This document shows, one piece after another, positions 1 through 64,000 of a stretch of DNA of 64,000 nucleotides; position 1 is the first letter of the stretch; each line of letters opens with the position of its first letter. Source of the stretch: a bacterium (GTDB lineage: Bacteria > DUMJ01); contig JBMFOH010000002.1 of assembly GCA_049969715.1 (NCBI GenBank), positions 7,434 to 71,433 of the forward strand, given 5' to 3'. The notes under the pieces are model-generated. The model worked only from the letters and a program-made list of their open reading frames with translations. It was not told where the DNA came from and made no database searches. The position numbers and the translations under genes are program-made.

Positions 1-441
1 TCTGGCTCTCTAGGTTGGATTCCTCTTGGAAAAAGAAATTCCTATTCTTCAGAGATTGGAACTTTAGAATCCCAAATTGCGGGACCTGCTATCTTAAGAG
101 AATATAATAGAATTTCAGATAAAAAATTAGCCAACACAGAAGAGGTTTTTGAATTATTTGAAAAGAAAGATGAAAATGCTATAAAGGTAATATCAAGAGT
201 TGGAAGAATATTGGGAAAGACCCTTTCTTCTCTTTTAAATCTCTTTGACCCAGACATTATTATCTTATCAGGAAGTATTGGCCTTAGATGGCACACTTTT
301 AAGTCCTGGGCTTATCCTGTAATAAATCTCTATATCTCACCTCTTATAAAAGATAATTTAGAGATTACTATTTCGGACCTAAAAGAAGACGCTCAGATCC
401 TTGGAGTAACTTATATCCTCTTGGGAGAGAGAATGCCATAA
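1..441 (+). CDS. ROK family protein (sugar kinase or repressor), C-terminal part, truncated by window edge
   Basis: Frame 1 is open from base 1 (SGSLGWIPL..GTLESQIAGPA..LLNLFDPDIIILSGSIG..AQILG), which matches the ROK C-terminal pattern. Confidence 0.8.
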   Translation, partial: SGSLGWIPLGKRNSYSSEIGTLESQIAGPAILREYNRISDKKLANTEEVFELFEKKDENAIKVISRVGRILGKTLSSLLNLFDPDIIILSGSIGLRWHTFKSWAYPVINLYISPLIKDNLEITISDLKEDAQILGVTYILLGERMP

Positions 442-634
442 GCAATATCCTAAAAAAAGGTGACGAGGGTGTAGGATTAGACTATTGAATATTTAAATCC
501 TAAACGAAAGTAAAAAGGTCATTTTAATTGCAAAAGACTTCTTTAGTATGATTCTAGAAGTAAGCAAGAAAATCTGATAGTACTTACGGTTGTAGGTGTT
601 TAACGGTGATTATAGACCAGGAGTCATAGGATTG

Positions 635-663
635 TTGCAAAACTCATCTCCTACTGATATAAT
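635..663 (+). promoter_or_regulatory. sigma70-type promoter of tRNA-Val
   Basis: TTGCAA (635-640), 17-nt spacer ending in TGA, TATAAT (658-663). Confidence 0.8.
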
Positions 664-681
664 ATCTTTATGAAAGAGAAT

Positions 682-757
682 GGGCGAATAGCTCAGCGGT
701 TAGAGCACCTGCTTCACACGCAGGGGGTCACAGGTTCAAGTCCTGTTTCGCCCACCA
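682..757 (+). tRNA. tRNA-Val (anticodon CAC)
   Basis: 76-nt cloverleaf: acceptor GGGCGAA/TTCGCCC, anticodon stem CCTGC-TTCACAC-GCAGG, GGTTCAAGTCC T arm, encoded CCA. Confidence 0.97.
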
Positions 758-786
758 TAAATAAAATAAAGTGAAAGGAAAATATA

Positions 787-810
787 AAGCTACGCTATAG
801 TGCGTAGCTT
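787..810 (+). terminator. Hairpin between tRNA-Val and glpK (probable terminator or attenuator)
   Basis: Perfect 9-bp stem AAGCTACGC-tatagt-GCGTAGCTT, with only a weak T-rich tail. Confidence 0.55.
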
Positions 811-833
811 CTATTGTAAATAGGAGAGAGATT

Positions 834-2318
834 ATGGGATACATATTGGTAATCGATCAAGGGACTACGAATAGTAGAGCCATCATTTATAATGAAGTGG
901 GTGAACAGGTAGGAAGTGGAAAGAGAGAGCTTCCTCAGATATTTCCTAAGCCTGGGTGGGTAGAGCAAGATCCAGATGAGATATGGTACACTACTCAAGA
1001 AGCTACTCTAGATGCGATAAAGGTATCTCAAATAGACCCTAAAGAGATCTTAGGAGTAGGAATTACAAATCAGAGGGAAACCACTATATTATGGGATAGA
1101 ATTACAGGAAAACCTCTCTATAATGCCATAGTATGGCAGTGCAGAAGAAGTGCTGATATCTGTGGAGAATTAAAGGAGAAAGGATTCGAACCTGTGATAA
1201 GAAAAAAAACAGGACTCCTCTGTGATGCCTATTTCTCTAGCACTAAGATTACCTGGCTATTGAGAAATGTACCTCAGATAAAAGATGCAATTGATAATAA
1301 CAGGGTATGTTTTGGAACAGTAGATAGCTGGATCCTTTGGAATCTTACTGGAGGGAAGATCCATGCTACTGATATTACTAATGCCTCTAGGACTATGCTC
1401 TTTAATATAAACACAAGTTTATGGGATGAAGAGCTCTTAGAGATATTTTCTATCCCTAAAGGTATTCTTCCTGAAGTAGTAGATTCCTCGGGAATAGTGG
1501 GCTATACTGAAAGTTTTCCCGAAAAGAACATTCCTATAGCAGGGATAGTTGGAGATCAACAGTCCGCTCTGATAGGGCAGTGTTGCTTTTCTTCAAATAC
1601 ACTAAAGGTTACCTATGGCACAGGCTGTTTCCTGTTAGACCCAGTAGACAATTTCTTACTTTCAGACAAAGGTATGCTTTCTACGGTAGCCTGGAGTATA
1701 GATAGAAAGACAAAATATGCAATAGAAGGAAGTGTATTTACTGGAGGGGCAGTAATACAATGGCTTAGAGATAATCTAGGGGTCATCCCTGACGCTGCAA
1801 GCTCTGAAGCCTTTGCTAGGGCAGTAGATGATACTGGGGGTATATACTTTGTTCCTGCATTATCTGGCTTAGGAGCTCCTTATTGGGACATGTATGCAAG
1901 GGGAATAATAATAGGAATTACAAGGGCAACTAGAAGAGAACATATAGTTAGAGCAGCTCTTGAGGGAATAGCTTATCAGATAAAGGACCTAGTTATTGCT
2001 ATGGAAGAAACTACAAGAGAAAAGATAACAGAATTAAGGGTTGATGGAGGAGCAGCCAATAATAATTTTCTCTTGCAATTTCAGAGTGACCTTTTAGGCA
2101 TCCCTGTAGTTAGGCCTAAAAATATAGAAACTACCTCCCTTGGGGCATTTATACTTACTTCTATAGGGATAGGAAATTTTAAAGACTTAGAAGAAGCCAA
2201 AATTGTTTGGAAGGTAGACAGGATTTTTAATCCAGAAGTGGATAGAGAAAAGATGGACTCTTTTTATAATAATTGGAAGGAGGCAGTAAATCGTAGTTTA
2301 AAATGGCTGAAGAGCTAG
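834..2318 (+). CDS. glpK: Glycerol kinase
   Basis: IDQGTT, PGWVEQDP, ITNQRETT, VWQCRR, YFSSTK, TNASRTML, GDQQSAL, TYGTGCF, GLGAPYWD motifs. Confidence 0.97.
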   Translation: MGYILVIDQGTTNSRAIIYNEVGEQVGSGKRELPQIFPKPGWVEQDPDEIWYTTQEATLDAIKVSQIDPKEILGVGITNQRETTILWDRITGKPLYNAIVWQCRRSADICGELKEKGFEPVIRKKTGLLCDAYFSSTKITWLLRNVPQIKDAIDNNRVCFGTVDSWILWNLTGGKIHATDITNASRTMLFNINTSLWDEELLEIFSIPKGILPEVVDSSGIVGYTESFPEKNIPIAGIVGDQQSALIGQCCFSSNTLKVTYGTGCFLLDPVDNFLLSDKGMLSTVAWSIDRKTKYAIEGSVFTGGAVIQWLRDNLGVIPDAASSEAFARAVDDTGGIYFVPALSGLGAPYWDMYARGIIIGITRATRREHIVRAALEGIAYQIKDLVIAMEETTREKITELRVDGGAANNNFLLQFQSDLLGIPVVRPKNIETTSLGAFILTSIGIGNFKDLEEAKIVWKVDRIFNPEVDREKMDSFYNNWKEAVNRSLKWLKS

Positions 2319-3742
2319 ATATTATTATTATCGGTGGGGGAATTATAGGTACAGCTATAGCTAGAGAACTTTCTCAATATAAACTCGCTATAGCCCTTAT
2401 AGAGAAAGAATCTGACGTAGGATGGGGAACTACAAAAGCAAATAGTGCCATTGTACATACAGGATATGATCCAAAACCAGGTAGCCTAATGGCTAAACTG
2501 AATGTTGAAGGAGCAAGGTTATTTCCATCTATCTGTGAAGAATTAGATGTGCCTTATAAAAAGATAGGATCATTAGTACTTACCCCTGATGAAGAAGGGT
2601 TTAAGAAACTAGAAGAATTAAAGGAAAGAGGTAAAATAAATGGTGTTACCAATCTTGAGATAATTACTCAAGAAAGACTCTTCGACCTAGAGCCTAACCT
2701 CTCAAAATATATAAAGGGAGCACTATGGATAAAAGATACTGCCATCACATCCCCAGTTGAACTTGCCATAGCGTTTAGGGAGAATGCTGAAAAAAATGGC
2801 GTAAAATTTATCTTTGACACCGAGGTAACTGGTTTCAAAGTAGAAGATAATAAGATAATAGAAGTGAAATCAGATGGGACGTCATTTAGAGCAAGATGGA
2901 TAATAAATGCTGCTGGGGTATTCTCTGATAGAATAGCAGAGCTTGTCAATGACTATTCCTTTACTATTACTCCAGTAAAGGGAGAATATGCATTGTTTGA
3001 CAAGGAGGTAGGAGACCTAGTAAATCGTATAATCTTTCCTCTCCCTACAGAAACAACAAAAGGCATACTTCTTACTCCTACTGTAGACGGGAATCTTTTG
3101 GTTGGCCCTAACGAACATATAACAAGTAAAGAGAACACTGAAGTTACTGAGGAAGGACTAGACGAAGTGCTTAGTTTTGCTAAAAAGGAGTGTCCAGCCT
3201 TGCCATTAGATATGGTCATTACTACCTTCGCTGGTTTAAGAGCTAAGGCTTTAGAAAGGGGAGACTTTGTGATAGAGTCATCTCAAGTAGTAAAAAATCT
3301 AATAAACGTAGGAGGAATCCAGTCTCCAGGACTAAGTTCAGCTCCAGCTATAGCTAGATATGTAGGAGAGATACTGAAAGAAGAGGGGCTAGAACTTTTC
3401 CCCAGATCAGATTTCAATCCTGAAAGGAAATCTATCCCAAGGTTTGCTAATCTTTCATGGGAAGAAAGAGAAGTCCTCATTAGTAAAGATCCAAATTATG
3501 GAGAACTCATCTGTAGATGTGAGCATGTAACATTGGGAGAAGTGATAGAAGCCATAAAACGGGGGGCAAATACTTTAGATGGAATAAAATTCAGGGTAAG
3601 AGCAGGTTCCGGTAGATGTCAAGGCGGATTTTGCGGACCTAGACTGATTCCATTATTAGCTCAGTTACTTGAGGTTCCAGTGGAGGAAATCACTAAAAAA
3701 GGTAAAGATTCACACTTAGTTGTAGGAGAGACGAAAGAATGA
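2303..3742 (+). CDS. FAD-dependent glycerol-3-phosphate dehydrogenase/oxidase with C-terminal BFD-like [2Fe-2S] domain
   Basis: GGGIIG Rossmann motif, TTKANSAIVH, GIQSPGLSSAPA, CRCE..GRCQGGFC; follows glpK. Confidence 0.9.
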   Translation: MAEELDIIIIGGGIIGTAIARELSQYKLAIALIEKESDVGWGTTKANSAIVHTGYDPKPGSLMAKLNVEGARLFPSICEELDVPYKKIGSLVLTPDEEGFKKLEELKERGKINGVTNLEIITQERLFDLEPNLSKYIKGALWIKDTAITSPVELAIAFRENAEKNGVKFIFDTEVTGFKVEDNKIIEVKSDGTSFRARWIINAAGVFSDRIAELVNDYSFTITPVKGEYALFDKEVGDLVNRIIFPLPTETTKGILLTPTVDGNLLVGPNEHITSKENTEVTEEGLDEVLSFAKKECPALPLDMVITTFAGLRAKALERGDFVIESSQVVKNLINVGGIQSPGLSSAPAIARYVGEILKEEGLELFPRSDFNPERKSIPRFANLSWEEREVLISKDPNYGELICRCEHVTLGEVIEAIKRGANTLDGIKFRVRAGSGRCQGGFCGPRLIPLLAQLLEVPVEEITKKGKDSHLVVGETKE

Positions 3743-4977
3743 AGACTATTAGTACTGATATAGCAGTGATCGGAGGAGGACCAGCAGGATTAGCAGCAGC
3801 TATAAGGTCAGGAGAATTAGGGGCAAATGTCATTCTAGTAGAAAGGGATTTTGAGCTTGGAGGAATATTAAATCAATGTATACATACTGGCTTTGGATTA
3901 AGTTTACTTGGTGTAGAACTGACAGGTCCAGAATATGCAGAGAGATTTATTGAAAAAATTTACTCATTAAGCAATATAAAGGTCATGCTTTCAACAATGG
4001 TAATAGATGTCCAAGATAAAACCATCTATGGAGTAAATAGATATGATGGAGCCATAAGTATAAATGCCAAGGCAATAATACTATCTATGGGATGTAGAGA
4101 GAGAACAAGGGGAGCATTAAGAATTCCTGGAGAGAGACCTGCTGGAATCTATACCGCAGGCTCGGCACAGAGACTTATAAATATAGAAGGACTTATGCCA
4201 GGGAGAAGAGTTATTGTACTTGGCTCAGGAGACATAGGAATGATAATGGCAAGGAGGTTTGTTTTAGAAGGAGCAGAGGTTCTTGGTGTCTTAGAAAAAC
4301 TACCTTATCCTGGAGGACTTACCAGGAATGTAGTGCAATGTCTAGAAGACTTTAATATACCTCTATTCCTTAATCATACTATAACAGAGATAAAAGGAAG
4401 ATATAGGGTAGAGGGGATAGTAGCTATAGATCTCATAAACAAAAAGAAATTCTTTCTTGATGTAGATACTATTCTTCTTTCTGTTGGGCTTATTCCAGAG
4501 AATGAACTCTCTAGAAAAATGGGAATATTACTAGATCCAAGAACAGGAGGCCCTTCAGTTACTCAGGATCGAGAAACAAATCTTCCAGGTGTATTTGCCT
4601 GTGGTAATGTGCTACAAGTCCATGATTTGGTAGATGAGGTTACTAGAGAAAGTTATATAGCTGCTGAAGGAGCGATAAAGTATATATCTAGCGAAATGAG
4701 AGAAGGAAGAGCTATAGAGATAAAACCTGGGGAAAATGTAAGGTATGTAGTTCCACAAAAGGTTACGCTTCCTTTAGATAAACCCCCATATATATACTTC
4801 CGTCCCATAGAACCTATTGCAGATTGCGAGATAGTAGGGGAAAGTGACGGTAAGATATACTCCCTTGGAAAGATTGAATATGCCAGACCTGGAGAAATGG
4901 TAAAGCTTAGATTGAAGAAGGAAATACTAGACGGTGATTCTGATATAAAGATAAGTTTAGAAGGTGAAAGACTGTGA
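3739..4977 (+). CDS. NAD(P)/FAD-dependent oxidoreductase (thioredoxin-reductase-like partner of G3P dehydrogenase)
   Basis: GGGPAG, LNQCIHTGFG, LTGPEY, GSGDIG, FACGNVLQVHDLVD; ATGA overlap with the upstream gene. Confidence 0.9.
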   Translation: MKTISTDIAVIGGGPAGLAAAIRSGELGANVILVERDFELGGILNQCIHTGFGLSLLGVELTGPEYAERFIEKIYSLSNIKVMLSTMVIDVQDKTIYGVNRYDGAISINAKAIILSMGCRERTRGALRIPGERPAGIYTAGSAQRLINIEGLMPGRRVIVLGSGDIGMIMARRFVLEGAEVLGVLEKLPYPGGLTRNVVQCLEDFNIPLFLNHTITEIKGRYRVEGIVAIDLINKKKFFLDVDTILLSVGLIPENELSRKMGILLDPRTGGPSVTQDRETNLPGVFACGNVLQVHDLVDEVTRESYIAAEGAIKYISSEMREGRAIEIKPGENVRYVVPQKVTLPLDKPPYIYFRPIEPIADCEIVGESDGKIYSLGKIEYARPGEMVKLRLKKEILDGDSDIKISLEGERL

Positions 4978-5321
4978 AGATTCTTACCTGTATAGTATGC
5001 CCTGTAGGCTGTAAGATAAAAATAGATGAAAACGGGAATATCAACGGAGCAAGATGCGAGAGAGGAATAAACTTTGTAAAGAGAGAGTTACTAAGTCCAC
5101 AGAGGATACTTACTACTACTGTGAAGATAGAAAACGGAATAGTAAAGGTATTGCCTGTAAAATCTTCAATCCCTATTTCTAAAGAGAGATTAAAAGAAAT
5201 AGTAAAAGAAGTCTCAAGGGTCTCTGTAAAAGCACCAATACGTATAGGAGATACCATCTATGAAATAGACGGTATTAAGATTATAGCTACAAGGAGTGTT
5301 GAGAAGAAAAATATCAACTAA
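4974..5321 (+). CDS. DUF1667 family CxxC protein (small subunit of the G3P dehydrogenase cluster)
   Basis: TCIVCPVGC..GARCERG..PQRILTTTV; usual fourth gene of this operon type. Confidence 0.85.
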   Translation: MKILTCIVCPVGCKIKIDENGNINGARCERGINFVKRELLSPQRILTTTVKIENGIVKVLPVKSSIPISKERLKEIVKEVSRVSVKAPIRIGDTIYEIDGIKIIATRSVEKKNIN

Positions 5322-5327
5322 ACTCTT

Positions 5328-5382
5328 AGGTCCTTAGGTAATTAAAAGCTGTTTCTATCAAATATATAATACCTAAGGACCT
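5328..5382. terminator. 13-bp inverted repeat between convergent genes (probable bidirectional terminator)
   Basis: AGGTCCTTAGGTA (5328-5340) and TACCTAAGGACCT (5370-5382) with a 29-nt AT-rich spacer, followed by TTT. Confidence 0.55.
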
Positions 5383-5402
5383 TTTCAATTTAACTAATAT
5401 TC

Positions 5403-5897
5403 CTATAGATACTTGTCTAGGTCATCTAACTTAAGATTATCGAGAAATTGGCGGAACTCTTGATCTTCTTCGCTATTTTCTTGGACATTCTGGCTAGGGA
5501 TAAATGCCTCTTGAGCCACTTTCTCCTCTACAAAGATAGGAGAATTAGTTCTTACAGCTAGAGCAATGGCATCACTAGGTCTAGCATCTATATTATATAC
5601 CTTACCATCATTGAGTAACTCTATATTAGCATAGTACACGCCATCATGTAGATCTACTATAGACACATTTTTTATACTAATATTCAGCTCTTTTAAGATG
5701 CTTACCATAAGGTCATGTGTAAGTGGCCTAGGAGCAATAGTCTGTTGTATCTGCATCGCTATTGACTGTGCCTCGGGAAGTCCTATATAGATTGGCATAA
5801 AATTCTCTTCCTTTGCATCTGTTAAGATAATCACAGGGGACATAGAATTTATATCCATCCCAACTGCCTTTATCTTTACTTCTATCATACAAATCAC
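5403..5897 (-). CDS. Bifunctional nuclease family protein (DUF151)
   Basis: PIYIGLPEA, RPLTHDL, DARPSDAIALAVR motifs. Confidence 0.92.
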   Translation of the reverse strand: MICMIEVKIKAVGMDINSMSPVIILTDAKEENFMPIYIGLPEAQSIAMQIQQTIAPRPLTHDLMVSILKELNISIKNVSIVDLHDGVYYANIELLNDGKVYNIDARPSDAIALAVRTNSPIFVEEKVAQEAFIPSQNVQENSEEDQEFRQFLDNLKLDDLDKYL

Positions 5898-5907
5898 CTC
5901 TACTCTA

Positions 5908-5925
5908 TTACACTACATAGTGTAA
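5908..5925. promoter_or_regulatory. Palindromic operator candidate overlapping a possible extended -10 of the DUF151 gene
   Basis: TTACACTA-CA-TAGTGTAA; the minus strand reads TGtTACACT. Confidence 0.45.
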
Positions 5926-5943
5926 CAGAAAAATTTCAAAATA

Positions 5944-7233
5944 TCAAATCTTTATGTCTACCCACTCCTTTTCTGCCCGGAATAGTTCATCAACCATCTT
6001 CTGTATATCTCTAGGCTCTAGAATACTCGCTGTTAATGGATCAAGCATTACTGCTTGAGCTGCTTTATGAGCATCCTTCTCTAGTGCAGCTATTACAGTT
6101 AATTCCTGTAAGTTTATATTGGTCCTATTTAACCCTGCACACTGAGGAGGTAGATCCCCCACAAAGCAAGGATGTATTCCAGTTTTATCTACTAGGCATG
6201 GAACTTCTACACAACAATCTTTAGGAAGGTTCGTGATAAGATTATCATTATTTACATTCCCATTTATTCTGCAAGGTATACCCGTTTCCATAGAGTATAT
6301 AATGTTTGAAGCATACTCATGAGACCTCTCTATTATTATGGATTCTTCTCCAGATATTTCTCTCTTTATCTTCTCATAATGTGGCTGCCATCCATTCTTG
6401 CATATCTCAAGATAATCCCATCTCTGGGGTATAAGTTCTTTTACTCTCTGAGTATTTCTCCTAAAGTATGGGACATATTCAGACATATGGTGGGTAGATT
6501 CTGTAACAAAATAATCAAAGTGCTTCATAATTTCAAATCTTACAGCATCCTTCATATAGATTTCAGGATCTTCCATAGCCTTCCATAATCTTGGGTATAA
6601 GTCTTCTCCATCTAGAGAAAATTCTAGAAACCATGCCATATGATTTATCCCTGCTACCCAATAAGAGACCTTTTCTGGATCAACGCCAACATAGCTTGCC
6701 AATTGCGTAGCTGTCCCTTGGACACTATGACATAGTCCAACATTTTTGATCTTTGTTGCCTTATTCATTGCCCAACAGTTTATAGCCATAGGGTTACTAT
6801 AATTTATGAATAACGCATTAGGACATAATTCACTCATATCCTTGGCTATATCCAGAACAACGGGGATGGTCCTTAATCCTCTAAAAACTCCACCAGGGCC
6901 TATCGTATCTCCTACTGTCTGGTCTATCCCATACCTTCTTGGAATTTCGCAATCTTTATCAAACATTTCTAGCCCACCAACCTGAATCATATTTATAACA
7001 TAATCTGCTCCATCGAGGGCTTCTCTCCTATCCAAGGTGGCAGTAACCTTTGCATTACAGTTCATCTTCTCTATTAACTTCTTAGTCAAAGCATAAATAA
7101 GATCTAGCCTCTCTCTGTTTATGTCCATAAGAGCTATCTCACTATTACTTAGTTCTGGATAGGACAATATATCCATTATGAGCCTTTTAGCAAAAACTAC
7201 ACTCCCTGCACCAATAAAAATAATCTTAGCCAT
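5944..7233 (-). CDS. melA: Glycoside hydrolase family 4 (NAD+/Mn2+-dependent alpha-galactosidase/alpha-glucosidase, MelA-like)
   Basis: KIIFIGAGS, QTVGDTIGPGG, NYSNPM, VGLCHSVQ, AGINHMAW, TESTHHMSEY. Confidence 0.85.
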   Translation of the reverse strand: MAKIIFIGAGSVVFAKRLIMDILSYPELSNSEIALMDINRERLDLIYALTKKLIEKMNCNAKVTATLDRREALDGADYVINMIQVGGLEMFDKDCEIPRRYGIDQTVGDTIGPGGVFRGLRTIPVVLDIAKDMSELCPNALFINYSNPMAINCWAMNKATKIKNVGLCHSVQGTATQLASYVGVDPEKVSYWVAGINHMAWFLEFSLDGEDLYPRLWKAMEDPEIYMKDAVRFEIMKHFDYFVTESTHHMSEYVPYFRRNTQRVKELIPQRWDYLEICKNGWQPHYEKIKREISGEESIIIERSHEYASNIIYSMETGIPCRINGNVNNDNLITNLPKDCCVEVPCLVDKTGIHPCFVGDLPPQCAGLNRTNINLQELTVIAALEKDAHKAAQAVMLDPLTASILEPRDIQKMVDELFRAEKEWVDIKI

Positions 7234-7236
7234 ACC

Positions 7237-8301
7237 TTAGGACCTCCTTATTAATCTAATAAAATCTCTTGCCTCTGGTTCACTACTAAACCACGCAGAA
7301 ATAAGTAATCCTTTATTTGGTATCTCTTCTAGGATCTTAGAAACATCTCTCTTATCATCAAAAGATTGTAAGACTAACAGTTTGTTATGTGAAAGGATCT
7401 TCTTATACATAGGAAACCATTTTGGAGAATCACACTGTGGATTACCTTCTCCAGGAACCCACTGGATTCCATCTAGTTCAGGAATATCTAAGAGTATATC
7501 AAGATGGGGGATCTCACCTGGTCCATCTAAATGATAGATACTGTAATCTAGCCCATTACACTGTTTTTCTAATTGAGGAGCTACAAATTTTTCAAACATC
7601 CTAGGAGATATCATATAGGAAAAGTCACACTGTAATGGATACCATCTCCTAGGACACCAAATACCCATCCAAGCTGAAGTCCCTTCTTGTGTGTCTTTTA
7701 TAATATTATAAAGCTCATCATAAACTTTAAACCATGCATTTAAAATCTTATCATTCATATACAATACCTTCTCTGGCTCTTCTAACAAATCTAAAAGGAG
7801 ATTTTGGGCCCCTCTAAAAGAGGCTAAGACATCAAGGACTCCTCCAATATCGGTATGACCTATAATAAACTTATTCTTTCCCTTTTCTACAGATAATTTA
7901 GCTATATACTTTGTATATTGCCACCATTCGTTATTCTCTTTAAACTCAAGTCTTTCTACCTCTTCCCATGGGAGAGGATATTCAAACCAGGCAGTATCAG
8001 TATTCCCATCAAACTTCAGGAATCCTGTAAAATAAGAAGCTAAAGAGCCTGGACCTAAATTTAGCCAGAGATTTGGAAATGCCTCTCCTCCAAAATATAT
8101 CTCTTTACATCTTTCTTCGAAGAGCTCTATATATCTTTCTGGACAGCATTTGTATCTAAGAAATCCCCACCCATCGATTCCTTCAAAATTCTTTATATCT
8201 TCTTTAGGGCTTCCTACTTGAAGCAAAGGATAATCTAGTGATTTATCCCACCAAGCTTTATATATCTCTTTTACCCTATCCCAATCTTCTCTATATAACA
8301 C
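7237..8301 (-). CDS. UroD/MetE-like TIM-barrel protein (corrinoid methyltransferase-like)
   Basis: NLGPG, LQCDFSYMISP, YHLDG, IQWVPG motifs. Confidence 0.7.
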   Translation of the reverse strand: MLYREDWDRVKEIYKAWWDKSLDYPLLQVGSPKEDIKNFEGIDGWGFLRYKCCPERYIELFEERCKEIYFGGEAFPNLWLNLGPGSLASYFTGFLKFDGNTDTAWFEYPLPWEEVERLEFKENNEWWQYTKYIAKLSVEKGKNKFIIGHTDIGGVLDVLASFRGAQNLLLDLLEEPEKVLYMNDKILNAWFKVYDELYNIIKDTQEGTSAWMGIWCPRRWYPLQCDFSYMISPRMFEKFVAPQLEKQCNGLDYSIYHLDGPGEIPHLDILLDIPELDGIQWVPGEGNPQCDSPKWFPMYKKILSHNKLLVLQSFDDKRDVSKILEEIPNKGLLISAWFSSEPEARDFIRLIRRS

Positions 8302-8375
8302 CTATACCTCCAATTCATCTTGTATGATAAAATTAGACTAAGGTTCTATTATTTTAATTATAAATATTTTTAGAG

Positions 8376-9188
8376 GTGATTACAATAATGACTAAAATAA
8401 AACTCATTGCCTTTGATTTTGACGGAACAATACTTGAAGAAGGGTTAGTTATACCAGAAGAGACAAGGATACTATTAGAAGAGATAGTTGATCTTGGAAT
8501 AAAAATCTCTACTGCTAGTGGAAGAAAGTTAGAGGAACAATATATGATCCTACAGAAGAATAGTATGGGAGATTCAAAAGGATGGCCACATTTCCTCGTT
8601 GTAGATGAATCGAAGATATACATTCTAAATAACGGAGGTTATGAACCGTTTAGTGTTTGGAATGAATTTGTTCATCAGGGATGGATAAAGGTATATCCAG
8701 AAGCAAGGGCTATAGCGATAGAAGAATTTGAAAGGTTAAAGAGGGATGGAATTAATGCTAAGTTACATATAATAGATCAAGAGGCGATAGAAAGAAATCT
8801 AGTAGGAATAAGATTCGACGAGGTGGAATATGCCAGAGCATTTGAAGAGTATCTAGCAAGAAAACTTCAAAATAATAAGCACGGTCTATGGTGTAATAGA
8901 AATTATAGACTAGTACAAATATTACCTAAGAGTGCAGGGAAGGGAATAACTATTTATGGTTTATCGAGATACCTTGACATACATCCAGAAGAGGTCCTTG
9001 TTATTGGAGATGCTGGGAATGACCTAGATATGCTTAATGGCAGGTTTGGCTTTTATTCTGCTGCAGTATCAAACGCAGAACCTAGGGTAATAGACGTTGT
9101 AAGAGGAAATAGAGGATATATAGCTTCACAGCCAATAAGTAAAGGTGTAACGGAGATAATAAGAAATATAATCTGGGATAAAATATAA
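8376..9188 (+). CDS. HAD superfamily IIB hydrolase
   Basis: FDFDGT, TASGR, KG..IGDAGNDLDM; the real start is probably ATG at 8388. Confidence 0.88.
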   Translation: MITIMTKIKLIAFDFDGTILEEGLVIPEETRILLEEIVDLGIKISTASGRKLEEQYMILQKNSMGDSKGWPHFLVVDESKIYILNNGGYEPFSVWNEFVHQGWIKVYPEARAIAIEEFERLKRDGINAKLHIIDQEAIERNLVGIRFDEVEYARAFEEYLARKLQNNKHGLWCNRNYRLVQILPKSAGKGITIYGLSRYLDIHPEEVLVIGDAGNDLDMLNGRFGFYSAAVSNAEPRVIDVVRGNRGYIASQPISKGVTEIIRNIIWDKI

Positions 9189-9202
9189 AGCTCAGCAAAG
9201 TA

Positions 9203-9230
9203 TTGACTAATTTATAAAATAGTTTATAAT
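9203..9230 (+). promoter_or_regulatory. sigma70-type promoter of tRNA-Asn
   Basis: TTGACT, 16-nt spacer, TATAAT, ending 11 nt upstream of the tRNA. Confidence 0.75.
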
Positions 9231-9241
9231 AATTACTGTGT

Positions 9242-9317
9242 TCCTCGGTAGCTCAACAGGCAGAGCGGCCGGCTGTTAACCGGTTGGTTGTAGGTTCGAG
9301 TCCTACCCGGGGAGCCA
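9242..9317 (+). tRNA. tRNA-Asn (anticodon GTT)
   Basis: 76-nt cloverleaf: TCCTCGG acceptor, GCCGG-CTGTTAA-CCGGT anticodon arm, GGTTCGAGTCC T arm, encoded CCA. Confidence 0.97.
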
Positions 9318-9421
9318 TTTTTTATGGTTGTTTCAAAAATATCCTTAGAGCTAAAAAGTCTAATAAAGGTTTGAAAAAATTTTACTTTACATAAGATACA
9401 TTATCCGACGTTAAACATCTT

Positions 9422-10792
9422 TCATCTTAACTCAAACTTTATATCAATAGGACCAGCAGTATAAACATCTTTATTACTCTTAACTACCACCAAGGTGCTT
9501 CCTACCTTTGAATATAACACCTTAATTCTTACAGCAAGATTCAGTATAGTCTCATATGAGACATTTCCCACAGAACCAGTAATAGGGTTTGGCAACATAC
9601 CTCTTCTTATTGCTTCTTTCCTTACCTGGTCTACGAGAAGGTTTATTTCATCTATAACCTTATCCCTAGGAAGCTTTGATGATATAAATCTGAAGGCTAT
9701 TACTTCATTTCTATGGAATATCAATTTACTTCTCATAGACTCTATAACAACTCTTACCTCTTCTCCAGTCAAGGTGTTATCGGCTATTCTTATTCTAATC
9801 AATCTCTGTGAATCATTTAATAATGACCTCACAGCCACTTCTACATCCTTAGGATTATAAATGACTAAAGAATCAACCTTAGGAAGAAGTTCATTAATCT
9901 GGTCATACCTTGATTTTATAATCTCTTCCGATTTTTTGATAAGGTCTTGAATAACCTCTTTAGCATCTTCCTCATTTTTAGGACCATTTATAGTCTCAGA
10001 TACCACTACCTCACCACCTTGGAATAATATACGCTGACGTCTAAGGAGTGCTAATTTATCCTCTTTATCCTTAATATCCTTCCTTAGTTTTTCTTCCTGG
10101 TTTCTATAAGAGTTTATCTGTTCTTTATATCCTTCTAGTTCTTCTCTGCTTTCGTCTAACTGTTGTGATAAAAGTTTTCTCTGAACATCTAATCTTTCTA
10201 TCTCTTTCTCGTCATTTTCTAATCTTAACTTTAGGTCTCTCATCTCTTTCTCTAAGGATGACCTTTCCTCGTTAAGTTTAGATATCTTGGACTCTAACTC
10301 ATTTCTCTGAGTTTCTAATTCTTTTAACTTTTCTTCACTCTTTTTGAACGCTAATTCTCTATCATTTAATTGCTTCTCCAAAAAGTTCCTTTGCTTTTCC
10401 AATTGAGTTACCTTATTACTCTGAGTCTTGATAGTTTCTTTAAGCTTATCTTGATATGCTAATGCAGCTGCTAATTCACTGGCTCTAATATTAAGCTCAG
10501 ATTTGGTAGAATTCAACTGCTCAGTTAGAATATTAATCGACTGTTGTAGCTCAGCTTTATTCTCCAAAACCCCTCTCATTTCTCTAGATACACTCACTAG
10601 CACAAAGATTGTAACAGTAGTGATAACCATCCCTGTTATAATGGTAATAATCATAGAGGTATAATAAGGTCTTATTCCTATAATTGATACCCTTTTCTTC
10701 CCTACTCTTCTTCCAACATAGTTTCCAATAAATGCAATAGCTCCACTTATAATAATTAAAAAACCTATAAGTCTCCAATCAAGACTATTCAT
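9422..10792 (-). CDS. DUF3084 family membrane-anchored coiled-coil protein
   Basis: SGAIAFIGNYVGRRVGKKRVSIIGIRPYYTS N-terminal signature, two TM helices, long coiled coil. Confidence 0.85.
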   Translation of the reverse strand: MNSLDWRLIGFLIIISGAIAFIGNYVGRRVGKKRVSIIGIRPYYTSMIITIITGMVITTVTIFVLVSVSREMRGVLENKAELQQSINILTEQLNSTKSELNIRASELAAALAYQDKLKETIKTQSNKVTQLEKQRNFLEKQLNDRELAFKKSEEKLKELETQRNELESKISKLNEERSSLEKEMRDLKLRLENDEKEIERLDVQRKLLSQQLDESREELEGYKEQINSYRNQEEKLRKDIKDKEDKLALLRRQRILFQGGEVVVSETINGPKNEEDAKEVIQDLIKKSEEIIKSRYDQINELLPKVDSLVIYNPKDVEVAVRSLLNDSQRLIRIRIADNTLTGEEVRVVIESMRSKLIFHRNEVIAFRFISSKLPRDKVIDEINLLVDQVRKEAIRRGMLPNPITGSVGNVSYETILNLAVRIKVLYSKVGSTLVVVKSNKDVYTAGPIDIKFELR

Positions 10793-11922
10793 AGGAGTTC
10801 CTTCCCTATAAGATTAGCTATCTTTTCACTTGCTCCCCGATGAAACTCTATTTTTTGCAATTTCTCTCTCATATAAGATAGTCTCTTTCTATCTGTTATT
10901 AAACCTAAGATTGCTTGAGCTATTATCTCTGGACTTAATTCTCCTATTAATTCCTCGGTAATCTTCTCTCTTGAGATTATATTGGGAAGAGCTATAAACT
11001 TAATCCGAGAAATAACCTTATATACTAAACCTCGTTTTATTTCCCTTCCTATTATGGGGATTCTGCCTATCCATTCTATAATTCCTTCTAAAGGTACATA
11101 TCCTGCCCACTGCAGAGGAAAGAGAGTAAGCTGAGGGATTCTTAACATAGCCAATTGGAGCGTGTTTGTCCCGGGTATATTTACAGCCAATTGGACACTC
11201 TCTGCCCATTTCCAATTTTCTCCATCCTCTAGATAGAATATGTGGCCAGAGCCAGAGATAATTCTGTCTTTCATTATTTCATAATAAGTAGGAGCACATT
11301 CTTTTAATTCATCTATAGAAATAAATGGAGATATTATGAATTTAATGATACTATTAGTAAAATTACTTAATATGTCAGCCGTCTCTAGCATTAAAGGAAA
11401 TATTACCTCTAATATGTTAGGCCTACTCCCAGGTAAAAATGCAATATCTGAACCTTCCCCTCCTTCTAAGGTCTCAGAAGGTATACTATCTGCCACTAAA
11501 TTCCCTACATATATAACCTTAGCTTCTTTTCTAAGATAGACATTCTCATTACCCAAAAGGACTCTATCTACCCATTTATTTATATGAACCATACCATCTG
11601 AATATATAAAGAGTTTAGAATTTAATCTAATTTTCAATAGAGTTCCCCAATAAGGGTCTCCTCCTAATTGAAGAATAAGTCTTCTTTTATCCTCTATAAG
11701 GGGATTTAAGAAAAATTTTAATATCTCTTTCCTATCTATTACCATTGAAAACAATCCTGTCTCTTTTAATACCCTAGATTCTGTTCCACTTGCATATTGA
11801 CAAGGAAGGAGTACCGCAATAAGGTCTATCTCTGGATAAAGTTTCCTTATATTTCTAGCTAAAGGAATAAACCATCCTCCCACTTCTCCTGGACTATTAG
11901 TAAGCATTATTAGCTTACTCAA
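10789..11922 (-). CDS. LpxB-like GT-B glycosyltransferase (lipid-A-disaccharide synthase-related)
   Basis: TNSPGEVGGW, LGGD, VGNL, FLPGSR, PGTNT, ALPNI motifs. Confidence 0.75.
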   Translation of the reverse strand: MSKLIMLTNSPGEVGGWFIPLARNIRKLYPEIDLIAVLLPCQYASGTESRVLKETGLFSMVIDRKEILKFFLNPLIEDKRRLILQLGGDPYWGTLLKIRLNSKLFIYSDGMVHINKWVDRVLLGNENVYLRKEAKVIYVGNLVADSIPSETLEGGEGSDIAFLPGSRPNILEVIFPLMLETADILSNFTNSIIKFIISPFISIDELKECAPTYYEIMKDRIISGSGHIFYLEDGENWKWAESVQLAVNIPGTNTLQLAMLRIPQLTLFPLQWAGYVPLEGIIEWIGRIPIIGREIKRGLVYKVISRIKFIALPNIISREKITEELIGELSPEIIAQAILGLITDRKRLSYMREKLQKIEFHRGASEKIANLIGKELL

Positions 11923-13057
11923 TGCAATCCAGCTCCTTGAGGATATAATCTACTGCTCTCTTAGTAGCCCCTTTCTCTCCTAGAACTTCCCTTATAGAAG
12001 CTAACTCTTCTTTAATCTTTCTCCTCTCCTCTTGATTCTCAATTAAGGTTCTGATAGCTCCTCTCAATTTTTCTGGCTTTGCATCATTTTGAATGAGCTC
12101 CTTTATTACTGGTCTACCTAATAAGATATTTGGCATAGTAGCATATGGATAATGAATAATCCTCTTTGCTATCATCCAAGAAAGCCAAGAAAGTTTATAG
12201 AGGGCTATAGAAGGAACCTCCAAGATAGCAGCCTCTAAAACAGCTGTCCCAGAAGCCATTACTAAGAGACTAGAAGCATTCATGTAATCATATCTATTAT
12301 CCCTTATTATAGGGATATATAGATGATATCTCTCTAGGATCTTCATAATCCATTTATAAGTAAAATCAGAGGCACTAGCTACATAAAAATAGGCTTCCTT
12401 ATTAATCATAGGTAAGATTGCCTCAAGCATAATAGGCAGTAAAACTCGAACCTCTTGGTATCTACTTCCAGGGAATAAACCTATTAACGGTAAATCGTCT
12501 TTAATTCCCAAGTTTTTTCTTATCTTCTCAGGTGTCATAGAAGGAGCTACTACATCCAAAATAGGGTGGCCAACAAAATACACATCTACACCACTCTGAC
12601 GGTATACATCTAATTCTTTAAGAAATACGGCTATAACCTTTATACCTAATTTCTTTACATCTTCTGCTATCTTCTTACCCCATAACCATACCTGAGGGGA
12701 AAAATAATAGAACATAGGGATATTAAGTCCTTTCTTCTTTATAAACCTCGCCACTTCCATATTGAATCCCTGATTATCAATGAAGATAATGCCATCAAAT
12801 TGTTCTTTTGTTAAGATATCTTTTACCTTCCTATAAAGAGAAAACCATCTGGGCAGAAATCTTAATGGTTCTAGAAATCCCACTGAACCATACCTTGTAG
12901 ATTCACCCCACAGCTTAACTCCTTTTCTCTTCATATACTCTCCCCCTATTCCATATAAGGAGACACCAACCTTATATCTATTATTTAAGAGTTCAGATGC
13001 TAATGATGCCCCTTGAACATCTCCTGAAACCTCTCCTGCCAAGATGACAAGTTTCAC
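11915..13057 (-). CDS. lpxB: Lipid-A-disaccharide synthase
   Basis: AGEVSGD, IDNQGFN, SPQVWLW, VGHP, FPGSR, SGTAVLE, MPNIL; likely GTG start at 13057 overlapping the lpxA stop. Confidence 0.93.
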   Translation of the reverse strand: MKLVILAGEVSGDVQGASLASELLNNRYKVGVSLYGIGGEYMKRKGVKLWGESTRYGSVGFLEPLRFLPRWFSLYRKVKDILTKEQFDGIIFIDNQGFNMEVARFIKKKGLNIPMFYYFSPQVWLWGKKIAEDVKKLGIKVIAVFLKELDVYRQSGVDVYFVGHPILDVVAPSMTPEKIRKNLGIKDDLPLIGLFPGSRYQEVRVLLPIMLEAILPMINKEAYFYVASASDFTYKWIMKILERYHLYIPIIRDNRYDYMNASSLLVMASGTAVLEAAILEVPSIALYKLSWLSWMIAKRIIHYPYATMPNILLGRPVIKELIQNDAKPEKLRGAIRTLIENQEERRKIKEELASIREVLGEKGATKRAVDYILKELDCIE

Positions 13058-13884
13058 ATATTTTCTAGGAAGGTTTGAACGTCCCATTGAAGAGCCTCTC
13101 TAGCTGCCTTCATTATTCCTCTCTTGCTACTTTTTATAAATTGGACGACCTCTTCTATCTCAGGAATATCACTAAGCTCTTCCTCTAAAATAGTGAGAGC
13201 TTTTTGCCTATTGGGATGCGAAAAGTATAATAATCTAAACGCCCTCTGAATAAGATTTCTGACCTCAGGGGGATACCCTGCTCTTCTTAGACCAACTATA
13301 TTTATTCCATAAGCCCTAGCAGGATGACCATCGACTAATGAAAAAGGAATAGCATCTTGCACTACCTTTGAGCAGGCTCCTATCATTGCTAGCCTACCTA
13401 TTCTTACAAACTGATGAACTCCTACTAAACCGCCTATAACTGCCTTATCTAGAACCTCTACATATCCAGCAAGATTAGTAGAATTAGCCAAAGTGATACC
13501 GTTACCAATCTTACAGTTATGAGCTATATGTGAGTAAGCCATAAAAAAATTATTATCTCCTATTATGGTAGCCTTATCCTTTCCCGTTGCTCTATGGACC
13601 GTTACATTCTCTCTAAATATATTATTACTCCCTATTATAACAAAACTTCTCTCTCCCCCATATCTAATATCCTGAGGTGGGGCTCCTATAGAGCAACCAC
13701 TATATAACTCACATTTACCTCCTATAGTAACCCAAGGACCTATTACACAGTTAGCATCTATCTTTGTATTATTTCCAATTACTGTACTGTGTTTTATAAC
13801 TACGTAAGGGCCTATTTCTACATCATTACCTAGTTTTACTGATTCATCTATTATTGCCGTCGGATGTATGTAAGTCACGGACAA
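13054..13884 (-). CDS. lpxA: UDP-N-acetylglucosamine O-acyltransferase
   Basis: IHPTAII, hexapeptide repeats, PPQD, MAYSHIAHNC, VHQF, GINIVGLRR. Confidence 0.96.
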   Translation of the reverse strand: MSVTYIHPTAIIDESVKLGNDVEIGPYVVIKHSTVIGNNTKIDANCVIGPWVTIGGKCELYSGCSIGAPPQDIRYGGERSFVIIGSNNIFRENVTVHRATGKDKATIIGDNNFFMAYSHIAHNCKIGNGITLANSTNLAGYVEVLDKAVIGGLVGVHQFVRIGRLAMIGACSKVVQDAIPFSLVDGHPARAYGINIVGLRRAGYPPEVRNLIQRAFRLLYFSHPNRQKALTILEEELSDIPEIEEVVQFIKSSKRGIMKAAREALQWDVQTFLENM

Positions 13885-14335
13885 ATTCCTCCTTATAAAG
13901 GCCTATAAGTAATTCTCCTTCTGCTATAAGCTGACTCTCTACATATGTATTACATCTCAACCTACAGAAATTAGCCTTCTTCTGTATCAATTCTGCCTCT
14001 ATAACCATCTGATCTCCTGGTTTTACCATTCTCCTAAATCTCACTTTATCTACTCCTATCAGTATCGCAATCTCATTTTTATCCCTTGCATCTTCAAGTA
14101 ATATAATTCCTCCTACTTGAGCCATAGCCTCAATGATTATTACTCCTGGCACAATGGGAAGTTCAGGAAAATGGCCTACAAAATAAGGTTCATTAAAGGT
14201 CACATTTTTTATTCCTTTTACCCTTTTTCCACTTTCATATTCTACTATTTTATCTACCAAAAGGAACGGATAACGATGGGGGAGTATCTTTAGAAGATTA
14301 TATATATTCAATTCAGATAATTCTTTCTTTACCAT
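13844..14335 (-). CDS. fabZ: 3-hydroxyacyl-ACP dehydratase
   Basis: LPHRYPFLLVD, NEPYFVGHFP, PGVIIIEAMAQ. Confidence 0.97.
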   Translation of the reverse strand: MVKKELSELNIYNLLKILPHRYPFLLVDKIVEYESGKRVKGIKNVTFNEPYFVGHFPELPIVPGVIIIEAMAQVGGIILLEDARDKNEIAILIGVDKVRFRRMVKPGDQMVIEAELIQKKANFCRLRCNTYVESQLIAEGELLIGLYKEEFVRDLHTSDGNNR

Positions 14336-15140
14336 TTACCACCTCTTTAATTCTTTTTACCAACTCTATATGGAGATTATGTCCACCCTTCACTGCTATT
14401 ACTGTAGCATTAATTCTTGCTCCTAAGAGGTAAAGGTCTCCTATAAGGTCAAGTAGTTTATGCCTTACCAACTCATTATGATATCGCAATGGGACAGAGT
14501 ATCCATTGCTTCCTATTACTATAGAATTATCAGAGCTACCTCCTTTAGCTAAACCTGAAGCGAGTAATACTTCTATTTCCTCTTCAAAACCAAAGGTTCT
14601 AGCGGGAGCGATCTCATTTTTGTAAGCAGTGCTACTATGCTTATAGAGAAACCACTGCTTACCTATATAGGGAAACTCCACAGTATAATAAATAGAAAGA
14701 GTAGAATTAGGAATAGCTATAATGCCCTTTTCACCGTTCAATATCCATATGGGTTCAGGGAGATCTATAGTCTTCCTTTCTCTATCTAGATATTCTATTC
14801 CGGCTTCCTCTATCTTTTCTACAAAAACCTTAGCACTCCCATCGCAAGAAGGAATTTCTTGCCCTTCTACTAATATCTCTGCATTATCTATTTCCATTCC
14901 GTTAAGGGTAGAAAGGATATGTTCTACTGTATAAATAGAATGCCCATTAGAACCAAGTATAGTGCCCCTATTAGTGGAAGTAACCAACTCTACTCGAGCC
15001 TTTATAACCTCCTTATTTTTAAAGTTAAATACAATTCCACTATCAGCATCAGCAGGAGAGATTGTAATCTCACTTTCCTTACCTGTATGAAGACCTATAC
15101 CCGTAATCCTTACAGCCCTTTTAAGGGTTGTCTGCCTCAT
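14313..15140 (-). CDS. lpxC: UDP-3-O-acyl-GlcNAc deacetylase
   Basis: GIGLHTG, TVEH, DGSA, APARTF, RHKLLDLIGD, GH. Confidence 0.96.
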   Translation of the reverse strand: MRQTTLKRAVRITGIGLHTGKESEITISPADADSGIVFNFKNKEVIKARVELVTSTNRGTILGSNGHSIYTVEHILSTLNGMEIDNAEILVEGQEIPSCDGSAKVFVEKIEEAGIEYLDRERKTIDLPEPIWILNGEKGIIAIPNSTLSIYYTVEFPYIGKQWFLYKHSSTAYKNEIAPARTFGFEEEIEVLLASGLAKGGSSDNSIVIGSNGYSVPLRYHNELVRHKLLDLIGDLYLLGARINATVIAVKGGHNLHIELVKRIKEVVNGKERII

Positions 15141-16122
15141 CTTTTTTTAATCTCCTTATTAACTCTGGAAGTCTCAATAAAGCTGACTGCGCTTTCAGCC
15201 ACTCTCTATGCGGTCTAGCAGGAGTCCCAGATATTATAGACCTTGGGGGGATATCCCCTATTATCCCTGTTTGAGCCATAGCAATAGTTTCTTCTCCAAC
15301 TTTTATATGGTCAGCTATCCCAACCTGCCCTCCAAACATACATCTATCCTCTATTTCAACGCTTCCAGCTATTCCTGTCTGACCAGCTATTGCTACATCT
15401 TCTCCTATCGTTACATTATGGGCTATAAGAACCAAGCTATCAATCTTTGTTCCCCTTTTTATAATAGTAGACCCTAGAGTAGCTTTATCTACTACACTGT
15501 TAGCACCAATTTCTACATCATCCTCTATAACAACATTTCCAAGATGTGGAATACGAATATAATGATTCCCATCCTTGTAAAATCCAAAACCCTCCTTACC
15601 TATTACTGAACCAGCATGAATTTTTACCCTCTTACCTATAGTAGTATTGTCTTCTATTATTACATTATAACCTATTAAAGATTTCTCTCCAATAACTACA
15701 TTATCTCCAATCTTCGACCCAGCCATAATTACTACTTCTTCACTCAGGATCACATTATTTCCTATTACTACGTATGGGCCCACGTAGCAACTAAAAGGGA
15801 TAGAAGTATTCTCTCCTACTATAGCGGTTTTATGTACACCTTTATACTCCTTTTTCTTTTCAAACAACCCAAGTAATCTTGGCATTGCTGCCCTAGGGTC
15901 TTTTACCCAAATATATGGTTTCCCTGTAGTTAATCCTTCCTTTAGAACGATAGCACAGGCATCTCCCTTTTCTGCTATCTCTAAAAAATCTTCTGTAAGT
16001 ATTATACATATATCTGTCTTTTTTGCCAGATTAGGAGTATTGACTCCCAATACTTCAAGATCTGGAGGACCAAAGAGTTGCCCATTTATCTCTTTAGCTA
16101 TATCTTCTAAACTATATCTCAT
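15121..16122 (-). CDS. lpxD: UDP-3-O-(3-hydroxyacyl)glucosamine N-acyltransferase
   Basis: Hexapeptide repeats, GFGF, DVEIGAN, TKID..IAHNV, GGQVG, GTPA. Confidence 0.96.
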   Translation of the reverse strand: MRYSLEDIAKEINGQLFGPPDLEVLGVNTPNLAKKTDICIILTEDFLEIAEKGDACAIVLKEGLTTGKPYIWVKDPRAAMPRLLGLFEKKKEYKGVHKTAIVGENTSIPFSCYVGPYVVIGNNVILSEEVVIMAGSKIGDNVVIGEKSLIGYNVIIEDNTTIGKRVKIHAGSVIGKEGFGFYKDGNHYIRIPHLGNVVIEDDVEIGANSVVDKATLGSTIIKRGTKIDSLVLIAHNVTIGEDVAIAGQTGIAGSVEIEDRCMFGGQVGIADHIKVGEETIAMAQTGIIGDIPPRSIISGTPARPHREWLKAQSALLRLPELIRRLKKDEADNP

Positions 16123-16586
16123 TTCCTGATAGCCTTTATTACATCGTCAGTAATATCAATTCCTCCATAAATGATAGAATCCTTCTTTAACACTATGTCA
16201 ATACCTTTAGCCTTAGCAATATTCTTTGTTGCCTGTTCAATATCATTAAGCATGGGAGAAAGAAGGTCCTGCCATTTCTTTGCTACAGCAGCGTTCAACT
16301 TCGCCTCATAATCAGCTTTAATTTGCTGTGCCTCATTAGCGCTTTTATCCTTTATTGCTGCATCTAACTGTTTCTGATAATCGTCTTTGGTTTTTAAAGC
16401 AAAACTATTAAGCGCACTCCTAGCTTTATCTATGTCAGGATGTGCCTCTAAAGCCTTATTTATATCCACATATCCTATCTTAAATGTATCTAAAGCAAAT
16501 CCACTTCTAGGTAAATTTAATATCCAAAAAGAGATACCTAAAACACCAATAACTGAAATCAAAATTATTATAGATTTTATCTTCAT
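16119..16586 (-). CDS. skp: Skp/OmpH family periplasmic chaperone
   Basis: Signal/TM segment, KIGYVD, helical region, YGGIDITDDV; sits between bamA and lpxD. Confidence 0.88.
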   Translation of the reverse strand: MKIKSIIILISVIGVLGISFWILNLPRSGFALDTFKIGYVDINKALEAHPDIDKARSALNSFALKTKDDYQKQLDAAIKDKSANEAQQIKADYEAKLNAAVAKKWQDLLSPMLNDIEQATKNIAKAKGIDIVLKKDSIIYGGIDITDDVIKAIRK

Positions 16587-16607
16587 CTAACAATCTCACT
16601 CCTATCT

Positions 16608-18557
16608 CTAGAATTTTTCTCCTATACTAAAATAGAATCTTCCTTGCCAATCTGTACTACCCCAACCATAATCCATTCTTATAACCCCCATAGGAGGAAC
16701 CATTACTCTTAGCCCTAATCCTATTCCCATTTTAAGGTCAGCAGGAGCTACTGTTTCATTATTATCCCATCCATTTCCTAAATCCCAAAATATAACCCCA
16801 GTCAGATTCTGATCATATTTCCATCTATATTCAAAGCTTATCAACTCCGTAATATCAGCCTTTTTCCAATTTTCAGGTAATCCCCTTATAGAATTAAAAC
16901 CTCCCACGGTATACTTTTCTATATAGGGAATACTTCCTAGTCCTACCCCCCACATATAATTTACTGCCAAAATTTCATCCTTGGATATAGGTTCATACCA
17001 ACGCAAATCTGCATTTAATTTGGTGAAGTTAAAGTTACCTCCTAAAACACCTCCACCTTCTTCTATACTAACAGTGTGATAGACTCCATTCTGTGGGCTA
17101 AAGATAATGTCTCTAGTATCTTTAGATGCACCTAAGGTCACTGAATTTGATTCTCCTGAGCTTATGAAATCCGGTAGGATATATCCCTCTTTGGGTTGAT
17201 ATTGAAAGTTATTGAAAGAAATTCCCACTATCCCATACAGATTATTTCCTACCAACTTATTGATGTTTACCTCAAAGCTTTTCACATCCTCATTATAACT
17301 TACCGACTCATCATTTATTGTCTCAGTATAACTTCCCTTCTTCCATACAATATTACTATTTAATGTGGTATTAGTATTAGCTAAATAGGGTTCTGTATAG
17401 CTTAATGAGAGACCTTCTGTAGATAGGCTTAAACCAAGATTTAGAGATAACCCAAGTTTTCTCCCAGTTCCTAGAAGGTTGGAGTCACTTAATCCAAATG
17501 ATATAGAAAACCCTTCAGAAGTAGAATAAGTAAGAGAACCACTAAGTTGGCCCGTAGGCTGTTCAACTACATTTACTACTAATATCACCTCTCCAGGAAT
17601 TTCGGCATTTTTAAGACTTACACTGAGGTCAGAAAAATAACCCAGGTTATATATCTTCTGGAGGTCTTTTTGTAGTGCATTTACATTCAATACGTCTCCA
17701 GGCTTTATGTTCATTTCTCTTAAAATGACATAATCCTTTGTCTTTTGGTTACCCTTTACCTCTATACTAGCAATCTTTCCTTCTCCTATCTCAAAAGTTA
17801 GAACCCCTTTACTATCTACTGACGCGTTGAGAACTATAGCTGCCACATAACCCTTTTCTTTGTAGATATCTTGAATCTTTATGGCGATCTCTTTTAAAAG
17901 ATTAGTAGAAACGACCCTACCTTTATATATATCTAATTCTTGACTAAGAATCGATGAGTTTATTACTGAGTTTCCAATAAAGTTAAATCCTGAAACTACA
18001 GGACCCTCTGTGATAATTATGGTCAATACTCCATCGCTAGACATATTAAATTGGAAATTAGCTGCTGCATATCCTCTTTCTCTGTACAGCCTTGCTATAT
18101 TCTCTATGTCCTTCTTTAAGGTATTAAGATTTAGAACCTCCCCCTCCTTTAATGTTATTAGATTTCTTATTTCGTCCAGTTTTACCTCTTTATTACCAGT
18201 TAACTCTATTGATTTTATTACCGGATTTTCCTTTACATTTACTATTAATATATACTTATTCTCTTCTACTTTGACATTTCCATCTACGTTAGAAAACCAT
18301 CCGGTATCTAAAAGTCTCTGTAGACCAGCCTTTAGAGCATCTTTATCTATCTCATCACCAACATTTAAGATCTTAAGAATCTCGTCCTTACTTATATTCA
18401 CATTCCCTAGAATATCGATCTTAGTAATATGAACCTTATCCTGTGATAGTGCTAATGGCACAACCATAAAGATCAACATTACTATCCCTATACCTATTAC
18501 TAGTGACTTCTTAAGCAAGTTACACCTCCTACTACGTTTTGTAATGAGTATATGCAA
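16608..18557 (-). CDS. bamA: BamA/Omp85 outer-membrane protein assembly factor
   Basis: Signal peptide, several POTRA repeats, NLLGTG, SIRG loop-6 motif, RMDYG, C-terminal FSIGEKF; the start is probably a TTG near 18518. Confidence 0.9.
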   Translation of the reverse strand: MHILITKRSRRCNLLKKSLVIGIGIVMLIFMVVPLALSQDKVHITKIDILGNVNISKDEILKILNVGDEIDKDALKAGLQRLLDTGWFSNVDGNVKVEENKYILIVNVKENPVIKSIELTGNKEVKLDEIRNLITLKEGEVLNLNTLKKDIENIARLYRERGYAAANFQFNMSSDGVLTIIITEGPVVSGFNFIGNSVINSSILSQELDIYKGRVVSTNLLKEIAIKIQDIYKEKGYVAAIVLNASVDSKGVLTFEIGEGKIASIEVKGNQKTKDYVILREMNIKPGDVLNVNALQKDLQKIYNLGYFSDLSVSLKNAEIPGEVILVVNVVEQPTGQLSGSLTYSTSEGFSISFGLSDSNLLGTGRKLGLSLNLGLSLSTEGLSLSYTEPYLANTNTTLNSNIVWKKGSYTETINDESVSYNEDVKSFEVNINKLVGNNLYGIVGISFNNFQYQPKEGYILPDFISSGESNSVTLGASKDTRDIIFSPQNGVYHTVSIEEGGGVLGGNFNFTKLNADLRWYEPISKDEILAVNYMWGVGLGSIPYIEKYTVGGFNSIRGLPENWKKADITELISFEYRWKYDQNLTGVIFWDLGNGWDNNETVAPADLKMGIGLGLRVMVPPMGVIRMDYGWGSTDWQGRFYFSIGEKF

Positions 18558-18566
18558 TTTCTATTC

Positions 18567-19816
18567 CTAAGGTTCGAAGAAAATCTTAGCCCCTATAGCT
18601 GTAAGCTTCCTATCAATACACTCGTATCCACGTTCTATATGTTCTATCCCGGATATCTCTGTAACCCCCTCTGCATTAAGCCCTGCCAAGATAAGAGCAG
18701 CACCAGCCCTTAGGTCGCCTGCTATAACACTAGCCCCAGAATATTTTTTGATTCCTACTATAACTAGAGTATTACCTTGTACCTTCATATTTCCACCCAT
18801 CCTAATTAACTCGTCAACAAATCCAAACCGACGATCGAATATAGTCTCTGTTATTACACTTGTTCCCCTTGCCACTCCTAATAGGCTAGCAAAAAGAGCC
18901 TGCATATCAGTAGGAAAACCAGGATAAGGAGCGGTAGTAATATCACAGGCTTTACATATCCCTTTAGATATAATTGTTATATTATCCCCTTCTATCTCTA
19001 TTTTATGTCCCATCTCCTCCAATTTTCCAATAACTGCTCCAAGGTGTTCCCTTTTAGCCTTCTTAATAGTAACCTCACCACCAGAGATCGCACCAACTGC
19101 TAAAAACGTACCCGCTTCTATCCTATCTGGGATAATAGTGTACTCTACAGGAGAGAGAGAGTCTACCCCTTCTATCTCTATTTTATCTGTTCCAGCCCCC
19201 CTTATCTTTGCGCCCATTATATTTAACATATCTGCTAGATCTACAACCTCTGGTTCTTTCGCTGCATTAATAATCTCAGTCTTGCCTTTAGCTAATACTG
19301 ATGCCATTATTATATTTTCAGTCCCAGTAACCGTTGGTAGATCTAGATATATAGAGGCACCCTTTAGGTTCCTACATTCTAGCTCCACATATCCATGTTC
19401 GGTAGACACCTTCGCTCCAAGAGCCTGAAAGCCCTTTAAATGTAAGTCGACAGGCCTTGAACCTATCTGGCATCCTCCAGGTAATGGAATTCTTACCTTT
19501 CCTAGTCTGGCAAGAAGAGGTCCAGCAACAAGAAAAGATGCCCGCATCTGCTTTACCTGTTCTTCAGGTGGATCTACTGGTAACAAGTTCTTTATAGTGA
19601 TTTGGAGAGTAGCGTCTCTAAATTCTATCTTTGCTCCAAGGCTTTCCAACATACTCATCATAGTATGGACATCCTTCAAGTTTGGAATATTATGAATTGT
19701 ATTAGTTCCATCTGTAAGTAGCGTTGCTGCCATTATAGGTAAAGCAGCATTTTTAGCTCCAGTGATCTCTACTTCTCCTTTTAATTTGATTCCACCCTCT
19801 ATCTTTAATCTCATCA

Positions 19817-19817
<1 letters not shown>
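18567..19817 (-). CDS. murA: UDP-N-acetylglucosamine 1-carboxyvinyltransferase
   Basis: GAKNAALP, MRAS, PGGCQIGSRP, PYPGFPTD, DLRAGA, RGYE. Confidence 0.98.
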
Positions 19818-21615
<1,798 letters not shown>

Positions 21616-22485
21616 TTATTCTTCCCTTTCTATCGCTGCCTTACTTGAAGATACCTCTATAATCTCTGTGGTTATAGAGGATTGTCTCAACCTCTGATAA
21701 GTCTTATATAGTGATTCTAGTAATTCTTTTCCATTTTCATATGCTTGATGCATAGCAACCCTTCTTGCTGCATACTCACTTGTTATAGCCTCTAAGAATA
21801 CCCTATAGAGAGTTACGCCAATAAAAAGCGAAAGTAATTCTCTCAAGATATCCTCTATAGAGGGTTCAAATATATAATTTTCAAATCTACCTACCTTTTC
21901 TGTCTCTCTAAATTGAATTGGCATTAAAGTAAAGTCAACTGGCATATACACAAAGGCATTCCTAAATAGAGTATAAATCACAGAGACCTCTTTATATCTA
22001 CCAGTTACAAAATCATCCTGGATCTTATTTGAAATGTTATAGACGGTATCAAAACTTACTATAGGACTTATAGAATTCGCTTCTATTATATTATATCCTT
22101 TATTATATAGGGTCTTACCTACTCTTGACCCATACACAATAATCTCTGTCTCCTGCGAAGCCCTTATATATTCTTGGACCTTTCTCACTACATTCCCTAA
22201 GTAACCACCACATAAACCTCTTTCTCCACCTACCACTATCAGTAGATTTCTCTTAGCTTCAGCTGGAACTTGCAATAGAGGAAAGGATTGTCTATCTTCT
22301 TTACTAACACCGGCAACAAGGTCTTTTAATAGATTCATAAGGAGATCACTATAAGGAGTAATAGTCTTAAGTCTGGCTTGACTTCTCCTTAATCGAGAAG
22401 CAGCTATAAGCTCAGTAGAACGTATTATCTCAGAAATATGATTTATATTATTTATATGTTTCTTAAGCCTCTGCTGAGATTGCAT
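21616..22485 (-). CDS. atpG: F1 ATP synthase subunit gamma
   Basis: RGLCG, SEYAARRVAM, RQSSITTEIIE. Confidence 0.96.
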   Translation of the reverse strand: MQSQQRLKKHINNINHISEIIRSTELIAASRLRRSQARLKTITPYSDLLMNLLKDLVAGVSKEDRQSFPLLQVPAEAKRNLLIVVGGERGLCGGYLGNVVRKVQEYIRASQETEIIVYGSRVGKTLYNKGYNIIEANSISPIVSFDTVYNISNKIQDDFVTGRYKEVSVIYTLFRNAFVYMPVDFTLMPIQFRETEKVGRFENYIFEPSIEDILRELLSLFIGVTLYRVFLEAITSEYAARRVAMHQAYENGKELLESLYKTYQRLRQSSITTEIIEVSSSKAAIEREE

Positions 22486-24539
22486 TACTCGCTAGAAAAT
22501 GTCCTCTTAAATTCAAATATTATATTAGACAAACTCTTACTGTTCTCATCTGTAAGCCCTTTATCTTTTATATCCTTCTTTAAATTTTCATAATTTTGAT
22601 TTATAAACTTGATAAGTTCATCCTGGAAGTGAGGTATCTCCTCTAGAGCTATTTCATCCATATAACCTCTAGTCACAGTAAAAAGTATAATTACTTGATC
22701 TATAACCTCCATAGGGCTATATTGAGGTTGCTTTAAGACTTCCCTAATTCTAATCCCTCTTTCTATTTGATTTTTTGTAGCTGAATCTATATCAGTGGAT
22801 ACCTGGGCAAAGGTTTCTACCTCTCTATATTGTGCCAAGTCTAATCTTAATCTTCCAGATATCTCCCTCATAGCTTTTATTTGAGCACTTCCTCCAACTC
22901 TAGAGACAGAAAGGCCGACGTCTACAGCTGGTCTTATTCCTTCATAAAAGAGTGATGAGTCTAGATATATCTGTCCATCAGTTATAGAAATAAGGTTGGT
23001 AGGAATATAAGCAGATATATCACCTAATTGAGTTTCTACAATAGGAAGTGCAGTAAGAGATCCTCCCCCTAGATGACTATTCAACTTTGCAGATCTCTCT
23101 AGAAGCCTGGAATGGAGATAGAATATGTCTCCTGGATAAGCCTCTCTTCCGGGAGGACGTCTCAAAAGGAGGGAAATCTCTCTATATGCTTTGGCATGTT
23201 TAGAAAGGTCATCATATATTATGAGTACATCTTTCCCCTGATACATAAACTCTTCACCTATAGCGCATCCTGAATAAGGGGCTATATAGAGCAAAGAAGC
23301 AGGCTCATTTGCAGTAGCAGAGATAACAATAGTATAATCTAAAGCCTCTCTTTCCTTTAGTACTCTAACAATATCTACTACGGTAGTTGCCTTTTGTCCT
23401 ATTGCTACATATATACATATAACATTTTCATCCTTCTGATTAATAATAGTATCAATTGCTATTGCAGTCTTACCTGTCTGCCTATCTCCTATAATAAGTT
23501 CCCTTTGGCCTCTTCCTATAGGAATAAGTGCATCTATTACCTTTAAACCTGTCTGTAAGGGAGTATTTACCGGTTCTCTCTCTACTACATTCGGAGCTAA
23601 GGCTTCTATCTTCCTATATCTATTTGTTGTAATAGGAGGTCCTCCATCAAGAGGCCTCCCCAAAGGATCAATCACTCTACCTTTCAATTCTTCTCCTACA
23701 GGTACAGTTAACATCCTCTGAGTGCTTCTGATTATATCCCCCTCTGGAATCTCATCCGGAGAACCTAAGAGTATTATTCCAGTTTCCTCTTCCTCTAAGC
23801 TCATTACCATCCCAGGGATATTATTTGAGAATAAAACCATTTCTCCATATTGGCTATTTTTTAAGCCAGAGGCAACGACTACACAGTCCCTTATACTCTT
23901 TACCCTTCCTGTAGAAAGCCTCAGCGGTTTCGGAAGGAACCCTTCAACCTTATCTTTTAAATCCTTTATTACTCCTTGAAAAGAATCCTTAGCCTCCACA
24001 AGGGATAACTCGTCTCGAATGAGATCTAACTGGGCCTTTAGGGAGACATCTATAGTTTCATCTTGAAGCTCTATCCTTACCCCATTTATTATATTTGGGT
24101 CTACTTCAGTAAGAATCACTACCTTTCTATTTAGAACTTCTGAAAGATAACTTCCTATCTCTTTTATCTTCTCATCTGAAACATTAAAAGGTAACTTTAC
24201 TCTGACTTTTAAAGGCAGACTTGTCTCTACCAGATCAATAAATCTCGTATATACCTGTTCTATAAGCTCTTCCTCTCCATCTTCGATTATCTTAGAGATG
24301 TAACCTAGGACTTTAGAAGGTAATATACCAGTAAATCTTTCTCTAATGGTTCGTTTCTTTACTTCAGGGGTTAGACTTTTATCAAAGAAAGCCTTATTCA
24401 AATCGTAATTGTGAGTAATATCTTCTATAAAGATCCTTAAAGACTCTCTATATACATCTATAGCCTCATCCTCTAAAGCTAATTGCAACAGCTCATTGCT
24501 AAGGATATCTACACTGTCAGAAATTAATACCTCACTCAT
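22485..24539 (-). CDS. atpA: Fused F1 ATP synthase delta-alpha subunit (AtpH-AtpA)
   Basis: Residues about 1-180 are delta-like (VDPNIINGVRIELQDETIDVSLKAQL); the rest is alpha (IGRGQRELIIGDRQTGKT, RRPPGREAYPGD, LSVSRVG); single 684-aa ORF, no separate atpH in the operon. Confidence 0.92.
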   Translation of the reverse strand: MSEVLISDSVDILSNELLQLALEDEAIDVYRESLRIFIEDITHNYDLNKAFFDKSLTPEVKKRTIRERFTGILPSKVLGYISKIIEDGEEELIEQVYTRFIDLVETSLPLKVRVKLPFNVSDEKIKEIGSYLSEVLNRKVVILTEVDPNIINGVRIELQDETIDVSLKAQLDLIRDELSLVEAKDSFQGVIKDLKDKVEGFLPKPLRLSTGRVKSIRDCVVVASGLKNSQYGEMVLFSNNIPGMVMSLEEEETGIILLGSPDEIPEGDIIRSTQRMLTVPVGEELKGRVIDPLGRPLDGGPPITTNRYRKIEALAPNVVEREPVNTPLQTGLKVIDALIPIGRGQRELIIGDRQTGKTAIAIDTIINQKDENVICIYVAIGQKATTVVDIVRVLKEREALDYTIVISATANEPASLLYIAPYSGCAIGEEFMYQGKDVLIIYDDLSKHAKAYREISLLLRRPPGREAYPGDIFYLHSRLLERSAKLNSHLGGGSLTALPIVETQLGDISAYIPTNLISITDGQIYLDSSLFYEGIRPAVDVGLSVSRVGGSAQIKAMREISGRLRLDLAQYREVETFAQVSTDIDSATKNQIERGIRIREVLKQPQYSPMEVIDQVIILFTVTRGYMDEIALEEIPHFQDELIKFINQNYENLKKDIKDKGLTDENSKSLSNIIFEFKRTFSSE

Positions 24540-25029
24540 TAATAGTACTCACATCCTTAAGATACTTTTCAAGAACCTTTTCTTTTAAGTCTTCCTGGCT
24601 TAAGATTTCGTCCTTAACTAGCTTAGTTGTGGCATCTAGAATGATCTCTACTATCTCCTCTTTAAACTTTTCTATAGTATGTTTTCTCTCTAATACTATC
24701 TCATTTTGAGCCTTTTCTAGAAGAGACTGGGCTTCTCTATGTGCCGAATCTAAGATCCTACTCCTCTCTACTTCAGCCTGTTGCTTCGCCTTCTCTATAA
24801 TCTCTTCAGCCTGGGACCGAGCTTCTTTCAACTGTTCCTCATACTGAGCCTTAAGAGATTCTAGATTAGCCCTCTCCTTTTCAATCTCTTCTAGACCGCT
24901 TTGAATCTTTTTTTGCCTCTTATCTATATAGGAAGCCAAGGGCTTATAGGCAAACCTATATATAAGATATAATGTGACAACAAAGTTTATAATCTGAAAT
25001 ATAAAAGTAGGAAAGGTAAACTTTATCAC
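24532..25029 (-). CDS. atpF: Fo ATP synthase subunit b
   Basis: FQIINF TM segment, RFAYKP, long coiled coil. Confidence 0.95.
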   Translation of the reverse strand: MIKFTFPTFIFQIINFVVTLYLIYRFAYKPLASYIDKRQKKIQSGLEEIEKERANLESLKAQYEEQLKEARSQAEEIIEKAKQQAEVERSRILDSAHREAQSLLEKAQNEIVLERKHTIEKFKEEIVEIILDATTKLVKDEILSQEDLKEKVLEKYLKDVSTINE

Positions 25030-25295
25030 TACTGTACCATCCCCACAAATGGATTAACAAACAAAAGGACTAAGGCTACTACAAGCATAAATATAACTAA
25101 CGATTCTATAAATGCAAGCCCCAAAAGTAAGATAGTCATAATTGACCCTTGTGCCTCTGGTTGTCTCCCCAAAGATTCCATAGCCTTAGAGACTGCATTA
25201 CCTTCTCCCAATGCTCCTCCCAATACTGCTATACCCATACCCCAACCTGCAGCAAGTACAGAAGCCATAATTACTAATGCCTTACTAGTTAACAC
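25029..25295 (-). CDS. atpE: Fo ATP synthase subunit c
   Basis: Two TM helices, RQPEA loop, conserved E64 in FIESL. Confidence 0.96.
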
Positions 25296-25317
25296 AAATA
25301 ATCACCTCCAATGGTCT

Positions 25318-25971
25318 TTATTCTTCCTCTATAGCACCTGCTATGTATAGAAGAGTAAGGAGAGAAAATATAAATGCCTGGATAAGACCAGTAAAGAGCC
25401 CTAATAACATCATAGGGATAGGAAGTATAAGTGGAACTAGCATCACTAAAAGGGCTATCACAATCTCCTCTCCTATTATATTCCCAAAAAGACGGAACGA
25501 TAAAGACACGGGCCTTACCAATTCCTCAAGAATATTTAAAGGTAAAAGGATAGGATTAGGTTCTATATATTTTTTGAAAAAACGCCAACCCTTTTCTCTT
25601 ATCCCTGCCACATAAGTAGAAGCTACCGCTACTATAGCTAAAGCTACAGTAGTACTTAGGTCTCTAGTAGGAGCATTAAACCCAGGGATAATCTCTATCC
25701 AATTGGAAAGGAGAATAAATATGCCTATAGAAAGAGCTAACGGAACGAATTGTTTACCTTTCTCCCCCATTACCTGCACTGCTATATTATCATAAAACTC
25801 TATAAGGGTCTCGAATAGAGACTGAATCTTACTCGGATATTCAGAAAGACTTCGAGCAAGGATCCAACTAAATACAAATATTATCCCCATCACTACCCAA
25901 GTAGTAGTGACAGAGTCTGTTACAGGTATTCCTAATACCCAAAAAACTATCCTTGGTGCTATCTCTTGCAT
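25318..25971 (-). CDS. atpB: Fo ATP synthase subunit a
   Basis: RPVSLSFRLFGNI with the essential Arg, GLIQAFIF. Confidence 0.96.
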   Translation of the reverse strand: MQEIAPRIVFWVLGIPVTDSVTTTWVVMGIIFVFSWILARSLSEYPSKIQSLFETLIEFYDNIAVQVMGEKGKQFVPLALSIGIFILLSNWIEIIPGFNAPTRDLSTTVALAIVAVASTYVAGIREKGWRFFKKYIEPNPILLPLNILEELVRPVSLSFRLFGNIIGEEIVIALLVMLVPLILPIPMMLLGLFTGLIQAFIFSLLTLLYIAGAIEEE

Positions 25972-26315
25972 CTTAAGATTCTTAAGCCTCCTATTAAAAG
26001 TGTCAGAGGATATATAACTAATCCTATCAGTAAGCCTAATATACCTAACCTATTTATTATACCACAAAATAGGAATATAGATACCACTCCAATGATGATT
26101 ACTACTCTAATAAGTGTACCCACACCAAACTTAATATGATCTAAAGGGGGTTCTCTATCCTTTAATAGTGTAAAGATAAGAGTCAAATCTAATATCCCAA
26201 TAAAAATACCTATAAAGTATCCTAAAAGATATTCCTTCTTTATAAGGAAAAGAACTCCCAAAGGCAAAGCTGAAATAAAATAGGTTTTAAGTAATGTCAA
26301 GAATGTCTTATTCAT
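25959..26315 (-). CDS. atpI: ATP synthase protein I-like membrane protein
   Basis: Four hydrophobic segments, directly upstream of atpB. Confidence 0.7.
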   Translation of the reverse strand: MNKTFLTLLKTYFISALPLGVLFLIKKEYLLGYFIGIFIGILDLTLIFTLLKDREPPLDHIKFGVGTLIRVVIIIGVVSIFLFCGIINRLGILGLLIGLVIYPLTLLIGGLRILRCKR

Positions 26316-26507
26316 TTTTTAAGTTGGTCATATATGCTCTTTAACCCTACATAAGCTCCCAAGAACATAAAGAGGAGTCTAAATGAGTATCCAGTAAACA
26401 GTCTCTCATCAATAAATTTTCCCAAATATAACCCAACTAAAATAGAAGAGACTATTGTAAATCCTATAGAGAAGGCGATTCCTATATACCACCATGTTTT
26501 ATTCCTT

Positions 26508-28758
<2,251 letters not shown>

Positions 28759-28766
<8 letters not shown>

Positions 28767-29586
28767 TTTCTAACCTCCCTATTCTAAGTATATGACAATT
28801 TATATTTATTGCCACAGGTAATCCTGCTATATGAGTTGGAAAGGTTTTTACCTTTAAATATAAGCCAGTTATATCCCCACCTAATCCTGCTGGACCTATT
28901 CTGAGACTATTTACACTATCCAGAAGAGACTGCTCCCACTCATCCATAGGTTCTAATGATAGAAGTGCCTCTTTTGAAATCTGAAGGGCATAATCTGCTG
29001 TTCCTCCTATACCTATCCCAATAAAAAGTGGTGGGCAAGCATTTACTCCCTTTTCTTTTATCGTAGAGAGGAGGAAATCTTCTATATCCTTTCTGTCAAT
29101 AGTAGGAGGAAACATCCTTAAAGCAGTAGCGTTCTCACTACCAAATCCCTTTATCATCACCGAGATACTTATCTTCTCTCCAGAGGTAATCCTGGTATGA
29201 ATAATACTAGGAGTATTATCCAAGGTATTAATCCTCTTCCCAATAGGGTCTTTTACTATAGAATTCCTAAAGAATGAAGATGTATATGCCCTCCTTACCC
29301 CAAGGTTGACTGCATCTTCCAAAGGAAGTCCCTTCAAAAAAACTCCTTGGCCTATATCTATAAATACTATTGCAATACCTGTGTCTTGACAGAGAGGAAT
29401 CCTCTTCTCTCTAGAGATATTGGCATTTGCAATAATCTGAGAAAAGACCTTTCTTCCTAAGATAGAAGTCTCTTTCGTTGAAGAGTTCTCTATAAGAGCT
29501 AGTACCATGGGATCGATATTATAGTTAATTTCTCTACAAAGGTACTCTATCCTTTCAGCAATCTCTAAAGTATCCACTATTTTCAT
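28759..29586 (-). CDS. Class I fumarate hydratase / L-tartrate dehydratase alpha subunit (Fe-S)
   Basis: PLCQDTG, KGFGSEN, NACPP, THIAGLPVA..NCH. Confidence 0.92.
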
Positions 29587-29591
29587 TTTCT

Positions 29592-31082
29592 CTAAGGAGT
29601 AGTAGGCACCTCCTCGGGAACAGTCTGAGAAGGAGATTGAGGGATTGTTCCACTTGTACCGGATTCAGGTTGTGTAGGAGCTGGTATTACCTGTGGTGCC
29701 TTTTGAGGGATACCAACAGTTAACTCTATGGAAGGTATCTCTTGAATAATGGGTGTATTAGGGGATGGATTCTGAGAAAGTATAATCCCTGGAGTATCAC
29801 TTTCCGTCTCCCTTATTGTTAGTTTAAATGGTCCTAGAGAGTCCAATATCTTCTGGGCATCATCTAGAGTTTTTCCGATAAAATTAGGCATAGTATTTTG
29901 TATATGCCTGGTTATTTCTAATGCTACCAAGGCATTCCTATTAGTAATACTTCCATACTTTGGATTTTGTGATACTACTATACCATCCGGAGAGGTTCTA
30001 CTGTAACTCTCTTGAATATCTCCAATCCTTAACCCTGCTGTTTCTAGAATCTTCCTAGCATTTCCAAGATCTTGGCCTATAACATTAGGGACACTAATAA
30101 GTTCTATCCCCTTACTTATTACTACAGAAATACTCCTTCCTGCTTTTACCTTTACTCCACTAGATGGATCTTGAGATATTATATTACACGCAGGGACAGC
30201 ATTATTGTATTCTATACCTTTGATATTCATGTTAAGACCTGTATCTCTTAAAATATTATAAGCCTCATTAATAGGTTTATTAGTTATATCTGGTACTATC
30301 ACTTCTGGAACTGCTCCTTCGGGAAAGATGTATCTTTCCCCGATAGTATAAACTAGTACCACGCTCAATATAGCTATCGATAAAAGAACTACTATTGCTA
30401 TAATCCATGGGCTTGTTTTTCTTCTTTCCTTTTTTATATCAGGTTTTTCGCTCACTGCCGTTGGTTTTATATTCATCCGTTCCTCCTGAAGGATAAGGGT
30501 ATTCAACATATTCACAAAGGCATCTACATTGTCAAGCTTAGAAATAATATTCCTCTCTAAAAGGGCTTCTACTGATTCCTTCAGTCTTGGAGGAGCAAAA
30601 GAGGTAACAAAAACTGCTAAAAGATTCAACAGTTCCTTTCTATCTAGAACCTTATCCCAATTTGAAAAATCTACTAACATTATAGGAGAGACTAGATAGT
30701 TTCCATTTTCGTCGATATAAACCTCTGATATGGGAGGAATCTTTGCTCTTAATCCTAAGTTACTAATAAGCTCTAGACTACTTCCTATATAGTGGATCAA
30801 CTTTAATAAACTATCTAGATTACCTATATCTACCTTTTCTTGTGGTGGTATCTCTTCAATTGTATAGATGCTACCATCTTCTAAGACATCATATCCTAAT
30901 ACCCTTAAGAACTTACCGTCTATTCTAGTAAGATGATCAAGTAGTGGTATAATTTTATTTACCCCTAATGAAGACCTTATCTGTCTCAAGACAACAAATT
31001 TAGCTAGTAACTTATCATACGCCCTTACTTTATCGTTACGAAAGGCATCTAGTAGGATAAATCTTTCACCTAGTTCCCTCAT
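29592..31082 (-). CDS. PASTA-domain membrane protein with degenerate Ser/Thr kinase-like N-terminus (PknB/PrkC-like pseudokinase)
   Basis: TM helix then three PASTA repeats (VPDITN..SQDP, VPNVIG..SQNP, MPNFIG..SQNP) and a P/T-rich tail; occupies the pknB position after rlmN. Confidence 0.8.
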   Translation of the reverse strand: MRELGERFILLDAFRNDKVRAYDKLLAKFVVLRQIRSSLGVNKIIPLLDHLTRIDGKFLRVLGYDVLEDGSIYTIEEIPPQEKVDIGNLDSLLKLIHYIGSSLELISNLGLRAKIPPISEVYIDENGNYLVSPIMLVDFSNWDKVLDRKELLNLLAVFVTSFAPPRLKESVEALLERNIISKLDNVDAFVNMLNTLILQEERMNIKPTAVSEKPDIKKERRKTSPWIIAIVVLLSIAILSVVLVYTIGERYIFPEGAVPEVIVPDITNKPINEAYNILRDTGLNMNIKGIEYNNAVPACNIISQDPSSGVKVKAGRSISVVISKGIELISVPNVIGQDLGNARKILETAGLRIGDIQESYSRTSPDGIVVSQNPKYGSITNRNALVALEITRHIQNTMPNFIGKTLDDAQKILDSLGPFKLTIRETESDTPGIILSQNPSPNTPIIQEIPSIELTVGIPQKAPQVIPAPTQPESGTSGTIPQSPSQTVPEEVPTTP

Positions 31083-32085
31083 AAGCTCCTCTTAACTGTC
31101 CACATGCAGCTGATATCTTTGCCCCCTTACTAGATCTCAAATGGACCTCCTTCTTAAACCTCTCTAGCACAGAAATAAACCTCATTACATCTTCTATATC
31201 AGGGACAAATTCCTTTGTCATATTGTCTTTAGGATTATAGGGGATAATGTTGAAAAATACAGGAAGCCCCTTAAAAAGTTTTACCAGTTTATATGCATCA
31301 TCAAGGGAATCGTTTATACCTTTAATAATAGTATACTCAATAGATATCCTATTATGAGTAATTTCTATATACTCTTTTATACTTTTTATAATCTCTTCTA
31401 AATGATATACTCTACCAGTAGGAACTAATTCTTTTCTTACTTCAGGATCAGCCGACCACAGAGAAAATGCAAGTTTTACCCTAGGGAAATTCCTAGCCAA
31501 GGCGACAATCCCTTGAGGGATTCCAGAAGTAGAGATAGTGATATGTCTAGGAGAGATAGTAAAATCACTTATAAATTTACTAATAGCCTTATAAAGTTCT
31601 TTCTCATTTAAGAGGGGCTCCCCCATTCCCATAAATACTATGCCTGAGATTCGCCTTTTGACAATACTTTGAGCAAAGATATACTCCCCTATAATTTCTT
31701 CGGAATTTAAATTTCTACTGAAAGATTCCCCAGTAGCACAGAATCTACATCCTACTGGACAGCCTATTTGTGTAGAAACACAAAGGGTAACCCTATCTGG
31801 ATGTGTAATTACTACTGACTCAAATCTTAGATTATCTGAAGTATTGAATAAAAACTTAGTTGTTTCATCGTCATCTAATCTCTTGACAAGCTGAAAAGGA
31901 ACGATAGAAAATACCTTAGACAATTCCTCTCGAAGAGATTTTGGAATTGAGCTCATCTGTTCAAAATCTAATACTACCTTATCGTATATCCATTCTAACA
32001 CCTGTCTAGCTCTATATGGCTCATACCCAGCCTCTACTATAAAGTCTTCTATCTCTTTGAGAGTTAACTCTAAAATACTACGCAT
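31066..32085 (-). CDS. rlmN: Radical SAM rRNA/tRNA methyltransferase
   Basis: CVSTQIGCPVGCRFC, FMGMGEP, AACGQL. Confidence 0.95.
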   Translation of the reverse strand: MRSILELTLKEIEDFIVEAGYEPYRARQVLEWIYDKVVLDFEQMSSIPKSLREELSKVFSIVPFQLVKRLDDDETTKFLFNTSDNLRFESVVITHPDRVTLCVSTQIGCPVGCRFCATGESFSRNLNSEEIIGEYIFAQSIVKRRISGIVFMGMGEPLLNEKELYKAISKFISDFTISPRHITISTSGIPQGIVALARNFPRVKLAFSLWSADPEVRKELVPTGRVYHLEEIIKSIKEYIEITHNRISIEYTIIKGINDSLDDAYKLVKLFKGLPVFFNIIPYNPKDNMTKEFVPDIEDVMRFISVLERFKKEVHLRSSKGAKISAACGQLRGAYEGTR

Positions 32086-33385
32086 CCTTTCTCTCTAACT
32101 TTGCCATATAAAAACCTTCGGTATTATCTATGTGAGGCAAAATTTGTCTCTCCTCTCTCAGGATAAATTCTTTATTTTCTTCTAGAAACGACTTTATTAT
32201 ATCATAAGTTTCATCCTTAGAGATGGTACAAGCGCTATATACCAATATGCCTCCTGGTTTTACAAAATTTTTCCCAGATTTAAGTATATTCCTTTGGATT
32301 AATACGAGTTTTTCTATGGAACTAGGATTAATACGCCATTTTATCTCTGGTTTTCTTGAAAGTGTTCCCAGTCCTGAGCAAGGCACATCCAACAGAACCC
32401 TATCCGCCTCTCCTATAACATCCAATGAAAGTCTTTCTATAGGAGACTCTATACAGTTAATTATAGTGATCCCCCGTTTTAAAGCTTCATTCTCCAGTAT
32501 ACTTAGCTTACTGGCTAATCTATCTACTGCAATGATTGTTCCTTTATTTTTCATCAGTTCTGCTATATAGGTAGTCTTTCCTCCATACCCTGCGCATCCA
32601 TCAATTACTTTCATCCCTGGTTTACAGTCTATTGTCTCTACTACTACCATTGATGATTCTGACTGTATATAAACCTTCCCCTCCTCTTCTAGAGAAATAA
32701 CAGGATTTATGTCTCCTTCTTTTAGGACAAGACAATTTCTACTTAACCTACCTCTTTCTAATCTTATTCCTTTATTATTTAACGTATCCTCTATCTTTTC
32801 TAAAGTAGTTTTGAGTTGATTTACTCTAAAGCTTGTAGGCATAGGTTGATTATTTCTTCTACATAGAAGAATAGTTTCTTCTTTCCCCAGCTCTCTACTC
32901 CATTTTTCTATAAGCCATTCCGGATGAGAATAAATAACAGAAAGTGTATCAGGCTGTGAATTGGTAACAGCTATCTTTCTAAGTACTGCATTTACAAGCC
33001 CTCCTGATTTCCTTGAACTAAGAATCTTCGCCATTTCTACTGCTTCATTTACAACAAGAGGCTTAGGTATCCTATGGTATAGGAGTTGGTATGTAGCTAT
33101 CCTTAATATAATCTTTAACTCTAGAGGAAGTCTATCTATATCTACATAATGAGAGACGTACCAATCTAAAGTATTCTGACGTCGCAAGGTGCCATATACC
33201 AGCTCTGTGGTAGAAGAATGAACCTCTAAAGGAAGGGAAGAAAGCCTACTTCTAAGCAATATATGAGCAAATGCCCTTCTCCTCTCTACTGCCTTGATAA
33301 TGTCAAAAGCAACGAACTTTGCCTCTAAGATATTACTCATATACCTTTGTGTATACCAGTACCCCTGGGGTCTTAAATATACCAC
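32078..33385 (-). CDS. rsmB: 16S rRNA m5C967 methyltransferase
   Basis: NusB-like N-domain, YSHPEW, DVPCSGLG, YSAC, EGFY; the real start is probably the ATG of MSNILEAK. Confidence 0.93.
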   Translation of the reverse strand: MVYLRPQGYWYTQRYMSNILEAKFVAFDIIKAVERRRAFAHILLRSRLSSLPLEVHSSTTELVYGTLRRQNTLDWYVSHYVDIDRLPLELKIILRIATYQLLYHRIPKPLVVNEAVEMAKILSSRKSGGLVNAVLRKIAVTNSQPDTLSVIYSHPEWLIEKWSRELGKEETILLCRRNNQPMPTSFRVNQLKTTLEKIEDTLNNKGIRLERGRLSRNCLVLKEGDINPVISLEEEGKVYIQSESSMVVVETIDCKPGMKVIDGCAGYGGKTTYIAELMKNKGTIIAVDRLASKLSILENEALKRGITIINCIESPIERLSLDVIGEADRVLLDVPCSGLGTLSRKPEIKWRINPSSIEKLVLIQRNILKSGKNFVKPGGILVYSACTISKDETYDIIKSFLEENKEFILREERQILPHIDNTEGFYMAKLERKDA

Positions 33386-33944
33386 CCCCAGGCATATATC
33401 TTGGTTCTATACCAAGTATATCTACTTTTCCTACATCAGCATCGGTAGTAAGGTACCTCTGAATCAAGATACCAATAGGATTTCCTAGAAGGATACCTAA
33501 AAATATAGGGAATATCAGAGTAAATAGATTAAGACCCCACAGGATAAGGAAAGTAATAAAAAATATTACTGCTACAATATTTGTTCCTAGGACCATTGTA
33601 CCACACCGTTTATGTATCGCAAGCTCTTTATGCCCTTCACTAAGAAGATATCGGCCTTCTTTTACAGCAGCTAATACATACATAGGGTCATACGGCCAAG
33701 ACACATAGAAACCATCCTCTACTGCAAGTCCACTTAGATTCTTAATGCCATATTTTTCCTCTAGAACATTAATAGTAGCATGCTCTAACGCATGATTTCT
33801 TTTAAGTGTTTTACTCGAAAAGATCTTCCATAGCTGGACAGGTGTAGAAAAAAGTATAGAAATATAGTAAAGGAAAAGTTGGAGAGGTAAGAAAAATATC
33901 CAGAAACCAAAAAGTATCAAGAAAAATAAAAAAAGAAATATCAA
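33333..33944 (-). CDS. Membrane protein with HxxEH motif (DUF6391-like)
   Basis: RNHALEHAT, LAIHKRCGT, QRYLTT and hydrophobic segments. Confidence 0.7.
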   Translation of the reverse strand: MIFLFLFFLILFGFWIFFLPLQLFLYYISILFSTPVQLWKIFSSKTLKRNHALEHATINVLEEKYGIKNLSGLAVEDGFYVSWPYDPMYVLAAVKEGRYLLSEGHKELAIHKRCGTMVLGTNIVAVIFFITFLILWGLNLFTLIFPIFLGILLGNPIGILIQRYLTTDADVGKVDILGIEPRYMPGGGIFKTPGVLVYTKVYE

Positions 33945-33945
33945 T

Positions 33946-34857
33946 CTACTTTAATACTCCTCCAATCTCTATTCTATATCCATTTGAAAAATCTATGCCT
34001 CTCATAACCTTTCTACTCTCAGGTTGGACCATTTTAAGCCATAAACTTCCCTTCCCCGTAGCCACTAATATACCCTTCTCATTGTCTAATTTTATTATTT
34101 TCCCTGGGGTATCATCTTCTTTAGAAGGTTCTGATTCTAAGATGTTGACTCTTATATTATTCATATAAAAATATGCCTTGGGCCAAATTTTCAGTGCTCT
34201 TATCTTATTAAAGATATTTATAGCATTTTCATTCCAATCTATTCTTCCCATTTCAGGTGTAATCTTAGGAGCGTAGGATGGCTCACCTAAGAGGGCTTGT
34301 GGAGTGCATTCTATCCTACCATTTTCTTCTAGAATTCTCAACACATTCTTTAAAGCCTCTGCTCCCAGGATACTTAACTTATAAGATAAGACTTCAGCAT
34401 CATCCTGAGATGATATTTCTAATTTCTTTTGAAGTATCACATCTCCAGCATCCAATTCTTCGGTAAGGTAGATTATACTTACTCCGGTTTCCTTCTCTCC
34501 ATTTAGAAGTGCCCACTGAATAGGGGCAGCTCCCCTATATTTCGGCAAAAGAGATGGGTGTAGGTTTATTATTCCATATCTAAATAATTCCCTTACAGAC
34601 TTAGGAATAAACAATCCATAAGCCACCAATACTCCAAGGTCAAAACCCTTTAGCTTATCCTTTATATCAACCACCCTCTCAGGAGAGACAACAGAAAGAC
34701 CAAGTTCTCTAGCTTTCCCCTTAACTGGGGATGGATTAGGTTTTAATCCTCTCCCACAAGGTTTATCTGGCTTTGTGACCACTAGCTCTATCTTTTCTTT
34801 CAACTTCTCTAGAGAAGAAAGGGCAAAATCCGATGTCCCAAAAAATACTATTCTGAT
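33946..34857 (-). CDS. fmt: Methionyl-tRNA formyltransferase (probable ATC start at 34857)
   Basis: (M)RIVFFGTSDF N-terminus upstream of the track start, VVTKPD, NLHPSLLPKYRGAAPI, LDAGD, YAPKI. Confidence 0.95.
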   Translation of the reverse strand: MRIVFFGTSDFALSSLEKLKEKIELVVTKPDKPCGRGLKPNPSPVKGKARELGLSVVSPERVVDIKDKLKGFDLGVLVAYGLFIPKSVRELFRYGIINLHPSLLPKYRGAAPIQWALLNGEKETGVSIIYLTEELDAGDVILQKKLEISSQDDAEVLSYKLSILGAEALKNVLRILEENGRIECTPQALLGEPSYAPKITPEMGRIDWNENAINIFNKIRALKIWPKAYFYMNNIRVNILESEPSKEDDTPGKIIKLDNEKGILVATGKGSLWLKMVQPESRKVMRGIDFSNGYRIEIGGVLK

Positions 34858-35309
34858 TTCTCAACCCTCCTTACACTCACAGCCCTATCTATAAACAATA
34901 TTCCATCTAAATGATCTATCTCATGCTGGAATGCTCTTGCAGCTAGGTCTGTAGCTTCCAATTCTATCTCTTTACCAGTTATATCTATCCCCCTTACTCT
35001 AACTTTTGAGGCTCTTGTTACCTCACCTACAATATTCGGTATACTTAGACATCCTTCTTCTTCTAATACTTCCCCATCCATATATGTAATAACAGGATTT
35101 ACTAATATAATAGAATCCTTCATCTTTACTATAATAAGTCTTTCGCTTACTCCTACTTGAGGAGCAGCAAGTCCTACCCCGTTAGCTTTTTCCATTGCCT
35201 CTTCCATATATCTAGCTAACCTCTTTATCCTTCTATCTATCTCTTTAATAGGAGTAGCCTTTTGTCTTAAGACAGGGTCTCCATATATTCTTATTGCCAA
35301 ATGACTCAT
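34848..35309 (-). CDS. def: Peptide deformylase
   Basis: GVGLAAPQVG, EGCLS, QHEIDHLDG. Confidence 0.98.
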   Translation of the reverse strand: MSHLAIRIYGDPVLRQKATPIKEIDRRIKRLARYMEEAMEKANGVGLAAPQVGVSERLIIVKMKDSIILVNPVITYMDGEVLEEEGCLSIPNIVGEVTRASKVRVRGIDITGKEIELEATDLAARAFQHEIDHLDGILFIDRAVSVRRVEKSE

Positions 35310-35328
35310 AAAATAAATCCTCCTAAAA

Positions 35329-37257
35329 TCACAATGTAGACACAGGGTCTATATCAACAGTAACACTTATATCTTTATAATTATACGATTCTACTAATTC
35401 TTTTACAACCCTGCATATCTCGCTATCAATCTCTTTGAGCTTTAATACGATATGCCATCTAAATATTCCTTTTATGTTATAGATAGGAGCCTTTGCCGGT
35501 CCGGAATATTCTACAGCTAATTTACGTTCTAAATCTTTAGCTACAGACTCTGCTACAATCTTTGCCTTTTCTTCCTCTCTAGATTGAATTAGTATTCTTA
35601 TTAATCTTGTCCAAGGAGGATACCCCAATGGCTTTCTTACCCGAGATTCATATCTATAAAAATCCTTGAAATCTAATCTTACAGCATATTTTATTGCATA
35701 ATAATCTGGAATTATAGTCTGCACGACAGCTCTTTTATCTTTATTGCATCTTTCTGATATCTTATATATCAGTCTAAATACTCTTTCACTAATCCTAAAA
35801 TCAGGTAGATATAATCCTGTTTCAGCAGAGACCATACCAATCAAAGTTACATCAGGAAGATAGAGTCCTTTGAGAATCATCTGTGTTCCAACCAGAATAT
35901 CTATCCTTTTCTCCAAAAAATCCTTCCATATTCTATTGGCTTCTCTCTCAGGGATATCTGAATCTATTCTAGAAATTCTAACATTGGAGAATATTTTCTT
36001 TAGAACATCCTCTATTCTCTCCGTTCCATACCCTAAAAGAGACATTTTTTGTCCACACTTTGGGCATACAGAAACTGTATTCTGTCTATATCCACAGTAA
36101 TGACATATAAGTCCTTCATCTTTGTGATAAACCAAAGGCACACCACAATATGGACACTTAGAGAGATAACCACATTCCTTACACATCTGGAAGGTAAAAT
36201 ATCCCTTTCTATTTATCAAAATAAGGGTTTGTTTTTTTCTGGCTAGGTTCACCTTGCAACTATGGATTAACTCACTACTAAGTATCCCTCTTTTAGACCT
36301 CATATTTATAAGTTTTACCTTTGGAAGCTCATCTACCTTTTCTTCTATAAGCTTGATAGAGCCATCTAATGCCTTACTATACCTCTCTAAACTAGGAACA
36401 CTTCCACCCCAGATAAGTTGACATCCAGTTATTTCTCTCAACTTAACTGCTACTTCTCTTGCATCATAGAATGGTCTATGCTCATCCTTGTAACTTTCAT
36501 CTTCTTCTTCATCTATAATAATCTTACTTAAGTTTCTTACTGGAGCAAATATTGAGGCTCTATTACCAATGGCTATAATAGCCTCTCCATTCCTTATCTT
36601 CCACCATTCTCTATTTTTGTAAGCAGGTTTCTGTGTGCTATATAATACCGCTACCTTATCGCTAAACAACTTTCTAAAGAGGCTCTCTAAAGAAAGGACT
36701 ATATCTAGCTCAGGAAATAAAATAATCACCCCTCTATTACTATTAATATCTTCCTCTATCATCTTTAGATATGTAACAATCCTCTTTTCTATAGGAAATC
36801 TTAAAAGCACATCCCTATCAGAAGGACATTGGATAGGCTCTTGGTCAAGAGAAAATTTGTAATCAAAGTAAAAGACATTCTTCCTACTCTTTCTCTCCTT
36901 AGGAATATTTATTTGGAGTTTCTCTTCTCTATAAGATACCTTTATGTCTCTTACCTCAGAAGGGATAATAATAGATAGTGACTGACTTAGATTACTTATA
37001 TAATATTCTGAAAACCAGATTGAAAGGTCCATCAAATGAGGAGGAACCAAAGGGGTATCAAATATCCTACCAAGGACCTTCTGAACTTTCGAAGATATCA
37101 AGGAACTATCTCTTTCTATTACATAACCTTTAGTAATATGACCTTTTAATAAGACTGCAACATAATCTCCTATAGCTAATTCTTCTTCAGAGGAATAAGT
37201 AAAAGATAAATCTTTAGGGGCATCTCTATCTATCAGTATCTTCCAGGTTGAAGGCAT
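35329..37257 (-). CDS. priA: Primosomal protein N' (PriA) with degenerate helicase motifs
   Basis: Four CxxC zinc motifs, GTERIE, ILVGTQM, LPDFR, YPP; sits upstream of def-fmt. Confidence 0.9.
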
Positions 37258-38419
37258 TCCTTAACTCTTTTACCTTATCAAGCCTCTCCCAAGGTAAATT
37301 CACATCAATTCTTCCAAAATGACCATAGGATGCTGTCTTTCTATATATAGGTCTTCTAAGATCAAGATATTCTATTATACTTCCAGGTCTGAAATCAAAA
37401 ATCTCCTTTACTATTCTGATCAACTTATCTAGATCTACCTTTTCTGTATTAAACGTCTCTATATTTAGAGAGATTGGCTCACTTACCCCTATTACATAGG
37501 CTACCTGGATCTCGCACTTATCTGCTAATCCGCTTGCCACTATATTCTTTGCTGCATATCTTGCCATATAAGAGGCTGAACGATCTACCTTTGTAGGGTC
37601 TTTCCCAGAGAAACAGCCTCCCCCATGTCTAGCCATCCCTCCATAAGTATCCACTATAATCTTCCTTCCTGTAAGTCCAGCATCTCCTGCAGGACCCCCG
37701 ATAACGAATCTACCAGTGGCATTAATATAATATTTTGTCTCTTCATCAATCCATTCATTAGGTATCACATACCTGATAACATACTCTATAATCTCTTCCC
37801 TTAATCTATCCACAGAGACATCAGGATTATGTTGGGCAGCTATCACTACTCTATCTACTTTGATAGGCCTATCCTTTTCATACACTACTGTTACCTGAGT
37901 CTTCCCATCCGGGCGTAAGTATGGGAGTATACCCTTTTTCCTTACTTCAGCCAATCTATAGGCTAGCCTATGGGCTAATATAATTGGAGTTGGCATAAAT
38001 TCAGCATCTTTCATAATACCCATAGCCTCATTAGTAGCATAGCCAAACATCAATCCCTGATCTCCAGCTCCTATTTCCTTATTATCCCTTATAACACCTA
38101 TAGCAATATCTGGAGATTGCTCCTTAAGAGAGACAAGAATTCCACAACTTTCTGCATCAAATCCGTATGAGGCATCTGTATATCCTATTTCTCTTATGGT
38201 ATTCCTAACAACCCTACTTATATCTACATTTGCCTTACTAGAAATTTCACCAGTAATATGAACAAGACCAAGGGTAGTTAAGGTCTCACATGCCACCCTA
38301 GCTTCTGCATCTTTTTCTAGATAACTATCAAGTATAGCATCAGATATCTGATCTGCCACCTTATCGGGATGTCCTTCTGTTACTGACTCTGCATTAAAAT
38401 ATTTAATATTCTTATTCAC
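37226..38419 (-). CDS. metK: S-adenosylmethionine synthetase
   Basis: [40 protein letters not shown]. Confidence 0.98.
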
Positions 38420-38433
38420 CTATACACCTCCAG

Positions 38434-39204
38434 TTATCCTATGGTTGCACTTCCTAGATAAGCTTCTAATACCTCAGGTTTAGTTTTAATCTCATCAGGA
38501 GTACCTTCCGCTATAATCTCTCCATAATTTAGTACCACTATTCTTTCGCAGATGTTCATCACTACGTGCATATCATGTTCTATAAGAAATATAGTCAGTC
38601 CAAGGTCATTTCTTAATATCCTAATTATACCCATAAGCTCCTCTGTTTCTCTAGGGTTCATTCCTGCTGCAGGCTCGTCAAGAAGGACCAAAATGGGTTC
38701 GGTAGCTATTGCTCTTGCTATCTCTAATTTACGTTGTTCTCCATATGGAAGGTTTTTAGAGATTTCATCCTTCAATTTAGCAAGACCTACTATCTCTAAA
38801 GCCTTCATCGCCCTTTTCTCTATAGCGTTCTCCTTTCTATAGAAATAGGATGTCCTTAAAAGAGAATGGATATAGGATGGATAACTATGAATCTGTGAAG
38901 CTATCATTACGTTCTCTAGGACAGTAAGATTAGAAAATAACCTTATGTTCTGAAAGGTTCTAGAAATACCTAACTTTGCTATATAATTAGGAGGTTTACT
39001 AGTAATATCCCTTCCAGTGAAAGTTACTTTGCCTGAGATAGGAATATGGTAACCTGTTATCACATTAAATACAGTTGTCTTTCCTGCCCCATTAGGACCT
39101 ATAAGTCCTACAAGCTCTCTATCTTCCATAGAGAAGGTAAATTCAGAGACCGCTAGTAATCCTCCAAAAGCGACAGAAATCTTATCTAATGTTAATAAAC
39201 TCAT
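38434..39204 (-). CDS. livG: Branched-chain amino acid ABC transporter ATP-binding protein
   Basis: GPNGAGKT, RTFQNIRLF, LPYG, LLDEPAAG, EHDM, AYLG. Confidence 0.93.
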   Translation of the reverse strand: MSLLTLDKISVAFGGLLAVSEFTFSMEDRELVGLIGPNGAGKTTVFNVITGYHIPISGKVTFTGRDITSKPPNYIAKLGISRTFQNIRLFSNLTVLENVMIASQIHSYPSYIHSLLRTSYFYRKENAIEKRAMKALEIVGLAKLKDEISKNLPYGEQRKLEIARAIATEPILVLLDEPAAGMNPRETEELMGIIRILRNDLGLTIFLIEHDMHVVMNICERIVVLNYGEIIAEGTPDEIKTKPEVLEAYLGSATIG

Positions 39205-40136
39205 TGATCTCTAACCTTTCTTCTATACCCTCCTATAAGCCCTTGAGGTCTCAATAACATTGTCAAAATAAGTAACAATGAATATATCACCATTCTAGGG
39301 TCGACGGTAGTGTTAAATATTACCTTTATATACCTTAACGCCTCAGGAAGAAATGTTAAGAATACAGCAGACACAGCTGAGCCTCCTATACTTCCTAAAC
39401 CTCCAAGCACTATCATGACTAATATCTCTACAGACTTCATAAAAGTAAACGAACTAGGATGTAGGAACTGAAGATAGTGTGCCCACAATCCCCCTGCTAC
39501 TCCAGCCCAAAAAGAACCAAAAACAAAGGCGAATATCTTAAATTTAGTAGTATCTACGCCCATAGCTTCAGCTGCTATCTCATCCTCTCTTACGGAAAGG
39601 ATAGCTCTTCCCTCCGGACTTTTCAGTAGGTTGTAAGAGCTTAAAAGAACGAGCAAAACTATCAGATATACCCAAAAGAAGTTTGTATACTTAGGTATAC
39701 CAGGGAAACCTCTAGCCCCACCTACAATATCAAGGTTAAAAAGAACTACCCTTATAATCTCCCCCATACCTAAGGTAGCAATTGCTAGATAATCTCCTCT
39801 CAGTCTTAGGGTTGGGATTCCTACGCCAACTCCTATTATCCCAGAAGCCAACCCTCCAACGATAAGAGCTACAGGGAAAGGTATCCTATAGTAGTATGTT
39901 AGAAAAGCAGAAAAATAGGCTCCCACCGCCATAAACCCTGCATGTCCTAAAGAAAACTGTCCACATAAACCATTTATCACATTGAGACTTACAGCCAAGA
40001 TTATATTTATCCCTGAGAATATTATTATCTGTAAATAGTATGGATTTATATGGGGAGAGAGAAGATTTATTCCATATATAAAACCTATACAGATTACCAG
40101 AAATGGATATTGAAAGCTTCCTAGTCTATCTAACAT
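39201..40136 (-). CDS. livM: Branched-chain amino acid ABC transporter permease
   Basis: GQFSLGHAGF, RLRGDYLAIATL, VLGGLGS. Confidence 0.93.
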   Translation of the reverse strand: MLDRLGSFQYPFLVICIGFIYGINLLSPHINPYYLQIIIFSGINIILAVSLNVINGLCGQFSLGHAGFMAVGAYFSAFLTYYYRIPFPVALIVGGLASGIIGVGVGIPTLRLRGDYLAIATLGMGEIIRVVLFNLDIVGGARGFPGIPKYTNFFWVYLIVLLVLLSSYNLLKSPEGRAILSVREDEIAAEAMGVDTTKFKIFAFVFGSFWAGVAGGLWAHYLQFLHPSSFTFMKSVEILVMIVLGGLGSIGGSAVSAVFLTFLPEALRYIKVIFNTTVDPRMVIYSLLLILTMLLRPQGLIGGYRRKVRDQ

Positions 40137-40138
40137 CT

Positions 40139-41032
40139 CTATACTTTCTCTCTAGTTAGAGTTCCAAAAATTCCAGACGGCTTAACTAAGAGAATTACAA
40201 TAAGAATAGCAAAAGCTATTGCGTCACGATAAGTAGATGCAATAAAAGCAGATACCAATATCTCAGCTATACCCAAGATGAAACCTCCTACCATTGCACC
40301 AGGAATACTTCCTATTCCTCCTAATACAGCAGCGACAAATGCTTTTACTCCAGGCATAACACCCATAAGGGGGTCTATCCTATTAAAATAAATTCCCACT
40401 AGTACTCCCCCTGCTGCCGCCAACATCGAACCTATAGCAAATGTAAAAGATATTACATGATCTATGTTAACTCCCATCATCCAGGCGGTTTCTCTATCAA
40501 AAGAAACAGCCCTCATTGCCATACCTATCTTTGTTTTATTTACTATAAATTGCAGTAGAATCATAAGCCCAACGGATACTGAAAGGATTACAAGCTGCCT
40601 ATTGTTCACTATTACTCCAAATCTCTGATAGATACCTTCATATATCTTTAAAGACAACACTTGGGGAAAGGCTCTAGGAGTTGGGCTCCAAATAATAACG
40701 CCAAGATTTTCTAATAGAAAGGAAACCCCAATTGCAGTAGTCAATGCAGCAATACGAGGAGCAGTTCTTAAAGGCTTATAGGCAAACCTTTCGATAGAAA
40801 CTCCTAAGATTGCACAGACTACCATAGCAAAAAGAAAAGCAGGCATAATCCCCCAATGAAAAGATGTAACAGCAAAATATCCGGCAAAAGCGCCTACCAT
40901 GTAAACATCACCATGGGCAAAGTTTATGAGCTTTAATATTCCATACACCATAGTATAACCTAATGCTATAAGAGCGTATATACTTCCTAAGGCTATTCCG
41001 TTTATAAGCTGTTGTAAGATCTCTGATATCAT
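40139..41032 (-). CDS. livH: Branched-chain amino acid ABC transporter permease
   Basis: YALIALGYTMVYG..INFAHG, KAFVAAVLGGIG. Confidence 0.95.
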   Translation of the reverse strand: MISEILQQLINGIALGSIYALIALGYTMVYGILKLINFAHGDVYMVGAFAGYFAVTSFHWGIMPAFLFAMVVCAILGVSIERFAYKPLRTAPRIAALTTAIGVSFLLENLGVIIWSPTPRAFPQVLSLKIYEGIYQRFGVIVNNRQLVILSVSVGLMILLQFIVNKTKIGMAMRAVSFDRETAWMMGVNIDHVISFTFAIGSMLAAAGGVLVGIYFNRIDPLMGVMPGVKAFVAAVLGGIGSIPGAMVGGFILGIAEILVSAFIASTYRDAIAFAILIVILLVKPSGIFGTLTREKV

Positions 41033-41058
41033 TTCTCTTCTGTCTTTTCCTATTTTTA

Positions 41059-41091
41059 GGAGGATAGAGAGATTAAACTCTTCTACCCTCC
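41059..41091 (-). terminator. Imperfect hairpin after the binding-protein gene (partial terminator or mRNA-stabilising stem)
   Basis: GGAGGATAGAGAG..CTCTTCTACCCTCC between the livK-like gene and livH. Confidence 0.5.
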
Positions 41092-41100
41092 CCTTTTATA

Positions 41101-42264
41101 TTACTTCTTAGGTGGATTTACAGTAGTCTTATATACCTGATTTCCATTACTATCAAATCCAATTATCACTGCACTCTTTATAGGATTTCGGTTCTCATCA
41201 AGGGTAATGGTTCCTGTTACAAGCTTCAATCCTTTTGTAGCTGCTAGGGCATCTCTTATAGCCTCTCTATCTATTTTACCTGCTCTCTTTATAGCATCGA
41301 CGAGCATATATACTGCATCATAACCTAATGCCCCTAACATATCAGGAACTGCGTTATATCTCTTCTTATAGTTAGCAACAAATCTCTTTACCTCAGGAGC
41401 AGATGAACCAGAGAAGAAGTGTCCACTAAAATAGCAATCCTTTAGATTCTCCTTTCCAGCCAACTCAGCTAATTGAGGAGAATCAAACCCATCACCACCA
41501 AGAATAGGCACTGTAATACCTAACTCTCGCGCCTGTTTTATTATAAGACCTGCAGTATCATAGTATGATGGAACATAAAGAACATCAGGATTTTTAGCTT
41601 TTATCTTTGTAAGTTGTGCACTAAAATCTTGATCCCCACTGCTGAATGACTCTTCTGCTACTATCTTTCCTCCAAGGTTCTGAAAACTCTCTTTAAAATA
41701 TTTGGCAAGACCAATACTATAATCACTTGTCTTTTCATAAAGAATAGCTGCTGTATTTGCCCTCTTAGAAAGACCACTTCTTGCAAATCTTGCCATTACT
41801 GTTCCTTGGAAATCATCTATAAAGCAAGCCCTAAAGATATAATTTCCTACCTGAGTAATCCTCGGATTAGTCCCAGTAGGGGTAATAAGTGGTACCTTAC
41901 TCTGCTGAGCAATGGGAGCAACGGCTAGAACATTGCTAGAAATTACAGGACCTATAATAGCTACCACCTTATTTTGTTCTATAAATTTACGTGCTATATT
42001 TGCTGATTCATCTGGTTTTCCCTGATTATCTTCTACTATCAGTTCTATCTTTGCACCTAGTACTCCACCCTTGGCATTGATCTCATCTACTGCCATTCTT
42101 ACAGCTTTGTCAACTGACTGACCGAATGTAGCAATATTCCCAGTAAGAGGTGTAATAAGCCCTACCTTTATTGTCTCTGCCCCATATACTGGGAGCATAC
42201 TAGTTAAAAGTAAACCTGCAGCCACTACAAGAGAAACTAATCTCTTCAAAAATATCACCTCCAC
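41101..42264 (-). CDS. Branched-chain amino acid ABC transporter substrate-binding protein (LivJ/LivK family)
   Basis: Signal peptide, PLTG, FRACFIDDFQG, DFSAQLTKI, GGDG, LGYDA. Confidence 0.93.
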   Translation of the reverse strand: MEVIFLKRLVSLVVAAGLLLTSMLPVYGAETIKVGLITPLTGNIATFGQSVDKAVRMAVDEINAKGGVLGAKIELIVEDNQGKPDESANIARKFIEQNKVVAIIGPVISSNVLAVAPIAQQSKVPLITPTGTNPRITQVGNYIFRACFIDDFQGTVMARFARSGLSKRANTAAILYEKTSDYSIGLAKYFKESFQNLGGKIVAEESFSSGDQDFSAQLTKIKAKNPDVLYVPSYYDTAGLIIKQARELGITVPILGGDGFDSPQLAELAGKENLKDCYFSGHFFSGSSAPEVKRFVANYKKRYNAVPDMLGALGYDAVYMLVDAIKRAGKIDREAIRDALAATKGLKLVTGTITLDENRNPIKSAVIIGFDSNGNQVYKTTVNPPKK

Positions 42265-42301
42265 ATTTTTAATTTTGTCCTATATTCTACAGGAGAATTC
42301 T

Positions 42302-42700
42302 CTATTTGTCAACAGTAGAATCCTCTTCCTTCATAGGAATTTCTGCTACCTCTTCATCAGTTATCTTTTCTTCCTCTTGAATCTTCTTGATTTCAGCATT
42401 TCTTTTTGATATCTCTTCCTCTTTACCTAGTATCTGAGTTATAACTTCGGTCAAACTTTTAAGGGTGTCAGGAGTGAGATTATTCTCTTTATAGAGGGCA
42501 AGTATTTTTTCCCCTAGGATTTCAATCTTACTTCTTCTTTCGTTTTGGAGTTTAAAAATCTCTGCCTTTAGAGATGCTATCCTAGCAAGTTTTTCTGTCT
42601 CTTTACCTAATTTCTGGGCAAACTGTCCTAAACTTTCTCCAAACTTTTGAGCAGCAGAACTTACTGCTTGAGAAAACTTATCAAACGGCTTATTTTCCAT
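42302..42700 (-). CDS. Hypothetical helical/coiled-coil protein
   Basis: 132-aa ORF with AGGAGG Shine-Dalgarno site; amphipathic N-terminus and coiled coil. Confidence 0.65.
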   Translation of the reverse strand: MENKPFDKFSQAVSSAAQKFGESLGQFAQKLGKETEKLARIASLKAEIFKLQNERRSKIEILGEKILALYKENNLTPDTLKSLTEVITQILGKEEEISKRNAEIKKIQEEEKITDEEVAEIPMKEEDSTVDK

Positions 42701-42781
42701 AATTCCCTCCTATTATAATCTTTGGATTCTTAGGCTTTATTTTATCATAGAATTCTTCTTTATGCTATAATAAAAGACAGT

Positions 42782-43693
42782 ATGGAAAGAGAAGAGATGA
42801 TCGAATATTTTGTTGCTAATAGAATATATCCTATGTGTAGCAAGAAAGGGAAAGTCTTTCTGTCAAAAAGGTCTTCTCTTCATTTATCAAAAGAGGAAGA
42901 ACAAAAGTTTATATTCGAACTAGGACTAAAAGATTCTAAAAGTTGTAAGGAGCTAAGAGATATCATACGGGCAAGACTAAAACAGAAAAAGGGAAATAAA
43001 CCTATAAAAGAATGGATAGAGGAAGAAAGACCAAGAGAGATGTTACTGAAATATGGAGCGGATAAACTTTCTCTTTCAAAACTATTGGCTATAATCCTAA
43101 GGATTGGAAATGATTCTTTAAGTGCTGAAGAATTAGGAAGATTGATTATAAATAAATTCAAAACACTAAGAGCTTTAGATAGAGCTAGTATAGAAGAACT
43201 ATGCTCTATCTCTGGGATAGGTATGGCTAAGGCTGCTCAGATAAAGGCGGCATTCGAACTTGGGAAAAGACTCTATAAAGAAGATGCAGAACGGATGACT
43301 AAGATAAGAAATCCTCAAGATGTAATAAATTATGTAATGGAATATTATTCCCCTTACCTTAGAGACTTAAATAAAGAGGTATTTAACATCATATTATTAG
43401 ATAATAGGAATAAGGTGATAGAAAATATAGAGATGAGTAAGGGTAATCTTACTTCAAGTATAGTAGATGTAAAAGATATAGTAAGAGAAGCTACACTTAG
43501 GTCTGCATCATCGATAATTCTCGTTCACAATCATCCATCTGGAGAACCAGAACCATCCAAGGAAGATATCAACACCACTAAGCTTGTGATAGAAGCATGT
43601 AAACTGATAGGGATAAAGGTCCTAGATCATATAATCATAGGCAAAAATCACAATAACTATGCAAGTTTTTATCAGCTTGGATTAATTAGCTAA
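42782..43693 (+). CDS. radC: RadC/UPF0758 JAB-domain protein with N-terminal extension
   Basis: ERPRE, HhH GIGMAKA, VHNHPSGEPEPSKED, VLDHIIIG. Confidence 0.92.
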   Translation: MEREEMIEYFVANRIYPMCSKKGKVFLSKRSSLHLSKEEEQKFIFELGLKDSKSCKELRDIIRARLKQKKGNKPIKEWIEEERPREMLLKYGADKLSLSKLLAIILRIGNDSLSAEELGRLIINKFKTLRALDRASIEELCSISGIGMAKAAQIKAAFELGKRLYKEDAERMTKIRNPQDVINYVMEYYSPYLRDLNKEVFNIILLDNRNKVIENIEMSKGNLTSSIVDVKDIVREATLRSASSIILVHNHPSGEPEPSKEDINTTKLVIEACKLIGIKVLDHIIIGKNHNNYASFYQLGLIS

Positions 43694-43717
43694 GGGACGT
43701 AAGAATTTATGTCCTTT
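43692..43717. terminator. Bidirectional terminator between radC and secG
   Basis: AAGGGACGTAA-gaat-TTATGTCCTTT hairpin between convergent stops. Confidence 0.6.
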
Positions 43718-43951
43718 CTATTTCAATGTCCAAGCTAATACTCCAGCCAGTATAAAAAAGACCCCTCCTATTATTCCTATAATCCTATCTAATTTACGTT
43801 CCTTCTCCTTACCAACATGGAAGAGTCTTGCTGTTCCTCCTATAGCTCCTAGACCTTCTCCTCTAGGAGGTTCCAAAAGGATAATTACGCATAGTCCTAA
43901 AGCCACTATAAGCTGAATAATCATCAAAGTATTCTTCATTATTTCCTCCAC
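43718..43951 (-). CDS. secG: Preprotein translocase subunit SecG
   Basis: Two TM helices with a GEGLGAIGG loop, downstream of tpiA. Confidence 0.88.
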   Translation of the reverse strand: MEEIMKNTLMIIQLIVALGLCVIILLEPPRGEGLGAIGGTARLFHVGKEKERKLDRIIGIIGGVFFILAGVLAWTLK

Positions 43952-43952
43952 T

Positions 43953-44702
43953 TTATTTTAGATACTTTACAATCCGAGCAAAGCTCTCAGCATTTAAGCT
44001 AGCTCCTCCAACAAGTGCACCATCTATCTCTTCTTCTTTCATAAAATCGTCTATATTGGAGGGACTTACACTTCCACCATAGAGGACTCGTAGCGACTTT
44101 TCTCTATCTTCCCCAAACTTCTTCTTGTACCATTCCTTTATAAGAGAAATTACTTCTACTGCATCAGAAGGATACGCAGGCTTTCCCGTTCCTATAGCCC
44201 ATACAGGTTCGTATGCTATGACTAGGCTATTAGGCTCAGTTATTAACGAGAGGCTCCCCTCAAGTTGAGAAGTAATAACCTCTTCTGTTTTATTGGCTTC
44301 TTTATCTTCTAACCGTTCTCCCACGCATAGTATAGGAGTTATACTATTATCTATAGCAGACTTAACCTTTTTTGCTATTACCTCATCGGTTTCTTTTATA
44401 ATCCAACGTCTCTCAGAATGTCCAAGAATTACAAATGTGCAATGGAACTCTTTTAGCATTAATGGAGATATTTCTCCGGTAAATGCTCCTTTTACCTCCC
44501 AGAACATGTCTTGAGCCCCAAGATAGATTCTAGAATCTACTATCATTCTTGAAACAGCATCAAGTATAGTAAAGGGAGGGCATATAGCTATATCCCTATC
44601 CTGGACATCAGAAACTAACACCTTAAGGCGCTGTACCAGAGGGATTGCCTCTGATACAGTACCATTCATCTTCCAGTTACCAGCAATAAGTCTTCTCTTC
44701 AT
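43953..44702 (-). CDS. tpiA: Triosephosphate isomerase
   Basis: [36 protein letters not shown]. Confidence 0.98.
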
Positions 44703-45898
44703 TTAAGTTTCCTCTTTATACTCTCACTATCATCCAATATAGCTACTCCTGGCAGTACCTTACCTTCTAAAAACTCCAAGCTTGCTCCTCCTCCAGTAGA
44801 AACATGGGTCATTCTACTAGCTAATCCAAACTTCTCTACTGCTTCTGCCGTTTCTCCTCCACCTACTACCTTTAGTGCACTAGTATTAGCTATAGCCTCT
44901 CCTACTCTCCTTGTACCATTACTAAATACCTCCATTTCAAATACTCCCAAAGGACCATTCCATACGATAGTCTTTGCCTTCGATATCTTTTGAGAGAATA
45001 TTTCTATTGTTTCTGGCCCTATATCTAATCCTTCCCAATCAGGCGGAATCTGTGCTATTGAGACTACTTTAGTATTGGCATCTGGAGCAAACCTATCTGC
45101 AATAACTACATCTACAGGGAGGATAAAATCTACATTCTTCTCCTTTGCCAAATCTATTAACTCTTTAGCTAGAGAAAGTCTGTCCTCTTCGCATATAGAT
45201 TTTCCAACCTCATAACCTAATGCTTTCAAAAATGTATACGCCATTCCCCCTCCTATAAGAAGACAGTCTACTTTACTAAGAAGATTCTTTATTACTCCAA
45301 TCTTATCAGAGACCTTGGCTCCTCCTAATACTGCCATAAACGGTCTTTCTGGATTCTCTAAGACCTTAGAGAAAAAACTTATCTCTTTCTCCATAAGAAA
45401 TCCGGCAACAGCAGGAAGCAGTTTGGCTACACCTTCAGTAGAGGCATGAGCTCTATGAGCAGTTCCAAATGCATCATTCACATATATATCTGCTAAACCT
45501 GCTAATGCCTCTGCAAAACGAGGATCATTCTTCTCTTCTTCAGGATAGAATCTGACATTCTCCAGAAGAACTACCTCACCTTCTTTCATACTGTTTACTA
45601 CTGACTTTACACTATCTCCTATGCAATCATTAAGTTTCTTTACAGGAATACCTAACTCTTCGAGTCTCTTAGCCACAGGGTCAAGCCTTAGATTCTCAGT
45701 AATACCCTTAGGCCTACCTAAATGAGTTATAAGAATTACCTTACCACCTTTTTCTCTAAGATAATTAATAGTAGGTAAGGCTGCCTTTATACGAGTATCA
45801 TCAGCAACCTTTCCATCTTCTAAAGGTACATTAAAATCTACTCTTACAAGTACTCTCTTATTTTTTAACTCTATATCTTTTATAGTAAGCTTATTCAT
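44699..45898 (-). CDS. pgk: Phosphoglycerate kinase
   Basis: [41 protein letters not shown]. Confidence 0.98.
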
Positions 45899-45910
45899 AA
45901 GAATAAACCT

Positions 45911-47830
<1,920 letters not shown>

Positions 47831-47856
<26 letters not shown>

Positions 47857-48661
47857 TAGCTAATCTCTCTAGTCTTTTCATATAATAAGAGACCGTACTT
47901 TTAGTAACAGGAGGCTGAGTTAATTGAGCAAGTTCTTCTAACGTAGCCTGAGGATATTGAAGTCGGAGGGTAGCCATCTTCATATAATTCTCTGATAGTT
48001 TACCCATTTCTATAAGCTTGTTTATAGCCTTTATCTCTCTATCTGCAGCATTTAAAGTCCTCTCTATATTGGATTGCTGAAAATTTATTTTCCTATTTGT
48101 ATCTTCATTTGCAAGTTTAGAAGCCCTTACCTCTTCCACCTTTATAAGTCCATCCTTCACTCCTATCGAATTTAAAAACTTCTCTACCCCAGCAAGGCCT
48201 GATATTATTACTCTTTTATTGTATACCTTATATCCTATCTTTAAAAGACTTAGAGCCTCTCCAATCTTTCTAGGAAAGGACTTATGTATCGGAATAAGCT
48301 CTATTCTATAATATTTCTCTGGATTTGAAATAAATCCACAAGAAATAAAAACACCCCTTAAAAAAGACCTGGGAAAATCTCCATTCCACTGCAGCAATTT
48401 ATGATAGTTATTATCTATTATAAAGTAAAACCTAGGATGGTCTTTATATCTCTTTATTTCCACATTGATAGAACTTTTAAAAACTCTTTTCCACAGAACA
48501 GTTATCCTATTTGTTACATTCATCCTATCTATATAGATTGATTCTTTATCTTCTGAAAGTCTAGCCCCAATAATACCTTGTAACTCAGTAAATGCATCCT
48601 GAAGGTTCGAAGGGGTCTTCTTACAGAGTTCAAATATCAGAAGTTTAGAGTATTCTTCCAT
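47831..48661 (-). CDS. whiA: WhiA family DNA-binding protein (divergent)
   Basis: SFLRGVFISCGFISNPEKYYRIE, NRKINFQQSN, C-terminal HTH LRLQYPQATLEELA..TKSTV. Confidence 0.85.
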
Positions 48662-48663
48662 CT

Positions 48664-49533
48664 CTACTCTGCTTCTATATCCCTATGATGTGTTACTACT
48701 TTATATCCTTTCTTTTCTAATTTTTCCTTAATTACTTCTACTATAGCTGGAGAACGATGCCTTCCACCAGTACACCCTATCGCTATAGTAATCTGAAACT
48801 TCCCTAACTTCATATACTGTGGGATGAGGAAATTTATAAAATCTTCCAATTTTTCTATAAACTCTATAGCGGCCAAATCTCTCATTACAAAATCTTTAAC
48901 CTCTCTATCTAGTCCTGTCTTAAGCCTCAAATCAGGTTCATAGAAGGGGTTTGGTAAAAATCTTACATCTAATAACAGATCAGCATCTATAGGAAGACCA
49001 AATTTATACCCAAAAGATTCCAGATTAAATAGAATATTGTCTTTTCCACCAAATAGAGAGAGTTTCTGTAGTTCTTCCTTTAGTAAAGAGGGATTTGTCC
49101 TAGAAGTATCTATAACATAATCAGCTATCTCCCTTATTGGCTCTAATATCCTACGCTCCTCCTTTATGCTCTCTAAGAGAGAACCAAAACCAGCCAAAGG
49201 ATGAGGTCTCCGCGTCTCTTTGAACCTTCTTACTAAAGTCTCATCTGTAGCCTCTAAGAAGACTATCTTCTCTCTTATTCCCATCTTATGAAGGCTCTCC
49301 AATGAGTTCTTAAGAGAATCAAAGAATTCCTTACCCCTTATATCAATTACTATAGCTACGTTTCTGATCTTACCTTCAGATTGAATACATAATTCGGCAA
49401 GCTTAGGCAAAAGGGTAATGGGTAAATTATCTATACAAAAATATCCCATATCCTCATAGCACCTTATAGCTAAGGACTTGCCTGCACCTGAAAATCCAGT
49501 AATAATTATAAGATTTAAGAGTGATTCCTCCAT
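48664..49533 (-). CDS. rapZ: RNase adapter RapZ/YvcJ
   Basis: TGFSGAGKS, CIDNLP, TRRPHP, SFGYK, DVRFLPNP, GCTGGRHRS. Confidence 0.96.
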   Translation of the reverse strand: MEESLLNLIIITGFSGAGKSLAIRCYEDMGYFCIDNLPITLLPKLAELCIQSEGKIRNVAIVIDIRGKEFFDSLKNSLESLHKMGIREKIVFLEATDETLVRRFKETRRPHPLAGFGSLLESIKEERRILEPIREIADYVIDTSRTNPSLLKEELQKLSLFGGKDNILFNLESFGYKFGLPIDADLLLDVRFLPNPFYEPDLRLKTGLDREVKDFVMRDLAAIEFIEKLEDFINFLIPQYMKLGKFQITIAIGCTGGRHRSPAIVEVIKEKLEKKGYKVVTHHRDIEAE

Positions 49534-50312
49534 ATTATATAATCCACCACCTCTTCGAATCCGGATGGACTCTCCTTACTAGTTATATAATTGGCTGCCG
49601 CTTTCACCTCTTCTGGAGCATTTCCAAATGTAATACCAACTCCTACCTCTTTTAAAAGTTCTATATCATTAAAACTATCCCCTACTCCTGCAACCTCTAA
49701 CAGAGGTATTCCTAACATTCCTGCCAAATATCTGACTGCATTCCCTTTTGAAACATCTTTCTTCATAATCTCCAGATAGGTAGGACTACTAGTAGTTATA
49801 TATAATGCCCCATCAAATCTAGCCTTTATAGGGGTAATTATTTCTTTTACCTTTTCTCCATCGCCTATTCCTAATACCTTTGTGGTAGGAAGCTCTGGTA
49901 AATCTTCTAAATCCTCTACAAATAATGCGTCAACCTTGTTCTGTTTAGGGTAGTTCTCTCCATACTCACTCTTCCCTACTATATAAAGAGCATCATTGAA
50001 ATAAAGATTTATCTGTAAATCCCTTTCTCTCAGATAAATTGCTATCTCCTTCCACATAGGGTATGGAATTGGAGAGTGATAAAGTATTCTAAAATCTGAG
50101 GTTCCTATCATAGCTCCATTATAAGCAATAATAGGAGAGGAAAGCCCTAATAACTTCTGATAATATAATATAGAGTGAAACATCCTCCCACTTGCTATAA
50201 CAATATTAATATCCTCTTTTAAAAGTCTCTCTATACCTTCTATTACTATGTCAGGAAATCTATCATTAAACAAGATAGTTCCGTCTAGATCTGTCACAAA
50301 CAGCTTAATCAT
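49515..50312 (-). CDS. Cof-type HAD-IIB hydrolase
   Basis: DLDGT, ASGR, YNGA, SKG, GDSFND. Confidence 0.92.
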   Translation of the reverse strand: MIKLFVTDLDGTILFNDRFPDIVIEGIERLLKEDINIVIASGRMFHSILYYQKLLGLSSPIIAYNGAMIGTSDFRILYHSPIPYPMWKEIAIYLRERDLQINLYFNDALYIVGKSEYGENYPKQNKVDALFVEDLEDLPELPTTKVLGIGDGEKVKEIITPIKARFDGALYITTSSPTYLEIMKKDVSKGNAVRYLAGMLGIPLLEVAGVGDSFNDIELLKEVGVGITFGNAPEEVKAAANYITSKESPSGFEEVVDYIIWRNHS

Positions 50313-50333
50313 AGTTATTTTATTATAACATAA

Positions 50334-51539
50334 TTATTTATTTTTTCTATAGAGAGGCCTAGCAAAGACCTTATTATAGGATGAAACATCTTGCTTCGAT
50401 TCTTCTAAAAAGATAATAGCTATAATAGTAGCAAATAATGCTATAATCATAAGAAACAAAAACATCTTAGAAATCCCCACCATATCTGCAAAGTACCCAG
50501 CCAAAAAGGGACCAAAGGCTGAAGAGAATGCAGTAGTCATATTAAGCATACCCTGAGCTGTCCCTCTCTCTTCTTGAGAAACTAAATCATTAATATATAC
50601 TATGGGTATTACTGCTATGATAGCAAAAGTAACACTATGCATAGTCTGAATCCCTATAATAGCAAGAGGGGATCTCGCAAGACTATAGAGTAACATACGG
50701 ATTGGCAAAGCCAGAGATGCAATAAAAAGAAGGGGTCTTCTTCCTATTTTATCTGATATAATTCCCATAATAAGCATAAATGGTATTTCTACTCCAGAAC
50801 TAGCTGTATAGGAGAAACTAATCATTCGATTCGTCCCTCCCAAAGATTTTACTAACAGATTTACATTCGATGAGGCTGCAGTAAGGGCAGTATAGTAGAA
50901 GAAATAAAAAAGGAGCACCTTTAATATATTACTATTACTTATAAGCCTTTTAATATTCCCAATCTGTGGGGTCAAAACACTTGTCTTTATATTAGGCTCC
51001 TCTATAAGAAAAACAAATATACTAGAAATGATGAAAGCCATCCCTATAAGAGGAAACATATATCTAGGCTCTGTTAATATTGGGAATACTCCAGTCACTG
51101 AAATACAGACCAAAAAGCCAATACTTCCCCACATCCTAGTGGAAGCATAATCTCTACCAACCTGTCCAGAGAAGCTTAAGTCTATAACAAGAACACTAGC
51201 GATAGTCAGGATAGTATAGATACAAAGTCCTATAACTGAGTATAAGAGGATGAAATCTCCATAATCGCTTATTTTAGGAAAGATAAAGAGATATATAATA
51301 GCTCCTAACAAAAGGCCTACGATGATAAATGGCTTCCTTCTTCTTAATCTATCTGATAGATGGCCAACAGAAAGCTGAATGAGTGCACCTACTAAAGCTG
51401 ACGTACCAGTAAGAAAACCAATCTCTCCTACAGAAAAACCTCTGTTTCTTAAATATACTGGGATAAAAGAAAACATAAAGGTCCATGCCACATAATAGAA
51501 AAAGAAGAAAGCCCTTATAAAGAGACTATTTCTTTTCAT
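50334..51539 (-). CDS. MFS transporter
   Basis: About 12 TM helices; GHLSDRLRRR and SDKIGRR motif-A loops. Confidence 0.9.
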   Translation of the reverse strand: MKRNSLFIRAFFFFYYVAWTFMFSFIPVYLRNRGFSVGEIGFLTGTSALVGALIQLSVGHLSDRLRRRKPFIIVGLLLGAIIYLFIFPKISDYGDFILLYSVIGLCIYTILTIASVLVIDLSFSGQVGRDYASTRMWGSIGFLVCISVTGVFPILTEPRYMFPLIGMAFIISSIFVFLIEEPNIKTSVLTPQIGNIKRLISNSNILKVLLFYFFYYTALTAASSNVNLLVKSLGGTNRMISFSYTASSGVEIPFMLIMGIISDKIGRRPLLFIASLALPIRMLLYSLARSPLAIIGIQTMHSVTFAIIAVIPIVYINDLVSQEERGTAQGMLNMTTAFSSAFGPFLAGYFADMVGISKMFLFLMIIALFATIIAIIFLEESKQDVSSYNKVFARPLYRKNK

Positions 51540-51542
51540 TTA

Positions 51543-52184
51543 CTAATATCCCAATTCTTCACTGACAAGTAAAACTGTAAAATTTGTCTTTGAAGGTTTT
51601 CTCTCTATAATAGTTGTTACCCTACATATATTATTGATCCCAGTACAGTTAGAACAGTATCCAGTCTTTGCACAAGGGGTATTAAGTCCCAATCTATGAG
51701 CATTAATAGGAGCGGCGACATTTTTTATCCTCCACAGAGCCTCTTCTATATCTTTTACTATCTTATTTATACCTACAACTACTATTACCATTTTAGGGCC
51801 AAAGATCATTCCAGCTACTCTATTCCCTACCCCATCAGTATTTACTAGTATCCCATCCATAGTAATAGCATTACTACTCACTAGAAATACGTCTGTTAGC
51901 AGTTCCTCTCTTCTGGTATAGAAATCTGCTTCTGGGTCTAACTCCGCCTTCCAATGATGTATAACAATATTTCCTCTTGCAACTAAGTCTTCTATAACTT
52001 TTAATTCCCTAATAGATATTGAACCACCTACTCCTACCCTTGCATCTTTAGGAATAAGGTTAAGAATCTTATCTCTTGCGTCCTCTTTACTCCTAAACCA
52101 AAAAGCGTCAAAATCTCTAGATTTCAGATTTTCTACTATTCTATTTAGTAACTGTTCTTTATACCATTCTCTATTTGCTTCCAT
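51543..52184 (-). CDS. LUD-domain (LutC/YkgG-like) lactate utilisation protein
   Basis: GGSIS, SSNAITMDG..NTDGVGNRV, GINKIV, TPCAKTGYCSNC. Confidence 0.85.
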   Translation of the reverse strand: MEANREWYKEQLLNRIVENLKSRDFDAFWFRSKEDARDKILNLIPKDARVGVGGSISIRELKVIEDLVARGNIVIHHWKAELDPEADFYTRREELLTDVFLVSSNAITMDGILVNTDGVGNRVAGMIFGPKMVIVVVGINKIVKDIEEALWRIKNVAAPINAHRLGLNTPCAKTGYCSNCTGINNICRVTTIIERKPSKTNFTVLLVSEELGY

Positions 52185-52194
52185 ATTAGTCTCC

Positions 52195-52791
52195 TTAAAG
52201 CCCTAATTCACTGTGAATCTCTTGCATTGCAGAGAGAGAAAGGGTAATAAAATCTTCTAGAATAAATCCTAGCCTCTCGCATAACCTTATCTCCTCTCTA
52301 TCTGCTCCTCTAGCAAATGCTTTTTCTCTGAATCTCTTCATAATAAATTTGGTGTCTATAGCTGATAGACTCTTCTCCGGCTTTATAAGAGCACTAGCAG
52401 TGATAAGGCCGTTTACTGCATCGGCAGCGCATAACGCTATATGCATAAGGTTATCATCTACTTCAACACCCTTCTTATGAGCCCTTACTGCATCTACTAT
52501 CTCAGATGGATACCCCTTCTCTTTAAGGATCTCTGCCCCTAAAACTCCATGTTTTTCTGCATTTTCATTGCAGAGTTCATAATCTATGTCGTGGAGAAGT
52601 CCCGCTATCCCCCACATCTCCTCGTCCTGACCAAACCTCCTAGCTAGAGACCTCATTATAGCCTCTGTCGCAAGCATATGCTTTATCAGATTTTCTCCTT
52701 TCACATATTCTGAAAGTAGAGACACTGCATAATCTCTATCCAAAATAGTCATCTCCTTCCTAAAGAAATTAGTATAAATTATAAGACTCAT
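52195..52791 (-). CDS. HDIG/HD-domain phosphohydrolase
   Basis: KHMLA, GLLHDID, KHG, RAH, AAD, KAFARG; the real start is probably TTG at 52743, downstream of AAGGAG. Confidence 0.88.
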   Translation of the reverse strand: MSLIIYTNFFRKEMTILDRDYAVSLLSEYVKGENLIKHMLATEAIMRSLARRFGQDEEMWGIAGLLHDIDYELCNENAEKHGVLGAEILKEKGYPSEIVDAVRAHKKGVEVDDNLMHIALCAADAVNGLITASALIKPEKSLSAIDTKFIMKRFREKAFARGADREEIRLCERLGFILEDFITLSLSAMQEIHSELGL

Positions 52792-52840
52792 TTAATGATA
52801 ACGCAAGATAGATAATATGATATTATATTTAAAATAGGAG

Positions 52841-53893
52841 GTGAAACTAATTATGAAGGCAGTAGTAAAGTATGATAATAAAGACGGGGCAACAAAATTA
52901 ATTGAAGTGCCAGTTCCGGAGATAGGTCCTGAAGATGTATTGGTAAAGGTAGCTTATGCAGGTATATGTGGAAGTGACCCCCATATACATCATAATAGAG
53001 TAAGTTATAAGATAAACGTACCTGTCATCTTAGGACATGAGTTCTCAGGAGTTATAGAAAAGGTAGGAGAAGATGTAATTGGTTTTAAGGTGGGAGATAG
53101 GGTTACAGCAGAGACGCATGCGGATTACTGTGGAAGATGTGAGTTATGTAGGACTAATAACTACCATCTCTGTAGGGAGAGAAAAGGATATGGATTTCAT
53201 GTGGATGGGGCATTTACTCAATATATAAAGGTGCCTACAAGAATACTCCATAAACTTCCAGAGAATGTAGGACTTAGGGAAGCAGCCTTAACAGAACCAT
53301 TCTGCGTTGCATATAGTTCTCTAGTAAAACACTCCGATATAAAGCCAGGAGACCTGGTAGTAATAGTAGGACCTGGTCCTATAGGAATCCTCTGTACCAA
53401 AATGGCAAGTATCATGGGAGCAGGTAAAATTATAGTTATTGGAACTAAAGGGGATGAAAAAAGGCTTGAGATAGCAAAGGAATTTGGAGCAGATCTAACC
53501 TTAGATAGTTCAAAAGAGAATGTAAGAGAAATAGTGATGAGCATTAGAGATGGCTATGGAGCCGACTTAGTAATAGATACTGCAGGAGTCTCTGAAGCAT
53601 TCAAGTTGGCGATAGATATAGTAAGACCTAATGGTCAGATTAATAAAATAGGTTGGGGACCGGAGTCATTTGGTTATTCTCTTGATCCTCTAATATCAAA
53701 AGCTGTTACTGTAAACTTCACATTCAGTCATAATTGGGATGTATGGGAAAAGTGTCTAGCTCTTATGGATAAAAAACTGGTAAACCTAGAAAGATTAATA
53801 ACTCATGAGCTTCCCATAGATAAATGGCAGGAAGGCTTTGAACTTATTGAAACTAAAATAGGACTCAAGGTTGTCCTAACTCCTATAGGGTAA
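52841..53893 (+). CDS. Zinc-dependent alcohol/polyol dehydrogenase (MDR family)
   Basis: GICGSD, GHEFSG, CGRCELC..C, GPGPIG; the start is probably ATG at 52853. Confidence 0.93.
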   Translation: MKLIMKAVVKYDNKDGATKLIEVPVPEIGPEDVLVKVAYAGICGSDPHIHHNRVSYKINVPVILGHEFSGVIEKVGEDVIGFKVGDRVTAETHADYCGRCELCRTNNYHLCRERKGYGFHVDGAFTQYIKVPTRILHKLPENVGLREAALTEPFCVAYSSLVKHSDIKPGDLVVIVGPGPIGILCTKMASIMGAGKIIVIGTKGDEKRLEIAKEFGADLTLDSSKENVREIVMSIRDGYGADLVIDTAGVSEAFKLAIDIVRPNGQINKIGWGPESFGYSLDPLISKAVTVNFTFSHNWDVWEKCLALMDKKLVNLERLITHELPIDKWQEGFELIETKIGLKVVLTPIG

Positions 53894-53903
53894 AGATTTA
53901 AGA

Positions 53904-54917
53904 ATGAAGGCATTAGTTTATTATGGGCCTAAAGACCTAAGAGTTACTGAGATAGAAGACCCTAAAATCTCTAAAGATGAGGTATTTATAAAGGTTAGGG
54001 CTTGTGGGATCTGTGGATCAGATGTTCATGGTTATCTCGGTGTTACAGGAAGACGTATCCCTCCTATGATAATGGGGCATGAGTTCTCAGGAGAGATAAT
54101 AGAAAGAGGAGAGGCGGTAAAAAACTTATCTATAGGAGATAGGGTTACTGTGTATCCTGTAAGATTCTGTGAGGTATGTAGTGCTTGTAAAAAAGGACTT
54201 ACTAACCTTTGTGAAAATAAAAGCTTTTTAGGAGTAATGAATGTAAATGGAGCGATGGCAGAATATATATCTGTCCCTAGTTATATGGTAGTTAGACTCC
54301 CAGACTCTCTGAATTATCTACAAGGAGCCATGATAGAGCCATTAGCGGTAGCTTATAGAGCGGTTAAAAACTCACCTAACCTCTTGAATAAGAATGTTCT
54401 CATAGTAGGAGCTGGGACAATAGGGCTGTTAGTTCTTATCTTACTTAGGCCCTTTGGAGTCGAAAGTATTACGGTAGTAGACGTAAATAGCCATAGATTA
54501 AAAACAGCAAAGGAACTAGGAGCAGATTTTACTATAAATCCGAATAAGGACGAACCTAAAAATGGATTCTTACCTGATATAGATCTCGCATTTGAAGCAG
54601 TAGGAAGTACATCTAGCGTAACTCAGGCTATGAATAGGCTTAAGCCAGGAGGAGCATGTATATGGATAGGAAACTCAGCAAAGAATATCGAACTAGATAT
54701 GCAAAATATAGTTACAAGAGAGTTAAAAGTATTTGGTACCTACATATATACCTACGAAGAATTTGTTCAATCTATAGGCTTAATCTCTAAACTCAGTGAT
54801 AAACTAGATAAGATTATAAGCAAAATTATATCTTTAGAGGAAGCCCCTGAAATCTTTAACAAGCTAATTGAGAAGGATACTAACTTGATAAAGGTGATAA
54901 TCAGATTGAGTTCTTAG
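53904..54917 (+). CDS. Zinc-dependent polyol dehydrogenase (MDR family)
   Basis: GICGSD, GHEFSG, CEVCSAC..C, GAGTIG. Confidence 0.93.
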   Translation: MKALVYYGPKDLRVTEIEDPKISKDEVFIKVRACGICGSDVHGYLGVTGRRIPPMIMGHEFSGEIIERGEAVKNLSIGDRVTVYPVRFCEVCSACKKGLTNLCENKSFLGVMNVNGAMAEYISVPSYMVVRLPDSLNYLQGAMIEPLAVAYRAVKNSPNLLNKNVLIVGAGTIGLLVLILLRPFGVESITVVDVNSHRLKTAKELGADFTINPNKDEPKNGFLPDIDLAFEAVGSTSSVTQAMNRLKPGGACIWIGNSAKNIELDMQNIVTRELKVFGTYIYTYEEFVQSIGLISKLSDKLDKIISKIISLEEAPEIFNKLIEKDTNLIKVIIRLSS

Positions 54918-54924
54918 CAGACAG

Positions 54925-54954
54925 TTGACTTTATTCAGCATAGAATGCTATCAT
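54925..54954 (+). promoter_or_regulatory. sigma70-type promoter of the small hypothetical gene
   Basis: TTGACT, 18-nt spacer ending in TGC, TATCAT. Confidence 0.55.
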
Positions 54955-54988
54955 AAGGGATAAGAAAACGATAGAAGGAGGTAAGACT

Positions 54989-55267
54989 ATGGCTGAGATC
55001 AAAAGTTTTGAGATAACGCCGACCTCTGGGAGACAGGGGGATATAGTTACAGTAACAGTCCATGCCACTTCGGATACAAAGTCTGTTTATGGAAGGATTC
55101 CAGAGTATGGATATCTTGTCCAATTTCAGAAGGATGGTGAGATATTCAAATTAACTATGCAAGTTCCTTATGGAGCACCTCCAGGGACGTACTCTGTTTC
55201 TATATATCCTATAGATAATGAAGGAAATAGAGGGGAAGAGAAGAGATTTAACTTCCAGGTATTATAG
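54989..55267 (+). CDS. Small hypothetical protein, probable Ig-like beta-sandwich
   Basis: AAGGAGG Shine-Dalgarno site; alternating beta-strand pattern, P..APPGTYSVSI, DNEGN. Confidence 0.75.
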   Translation: MAEIKSFEITPTSGRQGDIVTVTVHATSDTKSVYGRIPEYGYLVQFQKDGEIFKLTMQVPYGAPPGTYSVSIYPIDNEGNRGEEKRFNFQVL

Positions 55268-55283
55268 AAAGATATAAACTAAC

Positions 55284-56003
55284 TTAGAGTATTCCTAACT
55301 TAATTAATTCTTCTAGGATGTCTCTATGTCTCTCCTCTTTAAGACATAGCTCTATTTCTTTATTTATCCTGGCACTACTTACCGTAGAAAGGACTCCTAA
55401 ACTTATGGCTTCCTCTATAAGTTTTTGAGTATGAGGTTCTATCTTAAAGTTAAGCCTTACTTTAAATCTTATTGCTCTAAATATACGGGTAGGATCATCT
55501 ATAAAGCTCCTATTATGTAGAACTCTGATTAACTTAGACTTTAAGTCTTTTAAACCCTGAAGTGGGTCGATTATCTCTTCTATCCGACCACTTAAAGAAA
55601 GGGGAGAGGCCAAGGCATTGATAGTAAAGTCCCTCCTTGAGAGGTCTTCTTGGATATTACCTGGACTTACTTTAGGTAACATTCCTGGTTTTGGATATAT
55701 TTCTTTTCTTGCCATAGCTATATCTATATGAGTTACCCCATTATCTGGTAGGTCTATCTTGTAGGTATAAAATCTCTTTAAAAGTCTTCCTCTAATATTT
55801 AAACTAGAAGTATATCTAATAAATTCTTCTGGAAGAGCCTCAAGAACAATATCTATATCTTTTATTTCGAATCCAAGAAATATATCTCTAAGCGTTCCTC
55901 CCACTATGTAGATAGGAAGACCGTATTCATAAGCTCTATCTATACAGAGTCTAATCTCAGGAATAGATAGAATAGATAAGTGGTGACCTATCAATTCTGT
56001 CAT
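55284..56003 (-). CDS. Short class II tRNA nucleotidyltransferase (CCA- or A-adding type)
   Basis: VGGTLRD..DIDIV, EDLSRRDFTINALA, SFIDDPTRIFRAIRF. Confidence 0.88.
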   Translation of the reverse strand: MTELIGHHLSILSIPEIRLCIDRAYEYGLPIYIVGGTLRDIFLGFEIKDIDIVLEALPEEFIRYTSSLNIRGRLLKRFYTYKIDLPDNGVTHIDIAMARKEIYPKPGMLPKVSPGNIQEDLSRRDFTINALASPLSLSGRIEEIIDPLQGLKDLKSKLIRVLHNRSFIDDPTRIFRAIRFKVRLNFKIEPHTQKLIEEAISLGVLSTVSSARINKEIELCLKEERHRDILEELIKLGIL

Positions 56004-57201
56004 CGCTTATAGAGATAGCTTTTTCCACAAACGGGATACAAAGCTTCAACCTTTCTTCATCATTATAGTAAACCTCTAGGATAGTCTCCTCTTTCTCTAC
56101 ACAGTCACTTATCTTCTTTTTGAGAAGAAATCCCACATTAGCATCTATCCTATCTTCTTTCTTTAATCTTCCTGCTCCTAAAATTCTAGCCCCCTCTCCA
56201 AGTAAAAAGGCGTCCATACGATTTATATATCCTTTAGTCTTGGCTCTAAACTCATATCTTTTACTATTCAAGGAAACCATCTCTATGTCTCCTCCCTGTG
56301 CCTTTACCATCTCTTTAAATTTTCTAAATGCCTGTTCACTAGAGATAGCATTTCTAACAGTTTTTTCATCACTCACTAATTTACATATTTCTATAGCTAA
56401 TGTTTCTACGTCCCTTGGACCGTTCCCTTTTAGGGTATCCATAGCTTCTTTCACTTCAAGAATATTTCCGATAGCATATCCCAATGGTTCATTCATATTT
56501 GATATCACTATGTTTATCTTTCTTCCAAATGATTCTCCTATCTCCTTTAGCCATCGAGCTAAAGTTTCTGCTTCATCTAGGGTTTTCATAAAGGCTCCCG
56601 AACCTACCTTTACATCAAATAGGATAGTCTGAGCTCCTCCAGCTATCTTCTTGCTTAATATGCTACTTGTAATAAGTGGAATACTTTCTACTGTCCCAGT
56701 GACATCCCTCAAGGAATATATCTCTTTCTCTACAGGGACTAACCCTTCTACCTGACTTATAATACTACAACCTATCTTCTCAACTAGCCTTTTGAAATCT
56801 TCAACAGAGAGATTCGTATTAAAACCAGGGATAGCTTCAAGTTTGTCTATAGTTCCTCCGGTATGACCCAGTCCTCTTCCAGAGAGTTTAGCCACCCTAA
56901 AGCCTATAGAGGCTAAGAGCGGAATTACTATAAGGCTAATCTTGTCTCCTACCCCTCCAGTAGAATGCTTGTCCAAAACGGGAATATCCCACTTTATCTT
57001 CTCCCCAGTAGCAAGGATAGCATCTATCATATTAATAGTTTCCTCTTTTGATAACCCCCTCAGAAAACTTGCCATAAGCCAAGCACTCATCTGATAATCA
57101 GGGATATTTTTCTTATAGAAGTTCGTTATGAAAAAATTTATCTCTTCCTTACTTAGAAGATTCCCATCCCTTTTCTTTATAATAATATCTACAGGATTCA
57201 T
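55957..57201 (-). CDS. pdp: Pyrimidine-nucleoside/thymidine phosphorylase
   Basis: KKRDG, DKHSTGGVGDK, SGRGLGHTGGTIDKLE, DVKVGSGAFMK. Confidence 0.96.
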   Translation of the reverse strand: MNPVDIIIKKRDGNLLSKEEINFFITNFYKKNIPDYQMSAWLMASFLRGLSKEETINMIDAILATGEKIKWDIPVLDKHSTGGVGDKISLIVIPLLASIGFRVAKLSGRGLGHTGGTIDKLEAIPGFNTNLSVEDFKRLVEKIGCSIISQVEGLVPVEKEIYSLRDVTGTVESIPLITSSILSKKIAGGAQTILFDVKVGSGAFMKTLDEAETLARWLKEIGESFGRKINIVISNMNEPLGYAIGNILEVKEAMDTLKGNGPRDVETLAIEICKLVSDEKTVRNAISSEQAFRKFKEMVKAQGGDIEMVSLNSKRYEFRAKTKGYINRMDAFLLGEGARILGAGRLKKEDRIDANVGFLLKKKISDCVEKEETILEVYYNDEERLKLCIPFVEKAISISDDRIDRSPLIYSIYS

Positions 57202-57989
57202 CCTTTTCTCCTCTTAATATACTCTCTTAGTAACCTTTCTAGGTCCTTACTAATTCTTTCTCCTATCTTTAAAACCTCATTATGGGTTACCTCTATACTA
57301 TCGTTCCTGTGAACATTAGTTATGCAAGAGATTCCTAATACCTCTATACCCATTTTTCTTGCCATAATCACCTCAGGAACAGTAGACATCCCAACGGCAT
57401 CTCCCCCGATCATCCTAAAAAATCTTACCTCGGCAGGAGTTTCATAGTTCGGTCCTTTTACTCCTATATATACTCCTTCTTTCAATTCCAGAGACAAATC
57501 TCTTCCTACCTCCTTTAAGAGTATTCTCTCTCTAAGAGAGTATGCATTCTTCATGTCAATGAAATATGGATGACCTATTAGAGGGCTATCACTCATAAGA
57601 TTTATATGGTCAGAGATAAGCATTATATCTCCTGGAGAGAGGTTTTCATTTATGCCACCGCTTGCATTTGTAACTATTACTAATCTTATCCCTAAATTTC
57701 CTACCACTTCTATTGGGAAAACCACCTCTTTAGCTGAATAACCTTCATATAGATGGAATCTCCCTCTTAAAATGACTACCCTCTCCCCATCTACATCTAC
57801 TACCTCTAATCTTCCTTTATGTCCAGGAACCATAGGTTTAGCCATGCTTGGGATCTCATTATAACCTATGCTAAAAATTATATTCTCCTCAAAGATTGAG
57901 ATTCCTGAACCAAGTATAATGGCAACTCTTTCAGTAAATAAGTATCTCTTATTTAGGAGCTCAACTGCTTCCCTTACCCTCTCCTCCAT
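57198..57989 (-). CDS. punA: Purine-nucleoside phosphorylase I
   Basis: ILGSG, GRFHLYEG, TNASGG, GPNYETPAE, VGMSTVPE. Confidence 0.94.
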   Translation of the reverse strand: MEERVREAVELLNKRYLFTERVAIILGSGISIFEENIIFSIGYNEIPSMAKPMVPGHKGRLEVVDVDGERVVILRGRFHLYEGYSAKEVVFPIEVVGNLGIRLVIVTNASGGINENLSPGDIMLISDHINLMSDSPLIGHPYFIDMKNAYSLRERILLKEVGRDLSLELKEGVYIGVKGPNYETPAEVRFFRMIGGDAVGMSTVPEVIMARKMGIEVLGISCITNVHRNDSIEVTHNEVLKIGERISKDLERLLREYIKRRKG

Positions 57990-58025
57990 CGTTTAGATAT
58001 CTCCTTTATTAGATTTCTATCTTAG

Positions 58026-58034
58026 ATTATACCA
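58026..58034 (-). promoter_or_regulatory. Extended -10 promoter of the punA-pdp operon
   Basis: Minus strand reads TGGTATAAT. Confidence 0.6.
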
Positions 58035-58129
58035 TATTGGACATATAACCATAAAATCCACTCATTATTAGATATTCTTTTTATGAATATACTCTTCTTT
58101 TCTCTTAAAGTGGAATAAAATATATATAC

Positions 58130-58177
58130 TTTTCCACAGATATAATTAGTGGAGCAAAATTATTAGACTTATCCACA
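58130..58177 (+). promoter_or_regulatory. Two consensus DnaA boxes
   Basis: TTTTCCACA (58130-58138) and TTATCCACA (58169-58177) match TTWTNCACA. Confidence 0.6.
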
Positions 58178-58251
58178 TAATGAACGAAAAGTCTTTTATA
58201 TAAAGTATTAAATACAAACCACCAGAGAAAAGAGACAGGAAAAGTTTTTTA

Positions 58252-58260
58252 TGGTATAAT
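58252..58260 (+). promoter_or_regulatory. Extended -10 promoter of tdk
   Basis: TGGTATAAT, 6 nt upstream of the ATG. Confidence 0.65.
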
Positions 58261-58266
58261 AATTCT

Positions 58267-58836
58267 ATGACAACAGGATGGATAGAAGTGATATGTGGGA
58301 GTATGTTTAGTGGAAAGAGTGAGGAACTTATAAGAAGGATAAGGAGAGCAGAGATTGCTCGGCAGAGAGTGGTAACATTTAAACCGTCAGTAGATACTCG
58401 CTATACTGCCAAAGAAGTAGTCTCTCATGATGGGAATAAAGTTTCTGCTTATATTGTAGAAAGGGCAAGAGATATATTAGACTTAGTTTCATCTGATATA
58501 CAGGTTGTGGCTATAGACGAGGCTCAATTTTTTGACGAAGAGATAGTAGATGTATGCCAGAAGTTAGCAGATGACGGAAAGAGAGTTATAGTGGCAGGTT
58601 TAGATCAGGATTTTAGAGGTGAACCTTTTGGACCTATGCCTAAGCTTCTTTCTATAGCAGAAAGGGTAGATAAACTTCAGGCAATATGTATGGTATGTGG
58701 AGAGCCTGCTAGTAGGACCCAAAGGTTAATAAACGGAGAACCAGCATACTATGACGACCCCATTATCCTTATTGGTGCTGAAGATGTATATGAGGCTAGA
58801 TGCAGAGCTCATCACATAGTGAGAAGGAGGATATAG
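58267..58836 (+). CDS. tdk: Thymidine kinase
   Basis: [38 protein letters not shown]. Confidence 0.97.
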
Positions 58837-59708
58837 AATATATGCAAATAGGTGGACAGGCAGTAATAGAAGGCGTTATGATGAGGGGCCCAAAGAGTTT
58901 TAGTGTAGCAGTAAGGTCTCAAGATAGTTTGGTAAAGGTTCACAAGTTTAACATAAATAGCCCTATCTCCTCTATATGGGGAAGAATTCCTATTATAAGA
59001 GGATTTATTGTACTTGTAGAAAGCTTAATCCTAGGGATAAAGGCGCTGAATATCTCTGCAGGAGAATTTGGAGGAGAAGAGGTAAAACTTTCAAACTGGG
59101 ATATATTTCTAGCTATGGCTATGGGGATAGGACTAGGGATACTGCTCTTTATAGTATTCCCAGCATTCATCGCTAGGATTATCCAGAATAGTATTTCTTC
59201 TCCGTTCTTAGTAAACATCTTGGAGGGACTTGTAAGGATAGGGGTATTTTTATTGTATCTCTATTCCTTTTCTTTTATCCCCGATATTAGAAGGGTATTT
59301 GAATATCACGGTGCTGAACATAAGTCAATCTTTACATATGAAAAGGGCGAACCATTAACTGTAGATAATGCTATGAAAAACAGTAGACTACATCCACGAT
59401 GTGGAACGAACTTTTTGCTCGTAGTAATGATAGTAAGTATACTAGTATTCTCTCTACTTGGAAGGCAGACACTGTTGGCAAGAATAATCTCTAGAATCAT
59501 TCTTATCCCTGTTGTAGCAGGGATATCCTATGAGATAATACGTTGGGCATCTAAACATGAAGATTCAAGGTTCACTCGTAGTATAATATGGCCTGGATTA
59601 GCACTTCAATACTTTACTACTAGAGAACCGTCTCCAGACCAGATAGAAGTAGCTTTAGAGGCAGTAAAAACAGTATTAAATCTAGAGGGTGTTTCATATG
59701 TGGAATAA
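58800..59708 (+). CDS. DUF1385 membrane protein (predicted metal-dependent)
   Basis: [31 protein letters not shown]; the real start is probably ATG at 58842. Confidence 0.92.
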
Positions 59709-60768
59709 GTTGGAAGAGTTAGAAAGAGAATATATGGAGATAGAGGCTTCTCTTGCAAAGCCTGAGATACTGTCAAATCAAGAACTATTTCAAAATCTCA
59801 CTAGAACTTATAGTGAACTTGGAGAGATTGTAAATATATACAGGGGATACAAAGAGGTAGAAAAGGAAATATTGGAACTAGAATCCCTAGTAGATGATCC
59901 GGATATAGGTTCTATGGCAGAGGAAGAGCTTAGAAAACTGGAAGAAAAGAAAAGGAAACTCGAAGAGGATTTAACAATTAAGCTATTACCCAAAGATTAC
60001 AGGGATGAACGAAATGTCATACTAGAGATAAGGGCAGGAACAGGGGGAGAAGAAGCGGCACTCTTTGCTGGAGACCTTCTAAGAATGTATCTAAGATATG
60101 CTGAACGTAAGGGATGGAAGGTAGAGATTATGAGTAGTAACCCCACAGATCTTGGTGGATATAAAGAAGTTACTGTCTCTATACAAGGTAAGGGAGTATA
60201 TAGCAGGTTAAAGTTTGAAAGTGGGGTGCATAGAGTCCAAAGGGTGCCGGAAACAGAAGCAAGTGGAAGGATACATACATCAACAGCTACTGTAGCAATA
60301 CTCCCTGAAGCTACTGAGGTAGAGATAGATATCCGTCCTGAAGATCTAAAGATAGATACTTTCCGCGCTGGTGGACATGGTGGACAAAATGTTAACAAGG
60401 TTGAATCAGCAGTAAGAATTACTCATATCCCTACTGGAATAGTAGTTACTTGCCAGGATGAGAGGTCACAGTATCAAAATAGAGAAAAGGCATTGAGGAT
60501 CTTGAGGGCACATCTTTTAGAGATTAGAGAAAGAGAAAGGGAAAAGGAAGAAGCACAATTAAGAAGAAGTCAGATTGGAACAGGAGAAAGAAGTGAAAAG
60601 ATAAGAACTTACAACTTCCCCCAAAACCGTGTAACCGACCATAGGATTGGACTTACCCTTTATAATCTTCAAGAAATCTTAGATGGAGATATAGATGAGA
60701 TAATAGACGCTCTCATTAAGGAACAGCAAGTAGAACAGTTAAAAAATCTTACCGTTTCTAATAGATGA
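59689..60768 (+). CDS. prfA: Peptide chain release factor 1
   Basis: [14 protein letters not shown] tripeptide anticodon in RVPETE, GGQ, RTYNFPQ. Confidence 0.98.
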
Positions 60769-61592
60769 AGCTTGACAAAATAAAGAGAGAGGTTATTAGG
60801 GTTCTTAGCAAAGCAGGGATTACCGATAGTCATTTAGAAGCTCTCCTTATTCTTAGCTTAGTCCTAGGCAAAAATAAAGAGTATATAATTTCACATCCTG
60901 AATTAGAGATAGAGGATGCTCTATTGGTTAAGATAGAAGAAATAGTTTCTAAAAGGGCTTCGGGGATACCATACGCATACCTATCTAAAGAGAAAGAATT
61001 CTTTGGGATAAAATTCCTCCTAGACTACGGAGTACTAATTCCTAGAGCAGAGACAGAAACATTAGTAGAGGTAGTATTAAAGGAAGGACCATTCAGTAAT
61101 GGTTTAGACCTATTTTGTGGAATTGGAGTTATAGCTCTTAGCATCCTTTATAAAGATGGATGTAAGGTATTTACAGGCATAGATATTTCGCCAATAAGTA
61201 TAAGACTCGCAGAAGAAAATGCCAAAAGGTTAGGTTTAAACAATAAGACAAGGTTTATCCTACGTAATATAGAAGACACATTAATAGAGGAGATGTTCGA
61301 CCTTATAGTAGCAAATCCGCCATACATTCCAGATAAAGCATGGGAATGGCTTCCTGTAGAGGTAAAAAACGAACCTAAAGATGCTCTATTAGGTGGAAGG
61401 GACGGACTAAATTTTTACCCTATCATAGCCTCTATAGTAAGGAAGAATTTATTAGATGGAGGACTATTTGCTATAGAGATTGGAGGGGAAAACCAAGTCC
61501 CCAAAGTAAAGGAAATATTTAAGGACTTCTCTACGCATATTGCCTATGACTTAGGAGGAACTCCAAGAGTAGTATGGGGCAGGAAGGAATGA
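60765..61592 (+). CDS. prmC: Release factor glutamine methyltransferase
   Basis: [18 protein letters not shown]; follows prfA. Confidence 0.95.
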
Positions 61593-62212
61593 AATTAGTT
61601 ATTATAAAACCTCAAGAAGATATTAATCCCCTTATAAAGCTTATAAAAGAGGGAGGAATAGTTGCCTTTCCTACAGAGACAGTATATGGGCTAGGGACTA
61701 ATGCCCTAAATAAAGAAAGTGTAGAAAGAATATATAGGGTAAAGGAAAGAGAAAAAGAAAAGGCTTTGAGTCTCCATATAGGAACACTCAAAGGCTTAGA
61801 AGAAATTGTAGAAATAACCCCATTTGAATGGAAGATTATTCTTCAATTCTTCCCTGGACCGATAAATATAATACTAAAGAAAAAGAGTTCTATACCTTGG
61901 TGGATTGGTAAAGAAGAAACTATTGGAGTAAGATATCCATCCCTAAAGATTACTCAAGAACTCCTAAGAGGGGTAGGCATCCCCATAGTAGCTACTAGTG
62001 CCAACATGTCTGGGGGTCCAGAAGCTAGAACAGCTCAAGATGTGATAGAAATGATAGGAGATAGAATAGATGGCATCCTTGACGGAGGACCTGTGCCTAT
62101 AGGTAAGCCATCTACAGTGGTGAATATTTCCAGAAAAAATATAGAGATCCTAAGGGAAGGTCCTATAGACAGAAAAATTATAGAGGATATAATAAAGAAG
62201 ATACTTATTTAA
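61574..62212 (+). CDS. tsaC: L-threonylcarbamoyladenylate synthase (TsaC/YrdC)
   Basis: FPTETVYGLG, K.R, PGP, TSANMSG, PSTVV, LREG. Confidence 0.93.
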   Translation: MGQEGMKLVIIKPQEDINPLIKLIKEGGIVAFPTETVYGLGTNALNKESVERIYRVKEREKEKALSLHIGTLKGLEEIVEITPFEWKIILQFFPGPINIILKKKSSIPWWIGKEETIGVRYPSLKITQELLRGVGIPIVATSANMSGGPEARTAQDVIEMIGDRIDGILDGGPVPIGKPSTVVNISRKNIEILREGPIDRKIIEDIIKKILI

Positions 62213-62229
62213 GAAGATATGGAGGTAAA

Positions 62230-62685
62230 ATGAAGTTAGCTATTGGAAGTGACCATGCAGGGTTTAGATTAAAAGAAGAGTTGAAATCTTTCATCTCTTC
62301 TTTAGGAATAGAAATAAAAGACTTTGGATGCTACTCAGAGGATTCTGTAGACTATCCTGATATAGCCAAAGAGGTTTCTTTCAGTGTAGTCAAAGGAGAG
62401 TCTGATAAAGGAATCCTCATATGTGGAACAGGAATAGGAATGAGTATAGCAGCCAACAAGATTAAAGGGATAAGAGCTGCGGTAGGGAATGAACTTCTCT
62501 CTGCAAGACTTGCAAGAGAGCACAATAATGCCAACATACTTACCCTAGGAGCAAGGATAATAGGGATAGAGGTAGCAAAAGAGTCAGTAAAGATATTTAT
62601 AGAGACACCCTTTCTAGGAGGAAGACATCAGAGAAGGGTAGAAAAAATAAGAGAGATGGAGGGAGAACAATGTATCTCGAAGTAA
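62230..62685 (+). CDS. rpiB: Ribose-5-phosphate isomerase B
   Basis: GSDHAG, DYPD, CGTGIG, ANK, HNNAN, GGRHQRR. Confidence 0.96.
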
Positions 62686-63911
62686 CTGATCCAGAGATAT
62701 ATAATGCTATAAAAGGAGAAAGGGAGAGAGAAGAATCTACTTTAGAGCTGATTGCCAGTGAAAATTTTACAAGCCTAGCAGTTCTTGAAGCTCAAGGTTC
62801 TCTACTTACAAATAAATATGCAGAGGGGTATCCAAAACATAGATACTATGGGGGATGTAGATGGGTAGATGTAGTAGAACAGTTAGCAATAGATAGGGCA
62901 AAGGAACTTTTTAAAGCAGAGCATGCCAATGTTCAACCTCATTCAGGTTCACAAGCTAATATGGCAGTATATTTTGCTGTTTTAAATCCGGGTGATATAG
63001 TCCTTGGAATGAACCTTTCTCATGGGGGACATCTTACCCACGGAAGTCCAGTAAATATATCAGGTAAATATTTTAAGTTTGTATCTTATGGGGTAAATCC
63101 AGAGACAGAAACAATAGATTATGACCAGGTTAGAGATCTAGCGAAGACTCATAAACCAAAACTTATAGTTACAGGAGCAAGTGCTTATCCTAGAGTAATA
63201 GATTTTGAAAGATTCTCCAAAATAGCAAAGGAAGTAGGATCATTACTAATGGTAGATATGGCACATATAGCAGGACTAGTAGCGGCAGAACTTCACCCAA
63301 GTCCAGTACCATGGGCAGAGTTTGTAACTACAACTACACACAAGACACTTAGAGGGCCAAGAAGCGGACTTATACTATGTAAAACTGATTATGCCAAAGT
63401 TATAGATAAAGCTATATTCCCAGGGACTCAAGGTGGACCTCTTATGCATATAATAGCTGCTAAAGCAGTGGCACTAAAAGAGGCTATGAGCCAAGAATTC
63501 AGAGACTACCAATTACAAATAATAAAGAATGCCAAAACATTATCTGAAACATTGGCAGAAAATGGCTTTAGACTTGTATCTGGGGGCACAGACAATCATC
63601 TAATGTTAGTAGATGTTAGACCTCTAGGGCTTACAGGTAAAGAAGCAGAAAAGATGCTCGAGGAGATAGGCATAACTGTTAATAAAAATGCCATCCCATT
63701 TGATCCGCAACCACCAACAATTACTAGTGGGATAAGAATAGGTACCCCGGCAGTAACTACTAGAGGTATGAAAGAGCCACAGATGAGGGAGATCGGAGAA
63801 ATAATATCTAAATGCCTCAAGAAAGAAGAGACCCAAGAATCCCTAAAAAATAGGGTGAAAGAGTTATGCAAAGCCTACCCTCTATTCTATAAAGATATTG
63901 GAGCAATTTAA
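62670..63911 (+). CDS. glyA: Serine hydroxymethyltransferase
   Basis: [37 protein letters not shown]. Confidence 0.98.
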
Positions 63912-64000
63912 AAATATATTTGTGACAAATGATGAGTATTAGAATTGGCTCAGTTAGGTTGACTTGTCTTATACTCATTATTATCTTATTATTTAGTTCT

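Follow-up and report, generated by a model that had tools for sequence, protein, structure and literature searches.

In the canonical bacterial F1Fo ATP synthase, subunit delta is the product of a separate gene and is present in one copy per complex, and by the long-held view an F-type enzyme has one peripheral stalk and hence one ion channel. Two papers from 2025 describe stalk numbers of two in nature (Chloroflexus aurantiacus; PMC12002316) and of three by design (Bacillus PS3; PMC12229609). The locus examined here, in which delta and alpha are read as one frame, raises the question of how many stalks a natural enzyme of this kind would carry. The window, a 64,000-nucleotide stretch of contig JBMFOH010000002.1 from the genome of an uncultured hot-spring bacterium (GCA_049969715.1), holds this gene within an atp operon, and all positions below refer to it.

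The fusion gene and its operon

A single 684-aa ORF with an ATG start, at 22485..24539 on the minus strand, encodes delta followed by alpha (atpH-atpA). An earlier note had described it as one uninterrupted frame after atpF, with a delta of about 180 residues and a full alpha, and this description is confirmed by the ORF itself and by Pfam and NCBIfam profile scans. The delta part matches Pfam OSCP (PF00213) at residues 17-178, covering profile positions 9-172 of 172 with 69.2 bits against a curated cut-off of 22.3 bits. The alpha part carries ATP-synt_ab_N (211-273), ATP-synt_ab (331-546), and ATP-synt_ab_C (553-677), and residues 193-682 match NCBIfam TIGR00962 (atpA) at 724.5 bits, above the equivalog cut-off of 484.45 bits. 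F1 alpha proper, with its crown barrel, nucleotide-binding, and C-terminal domains, spans residues 211-684 and the stop codon (22485..23909, minus strand), and a Foldseek comparison of the predicted alpha part with 5hkk_A gives a TMt of 0.97 and an rmsd of 1.5 Å.

The remainder of the operon is standard by Pfam, with all genes on the minus strand. The fusion ORF overlaps the end of atpF (24532..25029; subunit b, 165 aa; PF00430 at 101.4 bits, TIGR01144) by 8 nt and the start of atpG (21616..22485; gamma; PF00231 at 220 bits) by 1 nt. The atpF gene is the sole b gene, being the one match above the cut-off in the genome. Upstream lie atpE (25029..25295; subunit c, 88 aa, a single hairpin), atpB (25318..25971; subunit a, 217 aa; PF00119 at 174.2 bits), a weakly matching, possibly AtpI-like small membrane protein (25959..26315; PF03899 at 18 bits, below the cut-off of 25.1), and a small membrane protein of the ATPase_gene1 family (26312..26563; PF09527 at 47.5 bits), while atpD (20221..21612; beta) and atpC (19817..20224; epsilon) lie downstream. 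A rule given in a recent preprint (bioRxiv 10.64898/2026.10.01.756066) associates Na+ coupling with Glu or Gln in helix 1 of subunit c together with E[STQ][STQ]xxY in helix 2. Helix 1 of the window's subunit c has the Glu (GEG); in helix 2, however, the sequence is ESLVIF, in which two of the required Na+ ligands are missing, so that the rule predicts an H+-coupled enzyme.

Integrity of the fusion

In the genome from which the window comes (1.91 Mb in 84 contigs, 98.64% complete), there is no OSCP match other than the fusion ORF, in agreement with the earlier claim that there is no separate atpH. Among the alpha-type matches listed for this genome there is no second F-type alpha; the others are beta, the A/V-type A and B subunits, and a 449-aa FliI-like frame. 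The same fusion, sought in related genomes as the note had proposed, is present as a stop-free frame of 681-697 aa in 6/6 genomes of the family, at 68-70% identity to the window protein, and in each of these it is again the sole OSCP match. The fusion state thus spans two genera, with the frame open in 7/7 species including that of the window. A word-indexed protein search with the delta region returned close relatives only (4 proteins), and three more database proteins, likewise of 684 aa, match the window protein in the same three Pfam domains.

In a draft assembly of 84 contigs one might suspect an artefact of assembly or sequencing, or a pseudogene in decay, but this is almost certainly not the explanation here. 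Apart from the open frames in seven species and the additional database proteins, both domains score above curated cut-offs, and dN/dS, detailed below, is far below 1. The note had also asked for read coverage at the junction, and a metagenome contig covering 23802-24159 shows 0 differences and 0 gaps against the window; the run in question may, however, be the window's own source. On the open frames, the database proteins, dN/dS, and this contig, we reject a sequencing artefact. A second metagenome run (X1) gives no cover over about 23872-24007. The sequencing-run search places DNA of the fusion gene in hot-spring metagenomes; no RNA run containing it is among the runs listed.

A real frame could still yield an ordinary delta and an ordinary alpha, and hence a canonical enzyme, if the polypeptide were split by an internal start near residue 181 or by proteolysis. 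In the window genome an in-frame GTG does stand exactly at the junction (residue 181, 23999), where it is the first codon of the segment encoding the junction coil (residues ~180-186) and the alpha N-terminal helix (187-199; 23910..23999, minus strand), and this coil is predicted with lower confidence. The GTG is the only in-frame ATG, GTG, or TTG within residues 150-230. The note's judgement that its context is weak is borne out: no Shine-Dalgarno-like motif lies upstream of it, although atpE, atpC, and murA do have one, and the corresponding codon is ATA or ATC in 6/6 relatives, among which no other in-frame start recurs near the junction. Initiation at this codon is unlikely, since it is neither conserved nor preceded by a Shine-Dalgarno site. 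As for proteolysis, the coil offers only about 7 residues, and a cleaved chain would leave delta and alpha in equal numbers, not at 1:3. We therefore regard splitting as quite improbable. Judged from the genomes compared, the fusion is real and is encoded as one polypeptide, which presumably stays uncleaved.

A complete delta joined to the alpha N-terminal helix

[quoted passage not shown] Over its full length the delta part aligns with the solved complete deltas of Bacillus PS3 (6n2y_I, positions 12-176 of 178, E = 1.5e-8) and of E. coli (5t4o_L, 17-175 of 177). For the AF2 model we used a 101-row alignment, which replaced a 9-row model with a mean pLDDT of 45.5 that was unusable for alpha. 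In this model, the N domain consists of helices 8-24, 27-43, 45-52, 58-69, 75-86, and 90-107 (pLDDT 91-96), and the C domain of strands 110-116, 140-146, 155-158, and 161-164 with helices 122-136 and 167-179 (pLDDT 78-88). A short coil of about 7 residues leads from there into the predicted alpha N-terminal helix, which is conserved in relatives; D185, S186, and F187 at the junction are invariant.

The substitution rates indicate that every part of delta, the N domain included, is under purifying selection. Across four independent species pairs, dN/dS is 0.07-0.23 for the delta N domain, 0.08-0.13 for the delta C domain, 0.09-0.16 for the alpha N-helix, and 0.03-0.05 for alpha, values that are rough because dS is partly saturated (0.6-3.1).

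The junction closely resembles that of the engineered PS3 chain. Residues 120-681 of the window protein align in one stretch to 9jc1_I, the delta C domain falling on the delta part of that chain, and a single one-residue gap is the sole length difference at the junction. In Foldseek, 9jc1 chains rank 2, 3, and 6 and supply the three longest of the alignments listed (573-577 columns), at an rmsd of about 10 Å, for which reason the monomer model is silent on docked geometry. A complex prediction with three copies of residues 1-210 (ipSAE 0.00 and 0.00) was run without controls and gives no answer either way.

Frequency and origins of delta-alpha fusions

Delta-alpha fusions have several independent origins and are fairly common in metagenome data. 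The junction is crossed by 54 of the 150 best-scoring cluster representatives, a result at odds with the earlier view that the fusion type is probably rare rather than unprecedented. Three architectures occur, namely full-length delta-alpha, deltaC-alpha, and b-deltaC-alpha, the short type without the delta N domain being seen in L084 and P0129. On the alpha tree, the full-length fusion has at least three origins, and this recurrence suggests selection. Several of the genomes compared have atpH and atpA separated by one stop only; since elsewhere the two genes frequently lie side by side in one frame, a single mutation suffices for fusion. An OSCP scan of 401 genomes gave a match in 296, and the best 150 of the matches are open frames of 174-453 aa, none of them fused; since only these strongest matches are listed, with 161 weaker ones outside, the scan yields no fusion frequency and no proof of absence.

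Number of peripheral stalks

Because delta and F-type alpha are each encoded in the fusion gene only, the expected F1 head is (delta-alpha)3-beta3-gamma-epsilon. It would contain three deltas, as the earlier note had inferred, and the lack of a conserved internal start is in keeping with this. We tentatively read this as an enzyme in which two or three b2-a stators can be bound to a single c-ring. A complete delta/OSCP with both of its domains is joined in one polypeptide to the N-terminal helix of F1 alpha, such that each alpha would carry in cis a delta C domain and alpha N-helix module, the docking site for a b2 dimer, at a spacing that matches the engineered construct, in which every alpha bears a stalk and an a-subunit. 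The three N-terminal domains might then cluster above the crown, or a single one might be docked. With extra stators, more ions would be moved for each ATP, and a lower ion-motive force would suffice for synthesis. Subunit stoichiometry, stalk number, and energetic consequence are all matters on which we infer from the gene. In favor of several stators are the fixation of the fusion in the family, the constraint on all of its parts, the absence of a conserved internal start, and the one-residue difference from a junction that carries up to three stalks (9jc1). The published description of C. aurantiacus likewise shows that F1 has room for more than a single delta N domain (PMC12002316). The deltaC-alpha and b-deltaC-alpha fusions suggest that in those enzymes a stalk element on every alpha would be hard to avoid.

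Against this stands the N domain itself. The note had argued for up to three stators, pointing to an engineered PS3 fusion and a natural one in Acidaminococcus. Both precedents are real, but according to PMC12229609 both are without the delta N domain, which the window protein has; the analogy as stated is not supported and does not imply three stalks. The same paper and PMC12002316 trace the restriction to a single stalk to the N domain, and the canonical six-helix form retained here under purifying selection differs from the dimerising N domain of C. aurantiacus, a four-helix bundle. In the alternative reading, one delta docks normally and the other two hang idle from their alpha N-helices, with stalk number and ion/ATP ratio unchanged. 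The docked delta would place its N domain on the axis, where it would hold the N-helices of the remaining two alphas, and the conservation of these helices, including the invariant junction residues, also fits this normal mode. The fusion would have become fixed as a nearly neutral change, the loss of one stop codon, or because the tether aids assembly or thermal stability, the latter fitting its occurrence in hot-spring metagenomes. Yet two deltas would be wasted per complex in a state that persists across two genera and arose repeatedly, and the short junction probably keeps each alpha N-helix beside its own delta C domain, which would favor the cis arrangement of the engineered enzyme over trans binding to an N domain. 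We consider a single stalk plausible but doubtful. If only one stalk does form, fusion alone does not multiply stalks, and this would be a caution against inferring multi-stalk enzymes from gene fusions, metagenomic ones included.

The strongest form of the multi-stator reading, in which three complete deltas are always present, their N domains cap the crown symmetrically, and a single c-ring is engaged by three b2-a stators, seems unlikely to us. Were it true, the delta N domain would not be an absolute limiter of stalk number, the ion/ATP ratio would be approximately three times the c-ring size divided by 3, and the window organism, a thermophile with an A/V-type ATPase as well, would possess a naturally evolved low-voltage ATP synthase.

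Comparison with known systems

The closest counterpart is the engineered PS3 enzyme (PMC12229609, Nat Commun 2025; PDB 9jc1), which is reported to form up to three stalks with a-subunits and to have an H+/ATP ratio of 5.8 versus 3.0. As in the window protein, the C-terminus of delta is joined to the N-terminus of alpha in one chain through a short junction, and there is no free delta. The engineered construct, however, is deltaDeltaN-alpha, with delta residues 2-104 deleted, whereas the window protein keeps the whole N domain. Its linker is artificial Gly/Ser, whereas the natural one is SLVEAKD, an essentially linker-free join to the alpha N-helix. Stalk number and H+/ATP were measured for the engineered enzyme, while the window protein is known from its sequence. 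The window's family is a natural test of the N-domain rule, combining the junction of a three-stalk design with the supposedly forbidding domain under selection, and given their hot-spring origin its proteins should suit expression and cryo-EM.

Natural delta-alpha fusions are mentioned in the Discussion of the same paper for Acidaminococcus fermentans, along with UniProt G4Q3K6 and A0A1I2C5T3; these are described as lacking the delta N domain and are predicted to have multi-stalk capacity. Like them, the window has delta and alpha fused within a natural operon, but it differs in retaining the N domain, a comparison that for A. fermentans is by this description only. The rotary ATPase survey (bioRxiv 10.64898/2026.10.01.756066) similarly describes delta-alpha fusions as going with a shortened delta segment, whereas delta in the window protein is not shortened, its OSCP match covering profile positions 9-172 of 172. 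What appears to be new relative to these precedents is a complete delta, N domain included, fused to alpha, although full-length fusions or the window's lineage may already be in Supplementary Fig. 9 of PMC12229609 or Supplementary Figure 1 of the preprint.

The enzyme of C. aurantiacus, described as alpha3 beta3 gamma epsilon delta2 a2 b4 c10 with two stalks (PMC12002316, PNAS 2025), resembles that of the window as a naturally occurring F-type enzyme whose delta is present in more than one copy, the window's three copies being expected from its genes. The C. aurantiacus delta is free, with a four-helix, dimerising N domain through which two deltas interlock and share the top of F1, whereas the window delta is fused and has six helices. 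Finally, in comparison with the canonical enzymes of PS3 (6n2y) and E. coli (5t4o), both moieties are full-length homologues in an otherwise standard operon, and what differs is that delta is fused to alpha and the genome encodes no free one.

Structure of the fusion gene

The F-type ATP synthase operon in the window lies on the minus strand, and by ORF calling and Pfam it is of standard make-up with the exception of one long ORF (ATPase_gene1, an AtpI-like gene, atpB (a), atpE (c), atpF (b), the long ORF, atpG, atpD, atpC). This ORF (22485-24539, minus strand, 684 aa) starts 8 nt ahead of the atpF stop. An HMM scan, as proposed in the earlier note, places the delta (OSCP) domain at residues 17-178 (profile 9-172 of 172; 69.2 bits versus a cut-off of 22.3) and three alpha domains at residues 211-677, and NCBIfam identifies residues 193-682 as TIGR00962 atpA (724.5 bits, cut-off 484.45). 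In solved structures, the full-length delta subunits of Bacillus PS3 (residues 12-176 of 178) and E. coli (residues 17-175 of 177) are matched from end to end by residues 1-180. From these domain and structure alignments, delta ends near residue 180 and alpha starts near 184, essentially without a linker. The description in the earlier note, a 684-aa ORF comprising delta and a full alpha subunit, was right in every point that was checked.

Directly after atpC follow murA and bamA on the same strand (16608-19817), with murA starting at the last base of atpC (19817) and bamA 9 bases after murA. Both envelope genes may share a transcript with the atp operon, and BamA implies an outer membrane in this organism.

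The fusion is real and conserved

In the window's genome (1.91 Mb, 98.64% complete), the long ORF is the only OSCP match, bearing out the claim that there is no separate atpH; one b gene scores above its cut-off, and no second F-type alpha appears among the matches listed. When related genomes were compared, a stop-free frame of 681-697 aa was found in all six from the same family (68-70% identity, matching the query over 1-684, 4-684 or 7-684), and it is the only OSCP match in each. In 34 other genomes, all listed matches that extend into the delta region held 1-2 stop codons and are separate genes read through. A large protein collection contains three further proteins of 684 aa that share the set of three Pfam domains. 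Across the junction, where a check of coverage had been suggested, a metagenome contig covers 23802-24159 with no difference, although its run is possibly the assembly's own source. Against the open frame in 6/6 relatives, these additional proteins and this contig, an artefact can be excluded for practical purposes.

It is also improbable that the fusion protein is processed into free subunits. Between residues 150 and 230, a GTG at residue 181 is the sole in-frame start codon, and its context is as weak as initially described: no Shine-Dalgarno-like motif lies upstream, whereas clear ones are found at atpE, atpC and murA. The same codon reads ATA or ATC in the six relatives, and no other in-frame start recurs near the junction in them; a start inside the ORF is thus not conserved.

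Constraint and predicted fold of the delta moiety

Between the two genera of the family, identity is 33-42% in the delta N domain, 35-45% in the C domain and 81-83% in alpha. Delta is a fast-evolving subunit, and such divergence is normal for it. Four independent species pairs give dN/dS values of 0.03-0.05 in alpha and 0.09-0.16 in the alpha N-helix region, with 0.07-0.23 in the delta N domain and 0.08-0.13 in the C domain; these values are rough because dS (0.6-3.1) is partly saturated. In the AF2 model of the fusion protein (101-row alignment, mean pLDDT 89.5), the delta N domain is predicted to consist of six helices (pLDDT 91-96) and the C domain of four strands plus two helices (78-88). 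A predicted coil spans about 180-186, ahead of the alpha N-helix at 187-199 (70-74); the alpha part appears normal (Foldseek TMt 0.97, rmsd 1.5 A versus 5hkk_A). The model and the substitution rates indicate that delta is folded and under constraint throughout, N domain included.

Distribution and origins of delta-alpha fusions

Among the 80 loci with alphas closest to that of the window, drawn from 185,579 species genomes, three belong to the family, four are other fusions and 73 have separate genes. Two of these fusions, in Clostridia MAGs (L025:5974-8037 and L029:1015-3093), join a full delta (OSCP 12-176 and 11-176) to alpha with a linker ~2-6 residues longer than the family's in a protein alignment. 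A third, in a Christensenellales MAG (L084:133-1992), joins only the delta C domain (OSCP profile 103-170) to alpha, like the type described for A. fermentans; the cluster representative P0129 (643 aa) is similar. The fourth, in an Oscillospiraceae MAG (L052:3886-6138, plus strand), is a triple fusion of 751 aa with ATP-synt_B (7-87), the C-terminal part of OSCP (176-246) and a full alpha, just downstream of a second, free b gene (L052:3410-3847, 145 aa). In this type, each alpha would carry its own b chain.

A junction-spanning profile returned 24,925 matches (E <= 0.001), free alphas and free deltas included, from 1.84 billion cluster representatives, and 54 of the best 150 align across the junction to the window protein. 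Ten of the 54 were typed by Pfam: three are full-length delta-alpha (P0027, P0038, P0133), one is delta-C-alpha (P0129), four are b-delta-C-alpha like L052 (P0043, P0071, P0092, P0147; 724-753 aa) and two are fragments.

In an alpha-only tree of 95 rows, the family groups as a separate clade (support 100) with a long stem (0.81). The L025 and L029 sequences are nested among unfused Clostridia alphas (support 95) and thus represent an independent origin, while P0038 falls in a clade (support 100) whose 18 other members are unfused alphas from bacilli, enterococci, streptococci and their relatives. The full-length fusion state requires 5 changes on the tree, of which well-supported branches force at least 3; the exact number is unsure as several fused rows sit on long branches. 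Taken together, the locus survey and the tree show that delta-alpha fusion is recurrent and that the family is an independent case. The initial view of the fusion as rare rather than unprecedented holds in that its kind has already been noted in print, but 'rare' has to be corrected, such fusions being fairly common in metagenome data.

The alpha crown barrel (residues 211-273; window 23721-23909, minus strand) has a low PF02874 score of 24.2 bits in the window protein; scores are 58.8 and 60.2 in L025 and L029, and 29.6-35.3 in several other fusions (P0133, L084, P0147, P0027). The top of alpha may have diverged in the family where delta sits.

Ion coupling, a second rotary ATPase and habitat

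In its helix-1 GxG motif, the c-subunit (25029-25295, minus strand) carries Glu in place of Gln, a feature shared with chain 3zk1, but its helix 2 reads ESLVIF, a two-carboxylate site without the Thr/Ser and Tyr ligands of Na+ c-rings. With two ligands missing by the published Na+ rule, E[STQ][STQ]xxY (bioRxiv 10.64898/2026.10.01.756066), H+ coupling is predicted. The window's genome also contains a complete A/V-type operon, I-K-E-C-F-A-B-D (G000:C3, locus L094:4771-12818, minus strand; I 659 aa, K 156 aa with a double hairpin, A 587 aa, B 458 aa), and A- and B-like frames that match it occur in the relatives. With two rotary ATPases in the organism, the F-type enzyme may be specialised. Of the sampled words of window 23600-24600, 0.59-0.67 occur in two hot springs metagenome runs from two studies; the organism is probably a hot-spring dweller. 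By kinship label, the compared genomes outside the family all share only the domain, none the order, class or phylum, and within this collection the family, with 2 genera and 7 species, seems isolated at high rank.

One stalk or several

The engineered PS3 chain is present in three copies in PDB entry 9jc1, and residues 120-681 of the window protein align to it in one stretch (14-576). The natural SLVEAKD occupies the place of the engineered Gly/Ser linker with a single one-residue gap, so the spacing from the last delta helix to the alpha N-helix is practically that of the construct. The construct is known to place a canonical delta-C/alpha-N/b2 site on every alpha, and we take the matching spacing as the strongest argument for a putative stalk site on each alpha of the fusion enzyme. 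The short tether would favour packing of the alpha N-helix on its own delta C domain over the central N domain of another chain.

The gene encodes one polypeptide with all parts constrained and the engineered junction length, and there is no free delta or alpha gene. We infer that F1 is (delta-alpha)3 beta3, and we tentatively favour a multi-stalk enzyme. In it, each alpha N-helix would pack against the delta C domain of its own chain, following 9jc1, so that b2-a stators could attach at two or three sites and give more ions per ATP; the three N domains would pack above the crown or stay mobile. A less probable but serious alternative is a single-stalk enzyme, in which one delta would dock in the usual manner and take up the alpha N-helices of both other chains, while the remaining two deltas stay idle. 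The main argument against several stalks in the simplest form is the selection on the N domain, since an unused domain should decay; this selection is compatible with a multi-stalk enzyme only if the N domain has a role, for example as a cap. The observation of the fusion is thus confirmed, and its interpretation partly supported.

Comparison with known systems

No experimental work on a natural delta-alpha fusion turned up in the literature searched. The engineered enzyme averages two stalks and a-subunits and reaches three at most, with an H+/ATP of 5.8 versus 3.0, and its authors conclude that the delta N domain restricts the enzyme to one stalk (PMC12229609). A natural two-stalk enzyme is described from Chloroflexus aurantiacus, where two free deltas dimerise via four-helix N domains (PMC12002316). 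A 2026 preprint with a genome survey notes delta-alpha fusions, accompanied by a shortened delta (bioRxiv 10.64898/2026.10.01.756066). The two precedents named in the earlier note are both real, but both are without the delta N domain: the PS3 protein is delta(105-178) fused to alpha, and the natural A. fermentans fusion is likewise described as lacking it (PMC12229609), whereas the family's fusion has a full-length delta. With the fusion kind itself already in print, what appears new is the full-length delta, the absence of a linker and the independent origin. The family's fusion is of interest chiefly because it puts to a natural test the published view that the delta N domain restricts stalk number.
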